A DNA stretch of 64,000 nucleotides from Promethearchaeota archaeon (GTDB lineage Archaea; Asgardarchaeota; Lokiarchaeia; Sigyniarchaeales; SOKP01), in the NCBI GenBank assembly GCA_016839555.1, contig JAEOUA010000003.1, positions 340,112-404,111 on the forward strand, written 5' to 3'. How positions within the stretch are numbered: position 1 is the first letter of the stretch; each line of letters starts with the position of its first letter. Made by a program: the position numbers and the translations under genes. Positions 1 to 64,000 of this stretch are shown here, piece by piece. The notes under the pieces are model-generated. The model was not told the origin of the DNA. It made no database searches and saw nothing but the letters and a program-made list of their open reading frames with translations.

Positions 1-1735
1 TAATAGGATTCACAAATCCATAACGTTCGAATTGAATTGTCTTTTTCATAGGAATTTCTAGTAAATTATGTTCACCATATCCCTCAGATATAAAGCCATC
101 AGGTTTTAATATTTTTACATGAATTTTACCATCATTTGGTACCCAATGTATTATAGGAAATTCCCTGTTTAATTCCTTGCTATGATATTGGGATTTGATT
201 AAATTTTGAGATGAATTTATAGAGATAATTTTTATATTAAATAAATCCTTTAAACGAATTAAATCATTACTTTTTCTCTCTTTAGCATCAGCTTCTGCTA
301 TATATACTATCAATTGATTATTATTTATATTGCACTCAATTTTTCTTCTTCCTTTCCCCGGATTTGTCGGTAAGAGCAGAGGCTCTGCAATTAATTTTTC
401 AAAGGGAACATCATCAATGATAAGCTTAATGGGATTTTCCACAAAAAAATATCTATGTGAACTCTCATCTATTAATGCTTGATTCTTAGCATAAAGCCAA
501 TTAACTGAAAATGTGATACCTGACATAGACATTCCGAGATCTAATAATGTTTCTCTTAAAGCTTCTGGTAGAATGCCTCTTTTTTTGAGAGATTGAAGGC
601 TCCAAGTCCGTGGATCATCCCATCCATCATATTCACCTTTTAATATTTTATTTCGAGTATTAGTTTTACTTAATTTCATATTTGGAAAATTTATTCTTCC
701 ATAATGAAGAAACTGCGCCTTTTTCCACTTAAAATGAGTCCAAATGAAATCTTCAATATAATCTTCTTTAATAAGATCAGTACCTCTTAAGATATGAGTT
801 ACTCCTATTAAATAATCGTCAATAGCCCAAGAAAATTCTAACATTGGCCAAACAGTATATCTCGTATATACTCGTGGATGTGATGCTTCTGAAATTCTCA
901 TAATGATTTGGTCTCTCAATGCAGGGTCTTTATGATCCATACCAGTTTTTAATCTAACTATAGCCTCAGTTTCATGATATTCTCTATTAAGCATTTTTTC
1001 CCACTCCTCTAAATTCTTTTCAACTGTATGATTTCGGTGGGGACATTGTTTTTTATGTTTAATATATTTTTCTTTAAACTCCTCTGCAGAGCAAGAACAC
1101 ACATATGCCATATTATCCTCAATTAGTTGTTTACAATATTTATAATAATATTGCAATCTATCGCTTTTATAATATACTTTTGAATATTTAACTCCCAACC
1201 ATTCCAAACCCTCCTTAATTAAATCATATGCTTCTGGGAGAACATATTTTGCTTTTTCTGGTTCCTGTTCTCTTAAAAGTTTAGAACTTCCAATAGTATC
1301 ATCGAAAAAAAGTATAAGTTTACCATTATATCTCTTCGTATATTGATCGTTAAGCACAACCATACGTGCATTCCCAATATGTAAGGCTCCACTGGGATAA
1401 GGAGCTAATCTCATTATAACTTTCTCATAATTATTAACATTAGGCAGTTCAGGAAGTTCTTTTTTTTCCTCTTGAGTTTCTTCCTCTTTAAATGCATCAG
1501 GGTCTAACTTTAATAATTTCTTTCTTTGCTCTTCTAATTCAAGCTTTGAGATTTTTTCCACTATTTTATCTAGAATAGGCATAATTTCCTTTGCATAAGG
1601 TCTTAAGTCTTTTCTCTTCCCCATTAATTTTCCCATTATCGCTTTTTTATTTGGATTCCCTTCAAATTCTACTGCATTTTTCAATCCATTTATCCAGAGT
1701 ATTTTTTCTATTTCTTTTATTTTGCTGTCGTCCAA
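1..1735 (-). CDS. gltX: Glutamyl-tRNA synthetase, archaeal type (3' end runs off the window)
   Basis: Hand-translated: TTG start at 1735 after GAGGA, giving LDDSKIKEIEKILWINGLKNAVEF. Contains MRLAPYPSGALHIGNARM (HIGH), THILRGTDL, MKLSKT and WDDPRTWSL, and ends TIQFERYGFVNP at the edge. Confidence 0.95.
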   Translation of the reverse strand, partial: MDDSKIKEIEKILWINGLKNAVEFEGNPNKKAIMGKLMGKRKDLRPYAKEIMPILDKIVEKISKLELEEQRKKLLKLDPDAFKEEETQEEKKELPELPNVNNYEKVIMRLAPYPSGALHIGNARMVVLNDQYTKRYNGKLILFFDDTIGSSKLLREQEPEKAKYVLPEAYDLIKEGLEWLGVKYSKVYYKSDRLQYYYKYCKQLIEDNMAYVCSCSAEEFKEKYIKHKKQCPHRNHTVEKNLEEWEKMLNREYHETEAIVRLKTGMDHKDPALRDQIIMRISEASHPRVYTRYTVWPMLEFSWAIDDYLIGVTHILRGTDLIKEDYIEDFIWTHFKWKKAQFLHYGRINFPNMKLSKTNTRNKILKGEYDGWDDPRTWSLQSLKKRGILPEALRETLLDLGMSMSGITFSVNWLYAKNQALIDESSHRYFFVENPIKLIIDDVPFEKLIAEPLLLPTNPGKGRRKIECNINNNQLIVYIAEADAKERKSNDLIRLKDLFNIKIISINSSQNLIKSQYHSKELNREFPIIHWVPNDGKIHVKILKPDGFISEGYGEHNLLEIPMKKTIQFERYGFVNPI

Positions 1736-1979
1736 TTGAAAATCCTCTTTAGATTTGTGATGAGGGTAAAAAATTATAAAATTATACTAAAAAAAATGTT
1801 TTGTATCAAAAAATCATTTTTATTCCTTAAATACTATAGAGATTCATAATATCTAATTGTTCTTGAAGCAAATTAAATTAAATGCTTTTTATATATTTAA
1901 ATACGGATTAAATAATGAATTAGAATTATTATATCATTAAAAAATAAAAAGAAAATTCTTCAAAATAAAAAAGGATGAT

Positions 1980-2267
1980 TTACATTTCAAAATCATCTTT
2001 AGTACCCATGAGGGTGGTTGTTTCCTCGATCCAATTTGATAATTCATCATCCGTCCTGCAGTAAGTCACTATCTTATCCAATTCATTCAAATTTGTAAAT
2101 GCACATTCCACAATTACATCCCAACCACCATATATCGCAGTTGCATAGGTTACCTTCCAATCCTCACCTTGTTCTTTTGAAGTTAACCCATTTAATTTTT
2201 CTACAACTTTCCATTCCTTACCTACTATTTTTAACCGTACTAAAATATATCCTCTATAATAGCCCAA
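1980..2267 (-). CDS. Stand-alone Lrp/AsnC ligand-binding (RAM) domain protein
   Basis: GYILV..GKE..VVEKL, IYGGWDVIVE, LDKIV and IEETTTL pattern; no HTH. Confidence 0.75.
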   Translation of the reverse strand: MGYYRGYILVRLKIVGKEWKVVEKLNGLTSKEQGEDWKVTYATAIYGGWDVIVECAFTNLNELDKIVTYCRTDDELSNWIEETTTLMGTKDDFEM

Positions 2268-2373
2268 GTATTACCACTTCTTTATATTTGTTTTATTTAT
2301 ATTTCTCGATAAATTTACATTATATAGAATATTATTTTGATTTTTAATATACCTTACCTAGATATTAGGGATA

Positions 2374-3000
2374 ATGATTACTAATTTAAAGAAAGCATTA
2401 GAAGCATATTTTTTTAAAGAGAGTAGATTAAATAAAGAATTAATTAATAGCTTGTCAAAAATCTTATATCATTGTTCCAAAAAGAAAAAAATTACTTTTG
2501 AAGAAATAAAAGTATTAAATGAAGGAGATATTACGGATCTTATATTTTTTATAAACGAAAAAAAATTATTAATCCCAAGAAAAACATTTAGTGGGACTAT
2601 GGAGTGGGACGATACATTTTTTTTAAATAATTCTAATGAAATTTATGAAATTCCTAATATTATAAAGCAGATGATAAGAGAAGCAATAAATTCGGGATTA
2701 TGGAACCCCGAAAAAGTAATCATAAAATTATTTAAAAAAATTGGAGAAAAAGACTATGAAAAGATGCCTACTCTAATTAAGACGTTATATCAGTATTCTA
2801 AGAATTATCAAATATATGGATCTCAAATTAAAAGTAAATGTGATGACATGCTTTTAGGTGATAAAGTAAATTCAATCATATCAGAACTAAAGGGAACAGG
2901 AATAATGAGTCCGAAATTAAGTAGTTCTTTTTTTCACTCTATTCAGCAGAAGTCCCCCATATATGAATTAAATCCCTCTATATTTAAAAAAGAAAAATAA
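2374..3000 (+). CDS. Hypothetical protein, possibly winged-helix-like
   Basis: 208-aa ORF; C-terminal IISELKGTGIMSP...IYELNP; ends 8 bp before the next gene. Confidence 0.6.
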   Translation: MITNLKKALEAYFFKESRLNKELINSLSKILYHCSKKKKITFEEIKVLNEGDITDLIFFINEKKLLIPRKTFSGTMEWDDTFFLNNSNEIYEIPNIIKQMIREAINSGLWNPEKVIIKLFKKIGEKDYEKMPTLIKTLYQYSKNYQIYGSQIKSKCDDMLLGDKVNSIISELKGTGIMSPKLSSSFFHSIQQKSPIYELNPSIFKKEK

Positions 3001-3008
3001 AAAAAATT

Positions 3009-4118
3009 ATGAAAGAAATAACGAAAGAAGAATATTATAATAAAGTCTATGGCTCATGGTTAGGCAGGATTTCGGGAGATTTTGTGGGATATCCTCTAGA
3101 ATTTCACCCTTATAAGTTCATTGTAAAAAAGTATGGAAATGATTTAGATTACTACCCTAAAGAGATTAACTTAGATTATGTAAATGATGATGAAATGTAT
3201 GAAATTGTGGCCTTAATCGCCTTTGAAAAATATGGTTTAGATTTAACTGCCAAAGAGATTTCTCAAGAGTGGTTAAATCTACTATATAAAAAGAATTTTA
3301 CAGCGGAAGCAATTGCTCTCAAAAATTTAAGAAAAGGGATTTGGCCGCCAGAATCGGCCACTTATAATAATATCTGGTATGATGCGATTGGAGCTCAGAT
3401 GCGAGCAGATATTTTCGGACAAATAGCTCCGGGTTGTCCAGATATTGCAAAATATTATGCAGAAATTGATGGTTCCATCTCACATTCGGGAATTGGCATT
3501 GAGGGCGAAGTTTATATCGCCGTTATGCTCTCTAATGCGTTCTTTGAAACAGACATTCGTAAAAATATTCATTATTCTCTTAATTATATCCTCTCTGCTA
3601 CGGAAAGTATTTATGCTGAAATGATACTCAAGGCAATCGACATCTATGAAAAGAATGAGGATAATTTTCGAGACGCAAGGGATGAATTGATAAACTATTG
3701 GCATTATATTAGAAAGAAAAAGATAAAATCAAAAGATAGATTCATGGGGAAACGCAGAGTCAAATTTCTGAATAAATACATTTCCGCTGTACATGTACTT
3801 CCTAATATTGGAATCATTATTCTTTCGCTTCTTTATGGCGCTGAAAATGAAAAAGATACCCTTGGAAAGTCAATTTGTACCGCAGCGATGATGGGACTTG
3901 ATACTGATTGTAATTGTGGAAATATTGGCGCAATTATTGGTGCACAACTTGGAGCAGATAAAATTCCCTCAAAATGGAAAGCGCCCTTAAGAAATAGTTT
4001 TTCAACGTATGTGAAAGGCTATGAAAAATGGAAAATAACCGATTTGGCAAAAAGAATATGGAATATGGGACTTAAAGTGGTGGAACAAAAGGGAAAAAAC
4101 TGCGTTAGGATCAATTAA
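3009..4118 (+). CDS. ADP-ribosylglycohydrolase (DraG/ARH) family protein
   Basis: GSWLGRISGD.VGYPLE, NDD, IGAQMRAD, ISH and GLDTDCNCGNIGAIIGA motifs. Confidence 0.9.
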   Translation: MKEITKEEYYNKVYGSWLGRISGDFVGYPLEFHPYKFIVKKYGNDLDYYPKEINLDYVNDDEMYEIVALIAFEKYGLDLTAKEISQEWLNLLYKKNFTAEAIALKNLRKGIWPPESATYNNIWYDAIGAQMRADIFGQIAPGCPDIAKYYAEIDGSISHSGIGIEGEVYIAVMLSNAFFETDIRKNIHYSLNYILSATESIYAEMILKAIDIYEKNEDNFRDARDELINYWHYIRKKKIKSKDRFMGKRRVKFLNKYISAVHVLPNIGIIILSLLYGAENEKDTLGKSICTAAMMGLDTDCNCGNIGAIIGAQLGADKIPSKWKAPLRNSFSTYVKGYEKWKITDLAKRIWNMGLKVVEQKGKNCVRIN

Positions 4119-4202
4119 AAGAAATATTCTAATATGAAAAATTTAAAAATATTCTGATTTAATAATAGATTTAATAGTTAGTGAGCGTTTTTTTAATATA
4201 AG

Positions 4203-4856
4203 TTAAGCTTTTATTATTTTTTTTATATCCTTAAAATTTATTTTTGATAAATCTTCTAAAATTAAATCCGCATTCTTAAGTTCATCTTTTTTATGAGTGG
4301 TTGTTAGAGCGATTGTTTTCATACCCGCACTTTTGGCAGCTTCAATACCAACGGGAGCATCTTCAATAACGACGCATCTCTCTGAAATTAGCTGAAAATA
4401 ATTTTTTATTTTTTTAAATACTTCTGGATCTGGTTTTCCTTTCTGAACATCATCGCCTGTTATAATGAAATCAAAATATTTTTTTATTTTTAAACTATTT
4501 AATAAAAGATCAACATTTTCAGGTGGCCCGCTTGATCCGACAGCTAGTTTAAAGTTATTCTTTTTTAAATCTTTAATAAGGGAAATTACTCCAGGGAGGG
4601 GTTTTATTTTGTCTTTTACCATCTCGCGGTAATATTTTTCTTTTAAATCGGCCCATTCTTTAATTTTTGATTCTTCAGTATTTTTTCCAACCAATTTCCT
4701 CGTAATCGGAACGCTTTTTTGACCGAATGACTTCTCAAAGAACTCTTTTGTAAATTCTACTCCAATCTTTTTGGCAAGCTTCTTCCAACTAGCAAAATGA
4801 ATAGGACCTGTGTCAGCAAGTACCCCATCCATATCAAATATTACGCATTCAGACAT
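4203..4856 (-). CDS. HAD-family phosphatase (beta-phosphoglucomutase-like)
   Basis: FDMDGVLADT, GKPDPEVF, IEDAPVGIEAAKSAGM. Confidence 0.9.
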   Translation of the reverse strand: MSECVIFDMDGVLADTGPIHFASWKKLAKKIGVEFTKEFFEKSFGQKSVPITRKLVGKNTEESKIKEWADLKEKYYREMVKDKIKPLPGVISLIKDLKKNNFKLAVGSSGPPENVDLLLNSLKIKKYFDFIITGDDVQKGKPDPEVFKKIKNYFQLISERCVVIEDAPVGIEAAKSAGMKTIALTTTHKKDELKNADLILEDLSKINFKDIKKIIKA

Positions 4857-4943
4857 AATTTTAACAACTATATTTAATTATTCTCAATTATCTGTAAATA
4901 AAATATTTTAAGAATTGATCATAAAGAATAATTATTAATATAT

Positions 4944-5052
4944 GACCCTGTGGTCCAGTTGGATAGGGCGCTGGCTTGCGGATTGCGAGGGATTATGTCC
5001 CCCTCGTTTAGCAGAAAGCCAGAAATCGGGGGTTCAAGTCCCTCCAGGGTCG
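4944..5052 (+). tRNA. tRNA-Arg(GCG) with a 35-nt intron at 37/38 (4982-5016)
   Basis: Acceptor stem GACCCTG/CAGGGTC plus G; anticodon stem CTGGC/GCCAG; GCG at 4978-4980; T-arm GGGGGTTCAAGTCCCTC; BHB with a TTGC/GCAG helix and GGA and AAA bulges. Confidence 0.93.
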
Positions 5053-5316
5053 CTTTATCCTATTCTTAATTTTTAAATTAATTTTTATTTATTATTGAAT
5101 ATATTATTAATTTAAATAGATAATTACAAAACTAAATAAAATCCTAGAATAAGCTTAAATATATGATTTTCTTTAAAAAACATGAGAGCGTTCTATAAAA
5201 GATATAAAGAAAACTTTAAGAGATGAATTATAATTAGTTTAATAGAGAGGATCAAAAAGAATTGGTTTTGGATTTGTGTTATTGAACTTATTATCTTTAT
5301 TCCTTTTAATTGGATT

Positions 5317-5838
5317 TTGTTTTTTTTGGATATTCTCCCTCTAAATGCGGCGATTATGACCCTCTTTTTTCCTTTAGTATTAGTAGTCCCATATTACCTG
5401 GAAAAACAAGAGCATCAAAAATATGTCACTAAACTAACTAAATTAGTATATCTTCTTGGGGGTATTTTTGTTATTGGAGGAATAATTTGGTTTGCTATTA
5501 TGTTTATTTTAAGGATAATTAATATTTTGGATACAGAGGCAAAGGGGTTTAATTTATGGTTTATATTTTCTATTATATTTTCATATGGATTAGGTGCATT
5601 TATATCATATCTGATAGGGAAAAAAAGAAATTGGAGACCTCCAAAAAGGTTTGTCGTGGAGATCAGTGGTCAATTTAAAGATGAAACAGAAGATAAAATT
5701 TTAATAAAAATCTCATCAGACCAAGAAATGTGGATTCAAAAATTAAATGTATATTCTAAATATAAGAAAGAGGAAAATATCACTCAAACTTTTCTAATTA
5801 ATATTTGGGAGCTTACTAAAGAAAATACCAATAGCTAA
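5317..5838 (+). CDS. Membrane protein with a small C-terminal soluble domain (start uncertain)
   Basis: Three hydrophobic segments. The frame stays open upstream to 5227 and encodes a further hydrophobic helix. Confidence 0.6.
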   Translation: MFFLDILPLNAAIMTLFFPLVLVVPYYLEKQEHQKYVTKLTKLVYLLGGIFVIGGIIWFAIMFILRIINILDTEAKGFNLWFIFSIIFSYGLGAFISYLIGKKRNWRPPKRFVVEISGQFKDETEDKILIKISSDQEMWIQKLNVYSKYKKEENITQTFLINIWELTKENTNS

Positions 5839-5915
5839 AATTTAATAAATTTCTAAAAAAACTAGATAAGTAAATACAGTGATCTTATTTTTCTGCTTAA
5901 TTCTGTGTTTTAAAT

Positions 5916-6689
5916 CTATATGATATTTAAAATTTCGGATATTTCTTGTATTTTGTTTATATTCTGTAAAGGGATTTCCTTTTCATAGGGGAATTTATAT
6001 TTTCTTTCAAAAAGAAGTATCTGAAGTCCTGCACGATGCGCCCCCATAATATCGGCATATTCATCACCGCACATTATAATATTTTTTTTATCTTGTTCTT
6101 TAAATCCCATTTTCTCGACTGTGTAATTGAATATTTCAATATGAGGTTTTCTTTTTCCGAATAAAGCTGATGTAATAACCATATCAAAATATTGTAATAA
6201 TTTATGCTTTTGGACTAAATTTTTGATAGTGTCGTGATGCGGATGATTAGATAAAAGAGCCAGCTTTAAATCCGGAATTTTAGATAATTCTTTTAAAGTG
6301 GTTGCTGTTTTTTGGAAAGGAACCCACTCTTCTGCTTCGCATGAATGATATATGGTCGTGAGTTCATCAAGCAGAATTTCATCAATTTCTTCAATATTCA
6401 TATATTCAAATACTTGTTTAAAAATTAACGATGTAGGATATTCCTCATTGGTTTTCATACTATCTCGAAAATAGCGTGTTCTTAGTGTATTAAACTTGTT
6501 CATGAACTTTTGAGTTTCAGATGTTTGCTTTAATATTCCCATTCCATTCAAAACTTCAACTGCTTTTTTGAGACCTATTTTATAGCAATTTAAATATTTT
6601 TCAAGGGAAACATCATTAAAATAAAATAAGGTGAAGCCAAAATCAAAAATGATTCCTCTGATCATTCCAATAATATTAAGGATTTTCAA
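5916..6689 (-). CDS. HAD-family hydrolase (likely start ATG 6665)
   Basis: IIFDFGFTL, LLSN, RKPH and GDEYADIMGA motifs. Confidence 0.85.
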   Translation of the reverse strand: MKILNIIGMIRGIIFDFGFTLFYFNDVSLEKYLNCYKIGLKKAVEVLNGMGILKQTSETQKFMNKFNTLRTRYFRDSMKTNEEYPTSLIFKQVFEYMNIEEIDEILLDELTTIYHSCEAEEWVPFQKTATTLKELSKIPDLKLALLSNHPHHDTIKNLVQKHKLLQYFDMVITSALFGKRKPHIEIFNYTVEKMGFKEQDKKNIIMCGDEYADIMGAHRAGLQILLFERKYKFPYEKEIPLQNINKIQEISEILNII

Positions 6690-6868
6690 TAATTTTAATC
6701 TTTCTTAATCAGTAAATAATTCACCCCTATAAATATAATAAAAAATAAAATTCTTAATTTATTAAAAGAGAGAATTTTAGTAAGAAAATGATAAATTAAG
6801 GAGTATTAAAATAATACTTGAATTGACAGAAATTTTTTTATTAAAAATAACAAAATTATCTATTTATT

Positions 6869-7402
6869 ATGACCATAGAGAAATGGCTTTCAGAAAATAA
6901 AAATTGGCAAGAAAATCAGAAAAGGAGGAAGGAAGAACAAGAACGAGAAAAAATTCAACTCAGAAAAACAATAATCAACGATTTAGTGGAAAAAAAGCAA
7001 AGAAAATCTTCTCAAAAAGCAAGGGACTCTAAAAAGAAGGATTATTTTCTAAGAAAAATCACTGAGTTTAAAAACTGGTTAAACGCCCGAACCTATCTTC
7101 AAGGAGATAAACCTAAAATTGAGACTTGGATCTCCAATCTATATCGAATTTTAGAAGAGCAACAAAAATCAAATCTGATAAAGGATAAAAATGAGAATAA
7201 AGATAAGTTAATAGAGAAATTTCGCAAAATTCATCCGCGATTTTTGGATGAAAAAACCCGTATAGCAATTATTAAAAAGCTCCAGGGTAAAGATCTAACA
7301 AGCTCCGATCAATATTATTTAAGGAAACTTAAAAAACAAATTGAACAAAAATTAAAAGATTTGTATAATTATCAATTGTTAAGAGATATCTTAGAGATAT
7401 AA
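6869..7402 (+). CDS. Hypothetical basic helical protein
   Basis: 177-aa Lys/Glu-rich ORF with an ATG start. Confidence 0.6.
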   Translation: MTIEKWLSENKNWQENQKRRKEEQEREKIQLRKTIINDLVEKKQRKSSQKARDSKKKDYFLRKITEFKNWLNARTYLQGDKPKIETWISNLYRILEEQQKSNLIKDKNENKDKLIEKFRKIHPRFLDEKTRIAIIKKLQGKDLTSSDQYYLRKLKKQIEQKLKDLYNYQLLRDILEI

Positions 7403-7441
7403 AATAATAAAATTAAGAGAAACAATAAATAAAGAAAATTT

Positions 7442-8548
7442 ATGCATATCATATTTCCTATAGCGGGGGTTGGTTCTCGGCTTCAACCCTTTACCTTTTC
7501 AAAACCGAAAGCATTTATAAAAATTGCGGGAAAAAGATTAATTGATCATATTCTTATTAAATTAAAGAAAAATTTTCCTGAAGGTACAAATATTCTTTTT
7601 ATAGTAGGATATATGAAGCGCCAAATAACGGATTATCTACGAAAAAATTATTCCGATTATTTTAATATACAATTTCAGGAGCAGAAGCCTTTAGGATATC
7701 AAGATGAAACCCCATATTTCTCAGGGCTGGGCGATGCAATTTTGCTAGCAAAAGAGAGTGTTAAGGACGATGATATTTTTATCTGTTTAAGCGACAGATT
7801 ACCAATAAATGATTATTCTTCACTTTTAATCAATTATCATCAACAAAAATGTGATGGAATGATTAACACTAAGAAGGTTGATAATCCGCAATTTTATGGA
7901 GTAACAATAGTAGATAAACAAGGATTTCTTAAGGATATAGTTGAAAAACCTAAAGATTTTATTTCAGACTTAGCAGTGTCAGGAGCCTATATTTTTAGCA
8001 AAAAAGTCACATTACGACTGTTTCAACTTCTTGAGGAACAGAGTAAAATCGAATTAGAAAACGGACAAGAACATCAATTTACTCCTATAATTAAGAAATT
8101 ATTGGAAGAGGGAAAAAAAATAAAAATAAACGAAATGAAATCAGAAATCTTAGATTTTGGCAGACCAGAAACACTTTTAGAAGGAAATAGATACCTTTTA
8201 TCTGAGACTAAGATTGAAAATCCCTTATATGAACATTTAATTCAATCAGATAATATCATTGACTCTAAGATTATTCCTCCTGTTTTTATTGGTAAAGATG
8301 TTAAAATTAAAGATTCTATTATTGGTCCTAATGTTTCAATAGGAAACAATACAAAAATTGTTAAAAGTATTTTATCTGAGTTTGTGATTGGTGATGGAAG
8401 TCATCTCGAAAAGATCATTTCAAGCAATAGCATTCTTGGAGATTACGTTACTTTACAGGATTTGATTAAAAATGGTATAACTATTGGGGATTCAACATTT
8501 ATCCATACCACAATCACCAGAGAAACATATAATAATTCTCACATCTAA
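7442..8548 (+). CDS. Sugar-phosphate nucleotidyltransferase (glucose-1-phosphate thymidylyltransferase-like) with C-terminal hexapeptide repeats
   Basis: AGVGSRLQPFTFSKPK, GLGDAI, VEKP, DFGRPETLL and IIPPVFIG/IIGPNVSIG left-handed beta-helix repeats. Confidence 0.88.
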   Translation: MHIIFPIAGVGSRLQPFTFSKPKAFIKIAGKRLIDHILIKLKKNFPEGTNILFIVGYMKRQITDYLRKNYSDYFNIQFQEQKPLGYQDETPYFSGLGDAILLAKESVKDDDIFICLSDRLPINDYSSLLINYHQQKCDGMINTKKVDNPQFYGVTIVDKQGFLKDIVEKPKDFISDLAVSGAYIFSKKVTLRLFQLLEEQSKIELENGQEHQFTPIIKKLLEEGKKIKINEMKSEILDFGRPETLLEGNRYLLSETKIENPLYEHLIQSDNIIDSKIIPPVFIGKDVKIKDSIIGPNVSIGNNTKIVKSILSEFVIGDGSHLEKIISSNSILGDYVTLQDLIKNGITIGDSTFIHTTITRETYNNSHI

Positions 8549-8582
8549 TTTTAACACTCACGCAGAGCTTTGTTCTTAAAGT

Positions 8583-8608
8583 TTTTTAACAAAGAAATTT
8601 GTTAAAAA
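8583..8608. terminator. 11-bp hairpin between convergent genes (possible terminator or processing element)
   Basis: TTTTTAACAAA-GAAA-TTTGTTAAAAA perfect inverted repeat. Confidence 0.4.
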
Positions 8609-8635
8609 GAGATTAATTGGTCCTAATAAATAGTA

Positions 8636-9880
8636 TTAATAAAATAAATTCTTTATATGTCTTTCATAAATGTTAAACATCACATGTTCAGAAACTATGC
8701 GTTCATTTCTTATTAATGCATCTATGAAGTTCTCCCCCATTTCCGCAGCAATTTTATAGGCAATGTGAAGTAATTGTCGGAAGTGTGGATTGAACTTTTT
8801 ATTATTTGAATCATGCTGTAATGTATTAACATATTCCTCACTCGTCCACTTGTTTACAGAATTTGGTGTTGGTAATTTTTCTCTATCTATACTAATTACT
8901 TCCGTATATGGTTTGCATAATTCATCATAGCGTTTATATGCTTTATAGTAGATTTCTTTTACTATGCTCAAACCATCATTTCCAGCTAATGCTAATCCTA
9001 TTAATTCTTCAAGCCAAGTAGTACCTGCTGTTTTTAGATGAACTCCAGTATTGAAATTTTTAATTGCTTTATTTATTGGCTCATAGAGGGAAAATTTATC
9101 GCTTCCTGAATGTATACTTAATTTTAAATTATTAGGTAATGAGAATTCTTTTATAGCAAATTTAATAATAGCTAAATCATTTTCAAATTGCTTTGTAAAT
9201 TGATTAATATTTCCAATGTAATCTATTCCTTTGATAAATGAGCCAATAAATTTTGGAGCTATAGTTTGTATAGGAATTTTTAGTTCTGCCGTGGCAAAGA
9301 GGATAAAAAATATTTCTAAGGGACTCTGAGGGCTATCCGTTTCATCCATTGAAATTTCTGTGATAAAATTATTTTCTCCCTTACCATTTTCAATTTTGCG
9401 ATATATTTTACCCGCTTCTTTTACAGCAAGGAAATATTTTTCAGCAATGAGACAGATTTGTTCCTTGCTGATCTGAAGGGGGGTAGGAATGTTTGGAATT
9501 TTTAATTCTCCCATATAAGCCTTGCATTTTTCTATAAACAAATTAAGTTCTTTTTTTGGAGCTTTTTTTCCAATAAATTCTGCCACATCAAGCGTGAAAT
9601 AATTACTGTATTCCATAAATCGATCGACAGTTGAATATCCAATATGATCTGCATCAATAAAGTATTCGCCATCATAATTTAATTCATTTGCCGCATTTTT
9701 GGCTTCAATAAAAACATCTTGTGGTTTTGTATTAATTATGGAATGTTCCCTATTAGATTTATTCCATACAATTGCTAGTTTAATTCCATCTTGTCTTGCT
9801 TTGATTACTGCACTAAGGAGGGCTTTTCCTTGCTGACCAAAGCGATCTCCCGTGCCAATACTATATATTGGTAATTTCAT
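8636..9880 (-). CDS. uxaE: Tagaturonate/fructuronate epimerase
   Basis: SIGTGDRFG, IDADH, EISMDE, APKF.G.F.KGIDY.G, LSIHSGSDKFSLY and HLKTAGTTWLEE. Confidence 0.9.
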   Translation of the reverse strand: MKLPIYSIGTGDRFGQQGKALLSAVIKARQDGIKLAIVWNKSNREHSIINTKPQDVFIEAKNAANELNYDGEYFIDADHIGYSTVDRFMEYSNYFTLDVAEFIGKKAPKKELNLFIEKCKAYMGELKIPNIPTPLQISKEQICLIAEKYFLAVKEAGKIYRKIENGKGENNFITEISMDETDSPQSPLEIFFILFATAELKIPIQTIAPKFIGSFIKGIDYIGNINQFTKQFENDLAIIKFAIKEFSLPNNLKLSIHSGSDKFSLYEPINKAIKNFNTGVHLKTAGTTWLEELIGLALAGNDGLSIVKEIYYKAYKRYDELCKPYTEVISIDREKLPTPNSVNKWTSEEYVNTLQHDSNNKKFNPHFRQLLHIAYKIAAEMGENFIDALIRNERIVSEHVMFNIYERHIKNLFY

Positions 9881-10012
9881 GTTAAATACTAATTATTTTA
9901 AGATTTTTTTCAAAATTATAAGATCCCTAATTAAATTATATTTTAATCTCTATTTGATTTTCTTATAGTTTTTCTTTATAAAAGCAACAATTTTAGTGCT
10001 TCTTATAAAAAA

Positions 10013-10204
10013 TCAAAAATTAAATTTATAGATATTTCTTGGCTCTTTATATGTACTGATTTGATAATTACAATCAGGAGAAGTACATACCCATACAGGA
10101 GGGCTCCCTCCTACCACTGGAAAAAATATTAAATATCCTTTTCCACAAACTGGGCAGGGTGGAGAAGCGGTGTAGATATTTTCATTATTAGACATTTTAA
10201 TCAA
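10013..10204 (-). CDS. Small zinc-ribbon protein
   Basis: CPVCG...WVCTSPDC. Confidence 0.65.
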   Translation of the reverse strand: MIKMSNNENIYTASPPCPVCGKGYLIFFPVVGGSPPVWVCTSPDCNYQISTYKEPRNIYKFNF

Positions 10205-10305
10205 GTTTTACATATTGATTGAGTTTTAAAAATTTAATCCAATATAACTGTAATATAAAAATAGAGTATTACTTATTGATAAAATTATAAAGAAATATAA
10301 AAAAA

Positions 10306-11742
10306 TTATAAATTTGGTATTTTATCTTGCCAAGGTTGAATTTCTTCAAACGCTTTAGAGACTTGAAGTACAGTTTTTTCATCATAGCGCTTACCTACAA
10401 TTTGCATTCCAATTGGTAATCCATTTTTAGTCCAGCTCGCTGGAATTGTAGCTGCAGGTAATCCAGTCATATTAAATGGATAGGTAAATGTCATCCAGCT
10501 TACAATATTTAAAGGTCTGTTTCCAACTTTTGGAAAGACCGTTCCTGTCTCTAACCATTCTGGTTTAAATGCAGGACAAGGCAATGTTGGTGTAATTAAA
10601 AGGTCATAATTTTTGAAATATTCATACATTACCTCATATGTTCTTTTTCTAACCTCATTAGCTTTTCCAATACTAATTGAATCACAATCAAGACCGAATC
10701 TGATAGTCGCTACCAAATCAGGGGAGAGATCTTCAGGCCTTTTCTCATGATCGTTCTTTAAATCATATGCATACCCTATTCCTACTAAAGTTTTAAATGC
10801 TAATTCAGGGCTTCGTATTTTTATTTTTGCCTCTTCAACTTCCCAATTAAATTGTTCAAATTTTTGAACCTGGTTTAAGATGTTTTCTTCAATTTCCTCA
10901 TTAAGAGCTTTCCCAAACCCGAGACTCATTGAAAATCCAATTTTCAGTTTTTTTGGTTTTTCCTCTAATATTTCAACATAATCGAGATCATTATCAGGTA
11001 ATGAATTGTTGTCTGCAGGATGATATCCCTTCATCACATTTAGCATTAAGGCCGCATCTTTCACATATCTTACTATTGGACCATAATGATCCAATCCTAT
11101 GAAAGCAATTCCAATACGAGGGTAACTTGGAATACGTCCATAGGTGGGTTTTAATCCATAGACCCCACAGCAACTACTGGGTATTCTTATTGACCCACCA
11201 CCATCAGATCCTAATGCTAATGGTCCTAAACCGCTGGCGACCGCAGAGGCAGCACCTCCACTTGAGCCTCCTGAATTAGTATCTAAATCCCAAGGATTCC
11301 TTGTTTCTCCAAAAATTTTATTATTGGTAAGCGCAATATGTCCAAACTCAGGAGTATTAGTCTTCCCAAGAATTACACATCCAGCGTCTTTTAATCTTTT
11401 TACTGCAATATCATCTTGTTCCGGAATAAAATCCTCATATAATTTAGATCCATAGGTTGTTCTAATCCCTTTTGTTTGCATCAAATCTTTGATGGAGGTA
11501 GGGATACCATTTAATAGACCAATTTTTTCACCATTTTTAACTGCATCATCTGCTTTTTTGGCCATCTCTCGTGCCAAATCAAAAGTGGTGGTACAGTAGG
11601 CATTAACTTTTGGATTTATCTTTTCGATACGCTCAATAATTCGTTCAGTTATTTCTTGTGAAGTAATTTCTTGAGATTTAATTTTCTCTCTCATTTCATA
11701 AGCCGATAAATAACATAGATCTTCATTACTCATAGTGTTCAC
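10306..11742 (-). CDS. Amidase signature family protein
   Basis: IKD, GKTNTPEFG, GGSSGGAASAVA and GSDGGGSIRIPSS (Lys-cisSer-Ser triad). Confidence 0.92.
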   Translation of the reverse strand: MNTMSNEDLCYLSAYEMREKIKSQEITSQEITERIIERIEKINPKVNAYCTTTFDLAREMAKKADDAVKNGEKIGLLNGIPTSIKDLMQTKGIRTTYGSKLYEDFIPEQDDIAVKRLKDAGCVILGKTNTPEFGHIALTNNKIFGETRNPWDLDTNSGGSSGGAASAVASGLGPLALGSDGGGSIRIPSSCCGVYGLKPTYGRIPSYPRIGIAFIGLDHYGPIVRYVKDAALMLNVMKGYHPADNNSLPDNDLDYVEILEEKPKKLKIGFSMSLGFGKALNEEIEENILNQVQKFEQFNWEVEEAKIKIRSPELAFKTLVGIGYAYDLKNDHEKRPEDLSPDLVATIRFGLDCDSISIGKANEVRKRTYEVMYEYFKNYDLLITPTLPCPAFKPEWLETGTVFPKVGNRPLNIVSWMTFTYPFNMTGLPAATIPASWTKNGLPIGMQIVGKRYDEKTVLQVSKAFEEIQPWQDKIPNL

Positions 11743-12038
11743 TTCTCTTAATCATTATAAAAATTTTTGAAATTTATACCAATTAAAAATGAATTATTTT
11801 ATTATTAAATTGTTTTGCCTATTAATTTATAATTATTATAAATTAGATATAAAAAATTAAATGATGAAAATCAAAAGCTCGTATTAAAAGCTCTCTAAAT
11901 AAAAATGTTATTTTTAACAAAAAAGAGGTTATGTAATCTTTTGAATTAAAATAATAATCTTTTATTTAAATCCAGTTATATTTTAATTAATTTCTTATTT
12001 AAAGATCATAAAAAATACATTAATAATGAGGATTAAAT

Positions 12039-14051
12039 TTGAAGTTTTTTAAGCTATTTACGCCGTTTAAAATTAAGGATATGGTTATTTCAAACCGAAT
12101 TGTAATGCCCGCAATGCACCTAAATTTAGCAAAAAATGGGTTTATGACCAAAAAACTGGTTGCATTTTATGAAGAACGTGCTAAAGGGGGAGCAGGGATG
12201 ATTATTGTAGGAGGATGCTATGTCGATATTTATGGCAAAGGACTTCCATCTATGATTGCTGTAGATGATGATAAATTTCTGCCAAAATTAAAAAGGTTTA
12301 CAGAATCTGTTCATAAAGCAAGAGACGATGTAAAAGTCTGCTGTCAGCTGTACCATGGTGGAGCTTATGCTTTCCCACAAATTATTGGTAAGACACCTAT
12401 TGCTCCCTCTGCTGTTTATAGTAACTTTAGTAAGACCACGCCTAGAGCCATGACAATGGAAGATATCAATAGAGAGCAGCAAGCTTTTGTTGATGCTTCA
12501 TTAAGAGCAATAAAGGCAGGATTCGATGCTGTAGAGGTATGTGCAAATGCTGGGTATTTATTGGATCAATTCATCTCCCCTAAGACAAATAAGCGCACGG
12601 ATAAGTATGGAGGAGACCTTGAAAATCGCTTAAGGTTTCCAATTGAAACTCTTGAACAAATTCGTTCGAATATAGGAGATTTTCCATTAGGCTATAGAAT
12701 TTCGGGAGACGATTTCGTTCCTGGAAGTAATACTTATAAGGAGAAAGTAGTTGTTGCAGAAGAACTGGCACCATATCTTGATTATTTTAATGTGACTGGG
12801 GGTTGGCATGAAACGAAGGTTCCACAACTTACTATGGATGTACCAGAGGGTTGTTATACCTATTTAGCAGATATGATTAAGAAGCGGGTCTCAATTCCGA
12901 TATTTTCGTCTAATAGAATAAATAATCCAGAACTTGCAGAACAAATTTTAATGGCTGGGAAGGCTGATGCTGTGTGTATGGGTCGAGCATTAATTGCAGA
13001 TCCTTATTTACCCATAAAAGCTAAGAAAGGGGAATTAAGAGATATAATGAAGTGTATAGCATGCAATCAAGGATGCTTTGATAATGTCTTTCGAATGATG
13101 CCAGTAACATGCACAAGAAATGCCAGAGCAGGAAATGAAGCACAAAGAGAATTAAGGCCCCTTGATGAAAAGAAAAAGATAATGGTAGTAGGTTCTGGAC
13201 CTGCAGGCTTAGAGGCAGCCAGAGTTGCAGCAATCAGAGGTCATGAAGTTCATATTTTTGAAAAAGATGACAAGATTGGAGGCTTGTTGAATCTTATCTG
13301 GATTCCACCAGGAAGAAACGAGTTTAAGAGGATGATCGAAGATTATGGTTATTGGATTCAAAAATATGGAATAAAAGTTCATTTAGAACAAGAGGTCGAT
13401 GTAAATACCGTTCAAGAATTTGATCCCGATGCAATATTTACCGCAACAGGATCGATACCAATCAAACCTCCCATTAAAGGAATTGATCGCGAAAATGTGT
13501 ATTGGGCAAATGAGGTATTTAGTGGTGATGCTCCAGTTGGTAAAAATAACGTTGTTATCGGAGGAGGCGCTACTGGGGTTGAATGTGCATTGTATTTAGC
13601 TAAGTTTGGAACCTTAGATCTTGAAGCTCTGGATTTTCTATTATTTTATAATGCACTTACTCCCGAAAAGGCCTTGGAAATGCGATATACAGAAAGAAAT
13701 AAGGTTACTGTTCTTGAAAGATTACCAAAATTAGGAAGCGCCTTAGGTAAAACAACTAAGTGGGTTTTATTAGATAAATGTGATGCGTTTGGAGTGAATT
13801 TTCTTACTAATGTGAATGTCACAGAAATTGGAGATAATTATGTCAATTATATTGATGCCTCCGGAAATGAAAATGCAGTTAATGATGTTGATTACGTGTA
13901 TTACGCAACAGGAGTGAGATCAAATGATACTCTCTTTAAAGAACTTAAAGAGCTAGAAAAATACGAATTAGAGAATGTTGGAGACGCAAGAAAACCAGAA
14001 ACAGTATTAGAAGCGGTAGCTATTGCCTACAAGAAAGCCAATAGAATATAA
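12039..14051 (+). CDS. NADH:flavin oxidoreductase, 2,4-dienoyl-CoA reductase (FadH)-like
   Basis: OYE barrel (GYLLDQFISP.TN.RTD.YGG), CIACNQGC Fe-S motif, and GSGPAGLEAA and GGGATG Rossmann motifs. Confidence 0.88.
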   Translation: MKFFKLFTPFKIKDMVISNRIVMPAMHLNLAKNGFMTKKLVAFYEERAKGGAGMIIVGGCYVDIYGKGLPSMIAVDDDKFLPKLKRFTESVHKARDDVKVCCQLYHGGAYAFPQIIGKTPIAPSAVYSNFSKTTPRAMTMEDINREQQAFVDASLRAIKAGFDAVEVCANAGYLLDQFISPKTNKRTDKYGGDLENRLRFPIETLEQIRSNIGDFPLGYRISGDDFVPGSNTYKEKVVVAEELAPYLDYFNVTGGWHETKVPQLTMDVPEGCYTYLADMIKKRVSIPIFSSNRINNPELAEQILMAGKADAVCMGRALIADPYLPIKAKKGELRDIMKCIACNQGCFDNVFRMMPVTCTRNARAGNEAQRELRPLDEKKKIMVVGSGPAGLEAARVAAIRGHEVHIFEKDDKIGGLLNLIWIPPGRNEFKRMIEDYGYWIQKYGIKVHLEQEVDVNTVQEFDPDAIFTATGSIPIKPPIKGIDRENVYWANEVFSGDAPVGKNNVVIGGGATGVECALYLAKFGTLDLEALDFLLFYNALTPEKALEMRYTERNKVTVLERLPKLGSALGKTTKWVLLDKCDAFGVNFLTNVNVTEIGDNYVNYIDASGNENAVNDVDYVYYATGVRSNDTLFKELKELEKYELENVGDARKPETVLEAVAIAYKKANRI

Positions 14052-14144
14052 AGTATTTTCTTTCTAAATATTTACTTTTTTAAATTTTTTTAAAAACCCT
14101 TTTAACAATAATTATTAATTAGATAAAGAAAGGCGTATTTTGAA

Positions 14145-15014
14145 ATGAGATCAGACAAGCAACATTTTAAAGAAAAATATATTCAAATAAATGGTATTAA
14201 AATTCACACAGTTATTGCTGGAGAAGGAGAGTCAATAATATTGCTTCATGGGTTTCCAGATTTTTGGTACGGTTGGAAGAAGGTTATGGATGGATTAAAA
14301 AAGGATTTTCAATTAATTGTTCCGGATTTAAAAGGGTTCAATTTATCAGATAAGCCAACAGATGTAAAAGAATATGATTTAGCTATCTTAGTGAATGATA
14401 TTAAAAATTTAGCCAGTAAGCTTAACGTAGATAAATTTAGCTTAGCAGGACACGATTGGGGTGGTATAATTGCTTGGGGTTTTGCCGAGAAATATCCCGA
14501 ATTATTACGTAAATTAATTATTCTGAATGCCCCACATTATAAAGTGTTTAGAAAAAAGATAAAAGAGCATGAGACTCAAAGGCGCGCCAGTGGGTATATT
14601 TTACAACTAATTCAACCGAACAGTGATGAACTTCTTAAAAGAAATGATTATCAAATGCTTAAATTTGCAGTCTTCCAAAATGCTCGTAATAAAGATGCCT
14701 TTTCTCAGGAAGATAAAGAAAAATATCTTGAAGCCTGGGCTCAACCGAATGTTTTAAAAACCTCAGTAAATTATTACCGAGCAAATAGAAGGTATGAAGA
14801 ATGGTCTGGAATAATAAAAGTTCCGACTTTAGTCATTTTTGGTATGAAGGATAACTATATTAAGCCATTAGTACTGGAGGGACTCTCTGAATACGTTAAT
14901 AATTTAAAAATAGTAAAAGATGCAGAATCATCACATTGGATCATGCATGATAATCCAGAACTAGTCGTTTCAAGTATTCGATACTTCTTAAAAGAACCGA
15001 AAGAAAACCCATAA
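14145..15014 (+). CDS. Alpha/beta hydrolase, epoxide hydrolase-like
   Basis: LLHGFPDFWY, GHDWGG, NYYRA, SHW. Confidence 0.9.
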   Translation: MRSDKQHFKEKYIQINGIKIHTVIAGEGESIILLHGFPDFWYGWKKVMDGLKKDFQLIVPDLKGFNLSDKPTDVKEYDLAILVNDIKNLASKLNVDKFSLAGHDWGGIIAWGFAEKYPELLRKLIILNAPHYKVFRKKIKEHETQRRASGYILQLIQPNSDELLKRNDYQMLKFAVFQNARNKDAFSQEDKEKYLEAWAQPNVLKTSVNYYRANRRYEEWSGIIKVPTLVIFGMKDNYIKPLVLEGLSEYVNNLKIVKDAESSHWIMHDNPELVVSSIRYFLKEPKENP

Positions 15015-15116
15015 TTCTTTAATTTTTTTATAATTGTATAAAATTAAGATTAAACTTTTTAATTTTATAAAAATATATTTAAATTATAAAGATTATAATA
15101 ATTAAGGAGAATTAAA

Positions 15117-15680
15117 ATGGCTGAAGAAATTGAAGAGAATCAAGTGGATATCCGTGAATTATTTTTTGATATCCTTGATCTCGTGAAATTTGAACTCAAA
15201 TTTTATAAATATAAAGAGAGCCCGATGTTTGAACGTATTGTGAAAACGAGAGTATTCCAAAATAAGCTTCAAAAGCTTAAGGACTTTATTTCAAGTTATT
15301 TCGAAATCATGTATGATAATAAAGAGAGTCCAATTAATCAGGCAGCGTTGCAAACACAATTGGAAAATATTGCCAGACTTACTAATTATTATAATGATCT
15401 TAGTAATTTTTATAAAGATTCAACCAAGGATCTCATCACAAAAAATAAAGTATTGGAATTAATTGAATATTCACATATAGAAATTCTTTTCCTCATATTT
15501 ACAAACATTTTGGACTGGGAACATTATAAATCATCTCTACTATTCCCGACAGATAAAGACAAAGAAAAAATGTTAAAAGAGTTTTTAAATAAACTTGCAA
15601 GCAGTGAGATCAAAGAGATCGAAGACATAATCGATTTAGAAATGTCAATAGATAGATTTATTGAAGGAATAACATCTTAA
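15117..15680 (+). CDS. Hypothetical protein
   Basis: 187-aa ORF preceded by AGGAG. Confidence 0.7.
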   Translation: MAEEIEENQVDIRELFFDILDLVKFELKFYKYKESPMFERIVKTRVFQNKLQKLKDFISSYFEIMYDNKESPINQAALQTQLENIARLTNYYNDLSNFYKDSTKDLITKNKVLELIEYSHIEILFLIFTNILDWEHYKSSLLFPTDKDKEKMLKEFLNKLASSEIKEIEDIIDLEMSIDRFIEGITS

Positions 15681-15874
15681 TTTTCTATTATATACTTCTT
15701 TAGTTTAGAGATCAGGATTACCCTTAATTTTTTTCTTTTTTCCATTTTAATCATAAAAATAATTTAAATGATTTTTTGACCATATTATAATTTAAATGTG
15801 AAAATTAATTACTTGATATGAGGTATTTTGTTTATATATTTATTTTAAGGAATAAAAATTAGAGTTAGGATTGA

Positions 15875-16186
15875 ATGGAAGAAGATTGTATTAATAAAAT
15901 TTTAGATTTTTATAATAAACAACAGAAGGACTTAAAATTTGATGTTAAGAGTGAAAAATGGATCCATAATTCAAAATATTTAATGATTTTAATGGATAAT
16001 TTGGATAAAAAAATGGAAAATTATAGAACTATAAGGAATTGCTTAATTCTTCTTATAAATTTATGTTTCGATATAGAAAATGCCGATATATATCAAGGTC
16101 GGGGCAGATCTACAAGAGATCTTGATAATTCAGAAAAGGCAAAATATAAGTCTTTATTGAGAGAAGAACATCAAAGTTCAAAATAA
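15875..16186 (+). CDS. Hypothetical protein
   Basis: 103-aa ORF with an ATG start. Confidence 0.55.
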   Translation: MEEDCINKILDFYNKQQKDLKFDVKSEKWIHNSKYLMILMDNLDKKMENYRTIRNCLILLINLCFDIENADIYQGRGRSTRDLDNSEKAKYKSLLREEHQSSK

Positions 16187-16279
16187 AATCTTCTCATATT
16201 CATTAAAAATCCCTTCTCACTTTTTAATAAAAAACTTTTAAAAATTGATGAGAATAATTTTTAAAATTATAATACAACA

Positions 16280-18457
16280 TTAAAATACATTTAATTTATG
16301 AAGTTCGTATAATTCATCAAAATCTTCAAATATATCATCAATTTCTCTTAATAAGAGAGTTAATTTCTTTTTTGTTGATTTATCTTCTCCAAAAGTGTCC
16401 AATATAATTTTATCTAAATTTACTTTATATTCTGAAGTAAGGTTAGAGATCTTCTCTAAATCGTTTCTAGAAATGCCTTGATCCTCTAATTTTTCGAGAA
16501 TATCTTCCATTTGGTTTTTTAAACTGACACAAGCCCATAAGGCATTGGTAGATTTTTTATATAACTTTTTTTCTTTCTCATAAGCGATGGAATCTTCATC
16601 TGAAAGATCGGTTCTTATACCAAGATCTTCAATCCTTTCATTTAATAAATGCTTCACACGATGATAAATCTCTATCGCTCTGTAAATTTTTCTTAAGGAG
16701 TTTAAAAGATTATATTTTCTTAATAATGCTGCATCAACGATCTTTAAATAGGCAGTTTCATAATAGGTTTGAATCGTACCAAAAGTAGATTTCGGTACTG
16801 ATTCTCCAATTTTTAATTTAATCTGATCTAAATCGTCTTTTAATCTTGTTTTTTCTGCATGAGTAATTTTTTTATGGTCAAACCTTTTATAAATACTTTT
16901 TGCATCTGATTTGATCCTAAGAGCTTGATTTTTTAGTTTCTTGGCTTGTTCTTCAACATTAGTAAGGCTTTTCCTTTCCCCTTTCTTCTCACAAAAATCC
17001 AATATGGAAATAGCATCATCCAATAGATCAAAAACTTTGTTGTGATTTTCATTTAAATAATATTTAGTATCTTGGATTTTTTGAATTGCTCTATCCATCT
17101 GGATTTCTAATTCAAACACATAATCAATCAATGTGGTTTGTCTCCTCTCTTTTAAGATATATGATTTCTCCCTCATATCTTCTACTACTACTTTAATTGT
17201 TAGATACCACAAAATGCCAGCAGGAATCCAAAATAAAATGGTAATTAATACCATGTTAAAAATACTTCCGAATACTGAAATTAAGAAAGATGATAAAAGA
17301 AGCGTGAGACCCTTGCCTATTTGTTCAGATAAGTTAAATAAAGATGTCGCAGTGCCTTTATGTTCGGGTAAATTCACATCGATCATAATGGCACGTTTAT
17401 TTGCGACTGGTCCAGAGCTCAAGGTTGAGGCGATTAATGCGAAAATAAAAAAATAAATATAGCTTGGATATACACGAAATATTTCTATAATAGATAATAA
17501 AATATAGGTCCAAATCTCTTGTGTTGGTATTATCAGCGGATAAGCTACATTGAGCTTATTAGCATCTATAGGTTGAATAGAAAGCATAGTTAAAAAGCAA
17601 AAAGGAATTGTTAAAAACATACATATAGTAGCGAGTCGAGTTCTATTCTTTTCATTCTTCCTAAATAACACATCACCTAGATAAGAGAGGAAAATATTTC
17701 CCAAAACATAGCCGACCCCAACCATTCCAGCGAAAATTGTAGATGTTTGAAGGCGTATTACTTCGGGTAATTCATTAAAATAATGAAGATTCAACATTGA
17801 AGTTAAAAAGTAAATTAAAACTGTTCCAGGAATAATAGCAAAAAATCCTTGTATTGTTAAATAGAGATTAGTTTTTTTACTAAAGATTTCTGTTAAATCA
17901 TCCTTAGAAATTCTATAGCTATATTCTAAATTTAGCTCACTTAATTCTGTTAATTCGGTTTCTTTAGCACCTCTCGAAGGTAATTTAATAAAAAACATAA
18001 GAAATACAATCGCAATAGAAATGCCTGCCATTAATAAAAAAGGAAATCGCCAAGAAAAAACAGGACCTAAGAAAGAGGATAATCCTTGACCAATGGCGTT
18101 AGAAGCTGAACTTAATATAGCAATCCATCCGAACCAACCTGAACGCTCTTCAGGTGGTATTGCATCAGATAATATAGAATATCCCACAGGTAAAACACAT
18201 CCTAAACCCGCCCCGCTTATTAAACGAGAAATCATTATCATTGGTAATCCCGTTGAAAATCCTGTTAAAAGCATTCCTATTGTCCATGAAAACCCTCCCG
18301 CTAAAATTAATTTTGTTCTATTAATCCGGTCAGTAAAATAGCCCCATATCAACGCAAACGCGGCGCTTATTAAAACAAATAACGAATCTGGAATTGCTAA
18401 TAACTCTTCTGGAATTCCAAATTCTTTTTTAATTGCCCCATACGCGGGTATGAGCAT
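16280..18457 (-). CDS. MFS transporter fused to a long C-terminal soluble helical domain (true start probably upstream, up to 18565)
   Basis: WGYFTDRINRTK motif A, RLISGAGLG, SDAIPPEERS and WRFPF, followed by roughly 290 hydrophilic helical residues. Confidence 0.85.
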   Translation of the reverse strand: MLIPAYGAIKKEFGIPEELLAIPDSLFVLISAAFALIWGYFTDRINRTKLILAGGFSWTIGMLLTGFSTGLPMIMISRLISGAGLGCVLPVGYSILSDAIPPEERSGWFGWIAILSSASNAIGQGLSSFLGPVFSWRFPFLLMAGISIAIVFLMFFIKLPSRGAKETELTELSELNLEYSYRISKDDLTEIFSKKTNLYLTIQGFFAIIPGTVLIYFLTSMLNLHYFNELPEVIRLQTSTIFAGMVGVGYVLGNIFLSYLGDVLFRKNEKNRTRLATICMFLTIPFCFLTMLSIQPIDANKLNVAYPLIIPTQEIWTYILLSIIEIFRVYPSYIYFFIFALIASTLSSGPVANKRAIMIDVNLPEHKGTATSLFNLSEQIGKGLTLLLSSFLISVFGSIFNMVLITILFWIPAGILWYLTIKVVVEDMREKSYILKERRQTTLIDYVFELEIQMDRAIQKIQDTKYYLNENHNKVFDLLDDAISILDFCEKKGERKSLTNVEEQAKKLKNQALRIKSDAKSIYKRFDHKKITHAEKTRLKDDLDQIKLKIGESVPKSTFGTIQTYYETAYLKIVDAALLRKYNLLNSLRKIYRAIEIYHRVKHLLNERIEDLGIRTDLSDEDSIAYEKEKKLYKKSTNALWACVSLKNQMEDILEKLEDQGISRNDLEKISNLTSEYKVNLDKIILDTFGEDKSTKKKLTLLLREIDDIFEDFDELYELHKLNVF

Positions 18458-18770
18458 GTATGCGCAAGTTATAGAAATAAATAGAAGTACGCATACTAAA
18501 ACAATGGGAATTAAATCATTTTTCTTGATTTTCGTGAGCGGAATATCTCTTTTCTCTTTTTTAATTTAATTCAAATTAAATTAATTAAGAAATTATACCT
18601 AAAAAAATTTTAATATAGGTAATTAAATAGGTTTTTTTATTATATTTTTATTTTGTGTGTAAATCTTATTTTCATTTAAAGTTTTTAAATTTTAAATCAG
18701 TAGGGATTTTTCAATCTTTCGATTATTGTTTTTAGTAGGAAAAATTATTAAAAATAAGAAGTATAGTTCT

Positions 18771-20186
18771 CTAATTTTTATTCTTGTCTCGATAAAGAAA
18801 TATAAATATCGAAATTTCAATAATAATAAAAGCAATTAAAGAGAATATTTCTTTTTCTATATTGATTATAGTATAGATAAATAAAACAATAAATAATAAG
18901 GCGGTTCCAGCCATTCCTATGATTGGAAAAATTATATTGCTATTAGTTGATTTTCTTGCTTTATAATTAGAAAAATTAATGATAAAAAATATCTGGGCAA
19001 AAATAAGTCCTGCTATACCTGCTATAGCTAACGCCCCTCCTGTGAAAATGGTTAATAATATACTCACTATACTTGTTAATATAATTGAGTTATAGGGAAC
19101 TTTATTTTTACTCATTTTTGAAAATTTGCTAGGTATTACATTGTCTTTAGCCATTTTATAGGCAAGACGAGAGGATCCTATAATGGTTGCATTCATGGCA
19201 CTTAAAGTTGCCAATAAAGCACAGACACTTATAATAATTAATCCTATTATTCCTAAGGCTTTTTGTGCCGCTAACGCAATCGATACTTCCTTTAGATGAC
19301 CTCCTTGATTTAGAATACCGGAAACACCTAATATCGCCATGCTTGAAAAAGCAGTTAAAATATAAACTATCATGGAAACAACAAGCGACCATTTCATCAT
19401 TGACAATCCTTTCTCCCTATCTTTCATTTCATGAGAGCCATATGCAATGAGCTGAAAACCTTCATATGAAATGATTATCGATGCACTTCCAAATAAAATC
19501 CCGAGAAAATTCATATTTGAGAACGAATCTATATCTAATCCTTCATTTTCTAAAAAAATTTCCATATTTTGGGATGAATAAAGTAATCCCGAGATAATAA
19601 ATAAACTAAGAATCATTAAAATAGAAATTACTAAAATATTTTGTAGTCGAGAAGATTCCTTCACTCCTTTTAAATTTAAAATCGTAATGAAAATAAATAT
19701 AATAAAAACAATAATAGATATCAATAAATAATTGAATTCCAAATTAAAAAGATAAATAAAATACACGCTAAATGTATAAGCATATAGAGCCATTGTTGCG
19801 ATATAGCCAAAATAGATCAAAAGTCCAGCAAATTTTCCCATTTCCTTCAAATTTGAACTTGATAAAGCCTTTTGTATGCATGTAAATTCTCCCCCAGGAG
19901 TAGACCATTTTAAATTTAATTTATGATAAGAATATACCGTAAATAGAGTAATTATTCCCGTAATCAGATATGATAAATATGTATAAGGCCCCGTATATTC
20001 TGTTATTGCCCCTATTACGCTAAATATTCCTCCACCAACTAGCCCTCCAATACCAATCATCAGGCAGCTAAATTTACTTAGGTGTTGATGAAAATCTTTC
20101 TCATCGTCTTCCTTCTCTTTTTGTTCTTTTTGATCTACTATAACCGGTTTTTCATATTGTTCTTTTTCTAGCATGTATACTTTCAC
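18771..20186 (-). CDS. APC family amino acid permease
   Basis: IGGLVGGGIF, SYEGFQ, SSRLAYKMAKDNVIP; about 12 hydrophobic segments. Confidence 0.88.
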   Translation of the reverse strand: MKVYMLEKEQYEKPVIVDQKEQKEKEDDEKDFHQHLSKFSCLMIGIGGLVGGGIFSVIGAITEYTGPYTYLSYLITGIITLFTVYSYHKLNLKWSTPGGEFTCIQKALSSSNLKEMGKFAGLLIYFGYIATMALYAYTFSVYFIYLFNLEFNYLLISIIVFIIFIFITILNLKGVKESSRLQNILVISILMILSLFIISGLLYSSQNMEIFLENEGLDIDSFSNMNFLGILFGSASIIISYEGFQLIAYGSHEMKDREKGLSMMKWSLVVSMIVYILTAFSSMAILGVSGILNQGGHLKEVSIALAAQKALGIIGLIIISVCALLATLSAMNATIIGSSRLAYKMAKDNVIPSKFSKMSKNKVPYNSIILTSIVSILLTIFTGGALAIAGIAGLIFAQIFFIINFSNYKARKSTNSNIIFPIIGMAGTALLFIVLFIYTIINIEKEIFSLIAFIIIEISIFIFLYRDKNKN

Positions 20187-20532
20187 TCGTTTTATATTTT
20201 ATAAAAGCAGTGAATATAAAACTGAATATTTTTTTACTTTATATCCTATACCTATTTTTTGGAAGTAAACAACTTTTAAAATAGGTTATAAGAGAGGGGT
20301 TATTTGCGCTACATAAGTCATTATATTGTTTTGATACATTGAGTATATCAAAAATCAATTAAGTAAAATATTCATTTAATATATTCTTAATTGGATAGAA
20401 TAATTAAAATAATAATTAAATCTTTTCTATTCCGCCTAAATTTTGTAAAAAATAGGATATCTCTTCAAGACATTAGATTTAGTAATTAAAATTTAGTCCA
20501 TGTTGAAATCCGTAAAAATATAAAGAGTTAAA

Positions 20533-20646
20533 TGGGGACTGAGGGATTCGAACCCCCGATCTTCAGCTCACTCCCTTCCCTTTGCTTTTGGGTTAATTGC
20601 TTCGGGTTCTGGAGGCTGTCGCGCTACCGTGCTACGCCAAATCCCC
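20533..20646 (-). tRNA. tRNA-Trp(CCA) with a 40-nt intron at 37/38 (20569-20608)
   Basis: Acceptor stem GGGGATT/AGTCCCC plus A; anticodon CCA at 20612-20610; T-arm GGGGGTTCGAATCCCTC; CTCC/GGAG central helix with AGA and TGA bulges. Confidence 0.92.
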
Positions 20647-20779
20647 CTCTTATCTATAAATACAAATAGTTATACTATTATTGTTAATTTTTAATAATAT
20701 TTGAAATTTTTTTTATTTTAAAATTTGCTGATGAAAAGAACTAAAAATTGTTATATATATCCGGAGAGAGATAAAGATT

Positions 20780-21283
20780 TTATTTAAGTTTTCCTCCACA
20801 CACATCACAGAACTCTTTATCATCTTGATTCGGTTCTAATGGAACTCCACAGTGAGGGCAGACCTTTATCGATTCACTTACTTTTTCATTTTCAGGGACA
20901 TAATCAAATTGGAGGTCCGCGTCATCAGGAATAATCAATATTTTATACTCTTTTCCACATTTTTTACAGACAGTATCTTCCATATTCATAATATTCCCAC
21001 AATTAGAGCATCTTTTAAGTAATTTTAATCCACAGTTTGGACATTTCTCTGCATAAATGCTCACTCGGGTATTACACTGAGGACACCTCTTATCTGGTCT
21101 AAAGAAAAACCCTAAAACAGCCTGAATGCAGATTATTGTCGCAATTTCTAAAGGAACAAGAATTCTCCAATTTATATCAAAATAAAAAACTCCTAATAAT
21201 ACTAGAGGAGTAAAAGAAAATAATGTGAGAAGTAAGATTAAGAATCTTGTTTTTATTTCGAGCCGACGTTTTCTATTATTCAT
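20780..21283 (-). CDS. Membrane-anchored multi-zinc-ribbon (DZR) protein
   Basis: Two N-terminal hydrophobic segments followed by six CxxC pairs. Confidence 0.8.
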   Translation of the reverse strand: MNNRKRRLEIKTRFLILLLTLFSFTPLVLLGVFYFDINWRILVPLEIATIICIQAVLGFFFRPDKRCPQCNTRVSIYAEKCPNCGLKLLKRCSNCGNIMNMEDTVCKKCGKEYKILIIPDDADLQFDYVPENEKVSESIKVCPHCGVPLEPNQDDKEFCDVCGGKLK

Positions 21284-21384
21284 AACTTGAATTTTTAAAT
21301 TTTTCTTACTCTTTAATTTATTAAATGGTAACCAACAAATAAATAATTGCTAATCCACTTATTCTTTTTTTTGAGATAATATGA

Positions 21385-21561
21385 TTATTTAAGCTCAATT
21401 TCATCCTTTTCCAATTTAACTCCACAATAAGGGCAGGTATCTCTTTCTTGATCTTCTGGGCTTAATTTTTCGCCACATGCAAAACAAAATTTTACTTTTG
21501 TCCCAAATTGGAAATTTTTTTCTGATTCCTTCTTTTTTTGATTATCATCAAGATTACTCAT
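21385..21561 (-). CDS. 58-aa zinc-ribbon protein (missing from the ORF track)
   Basis: MSNLDDNQKKKESEKNFQFGTKVKFCFACGEKLSPEDQERDTCPYCGVKLEKDEIELK*. Confidence 0.8.
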   Translation of the reverse strand: MSNLDDNQKKKESEKNFQFGTKVKFCFACGEKLSPEDQERDTCPYCGVKLEKDEIELK

Positions 21562-21737
21562 AGGAGAATAAAGAAATAAAATTATAAATAAAATAATAGG
21601 AGTCCAATCATTATTTATTAGGAAAAATGCTAAAATTTAAGAAAAAAGATATCTAGATCTATATACAAGATAATATATAAATAGCAAACGATTTAAAATA
21701 ATATTAATAAAAATTTTAATAATGGAGGTAAAAAATA

Positions 21738-21938
21738 ATGCCCGGTTCTCATGGAAGTTTAACTAAGGCTGGAAAAGTGAAGATGCAAACTCCAAAAGTT
21801 GTAAGAACGGGAGTAAATTCAACTCCAAAAAAGCCACCAAGAATGCGGTATCGAGACTTATACAAAAAACGTTTTGTAAAGGGAAAATACGGCGGGCAGC
21901 CAGATAGTATAGGAGCTAAGCGAAGCAAATTTAGCTAA
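21738..21938 (+). CDS. rps30e: 30S ribosomal protein S30e
   Basis: SHGSLTKAGKVK.QTPKV signature; GGAGGT RBS. Confidence 0.95.
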   Translation: MPGSHGSLTKAGKVKMQTPKVVRTGVNSTPKKPPRMRYRDLYKKRFVKGKYGGQPDSIGAKRSKFS

Positions 21939-22082
21939 TTTGGCTAAAAGGGAGAATCTTCATTTTTCATTTATTTCAATTTTTTATTATTTCAAAGTTA
22001 TTTTTTATTGAGAATAAATTCTGATTGTCGTTTTGATTTTAGACACTTTGCACGAAAATTTTTAATTTTTCTTGCTGTAACT

Positions 22083-23963
22083 TTATTCTATATTTAAAAT
22101 TATTTCTAATTGCCGTTCTAATTTTCGGCTCTCTTTTAGATAATATGAAGCTTTTTCATTGTTTTTTATTAATAAGTTAAAAAACGCACTCATTAATTTA
22201 TTCCATCTTATGGATTTTTTAATACCTGAGATTGTGTCTGTATGTAAAAAGCGTTTTGTTTGACTGAGATAAAAATTAGCATTCTTTGAACTTTTTCGGT
22301 GATGAATATAATATTCTGAAAGTTCCAAGAATAAATCTGCTACAAGTTCATGGTATTCGTGGCTGATGCGATCAATCTCAATATTTTTTACGCTCATAAT
22401 AAGCATTTTTTGAGCTTGAGACAATTTTCCAACTTTTTTATAATATTTAGCACGGAGTAAATGATAATTTAATTTAAGTTTAATTGAATTTTTTGCTAAT
22501 TCAAATGCTTTTTTAAAAGTTTCGATAGATTTAGAAATCTCTTCCGATTGTTGATAAATTAATCCCAAGTAGATATAACATAGTCCTAAATATTCATTCT
22601 TATTTGGGAAAACCAAATTCTTAGTTTCGATAAAATTGGTAATAATTTCAAAATAACTCTTCGCAATAGGAAGGAATTCTAATTCAAAATGAATTCTTCC
22701 TAATTCATAATGAATCTTTACGATATATGAAACGGGAACCTTTCCTGATTTGGCAATCGAAAGTGCATTTTTGAGATAATTTATTGCAACTTCCTTTTGA
22801 TTTAGAGTGAGGGCAATATCTTTTAATAATAATAAGATTGTGACTACAGCTTTTTTCTGTTTATATTTATTAAATGTCTTGAGAGCTTTTGTCAAAATAT
22901 TATTAGCTTCTTTTAGTTTATAATTATTTATTAATTCTTCGGCTTTTGTTAAATAATTTAAATTTTCTATAACTTTAAAATTATTAGGTGGAGAATTTAA
23001 TAAATTATGGTGAATAAGATAAAGTTGCTTAGCGATTAAGCTTTCATAATGAAGGGCAGAGAAGGGAAAATTATTTTGTTCGTCAACAAAATTTTTAGTA
23101 TCTAATTCTCTTTTTGGATCAAAAGATCTCAATACCCGAGTATTGATTTCCATTTGGTCAATACCATCTAATATAGAATTCAAACTTAATCGACTAAATT
23201 TTACCCAATTTGTTGATAAATCACATATTAAATCATCTGAATTATATAATGCTTGAATGATATATGGAGTATAACTTTCAAAAAAGGATCTAATATAGAA
23301 TTTTTTATATATAAAATCTTTAAAATAAGTGAAAAATCCTTTCTCTAATATAAAAAACTCATCAATAGGCTCATTCGTAGAAAAGAACAATGTTTCAGAA
23401 GTCCGCAATTTTGGAATCCCCTTTTCTAATTCCCACGGTAATTGAAATGTAGGCTCTAAACTGCTCTTTTGTAACTCATTATTAATGATATTTATTGTGC
23501 TTTCTTTTAAATGTTTTAACTCACTTCGCTTATTCATAAGCGATATGCGAATTCTATTAATCCACGCATTCTCTTTTTCATCATTTATTACTTCTGGAAT
23601 AATTAAATTTAGTAATTCAACTAATTGCTTTTTTTTATCGCTAATTGGTAATTCAATGTTCAAAGAAACTTGCTCACCAAAAGATTCTAATGATCCCATC
23701 AATTTCTTTAAAAATTCAAGCATATTTTTATCCAAATTCCAAAATTTGAACGCGACTGAAATTTTAAAATTTAGGATTTCAAAAGGAACATTGAATTTCA
23801 AGGGAAGATAAATGGGAATTTTTACTGTAAATAAGAAGGTTTTATTCTGCTTAAAACTATAGCGATAGTTATTTTCAACAACACCCTTAATGGACCACCC
23901 ATTTTCTTTCATGAGATTGTGCAATTTTTGAATCTCATTTAGCGATAACAGCGTGTATGACAT
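22083..23963 (-). CDS. Protein with C-terminal TPR-like repeats
   Basis: AINYLKNALSIA, HYELGRIH and YIYLGLIY...FKKAFELA helical repeats. Confidence 0.7.
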   Translation of the reverse strand: MSYTLLSLNEIQKLHNLMKENGWSIKGVVENNYRYSFKQNKTFLFTVKIPIYLPLKFNVPFEILNFKISVAFKFWNLDKNMLEFLKKLMGSLESFGEQVSLNIELPISDKKKQLVELLNLIIPEVINDEKENAWINRIRISLMNKRSELKHLKESTINIINNELQKSSLEPTFQLPWELEKGIPKLRTSETLFFSTNEPIDEFFILEKGFFTYFKDFIYKKFYIRSFFESYTPYIIQALYNSDDLICDLSTNWVKFSRLSLNSILDGIDQMEINTRVLRSFDPKRELDTKNFVDEQNNFPFSALHYESLIAKQLYLIHHNLLNSPPNNFKVIENLNYLTKAEELINNYKLKEANNILTKALKTFNKYKQKKAVVTILLLLKDIALTLNQKEVAINYLKNALSIAKSGKVPVSYIVKIHYELGRIHFELEFLPIAKSYFEIITNFIETKNLVFPNKNEYLGLCYIYLGLIYQQSEEISKSIETFKKAFELAKNSIKLKLNYHLLRAKYYKKVGKLSQAQKMLIMSVKNIEIDRISHEYHELVADLFLELSEYYIHHRKSSKNANFYLSQTKRFLHTDTISGIKKSIRWNKLMSAFFNLLIKNNEKASYYLKESRKLERQLEIILNIE

Positions 23964-24122
23964 AATTTTCTTATAAATTTAAATCATTATTTAGTTTCTG
24001 AAAAAATTGGTTTACTCTAGTTTTAAATTCATAAATGATTTTATGATCATTATATAATATAATGGAAGTATAATCTTATTAGTTTGACTTAATTTGAAGT
24101 TGAATATAAGGTTTGACCCCCT

Positions 24123-24842
24123 ATGGATATCTCAAAATTTAATCAAGCTCTAAGTATATTAGTCAATAAAGCAAAAAGATATGAAAGAGCAGGAAATTTA
24201 GAAGAAGCAATAGAAGCATGGCTAAGAGTTTCAGAATTCACTCTCAGAACCTCAAAAATGAGAGATTTAGATAGTTCTTATCGAAATATGTTAATTTCAA
24301 GAACCGAGGGGATCATTAATAAAATAAAAATCTTAAAAGCGGAACTTAATAAACCCAAAATTGAAGAACCTTCAATTGATAAAGCTGAAACTTCAATATT
24401 GACCCAAGAAGAGCTCCCTCCACCTGAAGAAACACACTCAGAAGAAAAAACCCAACTAAAACAAAAAGTGACGACGCTCGGTCCTACCAAGATATCTAAA
24501 CAAATTCATAAGGCAAAGGGTTCTTCTGAAATGGATCTTAGATCAGAAGTGGCATCTCCAGAAAATGTTGAAGTGATTGAAGAATCAGAATTTAAAAATT
24601 TACCTAATGGTGTTAAACAAATAAAACCTTCCAAAGATTTTGAGGTTTTGACTCCTTTTGACTCCGAGTTAGTCAAAAGACGACTCGGTGAAGATATAAA
24701 TTTGAGTGGAGTTAAAGGTCAAGAAAATACTGAAGCTGATGAAATAAGTAAAAAGCGTAAGATCATTTGTCCCTTATGTGGGGAAGTAAATTCCGCAGAT
24801 AGAGAGATATGTAAGAATTGTGGGACAAAGTTAAAGAATTAA
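24123..24842 (+). CDS. MIT-like domain, disordered linker and C-terminal zinc ribbon
   Basis: KAKRYERAGNLEEAIEAW three-helix N-terminus; CPLCG...CKNCG at the C-terminus. Confidence 0.7.
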   Translation: MDISKFNQALSILVNKAKRYERAGNLEEAIEAWLRVSEFTLRTSKMRDLDSSYRNMLISRTEGIINKIKILKAELNKPKIEEPSIDKAETSILTQEELPPPEETHSEEKTQLKQKVTTLGPTKISKQIHKAKGSSEMDLRSEVASPENVEVIEESEFKNLPNGVKQIKPSKDFEVLTPFDSELVKRRLGEDINLSGVKGQENTEADEISKKRKIICPLCGEVNSADREICKNCGTKLKN

Positions 24843-24863
24843 AAAAAATATACTGTTTCGAAT

Positions 24864-26303
24864 TCATTGCTCATAGGTATTATGGTACCAATCTTCGAAA
24901 TCTTCGAAGCGGTCAGAATGAAATTCTGTTAGTAAATTGTTATTTGCATCATTTTTAATTTTTTCAAACAATTGGTCGCAAATATCGGGATTTTCTTGTG
25001 CAATATTATTTTGCCAGTTAGGATCTTGTGTAAGATCAAATAATTTCTGTTCTGTTTTATGATTTCCCGTAATTAATGCATATTCATCATCTTTAAAAAG
25101 AGTCCAGAGGGCCATCCCACACGTGATATAATCTCTATCTTCCAAAGCATAATATTTATCATCCAGGAATACAGATAAATCATGACCTTCTAATTTTTTT
25201 GGAATATCTTTGTCAAGAAAGCCAAAAATCGTCGGCAATATGTCAATATCATATATATAAGAACTTTTCACTCGTATTGGACCATTAATTTGTTCTGGGG
25301 GTTTAATCATAAAGGGTATATCTACTAATTCAGGGAACATGTACTGGGGGACCTTTCCCACTGAACCATGTTCGCCGAAATTATGCCCATGATCGCTAAT
25401 AAAGAATATTAGTGAATCATCATACAGATCTAATTGTTTTAACTCATTAATGAATACTCCAAACCAATGATCACAGAGAGAAACTTCTCCAGCATAACAC
25501 GCTTTCATGCTTTCTAATTCCTCTTTAGTGATTAAATCCACACTATTTCCATAAATAGGTTGGATTATTTTATTTCCTAAATAGGATTTATCTTTGTAGA
25601 GCTCATAATATTTATCTGGTGGATCCCAAGGTTCATGCGGGTCAAATTCATCTACTACACATAGATAATTATTAACATTTTTATTTAATTTTGCTGATTC
25701 AACAGCCTTTTGGAACGTTTTTGCTGGCATATAATCTTCTTCTGATTTGTAATATTGGGTATTTTTAAAATATTTCTTAAGTAAGATTTTTTGCAGTTGT
25801 ACTTCATAATAATTTTCTTCCGTTCGTTCAGGGACATGATTTTTAATAATTTCTCTTAATTTTGATTTACTTGCCTTCCATGTTGGTATATATTTATCAT
25901 ATTCATGCCCTCTAATCAGGTGCCATTCATCGAAACCCAAATGGAAATTCATACAGGGTTTATATTGATGATAAGTACTTGTTATAAAAGAACTAATATA
26001 TCCAAAAGCATGTAAATATTCCGAAAGATGCTTTTGATTATGCGGAATGGGAGTCCATCCCGGTGCTTCTACAAAATCATCACTCCTAAAGTTTAAATCT
26101 TTATCAAAAGGAAAGGTTCTTATGCCTGTGTGAATTGCCCTACGTACTGGTATTGTTGGTAAAGCTTCGGGATATGCTTTATCGAATACTAAACAATCAT
26201 TCGCAAATTCATCAAAATTAGGTGTTTGTATCCAATCATTGCCATAGGTCTTTCCGGTGTGGTCCTTTCTAAGAGTATCAAGTATAATAAGAAATATTTT
26301 CAT
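24864..26303 (-). CDS. Sulfatase-like hydrolase (alkaline phosphatase superfamily)
   Basis: LDTLRKDH, TPNFD, PTIPVRRAIHTG, DPHEPW, SDHG. Confidence 0.88.
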   Translation of the reverse strand: MKIFLIILDTLRKDHTGKTYGNDWIQTPNFDEFANDCLVFDKAYPEALPTIPVRRAIHTGIRTFPFDKDLNFRSDDFVEAPGWTPIPHNQKHLSEYLHAFGYISSFITSTYHQYKPCMNFHLGFDEWHLIRGHEYDKYIPTWKASKSKLREIIKNHVPERTEENYYEVQLQKILLKKYFKNTQYYKSEEDYMPAKTFQKAVESAKLNKNVNNYLCVVDEFDPHEPWDPPDKYYELYKDKSYLGNKIIQPIYGNSVDLITKEELESMKACYAGEVSLCDHWFGVFINELKQLDLYDDSLIFFISDHGHNFGEHGSVGKVPQYMFPELVDIPFMIKPPEQINGPIRVKSSYIYDIDILPTIFGFLDKDIPKKLEGHDLSVFLDDKYYALEDRDYITCGMALWTLFKDDEYALITGNHKTEQKLFDLTQDPNWQNNIAQENPDICDQLFEKIKNDANNNLLTEFHSDRFEDFEDWYHNTYEQ

Positions 26304-26445
26304 TTATTTTCTATTTATTATTTCTGGTTAAATATTTTCTATAATATATATTAAAATAAGTTTTAAAATAATTTTAAACTTCTAGTTCATTAGAAATAAT
26401 CTAGAAAAAGTCAATCATATTATTTGTAATGTCATTTAATTAATT

Positions 26446-27243
26446 ATGATTATCGAATTATTAGTAATTGGGAATGAAATTCTTATCGGTAAAACGCAAG
26501 ATACTAATTCTAATTGGATTGTTAAAAGAATTGCGAAATACGGGCATAAAACACGGAGAATTACTGTGATTGGAGATGAGATTGAGGAAATTTCTTCAGC
26601 AATTCAAGAAATTTTAAACCGTAAACCAGATATGATTATTACTTGCGGTGGACTTGGCCCCACATTTGATGACATGACTAATGAAGCGGTAGCAAAAGGA
26701 TTAGGACGGAAATTAGTATTAAATGAACATGCTTATAATAGTATTAAAAAAGCATATAAACGAGCTTATGAACAAGGAATTGTAAAACTTGATGGAATGA
26801 CTAAAGAGAGGGAGAAAATGGCATATATGCCTGATGGGTCAACACCACTGCCAAATACTAAGGGAACCGCACCAGGAGTAAAAATAAAGCAAAATAAAAT
26901 TAATATTTATATCTTGCCGGGTGTTCCTAATGAAATGAAAACAATATTTAGAAATGTTATTTTGCCCATTTTAAAGGATAAACAAGGAAAATTCTATCAA
27001 AAAGGATTTATTTTTTCCGGGATTGGAGAATCTCATATCGCTCCGTATGTGACTGAACTCGAGGAGAAATATCCAGATCTCTGGATAAAAACACACCCAC
27101 GAATTGGTCTTTCTGTTGAAGTGGAAATCTCCATCACCTGTTTTGATAAAGACACTTGTGAAGAAAATATTAATAAAGCATTAAAAAAGCTAAAACAGAT
27201 AGTTAAAGAATTAGATGGAAAAATAATTAAACAAAATACTTAA
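26446..27243 (+). CDS. CinA-like molybdopterin-binding domain protein
   Basis: GNEILIGKTQDTNS, GGLGPTFDDMT, GTAPG, LPGVPNEM, GESHIA. Confidence 0.88.
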   Translation: MIIELLVIGNEILIGKTQDTNSNWIVKRIAKYGHKTRRITVIGDEIEEISSAIQEILNRKPDMIITCGGLGPTFDDMTNEAVAKGLGRKLVLNEHAYNSIKKAYKRAYEQGIVKLDGMTKEREKMAYMPDGSTPLPNTKGTAPGVKIKQNKINIYILPGVPNEMKTIFRNVILPILKDKQGKFYQKGFIFSGIGESHIAPYVTELEEKYPDLWIKTHPRIGLSVEVEISITCFDKDTCEENINKALKKLKQIVKELDGKIIKQNT

Positions 27244-27246
27244 AAT

Positions 27247-27319
27247 ATGATGGCACCTCGCAGGTGAAAATTTCAATAAGCAATCGCTTCAAGCGTTTGT
27301 GCTTATATCATTAACATCA
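27247..27319 (-). promoter_or_regulatory. Eukaryote-like SECIS element in the selD 3' UTR
   Basis: Minus strand: ATGA-T, stem ATAAGCA/TGCTTAT, CAAA, ministem CGCT-TGA-AGCG, then T-GA. Closed by TGATG/CATCA. Confidence 0.88.
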
Positions 27320-28351
27320 TTAATAATTTGAAATTTCTATGTTTTCGATTTCTTTAGATATTCTTATTTCTCCCGGTGTTTTATCATCGATTTCACCAAC
27401 GATCCAGTTTGAAATCTTCTTAGTTGAAAGAGCATTCGAAAATTCTTCGACTTTTTCTGAATCAATAGCCATTAACATTCCACCAGCAGTTTCATGTGCT
27501 ATACATTCATCAAAAGCATATCCCAATTCATCCGAAAGATCTTTCGAGAGTTTAATCGAAGGAGTTTTGGTTATTATCCCCGAAAGTTTAGAATGCTGGA
27601 GCATTTCTTTAGCATGCCCAGCAAGACCAAATCCTGTAACATCTGACATTGCATGCACAAACGAAAAGTCATTAAATGAATGGATAGTCCTGATAACATC
27701 TTGATTTGGTGTGGTCATAATTTTTATAGCAATATCAATGGAGTTTTGTAGTTCTGTTCTCGAATAATTTTCTAATAATTCCGGCATATCCTTTAAAATT
27801 CTATAAGCAGCCATTATAGCTTGCAAACCTATAGGTTTTGTAAGGATTAGCTTATCTCCTTTTTTTACTCCACTTTTTCTTATAATTGTATCTTTATGTG
27901 CTATTCCTGAAGCTTCTCCTCCTATTAATGGCCAATCACAATAAATCGTGTGTCCCCCCACTACTTCTGATCCCACTTTATTTTCCATAAAATATTTTAT
28001 CCCCCGAAGAATTCCTTCTGATATATAACTAGGAGTAGTGGTAGTAACTGCTAAAAAAATCAGCATACCACCATTAATATCTAGCACATTCATGGCAAAA
28101 ATATCGTTTGTTACATTGCAAGCTGCTATTTCACCTTGAATTTCTGGCTCATCAACAATAGGGGTAAAAATATCTAAATTTTTCACCAGAACTAATTCCG
28201 TCCCTTTTATGGGAATTACCGCCGCATCATCAATATCACCATATAGCCCCGTTTTAATTAAAAGTTCTTCCAAGTTGGATGCACCTAATTTACATGATCA
28301 TCCATGTATTTTAACCATTGAGGTTAATCTATATTCTTCTTTTGCTTTCAT
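27320..28351 (-). CDS. selD: Selenophosphate synthetase, selenoprotein (Sec18 = TGA at 28300-28298)
   Basis: ATG at 28351 gives MKAKEEYRLTSMVKIHG-TGA-SCKLGASNLEELL, in frame with the track ORF. DDAAV, DIFTPIVD, DIFAM, GGHT, DVTGFGLAGH and ETAGG motifs. Confidence 0.95.
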
Positions 28352-28493
28352 CACCCACAGCCTTCATTCTTTTTAAATTTATGATTTTCCTATTTTAAAG
28401 AATATAAGATTATATAAAATATTAATGTTTTCGATAAATTAATCGAAGAGATCGATAAATAAATAAAGAAATTATTTTATTTGTAAAAAAAAT

Positions 28494-31424
28494 TTATAAA
28501 AGAATAAAATCAATTTTTTTAAATATAACCTTAGGGATATTATGAGCTCCTTTATAAGAGATTTCAAGATTAATTTCAGAAGGTTCCATAGTCTGGCTAT
28601 TATTTTTTATTTCCTTATCAATTTTAAATAGATATTTAAATTTAAAATCATTACCCGCTTTTAAATCATTAAGTTGGAAATATTTGGGGTGGCTTTGATC
28701 TAATAATTTTATATAAGACGGTGATTTAAGAGTAAAAGATAATTCTTTAAAGTCATAATTAGAAGAATTATTTAATCGTAAATTCATTTCAAGATGATTT
28801 CCAATAGTTTTAATTTTTTTAAATAGAGTAGGCTCCTTAAAGTCGGGAAATTCTAAGCCAATTTTCGGACTAATAATTTTTTCATCAATTATTTTTGCAT
28901 CTAATTTATCTTTATCAATATATTTTAATAATAACTCTTTAATTCGTTCTGTCTCTAACTCAATATAGTTTGAAAGAAGTTCAATTGAGATGGGATTCAT
29001 TATGTTAAGATAATGTTTCACCTGAAATAGAAATAATTTCTCATTATTCTTCATAACAAATTTTTTTAATTTATAGATCATTAGTTCTTTAGTTTGTTCC
29101 CATTTTTCAAGAATGGGATTTATATATAAGTTAAATCCATTAGATTTTGGTTTAAATATTTCTTTAGTTTCGATAATATTATCAATCTGTTCTTCAGTTT
29201 TATCAATAAATAGTTTAATCTGTGAGGAATTCATTTCTAAAGTTTTTTTCGCCTGTTTAAAGTTGCCCTTTCTCATTAAAGCATTTAGTTTCAATGTCAG
29301 ATGTTCGAGATTATGATTTAACTTTTTAATTCCATTAATACCATATGTTATTATTTCATTTATATAGGATTGAACTATTTGAAATGTTAATTCATTGCTT
29401 ATGCCATTAATATTATGAATATTTGATAAATCTTCAGAAGATTTAATAGAAAACACGGTTTCAACAATTTTTTGCTTTAATGATTTAATTTTTTTATCTA
29501 TTTTATTTAGATAAATTTGTATGTCTATTTTCACTGAAATCCATTTATTAATAAGATCTTTAAAAAGATCATCAAATTCAATATTATTAATAATAGTTTC
29601 TCTAATATCTATGTCCAATTTAAATAAATTTTTTCGAATTAAGGAAATATAATTAAATTTTTCTTGAAATTCTTGTTCTGAATAAATATCAAGATCTAAA
29701 GCTTGGGACCAGGTATCATCCTTTTTAATATAATCAAATTGGGCTTTTAGAATGGTAATTCGATCCATTAAAACATTAATTTTAGATTGGAGATTTGATA
29801 TATGCTCTTGCTTTTTTTCCTCACAAATAGATGAGAGACTCACTCGGATTAAAGATAATTCATCAATGATTTGTATTTTAGTTTCCTTCCAATCTTCAAT
29901 TAAATCAAAAGCAATTCTCCTATATTGGAAGTTATTTATTCTTTCATTAAATGTATGGATTTTTTTAATAATATCATCATACATTTGATTTAGTTGAATT
30001 TCGGTAGTATTAAACTTGAAATCATTAATATAAGTATTTATTTTTTTTCGAAATTCTGCGGGAATCCTCTGAAAGTTTTCAATTTTTTCTCTTAAAAATG
30101 AAATTTCTCTCGAAATTTTTTCAATAGTACTTTTAATAGATGGGAAATTTGATTCGATTATTTTTAAAGTATATTCGATTTCCTCCTTAACATTTAAGTC
30201 ATGTTCATTTTCCAAGAATTCATTTAATTCTATATATAACCATATCCCAATTTTCTCATCTTGTAAAATATTGATCAATTTTTCAAGTAATTCAACATAT
30301 TGCTTACGTTTTCTCCAATATTTCGATTCCATCTCATATAATATTTTTATAATCTCTTTTTCAATTTCTAATTGATATTCTTTATATAATTGTTTAAAAG
30401 TTATGGCAATTGTTTCCCTTATATTTTCAGAAGGATTATCTAATTCTTTAAAGAGATATGGAAAAATTTGTTTAATATGAGTTTGACATAATTGATATAA
30501 TGCCTCTTCTAAAATATAATTATATGAATCTTTACTAGATTCCGATATTAAATTGATTAAATTCGCCCAAATTTGTTCGAAGTTATTTTCTGCAATAATA
30601 TTCAAGGCATCAATAACTTCATTCTGAATTCCATATTCTTTATTTTTAAGGAAATTAATAATTTTAGGAATAAAAGGAATTATCTCGGATGACTTTTCTT
30701 TGCCAATTTCTCCGAATAACCAGATGATTAACTTTTTTACCCTTGGTTTTTCATTATATAAGAGATTTAATAAAACATAGAAAATTTTTTCTTTTGTCAC
30801 ATAATATTGTCCTAAAAGTTTTAATAATTCTGTTGCTGCTTGAGCAACGTCATCATCCTCATCTCTTAAATTTATTATTACTATTGAGAGAAGAGGTTCT
30901 ATACTTTTGATTTTAGTGTAATCTTGATTAATTAATTTCTTAATAATAGTAATGACGATCAGCTTAACTTTCCAATCATTATCCATTAATTTCTCTGTAA
31001 AATCATCTAAAATTGCTGATAATTTATCAGAATCAATATGAAGAGTTAAAAGTAATTTTCCAATAATTTTAACTGCTAATCGTCGTACAGAATCATCTCG
31101 GTCATATAATCGCAAATCGAATTCATCTAATAAATCTATTAATAAATTAGGCCTATAAATGGAAATCTGATATAAAATCTCGAGAGCAGCCAGCCTAATC
31201 CAAGAATCTTGGTCATTGATTAATCCTCCAATTATTTTAACAGCTTTTAAAGAAATTTTTGGGGATTTATCACATATTAGACTTAAATAATTTAGTGCAT
31301 TATAGAGATTTTCTTGATCATGCTGAGAATGGCAAGTCTCTATTGCTAATAATAAAGCTTTTAAGGCATCGGTGAAATTACCGTCTAAGATCAATTTCTC
31401 AATATTTTCCAATTTCAAATTCAC
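28494..31424 (-). CDS. HEAT-repeat protein with coiled coil, PCI-like segment and C-terminal beta-sandwich
   Basis: DQDSWIRLAAL, DRDDSVRRLAV, DNDWKVK and DEDDDVAQAA HEAT signatures; C-terminal LEMNLRLNN...LNDLKAG..FKFKYLF. Confidence 0.75.
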   Translation of the reverse strand: MNLKLENIEKLILDGNFTDALKALLLAIETCHSQHDQENLYNALNYLSLICDKSPKISLKAVKIIGGLINDQDSWIRLAALEILYQISIYRPNLLIDLLDEFDLRLYDRDDSVRRLAVKIIGKLLLTLHIDSDKLSAILDDFTEKLMDNDWKVKLIVITIIKKLINQDYTKIKSIEPLLSIVIINLRDEDDDVAQAATELLKLLGQYYVTKEKIFYVLLNLLYNEKPRVKKLIIWLFGEIGKEKSSEIIPFIPKIINFLKNKEYGIQNEVIDALNIIAENNFEQIWANLINLISESSKDSYNYILEEALYQLCQTHIKQIFPYLFKELDNPSENIRETIAITFKQLYKEYQLEIEKEIIKILYEMESKYWRKRKQYVELLEKLINILQDEKIGIWLYIELNEFLENEHDLNVKEEIEYTLKIIESNFPSIKSTIEKISREISFLREKIENFQRIPAEFRKKINTYINDFKFNTTEIQLNQMYDDIIKKIHTFNERINNFQYRRIAFDLIEDWKETKIQIIDELSLIRVSLSSICEEKKQEHISNLQSKINVLMDRITILKAQFDYIKKDDTWSQALDLDIYSEQEFQEKFNYISLIRKNLFKLDIDIRETIINNIEFDDLFKDLINKWISVKIDIQIYLNKIDKKIKSLKQKIVETVFSIKSSEDLSNIHNINGISNELTFQIVQSYINEIITYGINGIKKLNHNLEHLTLKLNALMRKGNFKQAKKTLEMNSSQIKLFIDKTEEQIDNIIETKEIFKPKSNGFNLYINPILEKWEQTKELMIYKLKKFVMKNNEKLFLFQVKHYLNIMNPISIELLSNYIELETERIKELLLKYIDKDKLDAKIIDEKIISPKIGLEFPDFKEPTLFKKIKTIGNHLEMNLRLNNSSNYDFKELSFTLKSPSYIKLLDQSHPKYFQLNDLKAGNDFKFKYLFKIDKEIKNNSQTMEPSEINLEISYKGAHNIPKVIFKKIDFILL

Positions 31425-31622
31425 AATCTCACAGTTTAATCAGAAATCTTAACCAAAGTCTACTTTTTGTTAAAATAATATAAAATCATTATATTATATT
31501 TTACCTTTCATTTGAAATCAAAATAAGAATTAAAGAAAAAAAAGTTATTTTAATGAAAATTCTGAATATATTTAATTTTATTCATATTTTTCTAAAGTTT
31601 TTTAAAAAAAAAGAGAGAATTA

Positions 31623-32171
31623 TTAATTATTTAATTGAATTATTGCGGTACCTTTCATTGCAACTCTGTCTCTATATGTAAGAATCCCTTTTTCTATTTC
31701 TTTTTCATGTACTAAATTTCTTTCTCGATCTTTATCTGAGATGTATCCTCGTTCTCCTGCTTCAAATTGTTCTACAATTTCCCCATTACTGTCTTTTATA
31801 TGTACAGGTGTTATTGTCCTCTGAACCACATCTAAATATACCGTACTTCCTTCTATTTTAGTGACTGTTCCTTCAGTTATAAGCGTATCGCCACAACGAA
31901 CCATTCCAACCATATCTACTGCTAATTCAATTAGTTTTCCATCTCTTTCATGATTCAAGAAATCTTCAAATAATTTTGTAATGAAGCCTAGAGAAAATAG
32001 TCCATGAGCGATCACACCTTTTAATCCCGCTTTTATTGCGATTTCATCCCGAGTATGGATAGGATTTGTATCCCCGCTGGCATTAGCATAATCTATTAGT
32101 AAATCTCTTGTTATTTCATCAAATTCATCCCTTATTACTTGACCAACCTCAATATCAGAAAGATATACCAT
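31623..32171 (-). CDS. MaoC-family (R)-hydratase/dehydratase, catalytic subunit
   Basis: YANASGDTNPIH...VIAHG. Confidence 0.9.
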   Translation of the reverse strand: MVYLSDIEVGQVIRDEFDEITRDLLIDYANASGDTNPIHTRDEIAIKAGLKGVIAHGLFSLGFITKLFEDFLNHERDGKLIELAVDMVGMVRCGDTLITEGTVTKIEGSTVYLDVVQRTITPVHIKDSNGEIVEQFEAGERGYISDKDRERNLVHEKEIEKGILTYRDRVAMKGTAIIQLNN

Positions 32172-32172
32172 T

Positions 32173-32673
32173 TTAATACCCTCCTGGCCGAACGGCCGCT
32201 GTTACTGTTGGTTTACATACTAATTCATCATTTTGATTTTTAACGGTGACTAAAAATTCAGCGAAAAGAATCATATTTTTTTCTACTAACCATACTTTAC
32301 CCCATTCAGCGGTTACTGTAAGAGAGTCTCCATCTTTAATATCCACACAATCTTTCCAATCGTATTTATTTCCTGCATGAAGTAGTTTAGCTGGGTTAAT
32401 AAGAAATGGTCGCTTTTTTCCATCTTGTTCTATTTTCATTCCAAGAAGTAATTTATATAATGCCTTTACTGTAAAATGATTTGCGAATGCCTTACATGCA
32501 ACAATTCCATCCTCTTCAGGACCCACATATTTCGGATCTGATAATCCATATACCTTTGCAAAATCAATTAAATTCTTATATCTACAGCGAATTCGTACTT
32601 GACCAGGTACTTTTTTTCCCGGAAGCTGACTTATTAATGCATCCGCATTTTTTTTCATCTCTTTTTCGTCCAT
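32173..32673 (-). CDS. MaoC-like hotdog partner subunit (HadA/FAS1-dehydratase N-terminal type)
   Basis: LLHAGNKYDW and VKNQNDELV; ends 1 bp before the MaoC gene. Confidence 0.75.
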   Translation of the reverse strand: MDEKEMKKNADALISQLPGKKVPGQVRIRCRYKNLIDFAKVYGLSDPKYVGPEEDGIVACKAFANHFTVKALYKLLLGMKIEQDGKKRPFLINPAKLLHAGNKYDWKDCVDIKDGDSLTVTAEWGKVWLVEKNMILFAEFLVTVKNQNDELVCKPTVTAAVRPGGY

Positions 32674-33116
32674 ATCTATTTCAATCTCACAATTTTTTGT
32701 TTTTATATTATATAGTTTCGATTTAATGCTATATAATAATTGTTATAATTTAAATCTCATATATTCTCTAAGAAATTTACATAATATTTTAAATAAGGGT
32801 TTTAAACATCAAAATGATACTTCTGTAATAAAGATTAAATAATATCCAAGAAATTTATCAAACTTATCATTATTAAAATCTTTTTAAAAGATATTCATAA
32901 GAGAAATAATTTTAAGAAAAGTGTAAAATTTAATTTTACTTCGATTTATTTTTAATCCTACTAATTTATTTTTACCTTATATCTATTTAAATTATTTTTA
33001 AATAGTTATTTTTTTAACTATAAGTTGCTTCTTCTATAATTGAAAAATAAATTTTATTAGAATAGATTAAGAAAATGAGAAAATATGTATTAAATTTTAA
33101 AACTTGGTGAAAATTA

Positions 33117-33893
33117 TTGGCAATAATAGAATTAACGCTTGTAGAATTTTTGCAAGGACTTTTTAGCTTTATTATCGTTATTGCAGCAGCATTAACAGGT
33201 ATTTTAATTGCATTAAGATATTTTCGGACTAAAATTTGGACCTTTTTAACTATTGGATTGTCCTGGATTGGTTTTGTATCTGGTTGGATTCCAGATTCAA
33301 TTAATTTTGTTATAATTTTTTTTGGTCAACAATTACCATTAACAATATATTTAATAATAGCGATTGGTTTTTATCCTCCAGTAGTGTTTTTATGGTTAAT
33401 CGGAATAACAAAGTTACTTAATATTAAGAAGCGAAAAGAATATTTGATTCTTTTTTTAATAATTTATACTATTTTGGAGATAATATTTTTTATTTTTCTA
33501 ATAATTGATAAAACTGGATTGGTTGGAGAGTTTATAGGTATTTTTATTGTTGATTTTAAATTATATGGCATAATTATAATACTTTTTTCCTTAGTGACAA
33601 TAATCATTTCTGGATTAAAATTTTCTTATGAAGCCTTTTCTTCAGTAGAGCCAAAGGTAAAATTAAAAGGATCTTTTCTTTTAACTGCTTTTATTTCTGT
33701 GACCATTGGTGTTCTCTTAGATCTTATAATAACTGCAATCTCCGGAACTGTTGGTTCAGTATTGTATACATTATTACCTGTTATGATTGTAATAACAAGA
33801 TTAATCATAGCTATGTCCTCAATTGCATTTTATTTTGGTTATATATTACCAAAAGGAATAGAAAATCTATTTTTAAAAAAGATTGAAAAATAA
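33117..33893 (+). CDS. Seven-TM integral membrane protein
   Basis: Seven hydrophobic segments; no soluble output domain. Confidence 0.75.
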   Translation: MAIIELTLVEFLQGLFSFIIVIAAALTGILIALRYFRTKIWTFLTIGLSWIGFVSGWIPDSINFVIIFFGQQLPLTIYLIIAIGFYPPVVFLWLIGITKLLNIKKRKEYLILFLIIYTILEIIFFIFLIIDKTGLVGEFIGIFIVDFKLYGIIIILFSLVTIIISGLKFSYEAFSSVEPKVKLKGSFLLTAFISVTIGVLLDLIITAISGTVGSVLYTLLPVMIVITRLIIAMSSIAFYFGYILPKGIENLFLKKIEK

Positions 33894-33987
33894 AAGAATA
33901 TAATTTAATTTTTTTTTTTATATTACTCGATATAGTTTTTGCTATTTTTCTTCCTAGATTTCCTAAAATTCCATCTTTTTAGTAATA

Positions 33988-34737
33988 CTAAAATTCATAA
34001 CTTATTTTAGTATATATTTTATCTCTCTCTGAAGACAATGTAAAATATTGAATAATTCGAGGGTTTGAGTCAGACCCATTTAATATAATTATGTGAATTT
34101 TATTTTTTTGTATTAATTTCAACAAATACGAGTCGATTGGTGTATACATTTTTAGTTTGTCAAAATTTGAAGGAATTACAGCTATTTTTTTTGTTTTTCT
34201 AAATCTTTGGTATTTTTTTATGGTAAGCTCCTTAACTATTTTATAATCTTTATCTAGAATCCCATCAATATCCTTTATTAAAAAACATTGATTTAATCCT
34301 AATTTTGAGGCAATATGAATAGCTATTGAATCAGATGTTACTTTCCAACTATGAGGCAATCTATCTTCATTGTATAAAAAAGAAAATGATTGGAATAGAA
34401 TAATTTTTCTATCTTTTGAATTTTTATTGAGATAATTAATTAATTCTGATAACTCTGAAAAAAGGGTTATTTCAGGAAATTTGGTATGCAACTTAAAACA
34501 ATTCCAATCCATGGCAAGAATTGCCTCCCAATGTGCTAAGTTATCACCAATATCCAATTTTTTATCAACTAATCTGACAAAATTAGCACAAGAACCTCCT
34601 CCAGTGAGAATTATTACTTTATTAATTTTTTTTTTTTTAAAAACTAATGTTTTTAGTTGATTAATCGTGGAAGATAAGTTATTTTGATTCTCTAAAATTT
34701 TTCCTCCAATTTTTACTAAAATTGTTGATTCATTCAT
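33988..34737 (-). CDS. mfnE: Amino-acid-kinase family protein, MfnE-like (methanofuran biosynthesis kinase)
   Basis: VKIGG, GGGSCANFVR, AHWEAILAMD, LPHSWKVTSDSIA and KDIDG; adjacent to mfnF. Start placed at MNESTILVKIGG. Confidence 0.75.
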   Translation of the reverse strand: MNESTILVKIGGKILENQNNLSSTINQLKTLVFKKKKINKVIILTGGGSCANFVRLVDKKLDIGDNLAHWEAILAMDWNCFKLHTKFPEITLFSELSELINYLNKNSKDRKIILFQSFSFLYNEDRLPHSWKVTSDSIAIHIASKLGLNQCFLIKDIDGILDKDYKIVKELTIKKYQRFRKTKKIAVIPSNFDKLKMYTPIDSYLLKLIQKNKIHIIILNGSDSNPRIIQYFTLSSERDKIYTKISYEF

Positions 34738-34750
34738 AATATTAATAAAA

Positions 34751-35863
34751 TCATTCATTACTTTGAAAATATAAAGCCCCAGCAACCGCAAATGCTGAAG
34801 AATTTATTCGATTGGGAATATTAGTAATTTTTTCATAATATTTAATATTCTTAAACCCCATTTCTTTTAAGACCTTTATAATTAGGAAATCTGCTGATAA
34901 ACCTGTAATTACAAATAGCGGATTTTCTCTAAATCGCGGGTATCTAATTTTTACATTTTCAAAAAAAATATCGATTTCCTCCTTAATTAATTCTAATTGT
35001 TTCTGATAGATAAAGAGAGCGATATTATCTAATTCCTTCTTTGATATGGTATTTAGATCCATACATATTATCCTCGCTAACCGGGCATAACAATCTTCTT
35101 TTGATTTTGAGCGATTATCCGCTGTATCATTAAAATACTCTTTTTCAGATATATTTTCCAATATTCTATGAACATCGGAAATTAAAGCAAATTTTTCAAA
35201 AGAAATTCTTACTCTATTACCTTTATAAGGAACAAAATGAGTTATAGAAGGAATAGTAGCCCGCAAACCACCTGTGTAAATTAATTCATGATTTAGCAAA
35301 CGTTCAATATCCGTTTTTCCTAAAGGAACAGGAATAGAGTCAACTATTGGGATAATATCTATAGTTGTTGAACCTGCATCTATTAAAATACAATTTGAGA
35401 TATATTTTCCCAAAAATAATGAAGTGGATACCCAATTAGCTGCGGCTATAAGCTGATAATTCTCTCTTGCATCCTTCCATTCTAAAAAAGTGTTATTTGT
35501 TGATATAAATCGTAATTTTTGTTTTTTAAAATTACTTGAGAGAGCATCAATAATCATTTCCACACCTTCCTTTTTAGTCTGAAATGCATCTGATAATTCT
35601 GCTGTCATTGTAATAGCGATATATTCAACATCATCAATTTTGAAGGTTAGATCTGAAAATATATGAGAAATAATACGGTTGAATAAACTCTCAATTTGGT
35701 GTTTTGTTTTTTCCCAAAAAGGAAAATATTCGATGTATGAAAAAGAGTCTAATAATTTACGATTTTGAAAATAAACGAGCGCCGCTTTTGTATTTGCTCC
35801 ACCTATATCCAATCCTAATATTAATACCCTATTATCTTTTTCATTCTTATTTTTTGATTTCAT
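34751..35863 (-). CDS. mfnF: Hydantoinase A-like MfnF (H4MPT-linked C1 pathway, methanofuran biosynthesis)
   Basis: GLDIGGANTK, TMTAELSDAF.TK.EGV, AAANW, DAGSTTIDIIP, ELIYTG.LR, DTADNR and RLARIICMD. Confidence 0.82.
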   Translation of the reverse strand: MKSKNKNEKDNRVLILGLDIGGANTKAALVYFQNRKLLDSFSYIEYFPFWEKTKHQIESLFNRIISHIFSDLTFKIDDVEYIAITMTAELSDAFQTKKEGVEMIIDALSSNFKKQKLRFISTNNTFLEWKDARENYQLIAAANWVSTSLFLGKYISNCILIDAGSTTIDIIPIVDSIPVPLGKTDIERLLNHELIYTGGLRATIPSITHFVPYKGNRVRISFEKFALISDVHRILENISEKEYFNDTADNRSKSKEDCYARLARIICMDLNTISKKELDNIALFIYQKQLELIKEEIDIFFENVKIRYPRFRENPLFVITGLSADFLIIKVLKEMGFKNIKYYEKITNIPNRINSSAFAVAGALYFQSNE

Positions 35864-35881
35864 ATACTTAAAATATTAATT

Positions 35882-36931
35882 TCATTTAATTTTAATCGGT
35901 TCAGCGAATTGATTTCGTAAATATAAGAGTATAGGCTCTATATTTTCACCGGTTAATGCATTAGTTAAGATATAATCTTCTTTAGTTAAGCCCAATGCAT
36001 TATGCAAATATTCTATTTCTTCTTTGCTGGCTAAATCCATCTTATTAAAAACAACTTTAATTTGAATATTTCTATTTTTAATGAAATCTCTCTTTATTTC
36101 ATTAAATAGATTGATCTGGGATTGTATATTATAACCGCAAGCAGGGGTGGGATCAAAAATAAATATTATTAAATCAGAAATTAATCGTAATGCTAAGATT
36201 GCTTGCATTTCTATATTATTTCTCTCTGAAAGTGGACGATCTAAAATACCTGGAGAATCCATTATTTGCAGCTTTACAGAATCAAACCTTCGCTGAATTT
36301 CCAAATGTCCCAGTATTAATTTTTTTGTGGTAAATGGATATTCTTGAATTAAAATTGATTTTGCTGAAGAGATTTGTTTCACTATACTACTTTTACCCAC
36401 ATTGGGAGCGCCAGAGCATACAATACAAGGTAGTGTATAATCAATAGAAGGTATCTCTTTTAATTTACCTCTAATATTATTTAAATATACTAAATTTTCA
36501 TTCTGCTTTTTTATAATTGAAGAAACCCTTCCAAAAACAGCTCTTCTAATTTTATCTCCCTCTTTAGGTTCCTTAATTCGACTCAATTTTGAAAGATATT
36601 CACGTTCAATTTTACTTAATATTGGTAAGATTCCGTTCAACTTTCCAAGAGTTAATTTTAATTTATCAATATCTACTAAAAGAGAAGCCAATTCTTTATA
36701 GAATTTGGGAAGTTCATTAATAATTGGTACCATTTTGATTATTTTCAAGATTCTCTCAACCAATTCATCAATAGCAACCTTTATTCTTTTAGCTTCTTTT
36801 TTTTTAGCTTTAATAATAATCGGCGCATTTGAAGATACTTTTGCAGAACTTTTCATTGCTCTATTGAATGCGATATCTAAGAGTTCTTGAGCATTTGGTA
36901 CATGATAAAAATCAGAAAAGGGATTCTTCAT
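35882..36931 (-). CDS. NOG1-family GTPase
   Basis: N-terminal helical domain, GAPNVGKSS, YPFTTK, DSPGILDRPLSERNNIEMQAILAL, NKMD. Confidence 0.92.
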   Translation of the reverse strand: MKNPFSDFYHVPNAQELLDIAFNRAMKSSAKVSSNAPIIIKAKKKEAKRIKVAIDELVERILKIIKMVPIINELPKFYKELASLLVDIDKLKLTLGKLNGILPILSKIEREYLSKLSRIKEPKEGDKIRRAVFGRVSSIIKKQNENLVYLNNIRGKLKEIPSIDYTLPCIVCSGAPNVGKSSIVKQISSAKSILIQEYPFTTKKLILGHLEIQRRFDSVKLQIMDSPGILDRPLSERNNIEMQAILALRLISDLIIFIFDPTPACGYNIQSQINLFNEIKRDFIKNRNIQIKVVFNKMDLASKEEIEYLHNALGLTKEDYILTNALTGENIEPILLYLRNQFAEPIKIK

Positions 36932-36994
36932 ATTTTTTTATAGTTCTAATTTATATAAATTATATCGAGATTAAATTTCATTAAATCTTATAAT

Positions 36995-37546
36995 TTATAA
37001 TTTTGATTCTATTTCACTTATTTTATTTTTAATTTCTGAAATCTTTTCTCTAACATCCATTTTTTCTGGCGGAATTGAGTTATATAACTCTAAAACAATC
37101 TTATATCGTTCAAGAACTCGACTATATAGTCTTTTCTCTTCTTCTTTCTTAGCTTTCTTTAAAATTAATTCAATTTTATCTATATTCCTTTGTAATTCCC
37201 GAGAGGAGATAGGAACTTTCACTTTAGGTCCTATTTCTTCTGTTTTTTGCAGCGCTTCGAGTCTTTGAGAATAATATTGTTGTTCTCTCTGTATTTTTTC
37301 TTCCTCCATTCTTTTCTGCTTAATATAATCTCTCTTATAATCTTCAAGATTTTTGATTTCCTCATATAACACATCAGCTTGCTCAAACCAACCAAGCGAC
37401 TTGAAAATGTCGATAGCTTTTCTATATTCTTCTTTGGCTTCCTGATATTGGTGGTCTTCGACTAGAACTTTTGCTCTTTCCAAAATATTATCTGCTTCTT
37501 CAATTTTTTTTTCTCTTTCCCTTTCATCCATTTCTTTTTGGCTCAT
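36995..37546 (-). CDS. Helical protein with two TPR/MIT-like modules
   Basis: AKVLVEDHQYQEAKEEYRKAIDIF and AKKEEEKRLYSRVLERYKIVLELY. Confidence 0.65.
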   Translation of the reverse strand: MSQKEMDEREREKKIEEADNILERAKVLVEDHQYQEAKEEYRKAIDIFKSLGWFEQADVLYEEIKNLEDYKRDYIKQKRMEEEKIQREQQYYSQRLEALQKTEEIGPKVKVPISSRELQRNIDKIELILKKAKKEEEKRLYSRVLERYKIVLELYNSIPPEKMDVREKISEIKNKISEIESKL

Positions 37547-37749
37547 TTTATGTCATCATTTTTTATTAAAAATAATTCTGTATTTTTTTTTAATTTAGAG
37601 ATTTAAATTTTATTTCTCAAATAAAAATTATTAAATCAAATTAGAGAACACAAAATTATATAATTTAGGATTATTTTAATATTTAAATAGAAGAAATGGT
37701 AAATTACTTCCAACTAATATTTCAATTAAAAATTGGAGTAAAGAATCAC

Positions 37750-38838
37750 ATGGAAAAATTAAAAATTGGAGTTCTTGGAGCGACTGGTATAGTAGGTCAA
37801 AATTATCTCCAATTACTTCAAGGCCATCCTTGGTTTGATATAATTGATGTCGCTGCATCACCAAGATCAGCAGGTAAAACCTATGAGAAAGCCGCTGGGC
37901 CTAAATGGCAAATGCCTATTCCAATTCCAGAAAGTTTAAAAGATTTAAAAGTACGTGATGTCCAAGATTATGATGCTATTCCCGAAGATGTTAGTTTTGT
38001 ATTTTCTGCCATCAATATGCCCACAAAAGATATGATAAAGGAAGTGGAATTTGAATATGCTAGAAAAGGAATACCAGTCATTAGCAACAATTCAGCTCAT
38101 CGATGGACTTCCGATGTACCTATGATAATTGGGGAAATTAACAGCCATCATTCCGATGTGATTCCCATCCAGCAAAAAAATAGAGGTTTTTTAAAAGGAT
38201 TTGTTGCAGTAAAACCTAATTGTTCTTTACAAAGTTATTTGACTGCAATTTATGCTTTAGAGAAAGCAAATTATAAAGTCGATAAACTTATAATCACCAC
38301 TCTTCAGGCTGTATCAGGAGCAGGATATCCTGGTGTTGCATCATTAGATATGGTGGATAATATTATTCCTTATGTTGGGGGAGAAGAAGAAAAAACAGAG
38401 AAAGAACCTTTGAAAATATTCGGTAAAGTAGGAGAAAAAGGGATTATTAATGATGATTCCATACAAATTAGCTCCACATGTACGAGAGTGGCAGTAAGAG
38501 ACGGACATACAGCATCAGTTAATATGAAATTTAAAGATAGAATCCCCAATAGAGAAGAAATAATCAATATTTGGAAAACTTTTAAGGCATTACCTCAGGA
38601 ATTAGGTCTTCCATTTGCTCCAAAACAACCGATTATTTATTTAGAGGATGAAGATCGCCCACAGCCGATAAAAGATCGGAATAACGATAAGGGTATGGCT
38701 CTAACTGTTGGAAGATTAAGAGAGGATAACGTTTTTGATTATAAATTTGTAAGTCTAAGCCATAATACTATACGTGGTGCTGCTGGTGGTGCTATTTTGA
38801 TGGCAGAGATGCTTAAAACAAAGGGATATTTAAAATAA
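37750..38838 (+). CDS. asd: Aspartate-semialdehyde dehydrogenase
   Basis: VLGATGIVGQ, KPNCS, QAVSGAGYPG, GEEEK, CTRV...GH and HNTIRGAAG. Start placed at MEKLKIGV after GGAG. Confidence 0.95.
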   Translation: MEKLKIGVLGATGIVGQNYLQLLQGHPWFDIIDVAASPRSAGKTYEKAAGPKWQMPIPIPESLKDLKVRDVQDYDAIPEDVSFVFSAINMPTKDMIKEVEFEYARKGIPVISNNSAHRWTSDVPMIIGEINSHHSDVIPIQQKNRGFLKGFVAVKPNCSLQSYLTAIYALEKANYKVDKLIITTLQAVSGAGYPGVASLDMVDNIIPYVGGEEEKTEKEPLKIFGKVGEKGIINDDSIQISSTCTRVAVRDGHTASVNMKFKDRIPNREEIINIWKTFKALPQELGLPFAPKQPIIYLEDEDRPQPIKDRNNDKGMALTVGRLREDNVFDYKFVSLSHNTIRGAAGGAILMAEMLKTKGYLK

Positions 38839-38934
38839 CTATTTTAAGTAAATTCTTCTTAATTTGAATCTAATTTGAGCCTGATTTTAACCCCATTTAA
38901 AAATGAATATTTTCGAGCTTATATATTAATTTAG

Positions 38935-40509
38935 TTAAAATTCATATTTATCAATAAAAACTTGTAAGAACGTTTTGATCATATAGAAATATTGAGTTTT
39001 TTTGAGAAATGTATAGATCGGAACTTTAGGATAGATATCAAAATATTTTGTTTTTCTAAATGTCCTTATTAAAGAAATTTTTGAAAATAAGGTAAATCTT
39101 GAGAATTTAAAAATAATTTTATTGAAAAAGGATTCTATAACTTTTTTATCAACTGAAATTACCGCGCTAATAAATCCATATTTCTTACTCAATTTATTTC
39201 TTATATGTTTAAGAGAAAAATTCTCTGAATTTTTAAGGATATCGTTCTTTAGTAAGGATTCAATATTAGTTAAAGCATTATTTTCGATTTGAAATAAAAC
39301 TGCTTTTTGAAACCCTATTCTAAGAGACTTTTCTATATTTTTAATATTTTTCTTAGCTAAATCTTGTAAATCAGTGAAAATTACAATTATTTTACTATTT
39401 AATCCAAAATTCAAATTAAAATTGTTAAAAATGAATTCAGAGATGCCCCAATGGGAAAACTTTTTCAAGTTATAGTTAACCCCCATAATTCGAATTATCC
39501 ATCTCAAAATTGGGTTATAGATTATCGGTCTAGAGTCTCTATACCAATTAATTTCAAAGCTTCTATATCCGTATAATAGCTTTTGAAGAATCAACTTTAT
39601 TTTATTTATATCAAGGGGGATTTCCAGTTCAAATAAATCCTCTATTATTTTTAAGATATGGTTTTGATAAAATAAAAAAGTATTATAAGGTGCAAATGTT
39701 TTATGAACTAGTTTGATAATTTGATTTTCTTTAAGATTTTTAAATTCTAACTCGAGTTCTTCCGGTAATAATATCTGAAAATTTAAATTAGATAAATTGG
39801 ACTTATCCTTCTCATTTCTTATTATAATAATAAAAGTAAATTCTTCTGAAAATAAAATTATTGAAATATTTAATTTTGGTAAAAGATCTATTAAATATGA
39901 AAAGATATTAGACAATTTAAAATCAGCAAGGAAATTTATAATTTCCTTTAAAAAATTCATAATATTTGGTTCTGGATAAATATAAAACAATTCATTTTCT
40001 ACTATATGCTGAAACACATCAATAAATTTTTTGATGAAATCTCTCAAGGATAATTGTCCAATATTTTCTATGAGGTTATTTATTAATTTTAATGCCTTAT
40101 CTTTCATTATTCTAATATGAGATATACTTGAATTCGTTTGGGAGTAAATTTCATCTTGCAATTCATCAAAAAAGGTATCTATGTTTTGAATTGGATATTT
40201 ACGAAGCTTTATAATATCTGGATCGATGTCCTTAAAGGATTTATGAATCCCTGCCGTATCAGTGTTATAAAAAAATATCTTTAAAATATCCTCCTCATCA
40301 TTAGATATTATTAGATCAACAATATTTTGTTGATCATTAATAAATCTTGAATAAAGAAGTTTGGATATATTATATAGTAATTTAGCTTCTATTCTAATAG
40401 GTGTAAATGGCAATCTTACTTGTTCTGAATAAAATTCCCCCTCAGAAGGGGAATATTTTTTATTAAAGTTAAGAATTTTTAACCAATTATCTAAAAATAG
40501 TTTTTCCAT
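38935..40509 (-). CDS. Hypothetical protein, translationally coupled to the DUF362 gene
   Basis: Long ORF; the ATG at 40509 overlaps the upstream stop (TAATG) and follows GGAGG. Confidence 0.7.
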   Translation of the reverse strand: MEKLFLDNWLKILNFNKKYSPSEGEFYSEQVRLPFTPIRIEAKLLYNISKLLYSRFINDQQNIVDLIISNDEEDILKIFFYNTDTAGIHKSFKDIDPDIIKLRKYPIQNIDTFFDELQDEIYSQTNSSISHIRIMKDKALKLINNLIENIGQLSLRDFIKKFIDVFQHIVENELFYIYPEPNIMNFLKEIINFLADFKLSNIFSYLIDLLPKLNISIILFSEEFTFIIIIRNEKDKSNLSNLNFQILLPEELELEFKNLKENQIIKLVHKTFAPYNTFLFYQNHILKIIEDLFELEIPLDINKIKLILQKLLYGYRSFEINWYRDSRPIIYNPILRWIIRIMGVNYNLKKFSHWGISEFIFNNFNLNFGLNSKIIVIFTDLQDLAKKNIKNIEKSLRIGFQKAVLFQIENNALTNIESLLKNDILKNSENFSLKHIRNKLSKKYGFISAVISVDKKVIESFFNKIIFKFSRFTLFSKISLIRTFRKTKYFDIYPKVPIYTFLKKTQYFYMIKTFLQVFIDKYEF

Positions 40510-41924
40510 TAAAGATCCTCCCATTTGTTTAATTTTTTATTGTACTCAAAAAAATTAGAGGTTCTCAGAGACCTCATAAGGTAATTAAGATTTGGTAAAT
40601 CACTTTTATCATAATATTCAAATATTTGTTTTAAACAGTTTTTAAAATCTGGTGGACATCCTGAGAGGGTCAAGATATTCTTATTTTTTACTTCCTTTTC
40701 CTTTTTTTTAAGAAGTGTTTTTTTGATTTTAGTATAAAATTTATAGTTTTTAGTGGATTTAATCGCACAATCTCCAAATACAATAACATTATTGTTAAAT
40801 TGTGGTTCTGGAGGGTTTAATCCAACTAAAAAGGAATGATTTGGGATATATTTCACATCCTTTATCATTCTAGAATTCATAAAATTAAGGAGATGATATG
40901 CTTTCAGGAAACAGCCAGAGCAAATCTTACCAGAATTTACAAAGATGTTGGGAATCTTAATATCCTCCAATTTTAGACAAGACTGATTTAATTTAATCGA
41001 GATTTTCCCTAAATCTTCACCAATTAATTTAATATCTGAAATATGTTCGGGTCCTAATGATCTTTCAAATGCTCTTGATAATAGATCATTTTTAAACACA
41101 TCAAATCCTAAAAATCGGAGCGTTATAACATCAACGGAGATAAGATCAGTGCCCATAATTAACACATTAGTCTTCTTTAAGTTTGAATCTCTATAAATCA
41201 AGGGACCAGCCTTTTCTAAAACATAAAATACATCGTTTATTGTCAATATTGGTTTTCTTATGGCATATGTATTTAAAATATTAGAGATAAGATCTTGTCT
41301 AAATAGATCATTTTTAACAATTTCTTCATTTAATATATTATTATCATACTTTATATCTCTAAATTTCGCAGGTAATATTGAAAAATAATTAATCAGAGAA
41401 AGATCGCACATAAATAAAGGATTAATATTAACTTGAGTGATAACAATAATCTTATCGGAGTTAGTAATAACTTCAGGTACTTTTATTTTTTTCTCGCCAA
41501 TATTTATATCTTTTAATGAATCCGCTTTTAGATCTTTTAAATTTTTTACATTTAATTTTTGATTATAATAATCGCTATTATCTAAATAAACAAATTCTGC
41601 CCCCAGAGTTTTAAAATAACTCTCTAAACCCATTAAATCATCAAATAATTTGAGAGCAATTTTTTCAGATGGAAATGAGCCTATAAATATCTTATTTGCG
41701 CCTGCTTTTTTACAGGAATAGATAACTTCTTTGACAAGATCCATATTAGAATTCATAGGATAACCCAAAGGAACTCTCAGAGTAATTTTTAGAAAGACAT
41801 TATCTCCTTCTTTTATATATTGAGAAATTCCTCCAAGTTTATCAATTCCTTCTAAATAATTTTCCTCTGGAGATTTACCTTTCATAACTGCAACAAGAGG
41901 TTTTTTGGAGTTAGTATCACTCAT
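40509..41924 (-). CDS. DUF362 domain protein with a C-terminal Cys-containing (Fe-S-like) module
   Basis: LGGISQYIKEGDNVFLK, GTDLISVD, CSGC, FGDCA and GCPP. Confidence 0.75.
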   Translation of the reverse strand: MSDTNSKKPLVAVMKGKSPEENYLEGIDKLGGISQYIKEGDNVFLKITLRVPLGYPMNSNMDLVKEVIYSCKKAGANKIFIGSFPSEKIALKLFDDLMGLESYFKTLGAEFVYLDNSDYYNQKLNVKNLKDLKADSLKDINIGEKKIKVPEVITNSDKIIVITQVNINPLFMCDLSLINYFSILPAKFRDIKYDNNILNEEIVKNDLFRQDLISNILNTYAIRKPILTINDVFYVLEKAGPLIYRDSNLKKTNVLIMGTDLISVDVITLRFLGFDVFKNDLLSRAFERSLGPEHISDIKLIGEDLGKISIKLNQSCLKLEDIKIPNIFVNSGKICSGCFLKAYHLLNFMNSRMIKDVKYIPNHSFLVGLNPPEPQFNNNVIVFGDCAIKSTKNYKFYTKIKKTLLKKKEKEVKNKNILTLSGCPPDFKNCLKQIFEYYDKSDLPNLNYLMRSLRTSNFFEYNKKLNKWEDL

Positions 41925-42065
41925 TTTGGTTAAAAAATAAAAATCTTAACTTTATTTAATCGAATAATTTAATAAAATAATGTATAGATTTAATTTTAAT
42001 TTAAGTGATTAAATATAATTAATGAATATTAGTTATATTAATAAGGAGCTAAAGCATAAAATAAG

Positions 42066-43259
42066 TCATGTCTCACTTAAATCAATCATTTTTCCTTGAC
42101 ATGGATTTCCATAAGTAGCATAAAAGTGATTATCTTTAATATCAATCATAATTCCAAAACCCGTTGATATTTCTTGTCCATGGTTGCAGATGGTATATTC
42201 GGATGGCTTATTCTCGGGACCATGACTACATTGAATTTCTTTGTTTAGGAATTCTAATGAGATCTTAGATGGTGCTTCATTTTTTAAAATATCAAATGCA
42301 TTCTTATAGCGAAGGATAGATGATTTATGAACTGGTTTTCCCCGAAGGTATTCTGGTGAACTCTCATTATAGACGGCATTCCGAGGAACCTCAATTTGTT
42401 GCATAGCAAGCGTAATATAATGATTTGTACAGATCAAAAAGTCTCTTTCTCCATGAACCCCTTCTCTACGTACTTCTATATTTGATGGACTTGATTCTAT
42501 AACAGCAAGATCTCCTATTTTATCTCCAACCATAATATTTGCCCCACCTAATCGGGGATAATTCTCGAAGACTTTTACAGTTTCTTTCACCGTACTGCAT
42601 TGTTCTAAAGCAGCTCGGATTAAAAGCATTGGAGGGATACCTTTTTTGCCAATATTTAGAGGATAAGCATAATTATATACAATTGAGAGTCCTTTATCAT
42701 TCATACCATTATTAATTCCCACTAAACCATTCACTCCAGAGCTAATTGTATGATGTTTATTTCCTTCAGAAGACCGTATTCTGCGAAAAATGATATTTTC
42801 AGCCAAAAATTCGGGGCCATCCCAATTTTTTATCATAAAAATACTTCCGGTTTCCGAGCGTTCCTTGGTAATACCGATAGCACTGCAATTATTAATCGAA
42901 AATTTAATATGATTTTCTATATAATAATTAGATATTTGTGTACCTAATGAATCTATAGCTTGAAGGAATAGAATTTTATTTATAGATAGATTTGCTCCTT
43001 TGCTTAAGCCTTTTAAAAATTCCCATTGAGAGGGTAAATTTTGTTTAATAGAATTTTTTATCATTTTGGAAGCAAAACTATTCGCTAACTTGATAAACAT
43101 GAATTTCGGTAAAATGAAAGGTTTTGAGGCTAAGAACTCGTCGGAGTGAGTAAGATTATTATATAATGATGTGATTTGATTTTTAAAATGATCTCCTTGC
43201 TTAAAGCCCATTTCATATTCTGAACCCTCTAATTGAAAAATATTAATAGGTTTTTCCAT
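42066..43259 (-). CDS. C45 family Ntn-hydrolase (acyl-CoA:6-APA acyltransferase-like)
   Basis: GSEYEMGFKQG, NCSAIG (autoproteolytic Cys), KNWD, GMNDKGL, TNHY, GNPC. Confidence 0.85.
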   Translation of the reverse strand: MEKPINIFQLEGSEYEMGFKQGDHFKNQITSLYNNLTHSDEFLASKPFILPKFMFIKLANSFASKMIKNSIKQNLPSQWEFLKGLSKGANLSINKILFLQAIDSLGTQISNYYIENHIKFSINNCSAIGITKERSETGSIFMIKNWDGPEFLAENIIFRRIRSSEGNKHHTISSGVNGLVGINNGMNDKGLSIVYNYAYPLNIGKKGIPPMLLIRAALEQCSTVKETVKVFENYPRLGGANIMVGDKIGDLAVIESSPSNIEVRREGVHGERDFLICTNHYITLAMQQIEVPRNAVYNESSPEYLRGKPVHKSSILRYKNAFDILKNEAPSKISLEFLNKEIQCSHGPENKPSEYTICNHGQEISTGFGIMIDIKDNHFYATYGNPCQGKMIDLSET

Positions 43260-43379
43260 TAATATTCACACTCATTAAGATAAATTTCTTTTTATATAAT
43301 TATTTTTGAATCAATCTACTTCCTAGAGAATATTATTTGGGTCCTCTTTTATATCTTTCTCTTAATTTTTGTTAGTATT

Positions 43380-44768
43380 TCATATATAATTTGGAATTTT
43401 AAATTTCCTTAGTTTTGCAATTCTATTTCTATATGGTCTTTCCTCTGGTCTTACATGCCAATCAAACCAATTTCTTAGATTTAAAGATATATATAATGTT
43501 CCATTTTCCGTTTCTATATAAAAAATCTTATCTTTTTCATCCACATACATATATGGAATTAAGGGTACGTCTTTTGTTTCATATTCTTTTCCATGTTCTA
43601 TTTCTTTTTCCCATCTATATATTGTATGACTTAATACATATTCCCACTCTCCATCTATTTCTTGAAAAATTGTATGCCTTACATAATGTTCTATTGGAAT
43701 TCCATATAGGTTTTGTTTCGATTCTTTTTTTTCGATTTTAAATTTCCCATATCTCTTGCTTTCTTCAGGAGTTAATTCTGGAATTTTCAAAGAATAAAGA
43801 GGATCGAGTTTATATGCATTGGGATGCTTTCGATCATAAACCCTTCTTTCTAATTGTTTCTTTATTCTCAATTGGTTCTCATCTAGGTTATAATATTTCA
43901 TGTCTAATTCTTTCTCAAGATTTTCAGCATTTTTTAAAAATTTATTAATTTCTGCTTCATATCGAGTTCTTAATAAATTTAAATGATCTTTTTCTAATTC
44001 ATATTGGACCCACCTAGTTATAAGAGAATTTCTAATATTGTAGAATATTTGTCTTCTATCATTAAGAAGAAATTGAGTTGTTATACTCCAAAGAGCATAT
44101 AAAAATGCAATTAATGAATATTGGGCACCAACTGAATCGTATCTATAGGGCCTATTAAAACTTTCTATATCTCGATAATATTCAATAAAAACTAGGCTTT
44201 TAATCCATGGCTCTAGCTGATTAAATAGTTCTTGAAATGCTATTAGAAAGAAAGCAAAAAATAAACTTCTCTTTTTCGGAATTTTTTTGGTTTTCCATAT
44301 ATCTGAGAGTAAGTATTTATTAAGATGTTCAAGCGCAAAAAGATGCTGATGAAATAAACCAATAATATATTTTACAAAATCCTTTTCATAATAAATATAC
44401 TCTTCTTCTTGTTTTTCTAAATTAATAACTGTTAATGGATGTCTGATGGTAAATATTTGATAATCATGAAAAAGGTTATACTTAAAAATATCATTAATGA
44501 TTTTTGTACATATAGATATTATTTCATTATTTGGCAATGGAAGAGGTTTATAAAATTCAAAATCTTGATTGAATTCTTGGCTAAAGTAATAATTAAAATA
44601 AAATAAATCTCTATCTTCCAATAAATATTCAATTTTCCATTTTTTTATTAAATTTTGAAAATAATTTCCTAATTCTTCAATATCATTATGTCTAGTATTT
44701 ACTATTTTTCTTATTTTTTTCTTTCTTTCTTCAATCTCCTTATTCCATACTGCAATCCAATCTGTCAT
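43380..44768 (-). CDS. Hypothetical protein
   Basis: 462-aa aromatic-rich ORF; no motif recognised. Confidence 0.65.
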   Translation of the reverse strand: MTDWIAVWNKEIEERKKKIRKIVNTRHNDIEELGNYFQNLIKKWKIEYLLEDRDLFYFNYYFSQEFNQDFEFYKPLPLPNNEIISICTKIINDIFKYNLFHDYQIFTIRHPLTVINLEKQEEEYIYYEKDFVKYIIGLFHQHLFALEHLNKYLLSDIWKTKKIPKKRSLFFAFFLIAFQELFNQLEPWIKSLVFIEYYRDIESFNRPYRYDSVGAQYSLIAFLYALWSITTQFLLNDRRQIFYNIRNSLITRWVQYELEKDHLNLLRTRYEAEINKFLKNAENLEKELDMKYYNLDENQLRIKKQLERRVYDRKHPNAYKLDPLYSLKIPELTPEESKRYGKFKIEKKESKQNLYGIPIEHYVRHTIFQEIDGEWEYVLSHTIYRWEKEIEHGKEYETKDVPLIPYMYVDEKDKIFYIETENGTLYISLNLRNWFDWHVRPEERPYRNRIAKLRKFKIPNYI

Positions 44769-44814
44769 AAATATTTTTTATGAAAATAATTACTATTGTA
44801 CTAAAAAAAATCCC

Positions 44815-45057
44815 TTAACCAAAATCTTTCTTTAAGATCCTTATCGCTTCTGGGAGTGTCAAGTGAGTTAAGTTTTGAGCTTTTTCTAAATGTTTCGGGC
44901 AAAACCAAGCGGCATAAGGAGGATGACCTGTAAAGCCAAGTTTTGATGCTTTTTTATCCCACTTCAAATCATTTGGTCCTTTTTTAAAATACAAAAGCTT
45001 GCATTCATCATTCTCTCCCATTCTTTTAGAACATACTTCACATATAGGTGGTTTCAA
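44815..45057 (-). CDS. Small putative zinc-binding protein
   Basis: CEVC...GHP...WFCPKH. Confidence 0.7.
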   Translation of the reverse strand: MKPPICEVCSKRMGENDECKLLYFKKGPNDLKWDKKASKLGFTGHPPYAAWFCPKHLEKAQNLTHLTLPEAIRILKKDFG

Positions 45058-45198
45058 TATTAATCAACTTATATTTTTAAAAATAAATATTTAATGTTTT
45101 AGATATAATTATAAAATTGGTTTAAACCTTTAATGAATTTCTCAATTTTCTAAAAAATATAATCTTATAATTTAGCCTTTAATATTAAAAGATTTAGA

Positions 45199-45269
45199 AT
45201 GTGTGCCCATTTGGAGATTCCTACTCATTGAAATTTTGAATTCTCATAGAAACACTATAAATGGGCACA
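45199..45269 (-). ncRNA. Putative single-hairpin box H/ACA guide RNA with a K-turn
   Basis: Lower stem GCCCATTT/AAATGGGC followed by ACA; internal loop; upper stem TTCTA/TAGGA; tandem GA pairs with a 3-nt AAT bulge. Confidence 0.7.
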
Positions 45270-45338
45270 AATAATAATATTGCAACTCAAAATAATTAAA
45301 TTTATTATTATAAAAAAAAGAAATAAGAAAAAAAATAC

Positions 45339-45977
45339 CTAAGTAGGTTGTGAATGTTGTTTTAATAAATCTTCATTAGTTTTGCCCATTTTTATTGCCA
45401 ATTCTGCTACAATCGCATCAAGGTAAGTAAATGCAATCTGTTCGAATTGCGTACCTTCAGGCGTGAGAACCGCATGATTTTCCTCATCTCGATCCTTTTT
45501 AGTTCTACCAAGGATTTTAATAGTGATATCACCGATACGCCCAACTACGGTCTCTGGGTGGCTGGTTATACATACTATTGCATGAGGTTTTATTGTATTT
45601 ACATAAGTTTTTAATAAACTGACAACAATAGATGTGGTACCCGAACCAGAAAGCACAATTAAAATATCTTTTTTTCTAAGAGCGGGGATATGTCCTAAAT
45701 TCGTAATCATATGAACTTCTGCCCCTAAATGCACTAATCGCGTTGCAAAACATTGTAAAATAAAGGCACTTCTTCCTGAGGCGAGGAGAAAGAATCTGCG
45801 ATTATTAATTATCCCATCATGAATAATATTTATAAATTTTTGCGTGTATTTGAAATTTTGATCAATATGCTCCATATTTTTTTGAAGGTTGTTCATGATC
45901 AATTCCATAGCTTGGAATAGGATTCTTTTTGTCTTACCATTGGTAGGTTGAGACTCAATCTCAATATCATCAGCCAT
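45339..45977 (-). CDS. hxlB: 6-phospho-3-hexuloisomerase (SIS domain)
   Basis: SGRS...FATRLVHLG, SGSGTT, ITSHPE, PEGTQFE, LDAIVAEL and a terminal H. Confidence 0.85.
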   Translation of the reverse strand: MADDIEIESQPTNGKTKRILFQAMELIMNNLQKNMEHIDQNFKYTQKFINIIHDGIINNRRFFLLASGRSAFILQCFATRLVHLGAEVHMITNLGHIPALRKKDILIVLSGSGTTSIVVSLLKTYVNTIKPHAIVCITSHPETVVGRIGDITIKILGRTKKDRDEENHAVLTPEGTQFEQIAFTYLDAIVAELAIKMGKTNEDLLKQHSQPT

Positions 45978-46235
45978 GATAATACACTATAAAAACATTT
46001 ATTCTATAGTATAATTTAGTTTTCGAGATAAAATATATATTGTTATTAATATACTATTTGGATTAATTGTTTTAAAATACAATAATAAAAATTTATTGGA
46101 AACACTAAGGTTTAATTAATATTGCTTTAGCATTAATAAATATGATTATATTTTTCTTTTTTAAGCAATCTTTATTGATTAGAAAAGATTTATGTTTCTA
46201 AAATTAGTTTTTAATGATTTTTTTTTTAAACTTAA

Positions 46236-47114
46236 TTATAGCGGCCATTTAAGGAGAGATTTTATCAAGTTCATTGTGCTTAAATCTCCTTTTGTTAACT
46301 TTCCTATAACAGTTTCTCTTTTAAAAGCTCTTTTTAGAACTTTTTTTAAAACTCGCTGCCTATTATTATAATTTTTTACTTCCTCCTTATATAAACGATG
46401 GATTTTTTGATGTAACTCATTAATCTCCCTTAGTCTTTTTTTTAAAAATTCTCTCCCTTTATAGAGACCATGTCCACTGATAAAAATTTTAAGGTTTTTC
46501 ATATGTTCAGTAAAGTTATATAAATTTTTTATTGAATCATAAATAACTGAGATATCCTCTTGGATGTCGCTTGATGCTCCGAAGAGCATTTTATATTTGG
46601 GTTGTATTCCATCTGCAACAAATGCCCATTCTTGTGTTTTTTCTATTAATGCGATTTGATCTGGCGCATGGCCCGGCATTGGAAATATCTCAAATCCATA
46701 GTCCAGAGAACCAGATTTAATCGTGGAAGGTAAAATTTTAGTCTTTACTGGTAATCTTTTTTCCCCCCACGTAATTTGTCGATATTCTGGATAAGTAGAT
46801 TCTTTTTTTAGAATTTCTATTGCTTTTTCATGAGCATATATTGGAATATTGAATTCTCTTTGGAGCATTTGGGCACCACCACAATGATCTTCGTGAGTGT
46901 GTGTCAAAATACACAAATTTATCTCTTTTTCATTCAATTCATCGGTGATAAATTCTCTTAAATCATTTATACATGCTGGTGCTCCCGCATCGATAAGTAG
47001 TCCATCAACAAGAAAACAGGAGGTATAAAAGGGTTTTGGAATAAGCTTATTATTGGAGGCCCATTTCCATTCTAAGATCTCTTTGTTTTCATAATAAACT
47101 TTTTCAATAACCAT
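46236..47114 (-). CDS. MBL-fold metallo-hydrolase
   Basis: LIDAG, THTHEDHCGG, PGHAPD, SGHG. Confidence 0.9.
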   Translation of the reverse strand: MVIEKVYYENKEILEWKWASNNKLIPKPFYTSCFLVDGLLIDAGAPACINDLREFITDELNEKEINLCILTHTHEDHCGGAQMLQREFNIPIYAHEKAIEILKKESTYPEYRQITWGEKRLPVKTKILPSTIKSGSLDYGFEIFPMPGHAPDQIALIEKTQEWAFVADGIQPKYKMLFGASSDIQEDISVIYDSIKNLYNFTEHMKNLKIFISGHGLYKGREFLKKRLREINELHQKIHRLYKEEVKNYNNRQRVLKKVLKRAFKRETVIGKLTKGDLSTMNLIKSLLKWPL

Positions 47115-47315
47115 TGTTTCACTAATCAGGTTTAATTTTATTAGCCAATTTAATGATATTAGTTAAATAAGTGTTCTAAAACTAAAAAATATATAGAAAA
47201 CAATAGAATTTTTATAAACTAAAAAATAAGTCTGAATCCTAGAAGGAGAACAAAATAATTAAGGTTTTGAAGATATACTTTTTAAAATTTTATATCTTTT
47301 TATTATTTTATATTA

Positions 47316-49166
47316 TTATTTATTAATCTTACATTTTTTTAAAAAGACAATAAAATTACTTCCTTTTTTATAATTTCCTGGGATTCTATTCTCTATATCT
47401 ATTTGCCCCCCATATTCCTTCAAAATTTTTTTTACAAGAGATAATCCTATTCCCATTCCACTGGTTTTTTTATGTTTATACTCACGGCTGAAGATTTGCT
47501 CCTTCTGTTTATCTGGAATGCCAATTCCATTATCTTTAAATTCTATTTTTACATAAGTATTCTCTTCTTTTTGAAGCTCGAAGACATTTATCCATAACCT
47601 TTTTACTTCGCTTTTATTATGAACTATTCCATTAATTAAGATATTTTCAAATGCATCAATTAGGAATTCTCCCCCATAGATCTCTACATCTTGATCTAAG
47701 GGAGTAAAGTCCATAGAGATATTGCCACTTATATAATGATTTTTTACGCTTTTAATTGATTTTTTTAATACTTCATTAATTTTAACAGGTTTTATTATTA
47801 ATTCTTCTTTTTCTATGGCAGAAAGTCTTCTAATATTTGAGATCAAAGATGAGGCGCGATCTATTTGTCTTTCAATAATTTCAATTAATTCTTCTATATC
47901 TCCAACATCCTTATTCTGTGTAGTTCCCATCTCTATAAGTTCGAAAGAGAATTTTATACTATTGAGGATGTTACTCATATCATGAGCAAGAATGTCCCGA
48001 TAAAATTCTGCACGATTAAAGGCCTCTTTATATTTTTGTTCTGATGTTTTCAGTCTTTTTTCCGCTTCAACTTTATCAGTGACATTTCTTACAAATCCGG
48101 AAAATCCTACTTTATTTCCCTTCTCATCATAGCGTAGAGATATAGAGGATTCACCGTATAATGTTCTTCCCTTTTTACTAATAACTCGATATTGGAAATT
48201 TTTTTGAGACTTTTCCGTTCTAAACACTACGTTAAAAATTTCAAAGGTTTCTTTTGCTTTTTCATGGGTCATATACTCTCGATAATTCATTCCCATCATT
48301 TCCTCAGATGAATATCCCAACATATCACATAAAGCGGGGTTAAAATAAGTAAAATCTCCTTTTAAATCAACCTCAAAATATCCTTCTAGTGAAGTTTGAA
48401 TAATTTTTTTGAATTTTTCTTCTGATTTCTTTAATTGTTGTTTTGTCTCTATTTGAGAAGTCACATCTCGAACGAATCCAGCAAAACCAATTTTATTTCC
48501 CTCTTCATTATATCTCAAATATACAGAGGATTCACAATATAATGTCTCGCCTTGTTTATTAATAAGTTTATACTGGAAGTTAGTATGAGATTTTTCTGTT
48601 CTATAAAGTTCATTATATTTTTTAAAAGTCTTTTTTGCTCCCTTTTCAGTCATATAATTTCTATAATTCATCCCCTTCAGTTCTTCAGGAGTATATTCTA
48701 ACAAATCACATACAGCAGGATTAAAATAAGTGAAATTTCCCTTTAAATCTACTTCGAAATACCCCTCTTTTGAGTTTTTTAAGATTTTATCTGCTTTTTT
48801 TAATTTCTGTTCCATCTTGACTCTCTGCGTATAATCCCTAAGGAAGCCAGCAAAACCAATTTTATTTCCCTCTTCATCATATCGTAAATAAATAGAAGAA
48901 TCACAATATATCTCATTTCCATCCTTAGTAATAAATCTATATTGAAAATAAATTCGAGATTTTTCTGTTCTAAACACTTCATTAAATATTTGATATGTTT
49001 CTTCTGCATTTTCCTCAGTCATATAGTCTTCGTATGAAGTTCCAATGATTTCTTCAGGAGTGTATCCTAATAGTTGAGCGCCTGCGGGATTACAATAAGT
49101 AAAAATTCCATCTACATTACTCTCAAAATACGCCTCTTTCGTATTTTCCAAAAAATTCTCAATCAC
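47316..49166 (-). CDS. Soluble sensor histidine kinase with three tandem PAS domains
   Basis: Three repeats of EGYFEVD.KG.FTYFNPA...GFVRDVT; H-box LAHDMSN; ENILINGIVH, DNGIGI and GMGIGL. Confidence 0.92.
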   Translation of the reverse strand: MIENFLENTKEAYFESNVDGIFTYCNPAGAQLLGYTPEEIIGTSYEDYMTEENAEETYQIFNEVFRTEKSRIYFQYRFITKDGNEIYCDSSIYLRYDEEGNKIGFAGFLRDYTQRVKMEQKLKKADKILKNSKEGYFEVDLKGNFTYFNPAVCDLLEYTPEELKGMNYRNYMTEKGAKKTFKKYNELYRTEKSHTNFQYKLINKQGETLYCESSVYLRYNEEGNKIGFAGFVRDVTSQIETKQQLKKSEEKFKKIIQTSLEGYFEVDLKGDFTYFNPALCDMLGYSSEEMMGMNYREYMTHEKAKETFEIFNVVFRTEKSQKNFQYRVISKKGRTLYGESSISLRYDEKGNKVGFSGFVRNVTDKVEAEKRLKTSEQKYKEAFNRAEFYRDILAHDMSNILNSIKFSFELIEMGTTQNKDVGDIEELIEIIERQIDRASSLISNIRRLSAIEKEELIIKPVKINEVLKKSIKSVKNHYISGNISMDFTPLDQDVEIYGGEFLIDAFENILINGIVHNKSEVKRLWINVFELQKEENTYVKIEFKDNGIGIPDKQKEQIFSREYKHKKTSGMGIGLSLVKKILKEYGGQIDIENRIPGNYKKGSNFIVFLKKCKINK

Positions 49167-49517
49167 TGATTTCCTTATTTCTTTTGATTTCTTGATTTTC
49201 TATCCCCTTTCCCTATATCTTTTTTTTCGAATTCTTATTTAACAGATAAAGATCCTACTTTAAAAATCTATATATATAATTTTCTGAATGTTTTTCAATA
49301 AATACTTTTAATCTAATAAAATAATTATAATACAACTTTAAAAATGCTCTTACCTTTTAGAATACCTCTCTTAATAAGATTTTAATTAGTAAGAAAAATA
49401 AAATTTTCGAAATTTAGAAATAAATTAAGAATGAAATTATATGGAAAAAAAACCACTCTATTATTATTTTAATTTATTAAAATAGGAAAAAAAAGATTGT
49501 AAATATTTTAAAAATTT

Positions 49518-49736
49518 TTACTCGTATTTTAATGCTAAGAGTAGGTCGTTCTTGGTAATTTTTTTGCGGTTTGCGTGCATTGTGAATTTCTTTGCAGATG
49601 ATGTGAGACTTTCTGCTTTTTTCTCTAAATGATCAATTAACAGATCAACCGCATCTCGAGCCACAATGCTTGCACCCTCTTGTTTCATTAATCTACGAAT
49701 CGGACTCCAAGCAAATGTATGTTTTTTCTTTGCCAT
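49518..49736 (-). CDS. Archaeal histone
   Basis: SPIRRLMKQEGA.IVARDAV...HANRKKITKNDL; GGAGG RBS. Confidence 0.92.
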   Translation of the reverse strand: MAKKKHTFAWSPIRRLMKQEGASIVARDAVDLLIDHLEKKAESLTSSAKKFTMHANRKKITKNDLLLALKYE

Positions 49737-50550
49737 ATTTTTATTCCTCCATTTTATTATTAAATTTTAATTAAAATTTAAGTTTTTAATTTTTTTTTTA
49801 ATTTTTTTTTTATGTTCTTAGATAGTATTATATCTGAAGAGATATTTAAACTTTATGGCATTTTGATAAGATAGTGTTGAGTTAGATTAAAAAAAATTTC
49901 GACAAAAATTTTATGAAATTATTCAATTAAGTAAATTTTCAAATGTAAGTAAATAAGATCATACCTAATTTTTTATCACAATTTATTATATAATAATTAT
50001 TGAAATGGTAAGTATGAAAAGATCTATTCATAGGTTAGCAAGTTGATGGTATAATTGGTATTAAATAAAAATTTGATAAAATTATTAAATCGGTATTATA
50101 TATCCAGATAACAGAATACTTAATATTTTTCCAAATTTCCATAATTAATTTTGAATAAAAAAGGAGAGAAAAAGTTTAAAAAGATCCTTATAGTGTACTA
50201 TAAAAAATTTAAGTTTCAAATTAAAGTTAGCTAAATAGATTAAAATTGAATTTTTTATGTATTGACGATTTTTTATTAAAAATAACGTTTTAATAATGAC
50301 ATAAAATTATACTTAGCTTCAAGTATTTAGATTTCATTAATAATGAATCACAAAAGAAAAAAATAAATTCCAACTGTTATTAAGTTCTTATATTTCTTAT
50401 CGAGTAGGGTGAATATTTTTCCAATTACAAGTTTCTACCTTTAGAAAATATATTAATAACCTTATAATTTAATTTTAACTCTAAAATATTTTTTTTCCTT
50501 GAAAAAAATTTTCTAAAAAATGAGTAATTCTAAAGTATTATAAAAAGAAC

Positions 50551-51168
50551 TTATTCCCCTATCTCTTTAATTTCTAAAAATTTCCCTGTTGTTCCATCAG
50601 CGGTTATTACCAATATATCGATACCATTTCCTGACATTGCATCTCTTTTCATTGCGTTTCTAATCACTTTTTCTATAAGCTTTTCTCCTTCTGCAACAGT
50701 TAAATCTTTTTTATATTCTGCTTCTAAGATTCCCATAGATAAAAGCATACTGGTGCCTGCAGCCCCATAATCTTCTGGAATTAAACTCCCAATAGCATCA
50801 AGTGTATATAATTTGGGACCATCCGTGTCCATCCCAGCAATTAATAAGTTTGTATAAAACGGAGCCATTTTCCTAGAATATAAATAGTTTGATAATAGTT
50901 TTGCCATACTTTTCGTCGAAATTCGTTCATGAGCTTCAAATTTATAAAGCTTCGCTTGTGCCCTAAGGATTTTTGTAATCATTTGAAAATCACCTATAAG
51001 ACCATAGCAGGCAATCCCTATATAATTAGTCACTGAAAAGACTTTTCTGGTTGATTTATTAGTTACAGTATAATTCCATATAGCCCTTCTATCACTTCCT
51101 AATACTACTCCATCCTTACATTTAATTGCAACTGATGCGGCGCCGGGAACGATAATTTCTTGAGACAT
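50551..51168 (-). CDS. psmB: Proteasome beta-type subunit lacking catalytic Thr1
   Basis: IKCKDGVVLGSDRR, RKVF, GLIGDFQ, LYTLDAIGS and RDAMSGNGID; Ala at the Thr1 position. Confidence 0.88.
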   Translation of the reverse strand: MSQEIIVPGAASVAIKCKDGVVLGSDRRAIWNYTVTNKSTRKVFSVTNYIGIACYGLIGDFQMITKILRAQAKLYKFEAHERISTKSMAKLLSNYLYSRKMAPFYTNLLIAGMDTDGPKLYTLDAIGSLIPEDYGAAGTSMLLSMGILEAEYKKDLTVAEGEKLIEKVIRNAMKRDAMSGNGIDILVITADGTTGKFLEIKEIGE

Positions 51169-51483
51169 TTTTAAATTTAATCTTGAAAATATTAATGTGT
51201 ATTTTTAATTAATAAAATAAATCTACTTTATATTTTTAATTTTATCATAATAATTTAATAGATCCCTAAAGAATTATCTTATGATTATATTATTATAGTA
51301 TTTGAAAGTTTTAGACGCCATAAAAATAGATTTTCAACTAAATCAGAGAATACCCAATATAAAATTTATTAAAAGTATATTATTTTTCAAAAAAGAACAC
51401 TTAAATAAGAAAAAACAATAAAAATTTTATTTTGTGAACTATTTTTATATATAATCAGCTTAACATCCCAAAATGAAATAAAA

Positions 51484-53550
51484 TTGAAGCTTATAGATAA
51501 TGAATTTGCAGGATTTCGAGAGATACACGGATTTTCAAAGCAAGAACTTTTAGATATTAAAAAACAAATCTCGAGATATAAAGACGATTATTTAGATGAT
51601 AATAAAGTAAAAGAATTACTTGAAAATACATTTCCGACAAAAATTTTAACTATATATTATGATTATATTTCAAATCTTGATAAATTTATAGAATTTTATC
51701 TAATTAACAATAAGGAACCAAGTTTTAAAGAGTGTGAGGATTTTTTTTATTTAAAATCTGATTTAATAAAAGAGATTAACCACATTGCTACAAATCTTTC
51801 AAATTTAAATTTAAATATTCAAAATACGAAACGTTTTTTTAAAAAAAATGAATATTTACAGAATTATTCTTCAGAAATTTTTGATTTACAAGAAAAATTA
51901 AATCAATCCCAGCAAGAACTTAAGAATTCGTTAGGCACCAAACCACAGAGTTATCATTATTCTTCCTATTTATTCTATCAAACAAATAAAATTAAAAATT
52001 CTCGCTTCAAATTAAAAGATTTACCAGAGAATTGCTTACAATGGGAAGAGATTTCAGATCTTTTCAATTATTTAAAGAATTATGGCACTTTGCTAAAATC
52101 TAAAGGAATTTTATCCAAAAAGGAAGTGGAAATACAATTTGAATTTAAAATGTTAATTGATTATTTTAATTCATCAGAACAAGTAAACAAAATTATTGGC
52201 AAAGAATTAGTATATCTTTTGTCTCTTAATAATTTTTTAGAAGAATTAGAATATGATGAAAATATAAGCAAGCCGGAAAGAAAAAATATAATAGAAAACT
52301 TAAAAATATTCATGCAATCAATTATTAAAGACTTTATCATGGATGAATTAACGGATTATATTGAAAAATTAAGAGAAATAGAAAAAAAATATAATTTAAT
52401 CGATAAAGAGGAGAAAGAATATAATTTAAAAGCTTTGGTTGATAAAAAAGTAAGCAATTTCTTACCTAATTTTGTAGATTATTATATAAAAGAGTTGGAA
52501 GAGAATTATAAAATTAAAAGTACTGAGAAAGAACCTGTAAATGAGCTTAATAACCTCATTTTAGAGTATAAAAATAAAATAGAATTATTTTATAAAAAAA
52601 TACAAAATTTAAAGGAGTTAATCTCTGAATATAAACTTTTTCTAAGACCTTTTGGCCATATAATAAATAATTATGAAAAAATATTTGCATCTCTTTTAGA
52701 GGATATAGAAAGAAGAAAGGAAGATTTTGTTTTTTATCTGAAGACTGTTAAAAACGAATGGTTAAAGGATGATTTAAGAACCTTCACTGAAGGAAAAAGG
52801 GATGAAATCAATCAACTACTAGCAAATTATCGAGATAAATTCGCCAAAATATTAAAAGATGATTTTCCGCAGTTTAAAGAAATAGAGGATATACTTAATA
52901 CTTATCAGACGCAAATTATACAAATGAAGGATGAAGTCTATCAGAAATTTGAAGAATATAATAAAAAAAATTTAAATCAAATTCAGATCATTAAGCAATG
53001 GGAAACAAACTTTAATAGAACAAAACAGCAAGCAAGCTTCCTTTTAAATCAGTATCTTATGAAAATTTTTAAAAATTTTGATAATATTATTGAAAAAGAA
53101 AATGCTCTTTTTAGAGGACTCTCTGAAATTTCAAAAAAAAATCGGAGAGATCAAGAATTAGCTCTTAATTATGCCCTATCTGGTTATCTTTTTGGTAAGT
53201 TGAGCCAAAAAGAAATAAAAGAACGCATTATTACTCTAAAAGAAAAAATATTGCAATTACAAACTCAACAAAATCTCTATGAATCAGAAATCTCTAAATT
53301 AGAAGAAGTTCTAGGCGAAAAAATTAAAATACAAGAAGGAATTTCTTCTACAAGAGTACAATGTGCCATTTGCCATAAGAATATTGACCTTAAAAAGGAT
53401 AGATTTATTAAATGCCCTTATTGTGGAACATACTTTCATTATTTATGTATTTATTTCTGGCTCTCGGAATATAACAGCTGCCCTGCGTGCCAGAACGAAT
53501 TCCTCGATCCTAATACTGACATGTATTATTTCTCAGAACCACTTAGTTAA
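51484..53550 (+). CDS. Long coiled-coil protein with a C-terminal RING finger (candidate E3 ligase)
   Basis: CAIC-x13-CPYC-x4-H-x2-C-x3-W-x6-CPAC at 53362-53490, preceded by heptad-rich helices. Confidence 0.8.
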   Translation: MKLIDNEFAGFREIHGFSKQELLDIKKQISRYKDDYLDDNKVKELLENTFPTKILTIYYDYISNLDKFIEFYLINNKEPSFKECEDFFYLKSDLIKEINHIATNLSNLNLNIQNTKRFFKKNEYLQNYSSEIFDLQEKLNQSQQELKNSLGTKPQSYHYSSYLFYQTNKIKNSRFKLKDLPENCLQWEEISDLFNYLKNYGTLLKSKGILSKKEVEIQFEFKMLIDYFNSSEQVNKIIGKELVYLLSLNNFLEELEYDENISKPERKNIIENLKIFMQSIIKDFIMDELTDYIEKLREIEKKYNLIDKEEKEYNLKALVDKKVSNFLPNFVDYYIKELEENYKIKSTEKEPVNELNNLILEYKNKIELFYKKIQNLKELISEYKLFLRPFGHIINNYEKIFASLLEDIERRKEDFVFYLKTVKNEWLKDDLRTFTEGKRDEINQLLANYRDKFAKILKDDFPQFKEIEDILNTYQTQIIQMKDEVYQKFEEYNKKNLNQIQIIKQWETNFNRTKQQASFLLNQYLMKIFKNFDNIIEKENALFRGLSEISKKNRRDQELALNYALSGYLFGKLSQKEIKERIITLKEKILQLQTQQNLYESEISKLEEVLGEKIKIQEGISSTRVQCAICHKNIDLKKDRFIKCPYCGTYFHYLCIYFWLSEYNSCPACQNEFLDPNTDMYYFSEPLS

Positions 53551-53723
53551 TTTTTTCTTTATTAAATATTCTCGAATATTTGACACTTATATTATCTTAA
53601 AAGATTATTTTGCCTATATTTAAAAGAGAATGCTTCATTTAATTATTAATAATATTTGATTATTATTTCTTAGGAGCAAGTTTTTTATTAATTATAATTT
53701 AATTTCTATAGTAGGGTATTTTT

Positions 53724-54554
53724 ATGATAGGGGAGTTAGAATCGTTTAGTGAGCCAACCAGATTTTTTCAATATGATTATGTATTATTTGACGCTATATT
53801 TCTTGGTGTTTGGCTCTTTTTTTTAATAAAAAATAAAAAATGGGCGGCACTCTCCTTTGGATTTATATGTGGAGTTATCGTATATTTTATTGATGCTGTA
53901 TGGTGGTGGAATACACCTTTGAATGCTAATTATCCCCCAGGAACCTTTATTCGTGAATATTGGATCAGAGATATTCAAATGCCGCACCCATTGGGAGAAT
54001 TCTTTTGGAAAAAACTTAGCTGTGACTTTATGATGTGTATTTCATATAGTTTATTTGCCTTTCCATGGATGTGGATTATTTATGAAAAGATTTCCAAGAA
54101 ATCTTCAGAAGAAGATCTTACCAAGGAAGATCGAAAGGAAATTGCTTTTTATACGCTATTTTATTTTGGTGCATGGATGGCAATCCCACTTCTTACTTTA
54201 TTGATTCCTTTTGATGATACTATAATTCATACAGTAAGGCATATGCAAACTCAATTATTAGTGTGGATTATTAATTTTTTTGTTGGATACTCAATCTTAG
54301 CGATACTTTATGGTACTAATATAGTAAAAAGAAAAAATCCAAAAACGATAGGCTATGTATTTGTTGTGGGATGTGCTGAATCATTTTTTATGGAATTTCC
54401 ATTATTTGTTTCGAGAATTCGCCCAACAGGACCGATATTTTTATTATTTGAAGTAATCTTTTTAGTAAACCAAGGAGCTCCTTACTTATATATTGCATAT
54501 GATATTATATTTCCCGAATTAGGTAAACAAATAAAGCGGTTGAGGAATAAATAG
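53724..54554 (+). CDS. Integral membrane protein of unknown function
   Basis: About seven hydrophobic segments. Confidence 0.75.
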   Translation: MIGELESFSEPTRFFQYDYVLFDAIFLGVWLFFLIKNKKWAALSFGFICGVIVYFIDAVWWWNTPLNANYPPGTFIREYWIRDIQMPHPLGEFFWKKLSCDFMMCISYSLFAFPWMWIIYEKISKKSSEEDLTKEDRKEIAFYTLFYFGAWMAIPLLTLLIPFDDTIIHTVRHMQTQLLVWIINFFVGYSILAILYGTNIVKRKNPKTIGYVFVVGCAESFFMEFPLFVSRIRPTGPIFLLFEVIFLVNQGAPYLYIAYDIIFPELGKQIKRLRNK

Positions 54555-54651
54555 ATAAATTTTTCATTTTTTATATTTGAACTCAGGGATTTAAAAAAGT
54601 ATTTTTATAGTGAAAGAAAAGAATAAAGAACAAGGCTTTCGAAAGAAAGTA

Positions 54652-55329
54652 TTAAAAAATTATGAACAAATTATAGTTCGGAAAGAATAATACCTTTAAC
54701 GCCATATAGCTTCCGAAGAAAATCATAAAAATCCCACAAATAATTAATACCCATCGATAAACCTTGGGATTCAGCGTTCTACCTCCTAAATAACCAAATA
54801 CTGAAATTGGCCAAAACCAGATGAGGTCTCCCAATTCATGACCAAGAAAGAAAAATAATATACCCAGAGGTTTTTGAAAGCTGACATCTAATTGAACCAT
54901 TAAACTAAGCCCAATTCCCGCCCACCACAGTGTCCAGAAGGGGTTCGAAAGGCTTACAATAATACCGCCTAAAAAGCTATTACCCTTAAAGCCTTTCATA
55001 TCTTCTTCCTTCATATCACTAAAACTTACTTCAATTGGATTATTATAAGTATTTTTTATAACCACAATACCATATACAATTAATAATATTCCGCCGACAA
55101 TTCCAATTGTGGTATATACATAAGCATTTTGCAAAAAAAAGGAAGCCCCTAATAATAACGCAATAATTAATACTAATTCCAAGGTAGCATGCCCTAATGT
55201 AATAAATAATCCTGCTAAATAACCCTTCTCACTTTTTAAAGACTTGTAAATAGTAAAAGTAAGAACGGGACCAGGACTTAAAGCTCCTGTCAGCGCTACC
55301 ACGAATGATATAAAGAAAATATCAATCAT
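54652..55329 (-). CDS. LysE family exporter
   Basis: GALSPGP, GHATLE, SLSNPFWTLWW, GHELGD. Confidence 0.9.
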   Translation of the reverse strand: MIDIFFISFVVALTGALSPGPVLTFTIYKSLKSEKGYLAGLFITLGHATLELVLIIALLLGASFFLQNAYVYTTIGIVGGILLIVYGIVVIKNTYNNPIEVSFSDMKEEDMKGFKGNSFLGGIIVSLSNPFWTLWWAGIGLSLMVQLDVSFQKPLGILFFFLGHELGDLIWFWPISVFGYLGGRTLNPKVYRWVLIICGIFMIFFGSYMALKVLFFPNYNLFIIF

Positions 55330-55491
55330 GTATGTGGTAATTTTTTTCTAATTATGAAATTATTGTTTTTACTTTATAATTTCCATCAAAATTTTAATGA
55401 GAAAAGAACGAAGATTATACAAAAATTTAATAATTACTATTTTAAAAATATAATTATAATATAATTATTTAATCCACTAATGAGTTAAATT

Positions 55492-56349
55492 ATGGTTGAT
55501 TATAAAAACGTATTAAAGACTCTTCAGAAAAGCTATTCTTACGTGGATAAGATTCTTGTGCTTAAGAATAATGGAAAAATAGAATATTCAACAGATAATT
55601 GGAAAGTTAAGGAAGATATTAAGGGCTTTTTAGCGAGTTGGGCTAGCGGAAATGCACAGTTTGTTGTTATGGATGGAGTCAAATATTCAATCTTACAAAT
55701 GGAGCCAGAAAGATTTGTGGGCACAAACAGACAGAAAAAAGGACATTTAATTGGAGCAGCGACTGCGGAAAGAGATAAATATTTAATTGCTCATATTGAC
55801 AATAAGGCAAAAGGTTGGATGCATAATGCGTATCCAATGGTAGCTAGAGCAGCAGTTGCGTTGAATGATACGTCTAAATTAAAATACTTGGATTCAAGCC
55901 AAAAACAAGTCAAACCTGGCAAAGACGCTCAAACGGAAAAGATTTCGAAAAAAATAAAAAAATTAGAAGATAAATTCAAGAAAAACCTTGATAAGGGGAA
56001 GAAAGAAAAAGCAATAGAATATGCTAAAGAACTTATTGAAATGGCGAATTCAATTGGAAAAAGTGATGTAGCGGAAAAATATCAGGATATAATAGATGAG
56101 CTTCTGGGGAAGAAAAAAGAAAAAACTGAAGAACCAATTGAGCAAATGACTCAAATTAGAGCAGACGCTATATCTACACCTAAAGTCAATCCAATTATAA
56201 CCCAAGAAGTTATAAATTTTCTTCAATGGATTAATGATAGGGAAGGATTAGTGAAGTTTGTCGAATATTATCTTCAACAAAATGATCAACAAAAAATTTC
56301 TGATTTATCAGATATTTATAAAGAACTCTATCGAATAACAACTGAATAA
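55492..56349 (+). CDS. Profilin-domain protein with a C-terminal helical extension
   Basis: N-terminal ~120 aa contain GKIEYSTDNW, GVKYSILQ.EPERFVGTN..KKGHLI and YLIAHI, matching the Loki-profilin pattern as I recall it. Confidence 0.75.
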   Translation: MVDYKNVLKTLQKSYSYVDKILVLKNNGKIEYSTDNWKVKEDIKGFLASWASGNAQFVVMDGVKYSILQMEPERFVGTNRQKKGHLIGAATAERDKYLIAHIDNKAKGWMHNAYPMVARAAVALNDTSKLKYLDSSQKQVKPGKDAQTEKISKKIKKLEDKFKKNLDKGKKEKAIEYAKELIEMANSIGKSDVAEKYQDIIDELLGKKKEKTEEPIEQMTQIRADAISTPKVNPIITQEVINFLQWINDREGLVKFVEYYLQQNDQQKISDLSDIYKELYRITTE

Positions 56350-56498
56350 AAGAGATAAGATTAGAAGAAGTAAATTTTTGAAATAAAATTCTGTTTATAT
56401 ATCTCTTGTTTTTAGTTAAATTTTTATTAATTTGAATGAATTAATAAAAGAAATTATAGTTTTAATTTATATAAAAGAGTATTTCAAATCATAATATA

Positions 56499-57755
56499 TT
56501 ATTCCCGTATTTGCCCGCTTCCATAAATGATATATTTAGTGGTGGTGAGCTGTTCTACACCCATAGGTCCACGTGAATGAAGTTTTTGAGTAGATATCCC
56601 AATTTCAGCTCCTAAACCGAACACACCCCCATCAGTTAAACGAGTGGCAGCGTTAACATACACGGCAGCAGCATCGACTTCATAGAGAAATTTTCTTGCA
56701 TCACTATAATTTTCTGTTATAATCGATTCAGTATGCTTTGAATCATATTTGGTGATAATATTGATGGCTTCTTCAATATTTTTGACCACTTTTATACATA
56801 TTTTTAAGGAGAGATATTCTGCCCGCCAATCTTCTTCTGTGGCAGGAATTATATCAGGAACAAGATCTTGTGTTTGTTGATCTCCTCTTACTTCAACACC
56901 ATTTTCTCGCAGCAACTTAACGATTCTTGGAATATACTCATCTTTAATATCCTCGTGAATTAATAGCTTATCTAAAGCATTGCATACTGCAGGATATGAA
57001 CATTTGGAGTTAATGATTATTTTATCTGCCATATCTAAATCAGCATCATAATTAACGAATAAGCTGACAATTCCTATTCCTGTTTCGATGGTCGGTACCA
57101 AAGAGTTTTGAATTACTTTTTGTATTAAACTTTCTCCTCCACGCGGGATAATTACATCAATATAATCCTTTAGCTTGAGCATCGCATCAACATATGCTCT
57201 ATCAGTATCTTTAATGATTTGTATACAATTTTCTGGTAATCCCTCTTGAATTGCAGCTTCATGTAATATATCTGCTATCGCGATATTCGAGTAGATTGCC
57301 TCACTTCCGCCTCTTAGAATAATACTATTTCCCGCTTTAATGCACAACGTCGATGCATCAGCAGTAACATTAGGACGTGATTCATAGATAATTCCGATTA
57401 CACCAAGTGGGACTCTGACTAATCCTATATCCATTCCATTTGGTCTGCGCCACATTTTTATAATTTCATTGATAGGATCGGGAAAATCAGCTATTTCTTT
57501 AATACTTTCTGCTATTTTATTAATTTTATTATCAGTTAAAATGAGGCGATCAATTTTAGCTTGTTCGAAATGTTTTTTTTCAGCATTTTCAAGGTCAATT
57601 TTATTCGCGTTAATAATTTTCGATATATTATTCTCTAATTCATCAGCCATCCGAAGTAATGCATTATTTTTTATAGCTGTTGGAATATTTTTTAAAATAA
57701 ATGCAGAATCCTTCGCTTGCTGACCGATCTTTTCCATTTTCTCTTGAATTGACAT
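56499..57755 (-). CDS. proA: Gamma-glutamyl phosphate reductase
   Basis: VPLGVIGIIYESRPNVT, IPRGG, VCNA, GLGAEIGISTQKLHSRGPMG. Confidence 0.97.
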   Translation of the reverse strand: MSIQEKMEKIGQQAKDSAFILKNIPTAIKNNALLRMADELENNISKIINANKIDLENAEKKHFEQAKIDRLILTDNKINKIAESIKEIADFPDPINEIIKMWRRPNGMDIGLVRVPLGVIGIIYESRPNVTADASTLCIKAGNSIILRGGSEAIYSNIAIADILHEAAIQEGLPENCIQIIKDTDRAYVDAMLKLKDYIDVIIPRGGESLIQKVIQNSLVPTIETGIGIVSLFVNYDADLDMADKIIINSKCSYPAVCNALDKLLIHEDIKDEYIPRIVKLLRENGVEVRGDQQTQDLVPDIIPATEEDWRAEYLSLKICIKVVKNIEEAINIITKYDSKHTESIITENYSDARKFLYEVDAAAVYVNAATRLTDGGVFGLGAEIGISTQKLHSRGPMGVEQLTTTKYIIYGSGQIRE

Positions 57756-57827
57756 AAGAAAATCCTTTTCACTAAAATAATTACTAAATCCTAATATTGA
57801 TATAAAAGAAGCTAATTTAAAAAAAAT

Positions 57828-58616
57828 TTACTTTTGAGCTACGAAGTAGGTACCGATCTCCTGTCCTTCTAATATTTTTTTTACGTTTTTACTTTTAAAT
57901 GAGGTGATTACAGTGGGAATCCCAATATTTGTTAATTTTTTGGCAGCATCAAGTTTTGATTTCATTCCTCCAAAACTTACCCCACTATCTATATCTTCTA
58001 CTAATTGATCCAGTTTCTTATCGATTTCTTCAACTTGCGTAATTACTTTCGCATCCTCATGAATATTAGGATTCTTATCACATAGCCCTTCTACATCAGT
58101 TAAAATTATTAAAAGATCAACAAAAAGTAAAATAGATACCAATGCAGAGAGATTGTCATTATCACCATAACTTAGTTCTTCAATGGCAACCGAATCGTTT
58201 TCATTTATGATCGGTATAATTCCTTTATCTAAAAGGACTTGCAGCGTATTTCTTGTATTTGCTCGGCGTGTAGAATCTTTCATATCATCTGCTGAAAGTA
58301 AAACCTGTCCTATATGCAAATCATACTTGCTAAATTCTTCTTGATAAATTTTCATCAGGTATATTTGACCAACGGCCGCCAAAGCTTGTAGCTGTTTATA
58401 ATCAGAAGGTCTTTCTTTTAATCCCAATTTGGCCAGACCCGAGCCTATAGCACCACTACTTACTATAATGATCTCATAACCTTCTTTTATTAACGAGGCT
58501 ATTTCCTTTACAAATGATTCAATTTTATCGCAATAAATTTGTGCAACGCCATCAGTGATCATTTGCGTACCGACTTTAATCACGATCCGCTTAATATTTG
58601 AAGGAAAGGTTCTCAT
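57828..58616 (-). CDS. proB: Glutamate 5-kinase (short form without PUA domain)
   Basis: RIVIKVGT, VSSGAI, QALAAVGQ, IINENDSV, GDNDNLSA, GGMKSKL. Confidence 0.95.
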   Translation of the reverse strand: MRTFPSNIKRIVIKVGTQMITDGVAQIYCDKIESFVKEIASLIKEGYEIIIVSSGAIGSGLAKLGLKERPSDYKQLQALAAVGQIYLMKIYQEEFSKYDLHIGQVLLSADDMKDSTRRANTRNTLQVLLDKGIIPIINENDSVAIEELSYGDNDNLSALVSILLFVDLLIILTDVEGLCDKNPNIHEDAKVITQVEEIDKKLDQLVEDIDSGVSFGGMKSKLDAAKKLTNIGIPTVITSFKSKNVKKILEGQEIGTYFVAQK

Positions 58617-58707
58617 AACTTTTTAATTTAGAAAGAAAACAATATAAATTTGGTTTAAATAATTAATTGCTTAATTTAGGTTTTTTCATTCAACTCAGAA
58701 CAAAGAA

Positions 58708-59196
58708 TTAAAAGCTTATCTGAAATACATTAGTTAAAATCCATCCTAAAACAATAATTATAAGCAAGATTGGGATTATGAAAAGAAGGAATGCATAAGA
58801 GCTTCTAATCCAAAATCTGTTCCACAATTTTACGCCTTCTTTAAAATCTTCTCTTCTCTGTTTTTTCCATAGTTCCATGTCTCTTTGGATTTTTTGAGTA
58901 GTGGTTTCCCATTGTTGTTTTGTCTCTAAATTACGTCTTTCAATATCACTTTTCCATTGTTCTACCTTATTTTCCCAATCTTTTCTTACATCTTGGAAAA
59001 ATTTATCTACCTTCTCTTTACTCTTTTCAAAATCTTCTAAATTCTTTTTGGATTCATCCTCAAGCGATTTTTTAAAATCTACCCATCCTTTATTTAAATT
59101 ATTGACAAACTCATCCCATTTTTGTTTAAAAGGATCTTCTTTAAGTTTATTTGGTTCTGAATTATTTGAATTATTCATATTCTTACTCATATCCAT
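58708..59196 (-). CDS. Tail-anchored amphipathic helical protein
   Basis: Charged helix with periodic W/F residues and one C-terminal TM segment. Confidence 0.7.
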   Translation of the reverse strand: MDMSKNMNNSNNSEPNKLKEDPFKQKWDEFVNNLNKGWVDFKKSLEDESKKNLEDFEKSKEKVDKFFQDVRKDWENKVEQWKSDIERRNLETKQQWETTTQKIQRDMELWKKQRREDFKEGVKLWNRFWIRSSYAFLLFIIPILLIIIVLGWILTNVFQISF

Positions 59197-59224
59197 TGCT
59201 TTATATTGAATAGTTTTTCTAATA

Positions 59225-59279
59225 TAAATAAATTATAGTATTTCAGAATTATGATTAAATAAATTATAGTAATTCAGAA
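59225..59279. repeat. 24-bp direct repeat, two copies, 31-bp period
   Basis: TAAATAAATTATAGTA(T/A)TTCAGAA at 59225-59248 and 59256-59279. Confidence 0.7.
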
Positions 59280-59444
59280 ATATAATAATTGTTTATTTTA
59301 AATAACTAAACAATCATCATTTCTTTATATGAAATCATAAGGATTTTTGAACGATATTCAGATTTTTTAAAATATTTTATAGAAATTTCAGTATTTATTA
59401 GTAGAATTAATATTTTTATTAAGAGAGACAAAATTTATTATAAA

Positions 59445-60863
59445 TTGTTCAATAATCAAAATAAAAGTGAAATATTTATGGACTTTAAATTACTTGAAAA
59501 TACTCCCCTATATAAAGCCTTCTCTGAGGTAGGTAAGAGAATCTTCTTACCAGAGGGTATTTTTTATTGGTCTGGGCGAGCAAAAAATGAGGCGGAATTA
59601 ATTGGGACGATTGGGTCTGCTTTTGGATATGAAAAAGATTTCATTGAGGATGGGGAGGATAAATGGGTTCCTTGCTATTTAAAAGAGATTAAAAAATATT
59701 CTAATCTAAATGTTGAACAAATTGTTCCTTATGCGTCTATTGGCGGATTGCCCGAGCTCAGAAAAATATGGAAAGATTGGATAATAGAAAAAGCGCGTTT
59801 TAATTCTGGAGAGGATAAAAAGAACATAGATTATCTTACAAAATACATAACAGACCCCCTTGTGACTGCTGGAGTGACTAATGGTATATATCTGGTATGC
59901 TCTCTTTTTTTAAATAAAGGAGAGAAGATCATTTGCCCTAATAAACGATGGGGAAACTATGATAATATCATTGTAAAAAATATCGGAGCTCAAATTGAAT
60001 CATTTGAATTCTTCCGCAATAAAAAAATTAATCTGGATGGTTTAAGAAAGGCAATCCAGGAACTTGATAGAGTACAAGATAAAATAGTAATAATTTTAAA
60101 TTTTCCTAATAATCCTACAGGATATGTACCAACCAAGCAAGAGGCACTAGATTTAATAAATCTGCTCCAGCAACTTCAATTAGAAATCAAAAAACCCTTT
60201 ATTATTTTAGTTGATGATGCTTATGAGCCTTATATCTATAATTTTCGAGAGGATATCTTAGATGTTTCCATCTTTTATCAACTTCAGCAATTGGAAGAAG
60301 AAATAATACCCATCAAGCTAGATGGTATTACTAAAGAATTACTTTTCTATGGAGGTAGAATCGGTTTTGTAACTATTGGGCTAAAACCTATTTGGGTTCA
60401 AGATAAATATAGTCTTTCCACATTAAAGGATGAAATAAATAATAAATTGGAAGGATTCAATAGAAGCTCAATATCTAATTCAAATCATTTTTATCAAACA
60501 GTTGCAATCAAATTATTTCAAGATTCTGGCAAAGAGAAGATTATAGAATCAAGAAATAAAGTTAAACTGCTATTAGAAAAAAGATGCAAAAAAATAAACC
60601 AAGAATTAATGAAAATTAAATCAACTGATATCTCTGTAGATCCGAATTCGGGTGGCTTTTTTATATTTGTGAATTTAAACCCTGAAAAAATTAAAGCATC
60701 CGAGTTTGCGGATTATTTGTTAACACAGCATAAAGTAGGAGTCATCCCTATAGAAAATCCTCGGGAAAATATAAATGGAATACGAATCGCTTATTCTTCG
60801 ATTAACTTAGATCAAATACCCGAATTTATAGAGAGAATTAAGAAGGCATTATCTAATTATTAA
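59445..60863 (+). CDS. Class I/II PLP-dependent aminotransferase (likely start ATG 59478)
   Basis: WGNY, NFPNNPTGY, DDAY, KLDGITKE...GGRIGF, GGFF, RIAYS. Confidence 0.9.
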   Translation: MFNNQNKSEIFMDFKLLENTPLYKAFSEVGKRIFLPEGIFYWSGRAKNEAELIGTIGSAFGYEKDFIEDGEDKWVPCYLKEIKKYSNLNVEQIVPYASIGGLPELRKIWKDWIIEKARFNSGEDKKNIDYLTKYITDPLVTAGVTNGIYLVCSLFLNKGEKIICPNKRWGNYDNIIVKNIGAQIESFEFFRNKKINLDGLRKAIQELDRVQDKIVIILNFPNNPTGYVPTKQEALDLINLLQQLQLEIKKPFIILVDDAYEPYIYNFREDILDVSIFYQLQQLEEEIIPIKLDGITKELLFYGGRIGFVTIGLKPIWVQDKYSLSTLKDEINNKLEGFNRSSISNSNHFYQTVAIKLFQDSGKEKIIESRNKVKLLLEKRCKKINQELMKIKSTDISVDPNSGGFFIFVNLNPEKIKASEFADYLLTQHKVGVIPIENPRENINGIRIAYSSINLDQIPEFIERIKKALSNY

Positions 60864-61039
60864 AACAAAAATTTATGCCAATTTTAATGATGACACTGTA
60901 TTCAAATTCTGAGTAAAGAAAGCTATTATATTAGAGAGTTTTTATAATTGCAATATAAAAAAATTAAAAAAATAACCTCTATTAATATTAATAGCATATT
61001 TTTAATATTATTTAAATTAAAAAAGTTGGATTATATAAT

Positions 61040-61930
61040 ATGGAAACTTCCTTTTACATTTTAGGTGTTTTTTTAGCCATTATAAGTGGATCAGTAAATA
61101 ATATTGGTTCAGTTTTACAGAAAAAAGTAGTGAATGAACTTCCTACGGAAGCTAAATTTTTCAGGAGTTTAATCAAAAAACCGCTTTGGTTAATGGGTTT
61201 AATAATGCAAATGGGAATTGGGTCAATTTTCTTCATGGTTGCCCAATTATATATTGGTCCTGCTCTCATTCCCGGCCTCATGGCATTCGGATTAGTTTTC
61301 TTAGCTATTGGTTCAGCAAAAATTGTTAAAGAATCTCTAAAAAAAGTAGAAATAACGGGAATCATCCTCATGATCAGTGCAATATTTTTTTTGGGATTAT
61401 CGGAATTAATAATTGATATCACCCAGATAGATATACTCCAACCAATGGTTATCCTTAATATGACAGTCTTTACTATTAGTTTATATATGGGTTCGTTAAT
61501 ATGTGAAATCCTTCAAAGAAGGAGTCAAAAATATAAAGGAATCTTACTGGCAATTGCTTCGGGATTTCAAGTTTCATTAACTAATTTCTGGATTGCACCA
61601 ATGATGGCCTTTTTTGTTGCAGTATTTACAGGTACGGCGAGTTTGGGGGAGATAATTCTATTCGTTATTACTTCAATAATATTAGTCATTTCCAGCATGA
61701 CTGGGATTGCAAAGATTCAGCAATCATTTCAAGTGGCAAATGCAAGCCGAATGATACCAATTCAACAAGTTCCCATCCAAATAATGCCTATTTTTGTGTA
61801 TTTCTTGGTATTTTCGTTGATTGCACCTAGTATCATGTCAATTTTTTTTATGGTAATAGGAGTATTTTTTATAATTATTAGTTCCTTTTTGTTGGCTAAA
61901 CGTCAAGCACAATTAGAAGCAATGAAATAG
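61040..61930 (+). CDS. DMT-superfamily transporter (NIPA-like)
   Basis: GSVLQKK, PLWLMGL and KESLKKVEITG; about nine TM segments. Confidence 0.7.
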   Translation: METSFYILGVFLAIISGSVNNIGSVLQKKVVNELPTEAKFFRSLIKKPLWLMGLIMQMGIGSIFFMVAQLYIGPALIPGLMAFGLVFLAIGSAKIVKESLKKVEITGIILMISAIFFLGLSELIIDITQIDILQPMVILNMTVFTISLYMGSLICEILQRRSQKYKGILLAIASGFQVSLTNFWIAPMMAFFVAVFTGTASLGEIILFVITSIILVISSMTGIAKIQQSFQVANASRMIPIQQVPIQIMPIFVYFLVFSLIAPSIMSIFFMVIGVFFIIISSFLLAKRQAQLEAMK

Positions 61931-61944
61931 AGGTGAAATAGAAA

Positions 61945-62733
61945 ATGGTAAAAATAATCTTTGTTCAACCACATCCAGATGATTTAGAATTAAATTGTGG
62001 GCATTTAATGCATTATCTATCAACTAAAAGTAATAAAAATTATGTAATCAAAGTTGCTTCCACCACCTTGGGAGAATATGGCCTTCCTGGAGCACAATAT
62101 GATAAATTTAAAGGAGATTTCTTGGCTAAAGTGCGTTTACGTGAATTACAAAATGCATTGAGTATTCATAAAATTCCCGCTGAGAATATTACCTATTTAG
62201 GATACATAGATGGCTTAGTTCCCTTTAATAGAGAAATGATTTCTAAGTTTGCGAATTATTTAAAAAAAGAGCAACCTGATATTATTTTTGGTCCCGAGGC
62301 AATTTATACTTCTTACTATCACATGGATCATGTTAATACAGGGAAAGTTCTTTTTTATTGTATTTATCATAATTTAATTGGATGTCGACCAATCCTCTAT
62401 TATTATCAAACGCTTAGCCCAAATTTTTATTTTGGTTTTAAAGAAGAAGATTTTCATTTAATAGATCAATTGCTTGCTTGTCATAAAACGCAGTTCTGGT
62501 TAATTAACAGAGTTAAGATGATGTATAAACCTAAATCCCGCTTAGCTGGCTTTAATTTAGCGGGGTGGAAGTATGCTGAAAAATATAGAAGGGTTTATTT
62601 CAATAGTAAGAATCAGAATAAAAATAAACCCTCATTGCGAGTAAAGATAAGGAGTCATTGGTATTCTAGCATGCCATGGTTCCAAGCAAAATATCCCCAA
62701 GATATATTAAAGGAGCTAAACAAAAAAAGCTAA
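61945..62733 (+). CDS. PIG-L/LmbE family deacetylase
   Basis: PHPDD, TLGE.G, R..E, LGYIDG, HMDH, CHKTQ. Confidence 0.9.
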   Translation: MVKIIFVQPHPDDLELNCGHLMHYLSTKSNKNYVIKVASTTLGEYGLPGAQYDKFKGDFLAKVRLRELQNALSIHKIPAENITYLGYIDGLVPFNREMISKFANYLKKEQPDIIFGPEAIYTSYYHMDHVNTGKVLFYCIYHNLIGCRPILYYYQTLSPNFYFGFKEEDFHLIDQLLACHKTQFWLINRVKMMYKPKSRLAGFNLAGWKYAEKYRRVYFNSKNQNKNKPSLRVKIRSHWYSSMPWFQAKYPQDILKELNKKS

Positions 62734-63092
62734 ACAAAATAAAACAGCGAATTATTAACAATTTTATCAATGCAAAACAAATAAAATTCTTTTTTATTTT
62801 TTAATTACCATCTTTTTTAATTTTCAAGTTAAGATTTATGGTTTTTCTATTTTTTACTTAACATTGATAAGTAGAGGAAAAAAGAGGAGAATTTCCTAAA
62901 AAAAAATTAAAGTAAAAGATTAAAATTTATATACTCTCCATGCTAAAAAATACAAATTTTTTAGGAATAAGAAATGGAGCAATAATACTGAAAAAAAAAT
63001 AGAAATTATAGTAATATTTTCATTTCTAATAATTATATAAACTATCACGAAGAATAAATAATTGATATCTTTATTATTAATGTGATTAAAAA

Positions 63093-64000
63093 ATGCAACC
63101 GATTGGATTCAATAAAGAAAAAGCATCAGCTGTTTTAAAGAAATATGACATAGATGTTTTAATTGCTTCTTCTCCTGTTAATGTATTCTATTTAACAGGC
63201 TTGCCCACTCTACATGTTGCGCCTAATCCCATTTTGTACGTATTATCGAACCAATATCCCAGCCTGGCCTTAGTTAAAAATGATGGAGAAGAAAGCCTAA
63301 TAACTTGGATAACTTATAGAAGTATCGATAATTTTTCCTGGGTTAAAGATGTTCACGGAATAGGGTCTCCAAAAGCGGCAATGGTAACAATTTCTGATAA
63401 AATAAAAGAATGGGAGTTTTCAAATAAAAAAATTGGATATGAATCGCACATGCCCACGTATCAATATCAATATTTAAAGAATGAATTTCCAAATGCCACG
63501 TTTATTAATGGAGATCAAGCTTTTTTAGACATGAGATTAGTTAAATCAGAAGAGGAAGTAAAACGGATTAGAAAATCAACTGAAATTTCTGAAAAGGCAA
63601 TTAAAACAATGATTGAAGAGGCGCATGAAGGAATTACAGATAACGAATTACTTCAGATCGCTCGCCGCACAATCATTAATGAGGGAGCGGAAGGATGGGA
63701 TCACCTAACTATGGGCATAGGTTCATCAGACCCAGAAGCTCCTGGCACAGGTATTCAAATGAAGCCAGGAGATATAACTCGATTTGATATTGGTACTATC
63801 TGGAAGGGATACGTATCAGATGTAAGCAGAGAGGTAGTGATTGGTAAAATTCCAGAAGGAGCTCAAGAAATAATAGAAAGACTAATTCAAGTACAAGAAT
63901 TTTGCGTGGAAAACATCAAACCAGGAGGATATCCAAAAGAGCTATATAAAAATACTATGGATTTCAATAAATCTTTAACAAAATTCGGAAGGTGTTTTAT
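63093..64000 (+). CDS. Xaa-Pro peptidase (M24) family protein, 3' end runs off the window
   Basis: Hand-translated: MQPIGFNKEK...NVFYLTG, MRLVKSEEEV, RFDIGTIWKGYVSDVSR, IKPG. Confidence 0.88.
   Translation, partial: MQPIGFNKEKASAVLKKYDIDVLIASSPVNVFYLTGLPTLHVAPNPILYVLSNQYPSLALVKNDGEESLITWITYRSIDNFSWVKDVHGIGSPKAAMVTISDKIKEWEFSNKKIGYESHMPTYQYQYLKNEFPNATFINGDQAFLDMRLVKSEEEVKRIRKSTEISEKAIKTMIEEAHEGITDNELLQIARRTIINEGAEGWDHLTMGIGSSDPEAPGTGIQMKPGDITRFDIGTIWKGYVSDVSREVVIGKIPEGAQEIIERLIQVQEFCVENIKPGGYPKELYKNTMDFNKSLTKFGRCF

Follow-up and report, generated by a model that had tools for sequence, protein, structure and literature searches.

How a SECIS element in the 3' untranslated region (3' UTR) of an archaeal mRNA is linked to the ribosome is a long-standing question, and the SECIS elements of Asgard archaea serve as a bridge to the eukaryotic system. 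The window analysed here, a stretch of 64,000 nt, raises this question in a concrete form, as a 76-nt sequence directly past the stop codon of selD can be drawn as a eukaryote-like SECIS that bears an additional hairpin. Is this hairpin part of the recoding signal and, if so, in what capacity? The initial annotation of the window had described the sequence as filling the gap between two convergent stops, and the coordinates confirm this: the element begins with the first base past the selD TAA (27322-27320, minus strand), its last base adjoins the stop of a convergent 265-aa open reading frame (27241-27243, plus strand), and the 76-nt gap between the two is wholly occupied by positions 27244-27319 of the minus strand. 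Re-reading the minus strand from 27319 to 27244 returned exactly the segmentation given in that annotation. The convergent gene (26446-27243, plus strand) belongs to the CinA family (MoCF_biosynth, PF00994), with best NCBIfam matches to NMN-deamidase-related and CinA models that all score under the curated cut-offs. Its stop is 4 nt from the closing helix of the element, and it is a neighbour that lies outside the element.

The upstream gene is a selD selenoprotein gene (27320-28351, minus strand) with AIRS and AIRS_C domains, the product of which scores 191.6 bits against the NCBIfam equivalog TIGR00476 (cut-off 125). It contains an in-frame UGA at 28300-28298 (minus strand), and translation with TGA read as U gives ...KIHGUSCKLG...; the same translation places the probable start at the ATG at 28351. 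Since this UGA stands at the selenocysteine (Sec) position, we identify the 76-nt element as the selD SECIS of a Lokiarchaeia-type Asgard archaeon, which would direct the reading of a codon ~990 nt upstream as Sec. It sits at the place expected for an archaeal or eukaryotic SECIS. The genome containing the window (3.74 Mb in 12 contigs) encodes a 472-aa EFSec of archaeal type (aSelB_III domain), in which a domain search found no bacterial wing domains, and a tRNA-Sec-like match lies 5.4 kb from EFSec. This match scores 45.3 bits in Rfam, just below the gathering score of 47, and ARAGORN called no gene at the locus. Other UGA-containing genes in the genome comprise four frhD/vhuD genes with two in-frame UGA codons each, an hdrA gene with one, and two Prx-like genes. 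The selD UGA, EFSec, the tRNA-Sec-like match and these further genes together indicate that the organism decodes UGA as Sec.

RNAfold returns, as both the minimum free energy (MFE) and the centroid structure (-15.5 kcal/mol), the three-way junction that the initial annotation had derived from the extra hairpin and a closing helix, so that folding the region reproduces the proposed structure. The energy of this single sequence is not significant (z = -1.26; 22 of 200 shuffled sequences fold at least as well), and the case against chance therefore rests on comparative evidence. On the minus strand, the closing helix, P1, is formed by UGAUG (27315-27319) and CAUCA (27248-27252), with sequence, fold and covariation in agreement on both strands. 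Its 5' strand runs without a gap into a short stem that the initial annotation had not noted, the C stem of a K-turn, in which the two bases after the P1 5' strand (UU, 27313-27314) pair with the two bases after the 3' GA (AA, 27271-27272). Being only 2 bp long, the C stem is too short for energy prediction and is defined by covariation only. The bulged strand of the K-turn (27308-27312) consists of the bulge AAU (27312-27310) and G-A (27309-27308), and the non-bulged strand (27273-27275) of a U at position 3n and G-A (27274-27273); the AUGA of the SECIS core corresponds to the bulged-strand bases 27312-27308 together with the base preceding them. Above the K-turn, the NC arm (27276-27307), on which sequence, RNAfold, covariation and RNAalifold agree, contains a U.U at 3b.3n (27307/27275), a helix II of 7 bp (AUAAGCA, 27306-27300, with UGCUUAU, 27282-27276), a CAAA bulge (27299-27296) with AU on the opposite side (27284-27283), a 4-bp ministem (CGCU, 27295-27292, with AGCG, 27288-27285) and the apical loop UGA (27291-27289). 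A UUUU linker (27267-27270) joins the C stem to the extra arm (27254-27266), which is composed of CACCU (27266-27262), the loop GCG (27261-27259) and AGGUG (27258-27254). One unpaired C (27253) precedes the P1 3' strand, and the sequence directly after the arm is CCAUCA.

The core had been described as eukaryote-like (AUGA/GA, unpaired A's and an apical ministem) as opposed to the GAA/A form of Methanococcus, and sequence and fold agree with this description. The element shares with euryarchaeal (Methanococcales) SECIS elements its role as an archaeal 3' UTR recoding signal used with an aSelB-type factor, but it has neither the GAA/A asymmetric bulge nor the run of three G-C pairs, and the GAA_A bulge flanked by G-C pairs that characterizes eaSECIS is found in neither its sequence nor its fold. 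According to the text of Mariotti (2016; PMC4989117), Loki-like SPS (selD) genes are followed after the stop by a conserved structure that resembles eukaryotic type II SECIS, its main stem being shorter and its apex carrying an additional stem, and the text of Huang (2024; PMC11227280) assigns most Asgard selD elements to a type II form for which a numeric model is given. Every value of the window element lies within this model: the core 5'-GA...[G/A]A-3' is present as GA 27309-27308 and GA 27274-27273, the upper stem is 7 bp (7-15 bp with at most 2 mismatches), the ministem 4 bp (2-8 bp), the bulge 6 nt as CAAA plus AU (4-12 nt) and the loop 3 nt (2-6 nt), and the gene whose 3' UTR contains the element, selD, has its in-frame Sec UGA at the GUSCK position. 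With lokiSECIS and the Asgard type II form it has in common the post-stop place after a Sec-containing selD, the AUGA...GA core, the short main stem, the unpaired A's and the apical stem. The type II-like selD SECIS of Asgard archaea is, on the text of these two papers, already published. A helix II of 7 bp had been considered unusual, but it is the norm among relatives, and a short main stem was reported for Loki SPS by Mariotti (2016). Eukaryotic type II SECIS (RF00031) has the same AUGA/GA K-turn-like core, unpaired A's above helix II, ministem and distant 3' UTR position, whereas the window element has a 7-bp helix II, a canonical C stem of 2 bp right after the 3' GA, and a third helix between the core and helix I. 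It gave no match to RF00031 (SECIS_1) at E values up to 10, and an Rfam cmscan of both strands of 26800-27800 at this threshold yielded no match to a SECIS family and four weak matches to other families, none of which overlaps 27244-27319.

To what extent the extra arm is shared by relatives can be read from the selD genes of the phylum. We retrieved 80 Asgard selD loci, 79 of which had a reachable stop; all 79 contain an in-frame TGA near the N terminus, and many consist of two tandem Sec-containing copies, in line with Huang (2024). A MAFFT alignment made without structure input comprised 100 elements from one GTDB family, the home family, namely the window element, 73 best-match copies and 26 second copies. 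Excluded from it were the six best-match copies whose apex is divergent and type I-like (loci L007, L032, L039, L047, L055 and L078). The arm and the closing helix are visible by eye in these six. In the alignment 90.2% of cells are paired, against 31-48% when the 3' partners are slid, and 19 of the 24 pairs vary on both sides, a result for which none of 500 shuffles reached any of five measures, with the proviso that relatedness within a single family inflates the counts of co-varying cells. P1 is paired in 91.7% of cells, with the pair 2-78 occurring as UA (26), CG (19) or AU (18) and the pair 5-75 as UA (80), CG (7) or UG (7). Five of the six pairs of the extra arm change on both sides, for example between A-U (53) and G-C (41) or between C-G (75) and U-A (23). 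Applied de novo to the 100 sequences, RNAalifold predicted the arm and P1 as well as helix II and the ministem, with compensatory changes in 14 of the 18 predicted pairs, and a mutual-information scan of all column pairs ranked a pair of the arm first (60-71), the C stem second (8-52) and a further pair of the arm third (59-72). Counted by sequence (99 distinct), a contiguous arm stem of at least 4 bp is present in 94, at least four of the five P1 pairs in 97, and both C-stem pairs in 96. The arm, which the initial annotation had taken to be unusual while proposing an alignment of Asgard selD 3' UTRs as a check, is hence conserved and co-varying in 99 distinct elements of the same family, and is a real and regular feature of home-family selD elements.

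A covariance model built from this alignment found a single significant site in the 64-kb window, the element itself (82.3 bits, E 7.6e-20), and a single strong match in the 3.74-Mb genome, again the window element. A second match in the window (19434-19494; 10.7 bits, E 2.1) and one elsewhere in the genome (contig C9, 110431-110511; 21.5 bits), which has no 3' GA, were judged to be chance. Under stricter filters, the model recovered elements in 22 of 25 other home-family genomes and in none of 126 genomes from 26 other families among the 151 sampled from the phylum; the latter figure reflects sequence divergence rather than absence, given that the same layout is found in the selD 3' ends of such families.

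The comparative data also define the core. The C stem is paired in 99% of cells: of 99 elements, the -1b.-1n pair is C-G in 69, U-A in 28 and U.G in 2, and the -2 pair (UA 89, AU 4, CG 2) is standard, G-U included, in 96. GA is found on the bulged strand in 99 of 99 and on the other strand in 96, with AA in the remaining 3, and the 3-nt bulge is most often AAU (57), GAU (17) or UAU (15). A 3-nt bulge, tandem G.A/A.G pairs and a Watson-Crick C helix are the sequence features of a standard K-turn, and the Watson-Crick C stem beside the bulge makes the core look like one. At 3b.3n, A-U (38) and U.U (33) predominate among the 99; a Watson-Crick pair is present in 39 and 3n is G in 13. According to the abstract of PMC4382518, which is silent on the U.U found here in 33 of 99, a Watson-Crick 3b.3n pair prevents K-turn folding in metal ions alone and a G at 3n permits it. 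With 39 of 99 elements having a Watson-Crick 3b.3n and just 13 of 99 a G at 3n, the folding of these K-turns may depend on a protein or on the junction.

The extra arm leaves the non-bulged strand after the C stem and a linker of 3-5 nt, which in relatives is usually 3 nt (AUU, AUA or AAU), and returns to P1 after 0-1 nt. This arrangement resembles the k-junction of the Lilley laboratory (PMC10573300, PMC4005666), in which a further helix on the non-bulged strand likewise turns a K-turn into a three-way junction. The third helix of a k-junction is directly opposite the bulge, and L7Ae does not fold such junctions (PMC10573300). The arm of the selD element instead branches off after two C-stem pairs and the 3-5-nt linker, which places it outside the k-junctions, and with 2-3 canonical C-stem pairs between the G.A pairs and the branch the K-turn itself looks standard.

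Sec-containing selD genes also exist outside the home family, and we inspected the 3' ends of 20 of them from six other families of the phylum, which are 38-45% identical in 19 cases and 53% identical over a partial match in one. A parser that we wrote, which called for the core and helix II, for an arm stem of 4 bp or more and for a closing helix, recognized P1, a C stem of 2-3 bp, the K-turn and the arm in 15 of the 20; in the other five (L167, L174, L179, L180 and L186), in which helix II is mismatched or the arm has 3 bp, the arm and closing helix were read by eye, and the layout in the wider families depends to that extent on our own parser and by-eye reading. One family, f7, has a C stem of 3 bp and a selD stop UGA that is itself the UGA of the K-turn. 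Its P1 5' strand falls within the last selD codons (...IETEFP) and still co-varies with its 3' partner, occurring as GAGACCG/CGGUCUC, GAGGCCG/CGGCCUC, GAAACCG/CGGUUUC and GAAACUG/CAGUUUC.

The layout extends to other selenoprotein genes. In the genome containing the window, a closing helix is present at the 3' end of each of the four frhD genes and of one Prx-like gene, and a small hairpin separates it from the 3' GA. The 3' end of the second Prx-like gene (contig C7, 265673-266044) was missed by our descriptor, and its MFE structure is branched, without a clear 3' GA. For frhD, 61 loci were retrieved and 56 Asgard loci kept, after removal of one at a contig end (L150) and of four that are 33-38% identical and not from Asgard archaea (L152-L155). 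Two in-frame UGA codons occur in all 56, helix II is near-perfect over 8 bp, and a strict parse, with a minimum of 4 bp for the arm and 5 bp for P1, succeeded in 45 of 56 loci, compared with 205 of 1120 shuffled controls. When 59 frhD-type elements are aligned with MAFFT, 87% of cells are paired, against 38-57% when slid, and 16 of the 20 pairs change on both sides, which none of 500 shuffles reached; P1 is out of register in some rows, and one misaligned locus that was kept (L088) lowers these counts. In 57 of 58 frhD elements the nucleotide preceding the AAU bulge and the one following the 3' GA pair as G-C. The third arm, next to a K-turn with a proper C stem, recurs in the gene families examined and in different families of the phylum; in the Asgard SECIS elements sampled here it is a regular component and not a local addition.

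We therefore favour, with a probability of roughly 0.78, the reading that the element is the selD SECIS, built as a K-turn within a three-way junction of which the arm is an integral module, serving as a scaffold, as a second contact site, or as both. The junction consists of a 5-bp P1 that continues unbroken into the 2-bp Watson-Crick C stem; of the K-turn (AAU bulge, tandem G.A/A.G and U.U at 3b.3n) leading into the 7-bp helix II, the CAAA bulge and the ministem; and of a 5-bp hairpin with a G-C-R loop, placed on the non-bulged strand between the C stem and P1. The arm and P1 may stabilize the very short C helix and thereby allow formation of the K-turn, and the arm may present its conserved loop as a second contact, either for a Sec-insertion protein or in an RNA tertiary interaction. 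The fixed position of the arm by a short C helix, and a conserved loop on stems that vary, make scaffold plus second contact the most economical reading. The loop is GNRA-like in several families, and the contact could therefore be an RNA tertiary one; the mutual-information scan of the home-family alignment showed only the helices and neighbouring columns and no tertiary partner of the loop.

What might bind the K-turn is suggested by the gene content. The K-turn probably needs an L7Ae-family protein, or the junction, to fold, and PF01248 (the L7Ae family) matches two short open reading frames in the genome, of 136 and 144 aa, whose products are the candidate primary K-turn binders. As these are the only two frames that match, a long SBP2-like L7Ae protein was ruled out for this genome. 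We know of no binder for any archaeal SECIS. In box C/D RNAs, and in the U4 5' stem-loop within the U4/U6 junction, an L7Ae-family protein on a K-turn recruits a second protein that reads the neighbouring RNA; the AUGAU...UGA of the element resembles box C/D, and the comparison is offered as an analogy only. As regards SBP2, no homologue in archaea is reported in the literature cited here. The bacterial SECIS is a hairpin that immediately follows the UGA and is recognized by the winged-helix domains of SelB. The extra arm is similar to it in having a short stem, a small loop and G at the first loop positions. We considered the arm as a hairpin of this bacterial type and rejected it: the 472-aa EFSec has aSelB_III and lacks wing domains, which makes the resemblance a likeness only.

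Of the alternatives to this integral-module reading, the one that survives best treats P1 and the arm as a passive insulator that prevents mispairing with flanking mRNA, an Asgard equivalent of helix I and the internal loop with no specific partner. Stems that co-vary freely and linker lengths that differ between gene families would fit such a part, and the text of Huang (2024) treats the region simply as a lower stem and internal loop. A passive spacer would, however, hardly account for the loop. Its first G is invariant in 100 of 100 selD elements; the home-family loops are U-GCG-A and U-GCA-A, those of f7 CGCAA, CGCGA, UGCGA and AGCAA, and those of other families AGCA and UGCA, so that G-C-R is common to the loops of all these families, and the same G-C-R loop is found in selD, frhD and Prx-like elements. 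The motif recurs in this way across gene families and Asgard families while the stems around it change, and the arm keeps a fixed place on the non-bulged strand, 2-3 bp below the G.A pairs. We consider the insulator unlikely.

The initial annotation had also raised the possibility that the arm terminates the convergent cinA-like transcript or stabilizes the 3' end, and a broader form of this proposal is that the K-turn hairpin alone is the SECIS, with the extra hairpin and P1 forming an adjacent transcript-end module (terminator, 3' protection or block to convergent transcription). The location at the extreme gene end, flanked by convergent stops, is consistent with such a module, and a run of four T's follows within 60 nt of P1 in 90 of 99 relatives (median distance 15 nt) and often directly after P1 in frhD loci, although a T4 within 60 nt is to be expected anyway in an AT-rich genome. 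An intrinsic terminator has a G+C-rich stem followed at once by a T run; what follows the arm is the P1 strand and not a T run, and a terminator consensus scan of 26900-27700 placed no site on the arm. With its 5' strand upstream of the K-turn, P1 encloses the SECIS rather than standing after it, and in f7 this strand pairs from within the last selD codons and still co-varies. The arm is moreover kept after frhD genes where the next gene is co-directional (locus L090), and its loop sequence is conserved, which a plain stability hairpin would not need. These observations disfavour the earlier proposal and make an adjacent transcript-end module very unlikely. The third role suggested in the initial annotation, protein binding by the arm, may still apply. 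Weakest is the idea that the arm is a selD-specific regulatory site on an ordinary SECIS, for instance for feedback of selenium status, which is largely refuted and scarcely credible given that the arm and P1 with the same G-C-R loop follow frhD in 45 of 56 loci under the strict parse, and that arm and P1 also follow a Prx-like gene and three further UGA-containing open reading frames of the genome.

Returning to the arm as an integral module, a wider version of this reading would hold that Asgard SECIS elements generally form K-turn three-way junctions instead of simple eukaryote-like hairpins, and that their N-G-C-R-A (GNRA-like) arm loop is the missing second determinant of archaeal Sec insertion. 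The arm might then dock a putative archaeal SECIS-binding factor or aSelB, or might act as an RNA clamp that pre-folds the K-turn, the job of SBP2 in eukaryotes, and the eukaryotic internal loop could be a remnant of the junction. We put this generalization forward tentatively, at somewhat less than even odds. A Loki vhuU SECIS with a predicted MFE of -6.9 kcal/mol was inactive in Methanococcus maripaludis (Peiter and Rother, 2025), a result that does not tell the readings of the arm apart.

With respect to earlier descriptions, the text of Mariotti (2016) presents a stem preceded by AUGA and followed by GA, and that of Huang (2024) a core, an upper stem, an apex and a lower stem with an internal loop; a 3'-side hairpin, a three-way junction or a Watson-Crick C stem is not mentioned in the text of either paper, figures and supplements apart. 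The text of Sun (2021) and that of a 2026 review (PMC13188914) likewise do not mention an extra hairpin or junction, and a full-text literature search returned no description of a junction in an Asgard SECIS, although published drawings may show the arm uncommented. What is known is the kind of element, an Asgard type II-like selD SECIS, and what is new is that the extra branch, conserved and co-varying, belongs to the architecture of Asgard SECIS elements. If the full junction is the functional unit, reporter or binding experiments with a bare hairpin would miss part of the signal, and the conserved arm loop offers a concrete bait and mutational target for the missing factor.

The architecture may also be of use in prediction. 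A descriptor scan of the genome with a type I core and helix II alone gave 22 matches, eight of which follow an open reading frame with an in-frame UGA (the four frhD genes, one Prx-like gene, two small open reading frames and a 54-codon open reading frame with two UGA codons). The arm and P1 were found in 8/8 of these and in 3/14 of the other matches, nine of which lie inside long reading frames. Asgard SECIS search models could thus gain specificity, since requiring the arm and P1 in this genome kept all eight true elements and dropped 11 of the 14 chance cores.

Outside the window, the same 3.74-Mb genome (12 contigs) contains three further UGA-containing ORFs, each followed by a SECIS element carrying the additional small hairpin, or arm. 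The first of these, an ORF of ~157 codons on contig C7 (6067-6540, plus strand), has two in-frame UGA codons side by side (...GCUUDKF...), and a type I SECIS core with both arm and closing helix begins 5 nt past its end. A 123-codon ORF on contig C2 (30229-30600, minus strand) has a single in-frame UGA (...SSETUTMAFCG...) with an armed SECIS downstream, the arm loop of which reads UGCGU. The third, a 54-codon ORF on contig C6 (around 314181, minus strand), contains two in-frame UGA codons and terminates at the UGA of its SECIS core. A NiFe hydrogenase large-subunit gene is located ~1.4 kb upstream of this ORF, which may be a candidate VhuU-like small selenoprotein. Contig C7 also carries the second of two Prx-like genes (265673-266044, minus strand), which contains a single in-frame UGA. 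The descriptor of core and helix II used to scan the genome had no match at its 3' end, and the minimum free energy fold of this region is branched, without a clear 3' GA adjoining a helix. On contig C5, a tRNA-Sec-like match (402244-402331, minus strand; 45.3 bits) and the EFSec gene (407787-408710, plus strand) are separated by 5.4 kb.

Tandem pairs of Sec-containing selD genes, each copy with its own SECIS, are present at several related Asgard loci (L010, L011, L014, L016-L018 and L021, among others); the occurrence of more than one selD copy has already been reported (Huang 2024, PMC11227280). The SECIS arms of the tandem copies differ by compensated changes, CCACYU.../...ARGUGG in one form versus CUGUU.../...AACAG in the other. 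At the selD loci of family f7 (L173-L182), the core is GUGA or AUGA, the K-turn UGA doubles as the selD stop codon, and the last selD codons form part of the closing helix, which may explain the conservation of the C-terminal ...IETEFP in this family. In frhD (loci L095-L151), the UGA of the AUGA core is the stop codon itself, at offset 0, in 32 of the 56 loci; such overlaps between stop and core, together with frequent UGA stops, were noted previously (Mariotti 2016, PMC4989117). In the window, a box C/D snoR79 match within the coding end of selD (27330-27394, minus strand) is weak (17.5 bits, E 1.8) and was judged to be due to chance. Directly upstream of selD and on the same strand is a repeat-rich ORF of 976 amino acids (28494-31424, minus strand).

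Follow-up and report, generated by a model that had tools for sequence, protein, structure and literature searches.

Selenocysteine (Sec) in selenophosphate synthetase (SelD, SPS) has been described in the Lokiarchaeota. The main text of Mariotti et al. (2016, PMC4989117) reports tRNA-Sec, PSTK, SecS, EFsec and a Sec-containing SPS with its own form of SECIS element. According to the main text of Huang, Xiao and Zhang (2024, PMC11227280), Sec-SelD is found in 87.2% of Sec-using Asgard archaea. The selD SECIS is described there as mostly type II and eSECIS-like, with lower-stem pairs of the form G[A/U]G_C[U/A]C. A 2026 review (PMC13188914) counts SelD among 11 archaeal selenoprotein families in its text. 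Since Sec-SelD of Loki and other Asgard archaea is already published, the selD gene described here is one more case of published biology (Mariotti 2016; Huang 2024) and a correct annotation fix. The statement of the first-pass annotation that Sec-SelD is known from Lokiarchaeota agrees with the main texts of PMC4989117 and PMC11227280, which extend it to Asgard archaea generally. The less ordinary part, which goes beyond the published accounts as far as their main texts describe them, is a three-armed SECIS with a conserved third hairpin.

The locus resembles the 'SPS lokiSECIS' of PMC4989117, as its main text presents it, in having a UGA-encoded Sec in SelD, a SECIS just after the stop codon with an AUGA...GA core, an A-rich unpaired run, an extra apical stem and a main stem that falls short of the 9 bp seen in other Loki SECIS elements. 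That text describes the kink-turn arm only, whereas here a lower stem and a third hairpin (P3) are present as well. The lower-stem pairing GAUG/CAUC matches the G[A/U]G_C[U/A]C given for the Asgard type II eSECIS-like selD element in the main text of PMC11227280. P3 fills the 3' side of what is called a 'loop' in that main text, where the word 'hairpin' does not occur and 'junction' occurs only in the title of a reference. With the SelD of Methanococcales and Methanopyrus the locus shares an archaeal Sec-SelD, a 3'-UTR SECIS and the PSTK/SepSecS pathway (main texts of PMC4989117 and PMC11227280). The core differs: in those methanogens it is a GAA_A bulge on a GC-rich stem, while here it is a kink-turn type AUGA...GA. 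With eukaryotic SEPHS2 it shares Sec at the equivalent catalytic position and a type II SECIS, in which unpaired A residues and a ministem accompany the AUGA...GA quartet. Here the upper stem is far shorter than in eukaryotes, and the eukaryotic SECIS model as described has no third hairpin.

Reading frame, protein identity and conservation of the in-frame TGA

The window, the whole stretch of 64,000 nt that was analysed, carries selD on the minus strand (Table 1). Gene calling with translation table 11 lists an ORF at 27320..28273 (−) that starts at TTG and encodes 317 residues. The first-pass annotation had followed the frame past this TTG at 28273, through a TGA, to an ATG at 28351 for a total of 343 residues, and translation confirms it. 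The frame runs from ATG 28351 through TGA 28300–28298 (codon 18) to TAA 27322–27320, and 27320..28351 (−) read with TGA as U gives 343 residues with U18 in K-I-H-G-U-S-C-K-L-G. One codon upstream of the ATG there is an alternative start, GTG 28352–28354, but relatives fit the ATG best. The 317-residue product from TTG 28273 does not contain the N-terminal loop that bears Sec and Lys. It is a gene-calling artefact, an annotation error rather than a discovery.

Table 1. Coordinates in the window of the selD gene and of the SECIS element that follows it
Feature	Coordinates	Strand	Remarks
selD coding sequence, 343 codons plus stop, TGA read as Sec	27320..28351	−	SelD family models; AIRS N- and C-terminal domains
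Probable ATG start codon	28349..28351	−	Met aligned with start Met of relatives
In-frame TGA, putative Sec codon 18, motif G-U-S-C-K	28298..28300	−	same position in loci of relatives
TTG, start in the ORF list; internal Leu codon of the real gene	28271..28273	−	ORF list compared with extended frame
TAA stop codon of selD	27320..27322	−	frame translation
Whole SECIS, three-way junction	27248..27319	−	starts right after the stop codon; ends 5 nt before convergent gene end 27243
P1 lower stem, 5' strand (U-GAUG)	27315..27319	−	pairs with 27248–27252
AUGA of SECIS core, kink-turn type quartet, 5' side	27308..27311	−	G and A invariant, U nearly so, in 16 sequences
P2 upper stem, 5' strand, 6 bp	27301..27306	−	helix 2: 97.9% of cells paired, 4/6 pairs changed on both sides
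Segment between P2 5' strand and ministem	27296..27300	−	feature named in the text of PMC4989117 and PMC11227280
Apical ministem hairpin (type II feature)	27285..27295	−	helix 3
P2 upper stem, 3' strand	27276..27281	−	covariation
U-GA-A, 3' side of SECIS core	27272..27275	−	16-sequence alignment
P3 third hairpin, 4–5 bp stem, pentaloop U-G-C-G-A	27254..27266	−	helix 4: 96.9% paired, 3/4 pairs changed on both sides
P1 lower stem, 3' strand (CAUC-A)	27248..27252	−	covariation, RNAalifold

The first-pass annotation had suggested aligning the extended protein to SelD/SPS2. The protein is matched as SelD by family models and by solved structures, and the matches run across U18. The NCBIfam model TIGR00476 (selD) gives 191.7 bits, above its cut-off of 125. 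With PRK14105 (SelD) the score is 277.3 bits, below the cut-off of 291; residues 4–340 align with profile positions 3–345 of 345, which places the 26 residues preceding the TTG within the SelD family match. The two Pfam AIRS domains are both above their cut-offs (PF00586, 40.4 bits; PF02769, 58.3 bits). Six distinct sequences of solved SelD/SEPHS structures match with E values from 1.4e-33 to 4.1e-21; the structures of human SEPHS1 match at E 1.4e-33. In Leishmania SelD (5l16) the Cys of G-C-S-C-K-L is aligned with the U of G-U-S-C-K-L. An alignment of 24 relatives shows no variation at G17, U18, S19, K21, D42, D60, D67, N79, D83 and D237. This alignment was taken from 30 selD loci; L021, L027, L032, L040 and L043 needed other coordinates or have TGA as their final stop codon, L044 runs into a contig end, and these six were set aside. 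The score of TIGR00476, the 5l16 alignment and the invariant G17, U18, S19 and K21 support a SelD with Sec in the U/C-x-x-K motif, as the first-pass annotation had proposed. D42, D60, D67, D83 and D237 align with Asp residues of human SEPHS1 and may be acidic residues of the ATP/metal site. The genome search found no second selD; the sole other match (29% identity, E 1e-10) has no internal stop and is therefore another AIRS-family protein.

The TGA is strictly kept. We searched 41 genomes (the host and 40 relatives at genus, family and order level), and all 37 strong selD matches (E ≤ 7e-64; 35 genomes) hold exactly one internal TGA. The weak matches (E ≥ 1e-12) have no internal TGA and are paralogues, and strong matches were absent from six of the 41 genomes. 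Across the 30 loci taken from the host and relatives the TGA always comes directly after [H/F]-G; the next residues are S-C-K in 29 loci and S-V-K in one. The codons that flank it differ synonymously among these loci (e.g. CAT GGA and CAC GGT), so coding selection acts on the frame across the TGA. All 80 loci from named public MAGs have the TGA as well, within G-U-S-[CV]-K in 78 and G-U-N-C-K in two. The nearest public selD records are mostly labelled as Promethearchaeota or Promethearchaeia MAGs. The sets of 30 and 80 loci overlap and all are kin, so these counts measure conservation and not independent events. No Cys form of SelD was found among the relatives searched. The first-pass annotation had also named a check of reads over the TGA, and this was followed at the level of contigs. 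Among the Logan contigs of four runs, one run gave a clean piece over the TGA: a 170-base contig (depth 2.9) from a second sample, of the same study as the probable source sample, identical over 28205–28374, in which the TGA is unchanged.

Two of the genomes (G016 and G019) have two Sec-selD genes each, 1.3–3.3 kb apart on one contig. These pairs fit the multiple selD copies reported for some Loki and Thor genomes in the main text of PMC11227280. In the window, selD is solitary and no operon link with Sec genes is visible. A molybdopterin-binding-domain gene (26446–27243) is convergent with selD, a sulfatase gene (24864–26303) lies farther on, and upstream of selD there is a gene for a 976-residue protein consisting largely of HEAT repeats (28494–31424, −).

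The SECIS element and its third hairpin

A eukaryote-like type II SECIS lies directly 3' of the selD stop codon, at 27319–27248 (−). Its apex is made of the 6-bp P2, an unpaired ACAAA run and a ministem of 3–4 bp. The P3 stem pairs CACC with GGUG around the loop UGCGA and directly precedes the 3' strand of P1. The alignment covers 16 of the 21 family-level selD 3' UTRs, with L025, L033–L036 and nine order-level loci kept apart. In it, 93.9% of cells are paired and 12 of 19 pairs have changed on both sides. None of 500 shuffles reaches the observed values, and slid partners are 26.6–46.6% paired. RNAalifold without a supplied structure recovers these four helices, shows compensation in 13 of 19 pairs, and adds a fifth P3 pair with seven double changes. 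The element is the published Asgard/Loki type II kink-turn form known from the main texts cited above, and it would direct Sec insertion as proposed there.

The five family-level UTRs kept apart (L025 and L033–L036, 5/21) have a type I apex, a 9-bp stem with an 11-nt loop, and retain the lower stem and the third hairpin. The apex thus switches form within the family while the junction stays.

P3 is seen beyond selD. In all eight type I elements of this genome, which were found without reference to P3, it follows the GA at 2–6 nt by eye. Constrained folding gives P3 and a P1-closed junction in seven of them; in the eighth P3 is predicted and a P1 pairing is possible by eye. Among orthologues of a peroxiredoxin-like selenoprotein gene (PrxL) with enough 3'-UTR sequence, P3 is present by eye in 14 of 15. 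A model built from 14 PrxL elements (P1, P2 and P3) makes 146 matches at E ≤ 0.001 in 32 of the 41 genomes, 145 of them over the whole model, and matches in 24/24 family relatives. In 41 model-aligned matches the paired cells are 81.1% for P1, 95.4% for P2 and 89.0% for P3, in an alignment fitted to the model and from a search that favours elements bearing P1 and P3. All 17 pairs have changed on both sides, 0/500 shuffles reach these values, and slid controls give 22.9–50.7%. Two P3 pairs are nearly fixed as C-G (40/41 each). A decoy control with the upper stem held fixed does not discriminate: in this AT-rich DNA, flank pairing is also found at about 15 of 35 other AUGA-stem-GA sites, and the z-scores of the eight true type I elements (−0.44 to −2.49) overlap those of the 35 decoys (−2.53 to +1.75). 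Across named MAG selD loci, a strict P3 pattern (at least 4 bp, loop with GC[AG]) is found in 57 of 79. Three of the loci that it misses (L161, L167 and L172) carry a hairpin in this position whose loop differs, and in L166 the scan halted at an internal TGA.

In the Loki-type SECIS, P3 lies between the kink-turn GA and the lower stem and has a conserved C-C/G-G stem with a loop that in most cases contains G-C-R. The k-junction, which Wang et al. reportedly described in 2014, is said to be a three-way junction built on a kink-turn. The topology of P3, which branches from the non-bulged strand with the G.A helix on one side and the lower helix on the other, possibly fits such a junction by analogy of secondary structure: the third helix of a k-junction likewise interrupts the non-bulged strand where the G.A helix meets the canonical helix. 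The two differ in the several unpaired bases that separate GA from P3 here. We suggest tentatively, and with somewhat more doubt than confidence, that the Loki-type SECIS is a three-way junction, possibly a k-junction, rather than the published two-helix hairpin, and that P3 may be a required recognition element. A P3-like arm is not described in the main texts of PMC4989117, PMC11227280 and PMC13188914, and it may be drawn in their figures or supplements. Titles, abstracts and main texts covered by our literature search contain no description of a three-way-junction or k-junction Asgard SECIS.

According to the main texts cited here, SBP2 is not known from archaea and was not found in Asgard archaea, and no protein that binds the archaeal 3'-UTR SECIS is known. 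With this gap and the conserved stem and loop, P3 may be a candidate docking site for archaeal SelB or for an unknown SECIS-binding factor that replaces SBP2. The conserved third arm offers a concrete, mutable target for asking how archaea read a 3'-UTR SECIS, and it changes the basis for comparing the Asgard element with the eukaryotic one.

Selenocysteine machinery and the reading of the UGA codon

The MAG (12 contigs, 92.45% complete, 6.39% estimated contamination) has its Sec machinery genes outside the window, on other contigs. SepSecS scores 494 bits against a cut-off of 224.85. The tRNA-Sec gene, 188 nt from SepSecS, scores 45.3 bits with the Rfam tRNA-Sec model, under the gathering score of 47. 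SelB is a 472-residue GTPase about 5.4 kb from tRNA-Sec on the opposite strand (237.4 bits, below the cut-off of 242.25), and its domain III (aSelB_III, PF21440) scores 31.7 bits against 19. This spacing is like that in the Lokiarchaeota, where SelB lies about 5–6 kb from tRNA-Sec on the opposite strand (main text of PMC4989117). A KTI12/PSTK-type kinase on contig 4 scores 160.5 bits with the PSTK model, below the cut-off of 290.5. Three of these four machinery genes (tRNA-Sec, PSTK and SelB) thus score under curated cut-offs. Relatives carry the same set.

Folded from its true 5' end, the predicted tRNA-Sec combines acceptor and T stems of 9 and 4 bp with a 6-bp anticodon stem (anticodon UCA), a long (6-bp) variable arm, the discriminator G73 and an encoded CCA. 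The gene (contig 5, about 402240–402362, −) is interrupted in the 5' strand of its D-stem by an insert of 30 bases, which one relative (G005) shares. The 7-bp D-stem with its 4-nt loop forms only with the insert removed, as in the insert-free tRNA-Sec of G001, G003, G004 and G019. ARAGORN calls no tRNA at this locus or in the window; this miss and the Rfam score under the threshold are due to the D-stem insert, which would have to be removed for a functional tRNA-Sec. In G006 an insert of about 29 bases is in the T-loop. The main texts cited here mention only the T-loop position for an archaeal tRNA-Sec intron, with 31 nt in Lokiarchaeota (PMC4989117), unlike the D-stem position here.

The genome search recovers tRNA-Sec, SepSecS, a PSTK-like kinase, SelB and other SECIS-bearing genes, so the machinery whose absence the first-pass annotation had named as evidence against a selenocysteine-encoding organism is present. 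With at least 14 selenoprotein genes, the conclusion that the organism encodes selenocysteine is well supported at the sequence level. TGA is an ordinary stop elsewhere. It ends 185 of 1406 ORFs of at least 300 codons, and the median distance to the next in-frame stop is 6 codons after TGA, 7 after TAA and 7.5 after TAG. TGA is not reassigned in this genome.

From homology, UGA conservation, RNA covariation and the machinery genes we infer Sec insertion and the identity of the factor that reads the SECIS. A ribosome would reach the UGA at 28300–28298, where archaeal SelB would deliver Sec-tRNA(Sec), directed by the 3'-UTR SECIS at 27319–27248, about 990 nt downstream of the UGA. The tRNA(Sec) would first receive Ser; phosphorylation by PSTK would follow, and SepSecS would make the final conversion with selenophosphate from SelD. 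As SepSecS uses the selenophosphate that SelD makes, SelD would depend on its own product.

Substitution of Cys, or of a residue from a near-cognate tRNA, at a Sec UGA occurs in other systems. The UGA of selD could likewise be read through but not, or not only, as Sec, with Cys on tRNA(Sec) or by a near-cognate tRNA, for example when selenium is scarce, the inserted residue here being read from sequence. We consider this improbable, as the genome and its relatives keep the full Sec pathway and a dedicated SECIS, the expected signature of Sec use. It is more improbable still that the TGA is a true stop, with the 317-residue TTG product as the working protein or selD as a pseudogene. The table 11 call and the use of TGA as a normal stop elsewhere would suit a true stop, but the truncated product is without the invariant G-U-S-C-K loop, while in 30/30 loci the 17 codons ahead of the TGA encode a conserved peptide and show synonymous changes. 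The SelD profile covers residues 4–340, a covarying SECIS follows the gene, and the genome has no second selD. An assembly or sequencing error for TGT or TGC, giving a SelD with Cys, has a negligible chance: the genome is a MAG and the site was checked on contigs rather than raw reads, but the same TGA recurs in independent assemblies (37/37 strong matches and 80/80 named MAG loci), the contig from another sample is identical over it, and the relatives searched show no Cys form. The sequence is almost certainly that of a full-length selenophosphate synthetase (SelD/SPS) with Sec as catalytic residue 18.

Other selenoprotein genes of the genome

A search for the AUGA-stem-loop-GA core pattern gave eight further SECIS elements, and a covariance model gave a ninth. 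The genes behind these nine are four HdrA-VhuD pairs (one shared SECIS each), two VhuU genes, the U-x-x-U peroxiredoxin-like gene (PrxL) and two small genes without a Pfam family. Counting selD, the genome has at least 14 selenoprotein genes. Standard gene callers cut all of these at their Sec codons, and Asgard MAG proteomes and metabolic reconstructions therefore lose active-site residues. In its own genome, covariance model R1 recovered five elements at E ≤ 0.001 (six at E ≤ 1) of at least 11, with 150 of 4720 first-look candidates scored. It picked up, on contig 9 at 63219–63302 (+), a second VhuA/VhuU hydrogenase pair that has a SECIS and a Sec codon in D-C-U-L-S-C; the strict pattern had missed this pair.

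One of the small genes, on contig 2 (30232–30600, −), is an ORF of 123 residues that contains a single in-frame TGA (T-U-T-x-x-F-C-G) and has a SECIS of its own. The TGA is kept in 24/24 matches from 15 of the 41 genomes. The protein weakly matches the HesB-like selenoprotein model TIGR01911 (E 0.0012, 19.4 against 66.35 bits).

The other, on contig 7 (6067–6537, +), is a candidate new selenoprotein family of about 153–157 residues with two adjacent in-frame TGA codons in an invariant Q-x-D-x-G-C-U-U. A type I SECIS begins 1 nt after its stop codon. At least two TGA codons are kept in 37 of 38 matches from 26 of the 41 genomes, and about 35 residues after U-U are conserved. The protein has no Pfam family and one insignificant NCBIfam match (E 0.093), and the G-C-U-U motif is absent from the text of the 2026 review (PMC13188914). 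Its predicted structure (pLDDT 83.9) has a beta-grasp fold nearest to sulfur-carrier and SAMP/MoaD/CysO proteins, with middling Z scores of 7.2–5.9, and the C-terminal ends of these proteins fall near G-C-U-U. Genes for a ThiS-family protein and a ferredoxin lie just upstream.

Follow-up and report, generated by a model that had tools for sequence, protein, structure and literature searches.

The hairpin that lies on the minus strand at about 45269-45200 of the window, by which we mean the entire 64,000-nt stretch of DNA analysed here, raises the question of whether this Asgard genome encodes a guide RNA at that position, and if so, which uridine the RNA would serve. The locus (inspected over 45272-45194) is intergenic, 70 nt past the stop codon of a SIS-domain gene (212 aa; 45339-45977, minus; Pfam SIS, 29.8 bits), and about 140 nt upstream of an 80-aa cysteine-rich ORF (44815-45057, minus), which has no match in Pfam. 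An earlier note had described an unannotated box H/ACA-like guide RNA here, and proposed a search with Infernal. At gathering thresholds, Rfam 15 returned two tRNA matches in the whole window and none at the hairpin; at E-values up to 10 it gave nothing meaningful between 44700 and 45800, where the best overlapping match reached 21.1 bits, on the wrong strand, relative to a threshold of 60. The locus is indeed unannotated, and no Rfam family matches it. The evidence set out below nonetheless indicates, with high confidence, that the hairpin would be an archaeal box H/ACA guide sRNA; that it is a single-hairpin guide aimed at the first loop uridine of helix 69 in 23S rRNA is, as a complete reading, likely.

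The minus-strand fold has a minimum free energy of -24.2 kcal/mol, against -12.24 +/- 2.76 kcal/mol in 200 dinucleotide-preserving shuffles (z -4.33), none of which folds as well. The plus-strand fold is weaker (-18.3 kcal/mol; z -2.50), and is equalled by 3 of 200 shuffles. Read on the minus strand, the layout is UGUGCCCAUUU / AUAGUG(U) / UUCUA / U-GA-GAA...UUC-AAU-GA-G / UAGGA / (A)UCUCC / AAAUGGGCACA-CA. We assign the RNA to this strand because it alone has the K-turn, and the G.U pairs of both stems, in agreement with the earlier remark that the plus strand lacks the GA pairs. The covariance model scores 93.4 bits on the minus strand; in relatives, the opposite strand yields 30 bits at most.

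With a 91-nt query against 60 relatives, BLAST recovered clear homologues (E below 2e-5) from 22 genomes, every one a member of the same family. The 22 homologues were aligned with the window's copy, giving 23 sequences, and a first covariance model (R1) was built from these; a second model (R2) was built from 52 sequences. Among 151 genomes sampled at the level of the order, R1 matched in 110 of the 131 other genomes of the same family, in 2 of 14 from the sister family, and in none of five from two further families. Among 151 genomes sampled at the level of the phylum, R2 matched in 24 of 25 of the same family, in both members of the sister family, and in none of 123 from 25 other families. 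Because these samples were searched with sequence-dependent models, a genome without a match counts as 'not found' and not as 'absent'. Two of the six other genomes in the window's own genus gave no match to R1. Nearly every carrier genome holds exactly one copy, and the gene is retained, in synteny, across at least ten genera.

The two stems have been maintained by compensatory change. In a MAFFT alignment of the 23 sequences, a structure of 21 pairs leaves 90.9% of cells paired, compared with 30-51% when partners are slid by 1-3 columns, and eight pairs are changed on both sides, a number that none of 500 shuffles reaches. In the model-fitted alignment (52 matches, 51 distinct), whose construction favours the model, paired cells make up 92.7%, as opposed to 31-48.5% when slid, and 16 of 21 pairs, in 115 cells, carry both-side changes, again equalled by none of 500 shuffles. 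The lower stem (P1) runs on through the UGU and ACA that had been taken as its flanks, for a total of 11 pairs, and in distant members it is wholly different, as in GCACCUG/CAGGUGC of one genus, or AGCCAAGAG/CUCUUGGCU of the sister family. The upper stem (P2) is present as proposed, and is longer than the five pairs first given to it: we count six Watson-Crick pairs, because the additional U-A is replaced by C-G in two relatives and by U-G in one. The G.U opposition at 45253/45217 never covaries, being A-A or G-A in one genus, and is therefore counted as the unpaired apex of the pocket. Since the upper stem takes the sixth pair, the single-stranded pocket is reduced to AUAGU(G) and (U)CUCC.

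The K-turn letters were located where the earlier note had placed them, and are conserved in relatives. We adopted the definition of K-turns and K-loops in archaeal H/ACA RNAs given in PMC7991803, the available text of which describes the two as alternating among such RNAs. The tandem G-A pairs adjoin P2, the orientation expected for an H/ACA K-turn or K-loop. In relatives, the apical segment ranges from 7 to 23 nt, and is self-complementary when long and K-loop-like when short; folded in isolation at 37 C, it forms any pairs in only 19 of 52 cases.

The ACA of the earlier note is also present. Relative to the base of the upper stem, counted as 6 bp, it lies at 13 nt, and a second, overlapping ACA, 2 nt further 3', lies at 15 nt. 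Relatives with a single ANA usually carry it at the second position, and the members reading GGCGC-ACA or GGGCAU-ACA carry it only there. The distance from the upper stem to the ANA is mostly 14-15 nt in relatives, and 11-13 nt in some. Some members of two genera have a lower stem that is shorter by 1-2 pairs, with either a sole ACA at 11-13 nt, or a box reading ACU, AUU or ACC. The ANA box, intact in the window, is imperfect in the family, where its third letter becomes U in eight rows of the 52 and C in one; in several of these, the closest ACA stands just 11-13 nt past the upper stem. Active guides of Pyrococcus are described, in the text available to us, as having upper stems of 5-6 bp with an ANA 14-15 nt away, and a 7-pair stem as non-functional among the predicted interactions (PMC2377435). 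The window's stem has 6 pairs, or 7 with the variable 3n-3b position included, and the Pyrococcus rules may not be those of this lineage.

Stems that vary, around a pocket, K-turn and box that stay, form the pattern expected for a guide RNA. The proposed architecture of lower stem, pocket, upper stem, K-turn and ACA is borne out by covariation and by the invariant letters of pocket and K-turn, and further by partner proteins encoded in the same genome: Cbf5 (423.7 bits), Nop10 (61.5) and Gar1 (30.5) all exceed curated family cut-offs, as do two proteins of the L7Ae family (81.8 and 50.6). A box C/D sRNA was considered, given that the bulged strand resembles a C box in many relatives, and was rejected: no CUGA stands opposite the G-A pairs, the non-bulged strand reading N-G/A-A-G, and the K-turn is internal to a long hairpin and not terminal. 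The coordinates of all features, with their conservation among the aligned relatives, are collected in Table 1.

Table 1. Elements of the candidate guide-RNA locus, in order of transcription, with window coordinates.
Feature	Coordinates	Strand	Conservation and remarks
AT-rich promoter-like element, AAA + UUUAAUUAUU	45291..45303	-	about 22-34 nt upstream of lower stem
Lower stem P1, 5' strand, UGUGCCCAUUU	45259..45269	-	11 pairs (94.9% of cells paired), 9 of which show both-side changes
Pocket, 5' guide strand, AUAGU(G)	45253..45258	-	52 distinct rows: A in 51; U, A, G and U each in 52; G in 48
Upper stem P2, 5' strand, UUUCUA	45247..45252	-	helix 2: 95.8% of cells paired; 5 of 7 pairs with both-side changes
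K-turn, non-bulged strand: N (3n), G (2n), A (1n)	45244..45246	-	A(1n) 52/52; G(2n) 45/52, A in 7
Apical element: GAA/UUC stem, G-C closing pair, 8-nt loop	45230..45243	-	closing G 52/52, C 51/52
K-turn, bulged strand: AAU bulge, G (1b), A (2b), N (3b)	45224..45229	-	bulge position 2 A 51/52, position 3 U 52/52; G and A each 52/52
Upper stem P2, 3' strand, UAGGAA	45218..45223	-	covariation
Pocket, 3' guide strand, (U)CUCC	45213..45217	-	of 52: U 49, C 52, U 52, C 51, C 50
Lower stem P1, 3' strand, AAAUGGGCACA	45202..45212	-	fold and covariation; includes the ACA first proposed, 45204-45202
Second, overlapping ACA box	45200..45202	-	aligned columns, of 52: A 48; C 41, A 7 or U 4; A 43
U4 run, 9 nt past ACA	45187..45190	-	putative; sequence only

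If the RNA is a guide, then its pocket strands should identify a substrate. Of its rRNA genes, the window's genome (G000) has only fragments, broken at the ends of different contigs (C5:603237-603905, C12:1-878): a 5' portion of 16S and the 878 nt at the 3' end of 23S. We therefore scanned full 23S sequences of relatives, together with partial 16S sequences. Each of five full 23S sequences contains the motif GGAGU-N-ACUAU a single time, in every case within helix 69, which belongs to domain IV of LSU rRNA; the motif is found again in the 23S fragment of the window's genome, at position 24, and is absent from the three partial 16S sequences scanned. Per shuffled 4,618 nt, 0.004 exact occurrences are expected by chance, or 0.081 with wobble, on pocket limits that were set after the helix 69 match had been seen. 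In all 23 loci that cover helix 69, the context is AAACG(C/G)CG-GGAG-UA-ACUAUAAC-UCUCUUAAGGUAGCC. Both pocket strands match GGAG-UA-ACUAUAA, which is the unique all-Watson-Crick match in the scanned rRNAs and leaves the intervening U-N unpaired; opening of the two uppermost A-U pairs in the lower stem would lengthen the 5'-side pairing to ACUAUAA. The sister family has an unrelated lower stem, yet its 5' pocket strand, GUUAUAGU, keeps this register and complements ACUAUAAC over 8 bp, and this predicted pairing offers independent support for the helix 69 register. One sister-family orthologue stands at C1:1403395-1403478 of the closed single-contig genome G044. Two members of another genus have CUUCC as 3' strand, which pairs with GGGAG. 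Registers that would place the second or third loop uridine of helix 69 in the pocket were rejected on inspection, the flanks not being complementary. Helix 69 is identical in all relatives, and thus offers no co-variation with the guide. From these complementarities, we consider helix 69 the probable substrate of the RNA, with somewhat more assurance than doubt.

The reading that best survives beside helix 69, and one which we regard as improbable, is that of a genuine H/ACA guide with some other substrate, such as an mRNA, a tRNA, a further small RNA or a weaker site in 16S. With helix 69, the 3' guide strand would form a duplex of 4 bp only, three of them G-C (-3.7 kcal/mol), which shrinks to 3 bp (CUCA) in the sister-family member L104; this is the duplex that matters most in the Pyrococcus work, as far as the available text of that study describes it (PMC2377435). 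Further, the apex G and U, one in each pocket strand, are unpaired with helix 69, yet conserved (48/52 and 49/52). A looser scan, allowing wobble and four registers, is expected to yield 0.77 chance matches per 23S plus 16S, and it did yield a site in 16S, GGGA-UA-AUUAU, of shifted register and with nine pairs including two wobbles, which is within that expectation. The 16S site lies at position ~510 of the genome's own 5' fragment (L001), and at 529 of the 16S from the relative G010. Genome-wide, GGAGU-N-ACUAU has nine exact sites where 6.8 are expected, and it is the location in rRNA alone that singles out helix 69; the scan extended to only partial 16S sequences and to the 28 tRNAs that aragorn reports for the genome, an incomplete set in which no full motif match was found. 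Against these points stand the standing of helix 69 as the sole rRNA match with Watson-Crick pairs throughout, at a chance expectation far below one, a 5'-side pairing that reaches 7-8 bp even in the sister family with its different lower stem, the fact that helix 69 is a known pseudouridine cluster, and the chance-level number of the eight further genomic sites.

A position so constant relative to a protein gene also invites a reading in which the hairpin guides nothing. The RNA follows the SIS gene on the same strand, at a distance of 27-110 nt, in 17 of the 18 loci that encode that gene, and archaea have regulatory K-turns bound by L7Ae. The hairpin might accordingly be a conserved element of the SIS-gene 3' UTR, or a terminator-proximal element, or an L7Ae-binding regulatory hairpin. 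We hold this to be quite unlikely, as a UTR hairpin needs neither two invariant internal-loop strands with a canonically spaced ANA box, nor exact rRNA complementarity around an unpaired UN. The flanking intergenic sequence is not conserved, and a promoter-like AT-rich signal intervenes between the SIS stop codon and the stem. In 53 homologous upstream regions, anchored on the start of the stem, information peaks from -36 to -20, with an A-rich stretch at -33 to -30 followed by T-T-T-A-A. The signal is weak; it fits an archaeal promoter for a start near the stem, but is no more than suggestive in flanks of 80% A+T from related genomes. At the other end, a scan of 44700-45800 found no site resembling an intrinsic terminator. 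Oligo-U is a termination signal in archaea, and it is for this reason that the U4 run (Table 1) is a possible end of the primary transcript. Of six sequencing runs listed, from four studies, none is recorded as RNA.

The target put forward in the earlier note, in which the pocket pairs with GAGAU-UC-CCACUGU of LSU rRNA, has a negligible probability. The segment, GAGAUUCCCACUGU, had been attributed to eukaryotic rRNA and draws no computed support: its best matches carry 3-5 mismatches, and thus at least three, in the seven rRNA sequences scanned, and the motif proposed as a check, GAGAU-N2-3-CACU(G/A)U, occurs in none of the five 23S and three partial 16S sequences, which come from relatives and from the window's own genome. 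CACUGU had been derived in error as the complement of AUAGUG, which is CACUAU, and the apex A-U that the pairing would require is in part used by the upper stem. A scan with the wider pocket of that note (AUAGUGU, AUCUCC) likewise gave nothing convincing. Nor does a functionless inverted repeat or mobile-element remnant account for the locus: hairpins are common in an AT-rich genome, and a simple descriptor scan returns 43 H/ACA-shaped candidates in this one, most of them surely chance and almost all with AT-only lower stems, but the hairpin studied here is the only one of the 43 with at least five G-C pairs in the lower stem, and its compensatory changes, in a single-copy, syntenic gene of at least ten genera, effectively refute such an origin.

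For the preferred reading, a guide directed at helix 69, we propose the following course of events. A gene of about 70 nt on the minus strand, just downstream of the SIS-domain gene, would encode a single-hairpin guide sRNA, probably transcribed from its own AT-rich promoter. By analogy with the solved archaeal particle, L7Ae would bind the K-turn, while Cbf5, Nop10 and Gar1 would bind the lower stem and the ACA box, and the pocket strands would pair with the 23S rRNA on either side of the first loop uridine of helix 69: CUCC of the 3' strand with GGAG, and AUAGU of the 5' strand, lengthened by as many as two U, with ACUAU(AA). The UA dinucleotide would remain unpaired, and its U would be converted to pseudouridine by Cbf5, at the position that appears to correspond to E. 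coli 1911.

The correspondence with E. coli may be specified further. In an ungapped alignment with E. coli 23S, the loop is identical, and the uridine predicted as target aligns with the first of its three. The aligned E. coli uridine stands at position 1908 of the 2,900-nt 23S gene annotated in the record used, for which reason its equivalence to 1911 rests on the identical loop and on the spacing of the following uridines at +4 and +6. In E. coli, the helix 69 pseudouridines are made by the protein-only synthase RluD. The helix 69 loop pseudouridines are listed, in the text available to us, as 1911, 1915 and 1917 of E. coli, and as 3727, 3731 and 3733 of human 28S rRNA in that paper's numbering (PMC2875026); the first loop site is therefore modified in both, and shares with the uridine predicted here its place ahead of two others at the same spacing. 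The human sites are served by two-hairpin H/ACA snoRNAs without K-turns (PMC7991803), unlike the one K-turn hairpin of the window.

The closest archaeal parallel is motif 3 of Pab40 from Pyrococcus abyssi (Pf7 in P. furiosus), which is reported to guide pseudouridine 2016 in stem-loop 69 of 23S rRNA (PMC2377435). As far as the available text of that study allows, both RNAs are archaeal H/ACA hairpins with a K-turn or K-loop, an ANA box and a target, predicted for the window RNA, in the helix 69 loop; both have Cbf5, Nop10, Gar1 and L7Ae as partners, putative in the present case and encoded in the genome (PMC2377435). As to dimensions, Pab40 has an upper stem of 5-6 bp and an ANA 14-15 nt from the target (PMC2377435), and the window RNA 6 bp, with 15 nt to the second ACA, or 13 nt to the first. 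They differ in that Pab40 has three hairpins and the window RNA one, in that the Pyrococcus site described is one of two highly conserved loop sites whereas the pairing in the window is predicted to select the first loop uridine, and in that Pab40 was tested by Northern blot and reconstitution (PMC2377435), while the window RNA is a candidate.

Nor has Pab40 detectable sequence similarity to the window RNA, no Rfam family having matched. In haloarchaea, the guide for helix 69 sites is sR-h45, which resembles the window RNA as an archaeal H/ACA guide for 23S rRNA, and departs from it in having two hairpins and different sites. Within the text available from a haloarchaeal report, the equivalents of 1915 and 1917 are the only helix 69 positions given as pseudouridine (PMC2584109), which weighs against the first loop uridine as the target here.

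The kind of RNA described here is thus already known, as are helix 69 guides in other archaea, and the family is new to Rfam. A literature search on H/ACA RNAs in Asgard archaea, which covered few subscription journals and in which the string 'H/ACA' was not directly searchable, found no paper; on balance, the chances are about even that we describe the first Asgard H/ACA guide family, one predicted to place a pseudouridine on the first loop uridine of helix 69. If the prediction is true, Asgard archaea would make the 'third' helix 69 pseudouridine by an RNA-guided route, as eukaryotes do, and a validated guide would add an rRNA modification site in the nearest lineage to eukaryotes. Sequence searches detect H/ACA guides with difficulty, and none in Rfam matches here; once validated, this one would supply a covariance model to annotate the gene in more than 100 genomes. 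As carriers and natural losers coexist within one genus, it would also offer a test system. Existing knowledge of the mechanism of the H/ACA particle would be unchanged.

Several observations on individual relatives deserve record. At L127:1228-1420, where the SIS protein is 83% identical to the window's, the interval that separates the SIS gene from the 80-aa gene's homologue holds only a short degenerate hairpin, with neither K-turn nor pocket; the guide gene appears to have decayed there. G003 and G005 are further relatives counted as lacking it. One genome, G026, is alone in holding two good copies (C6:108695-108780 and C129:2383-2468; E 5e-12 and 4e-11), each adjoining a copy of the SIS gene (L137, L141), so that either duplication or a mixed bin is possible. 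A contig titled Nanopelagicaceae bacterium (L139) carries both the SIS gene and the guide RNA (66 bits), and its bin label looks wrong. In most genera (for example L079, L085, L014 and L118), a conserved stretch just after the RNA reads, on the opposite strand, like the C-terminal end of a convergent protein gene; the window's genus differs downstream, with the 80-aa cysteine-rich ORF as neighbour. Six loci of one genus (L020, L023, L026, L106, L108 and L109) have an extra GC-rich hairpin of 7 bp directly 3' of the ANA box, GGGAGCC / 4-6-nt loop / GGCUCCC, with stem letters that vary slightly among genomes; it could be a 3' end or a stability element.

Two further model matches, L011:443-520 and window 40736-40794, are weak (24.2 and 16 bits) and were taken as chance, the former folding no better than its shuffles (z -0.05). 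Among the descriptor candidates, the only other one with a reasonably GC-rich lower stem (eight pairs, four of them G-C) is at G000 C11:99609-99686 (+). Lastly, the two tRNA matches of the window, at 4944-5052 (+) and 20533-20646 (-), span 109 and 114 nt; introns are probable in both because these spans far exceed that of a plain tRNA, and aragorn reports many long tRNAs across the window's genome.
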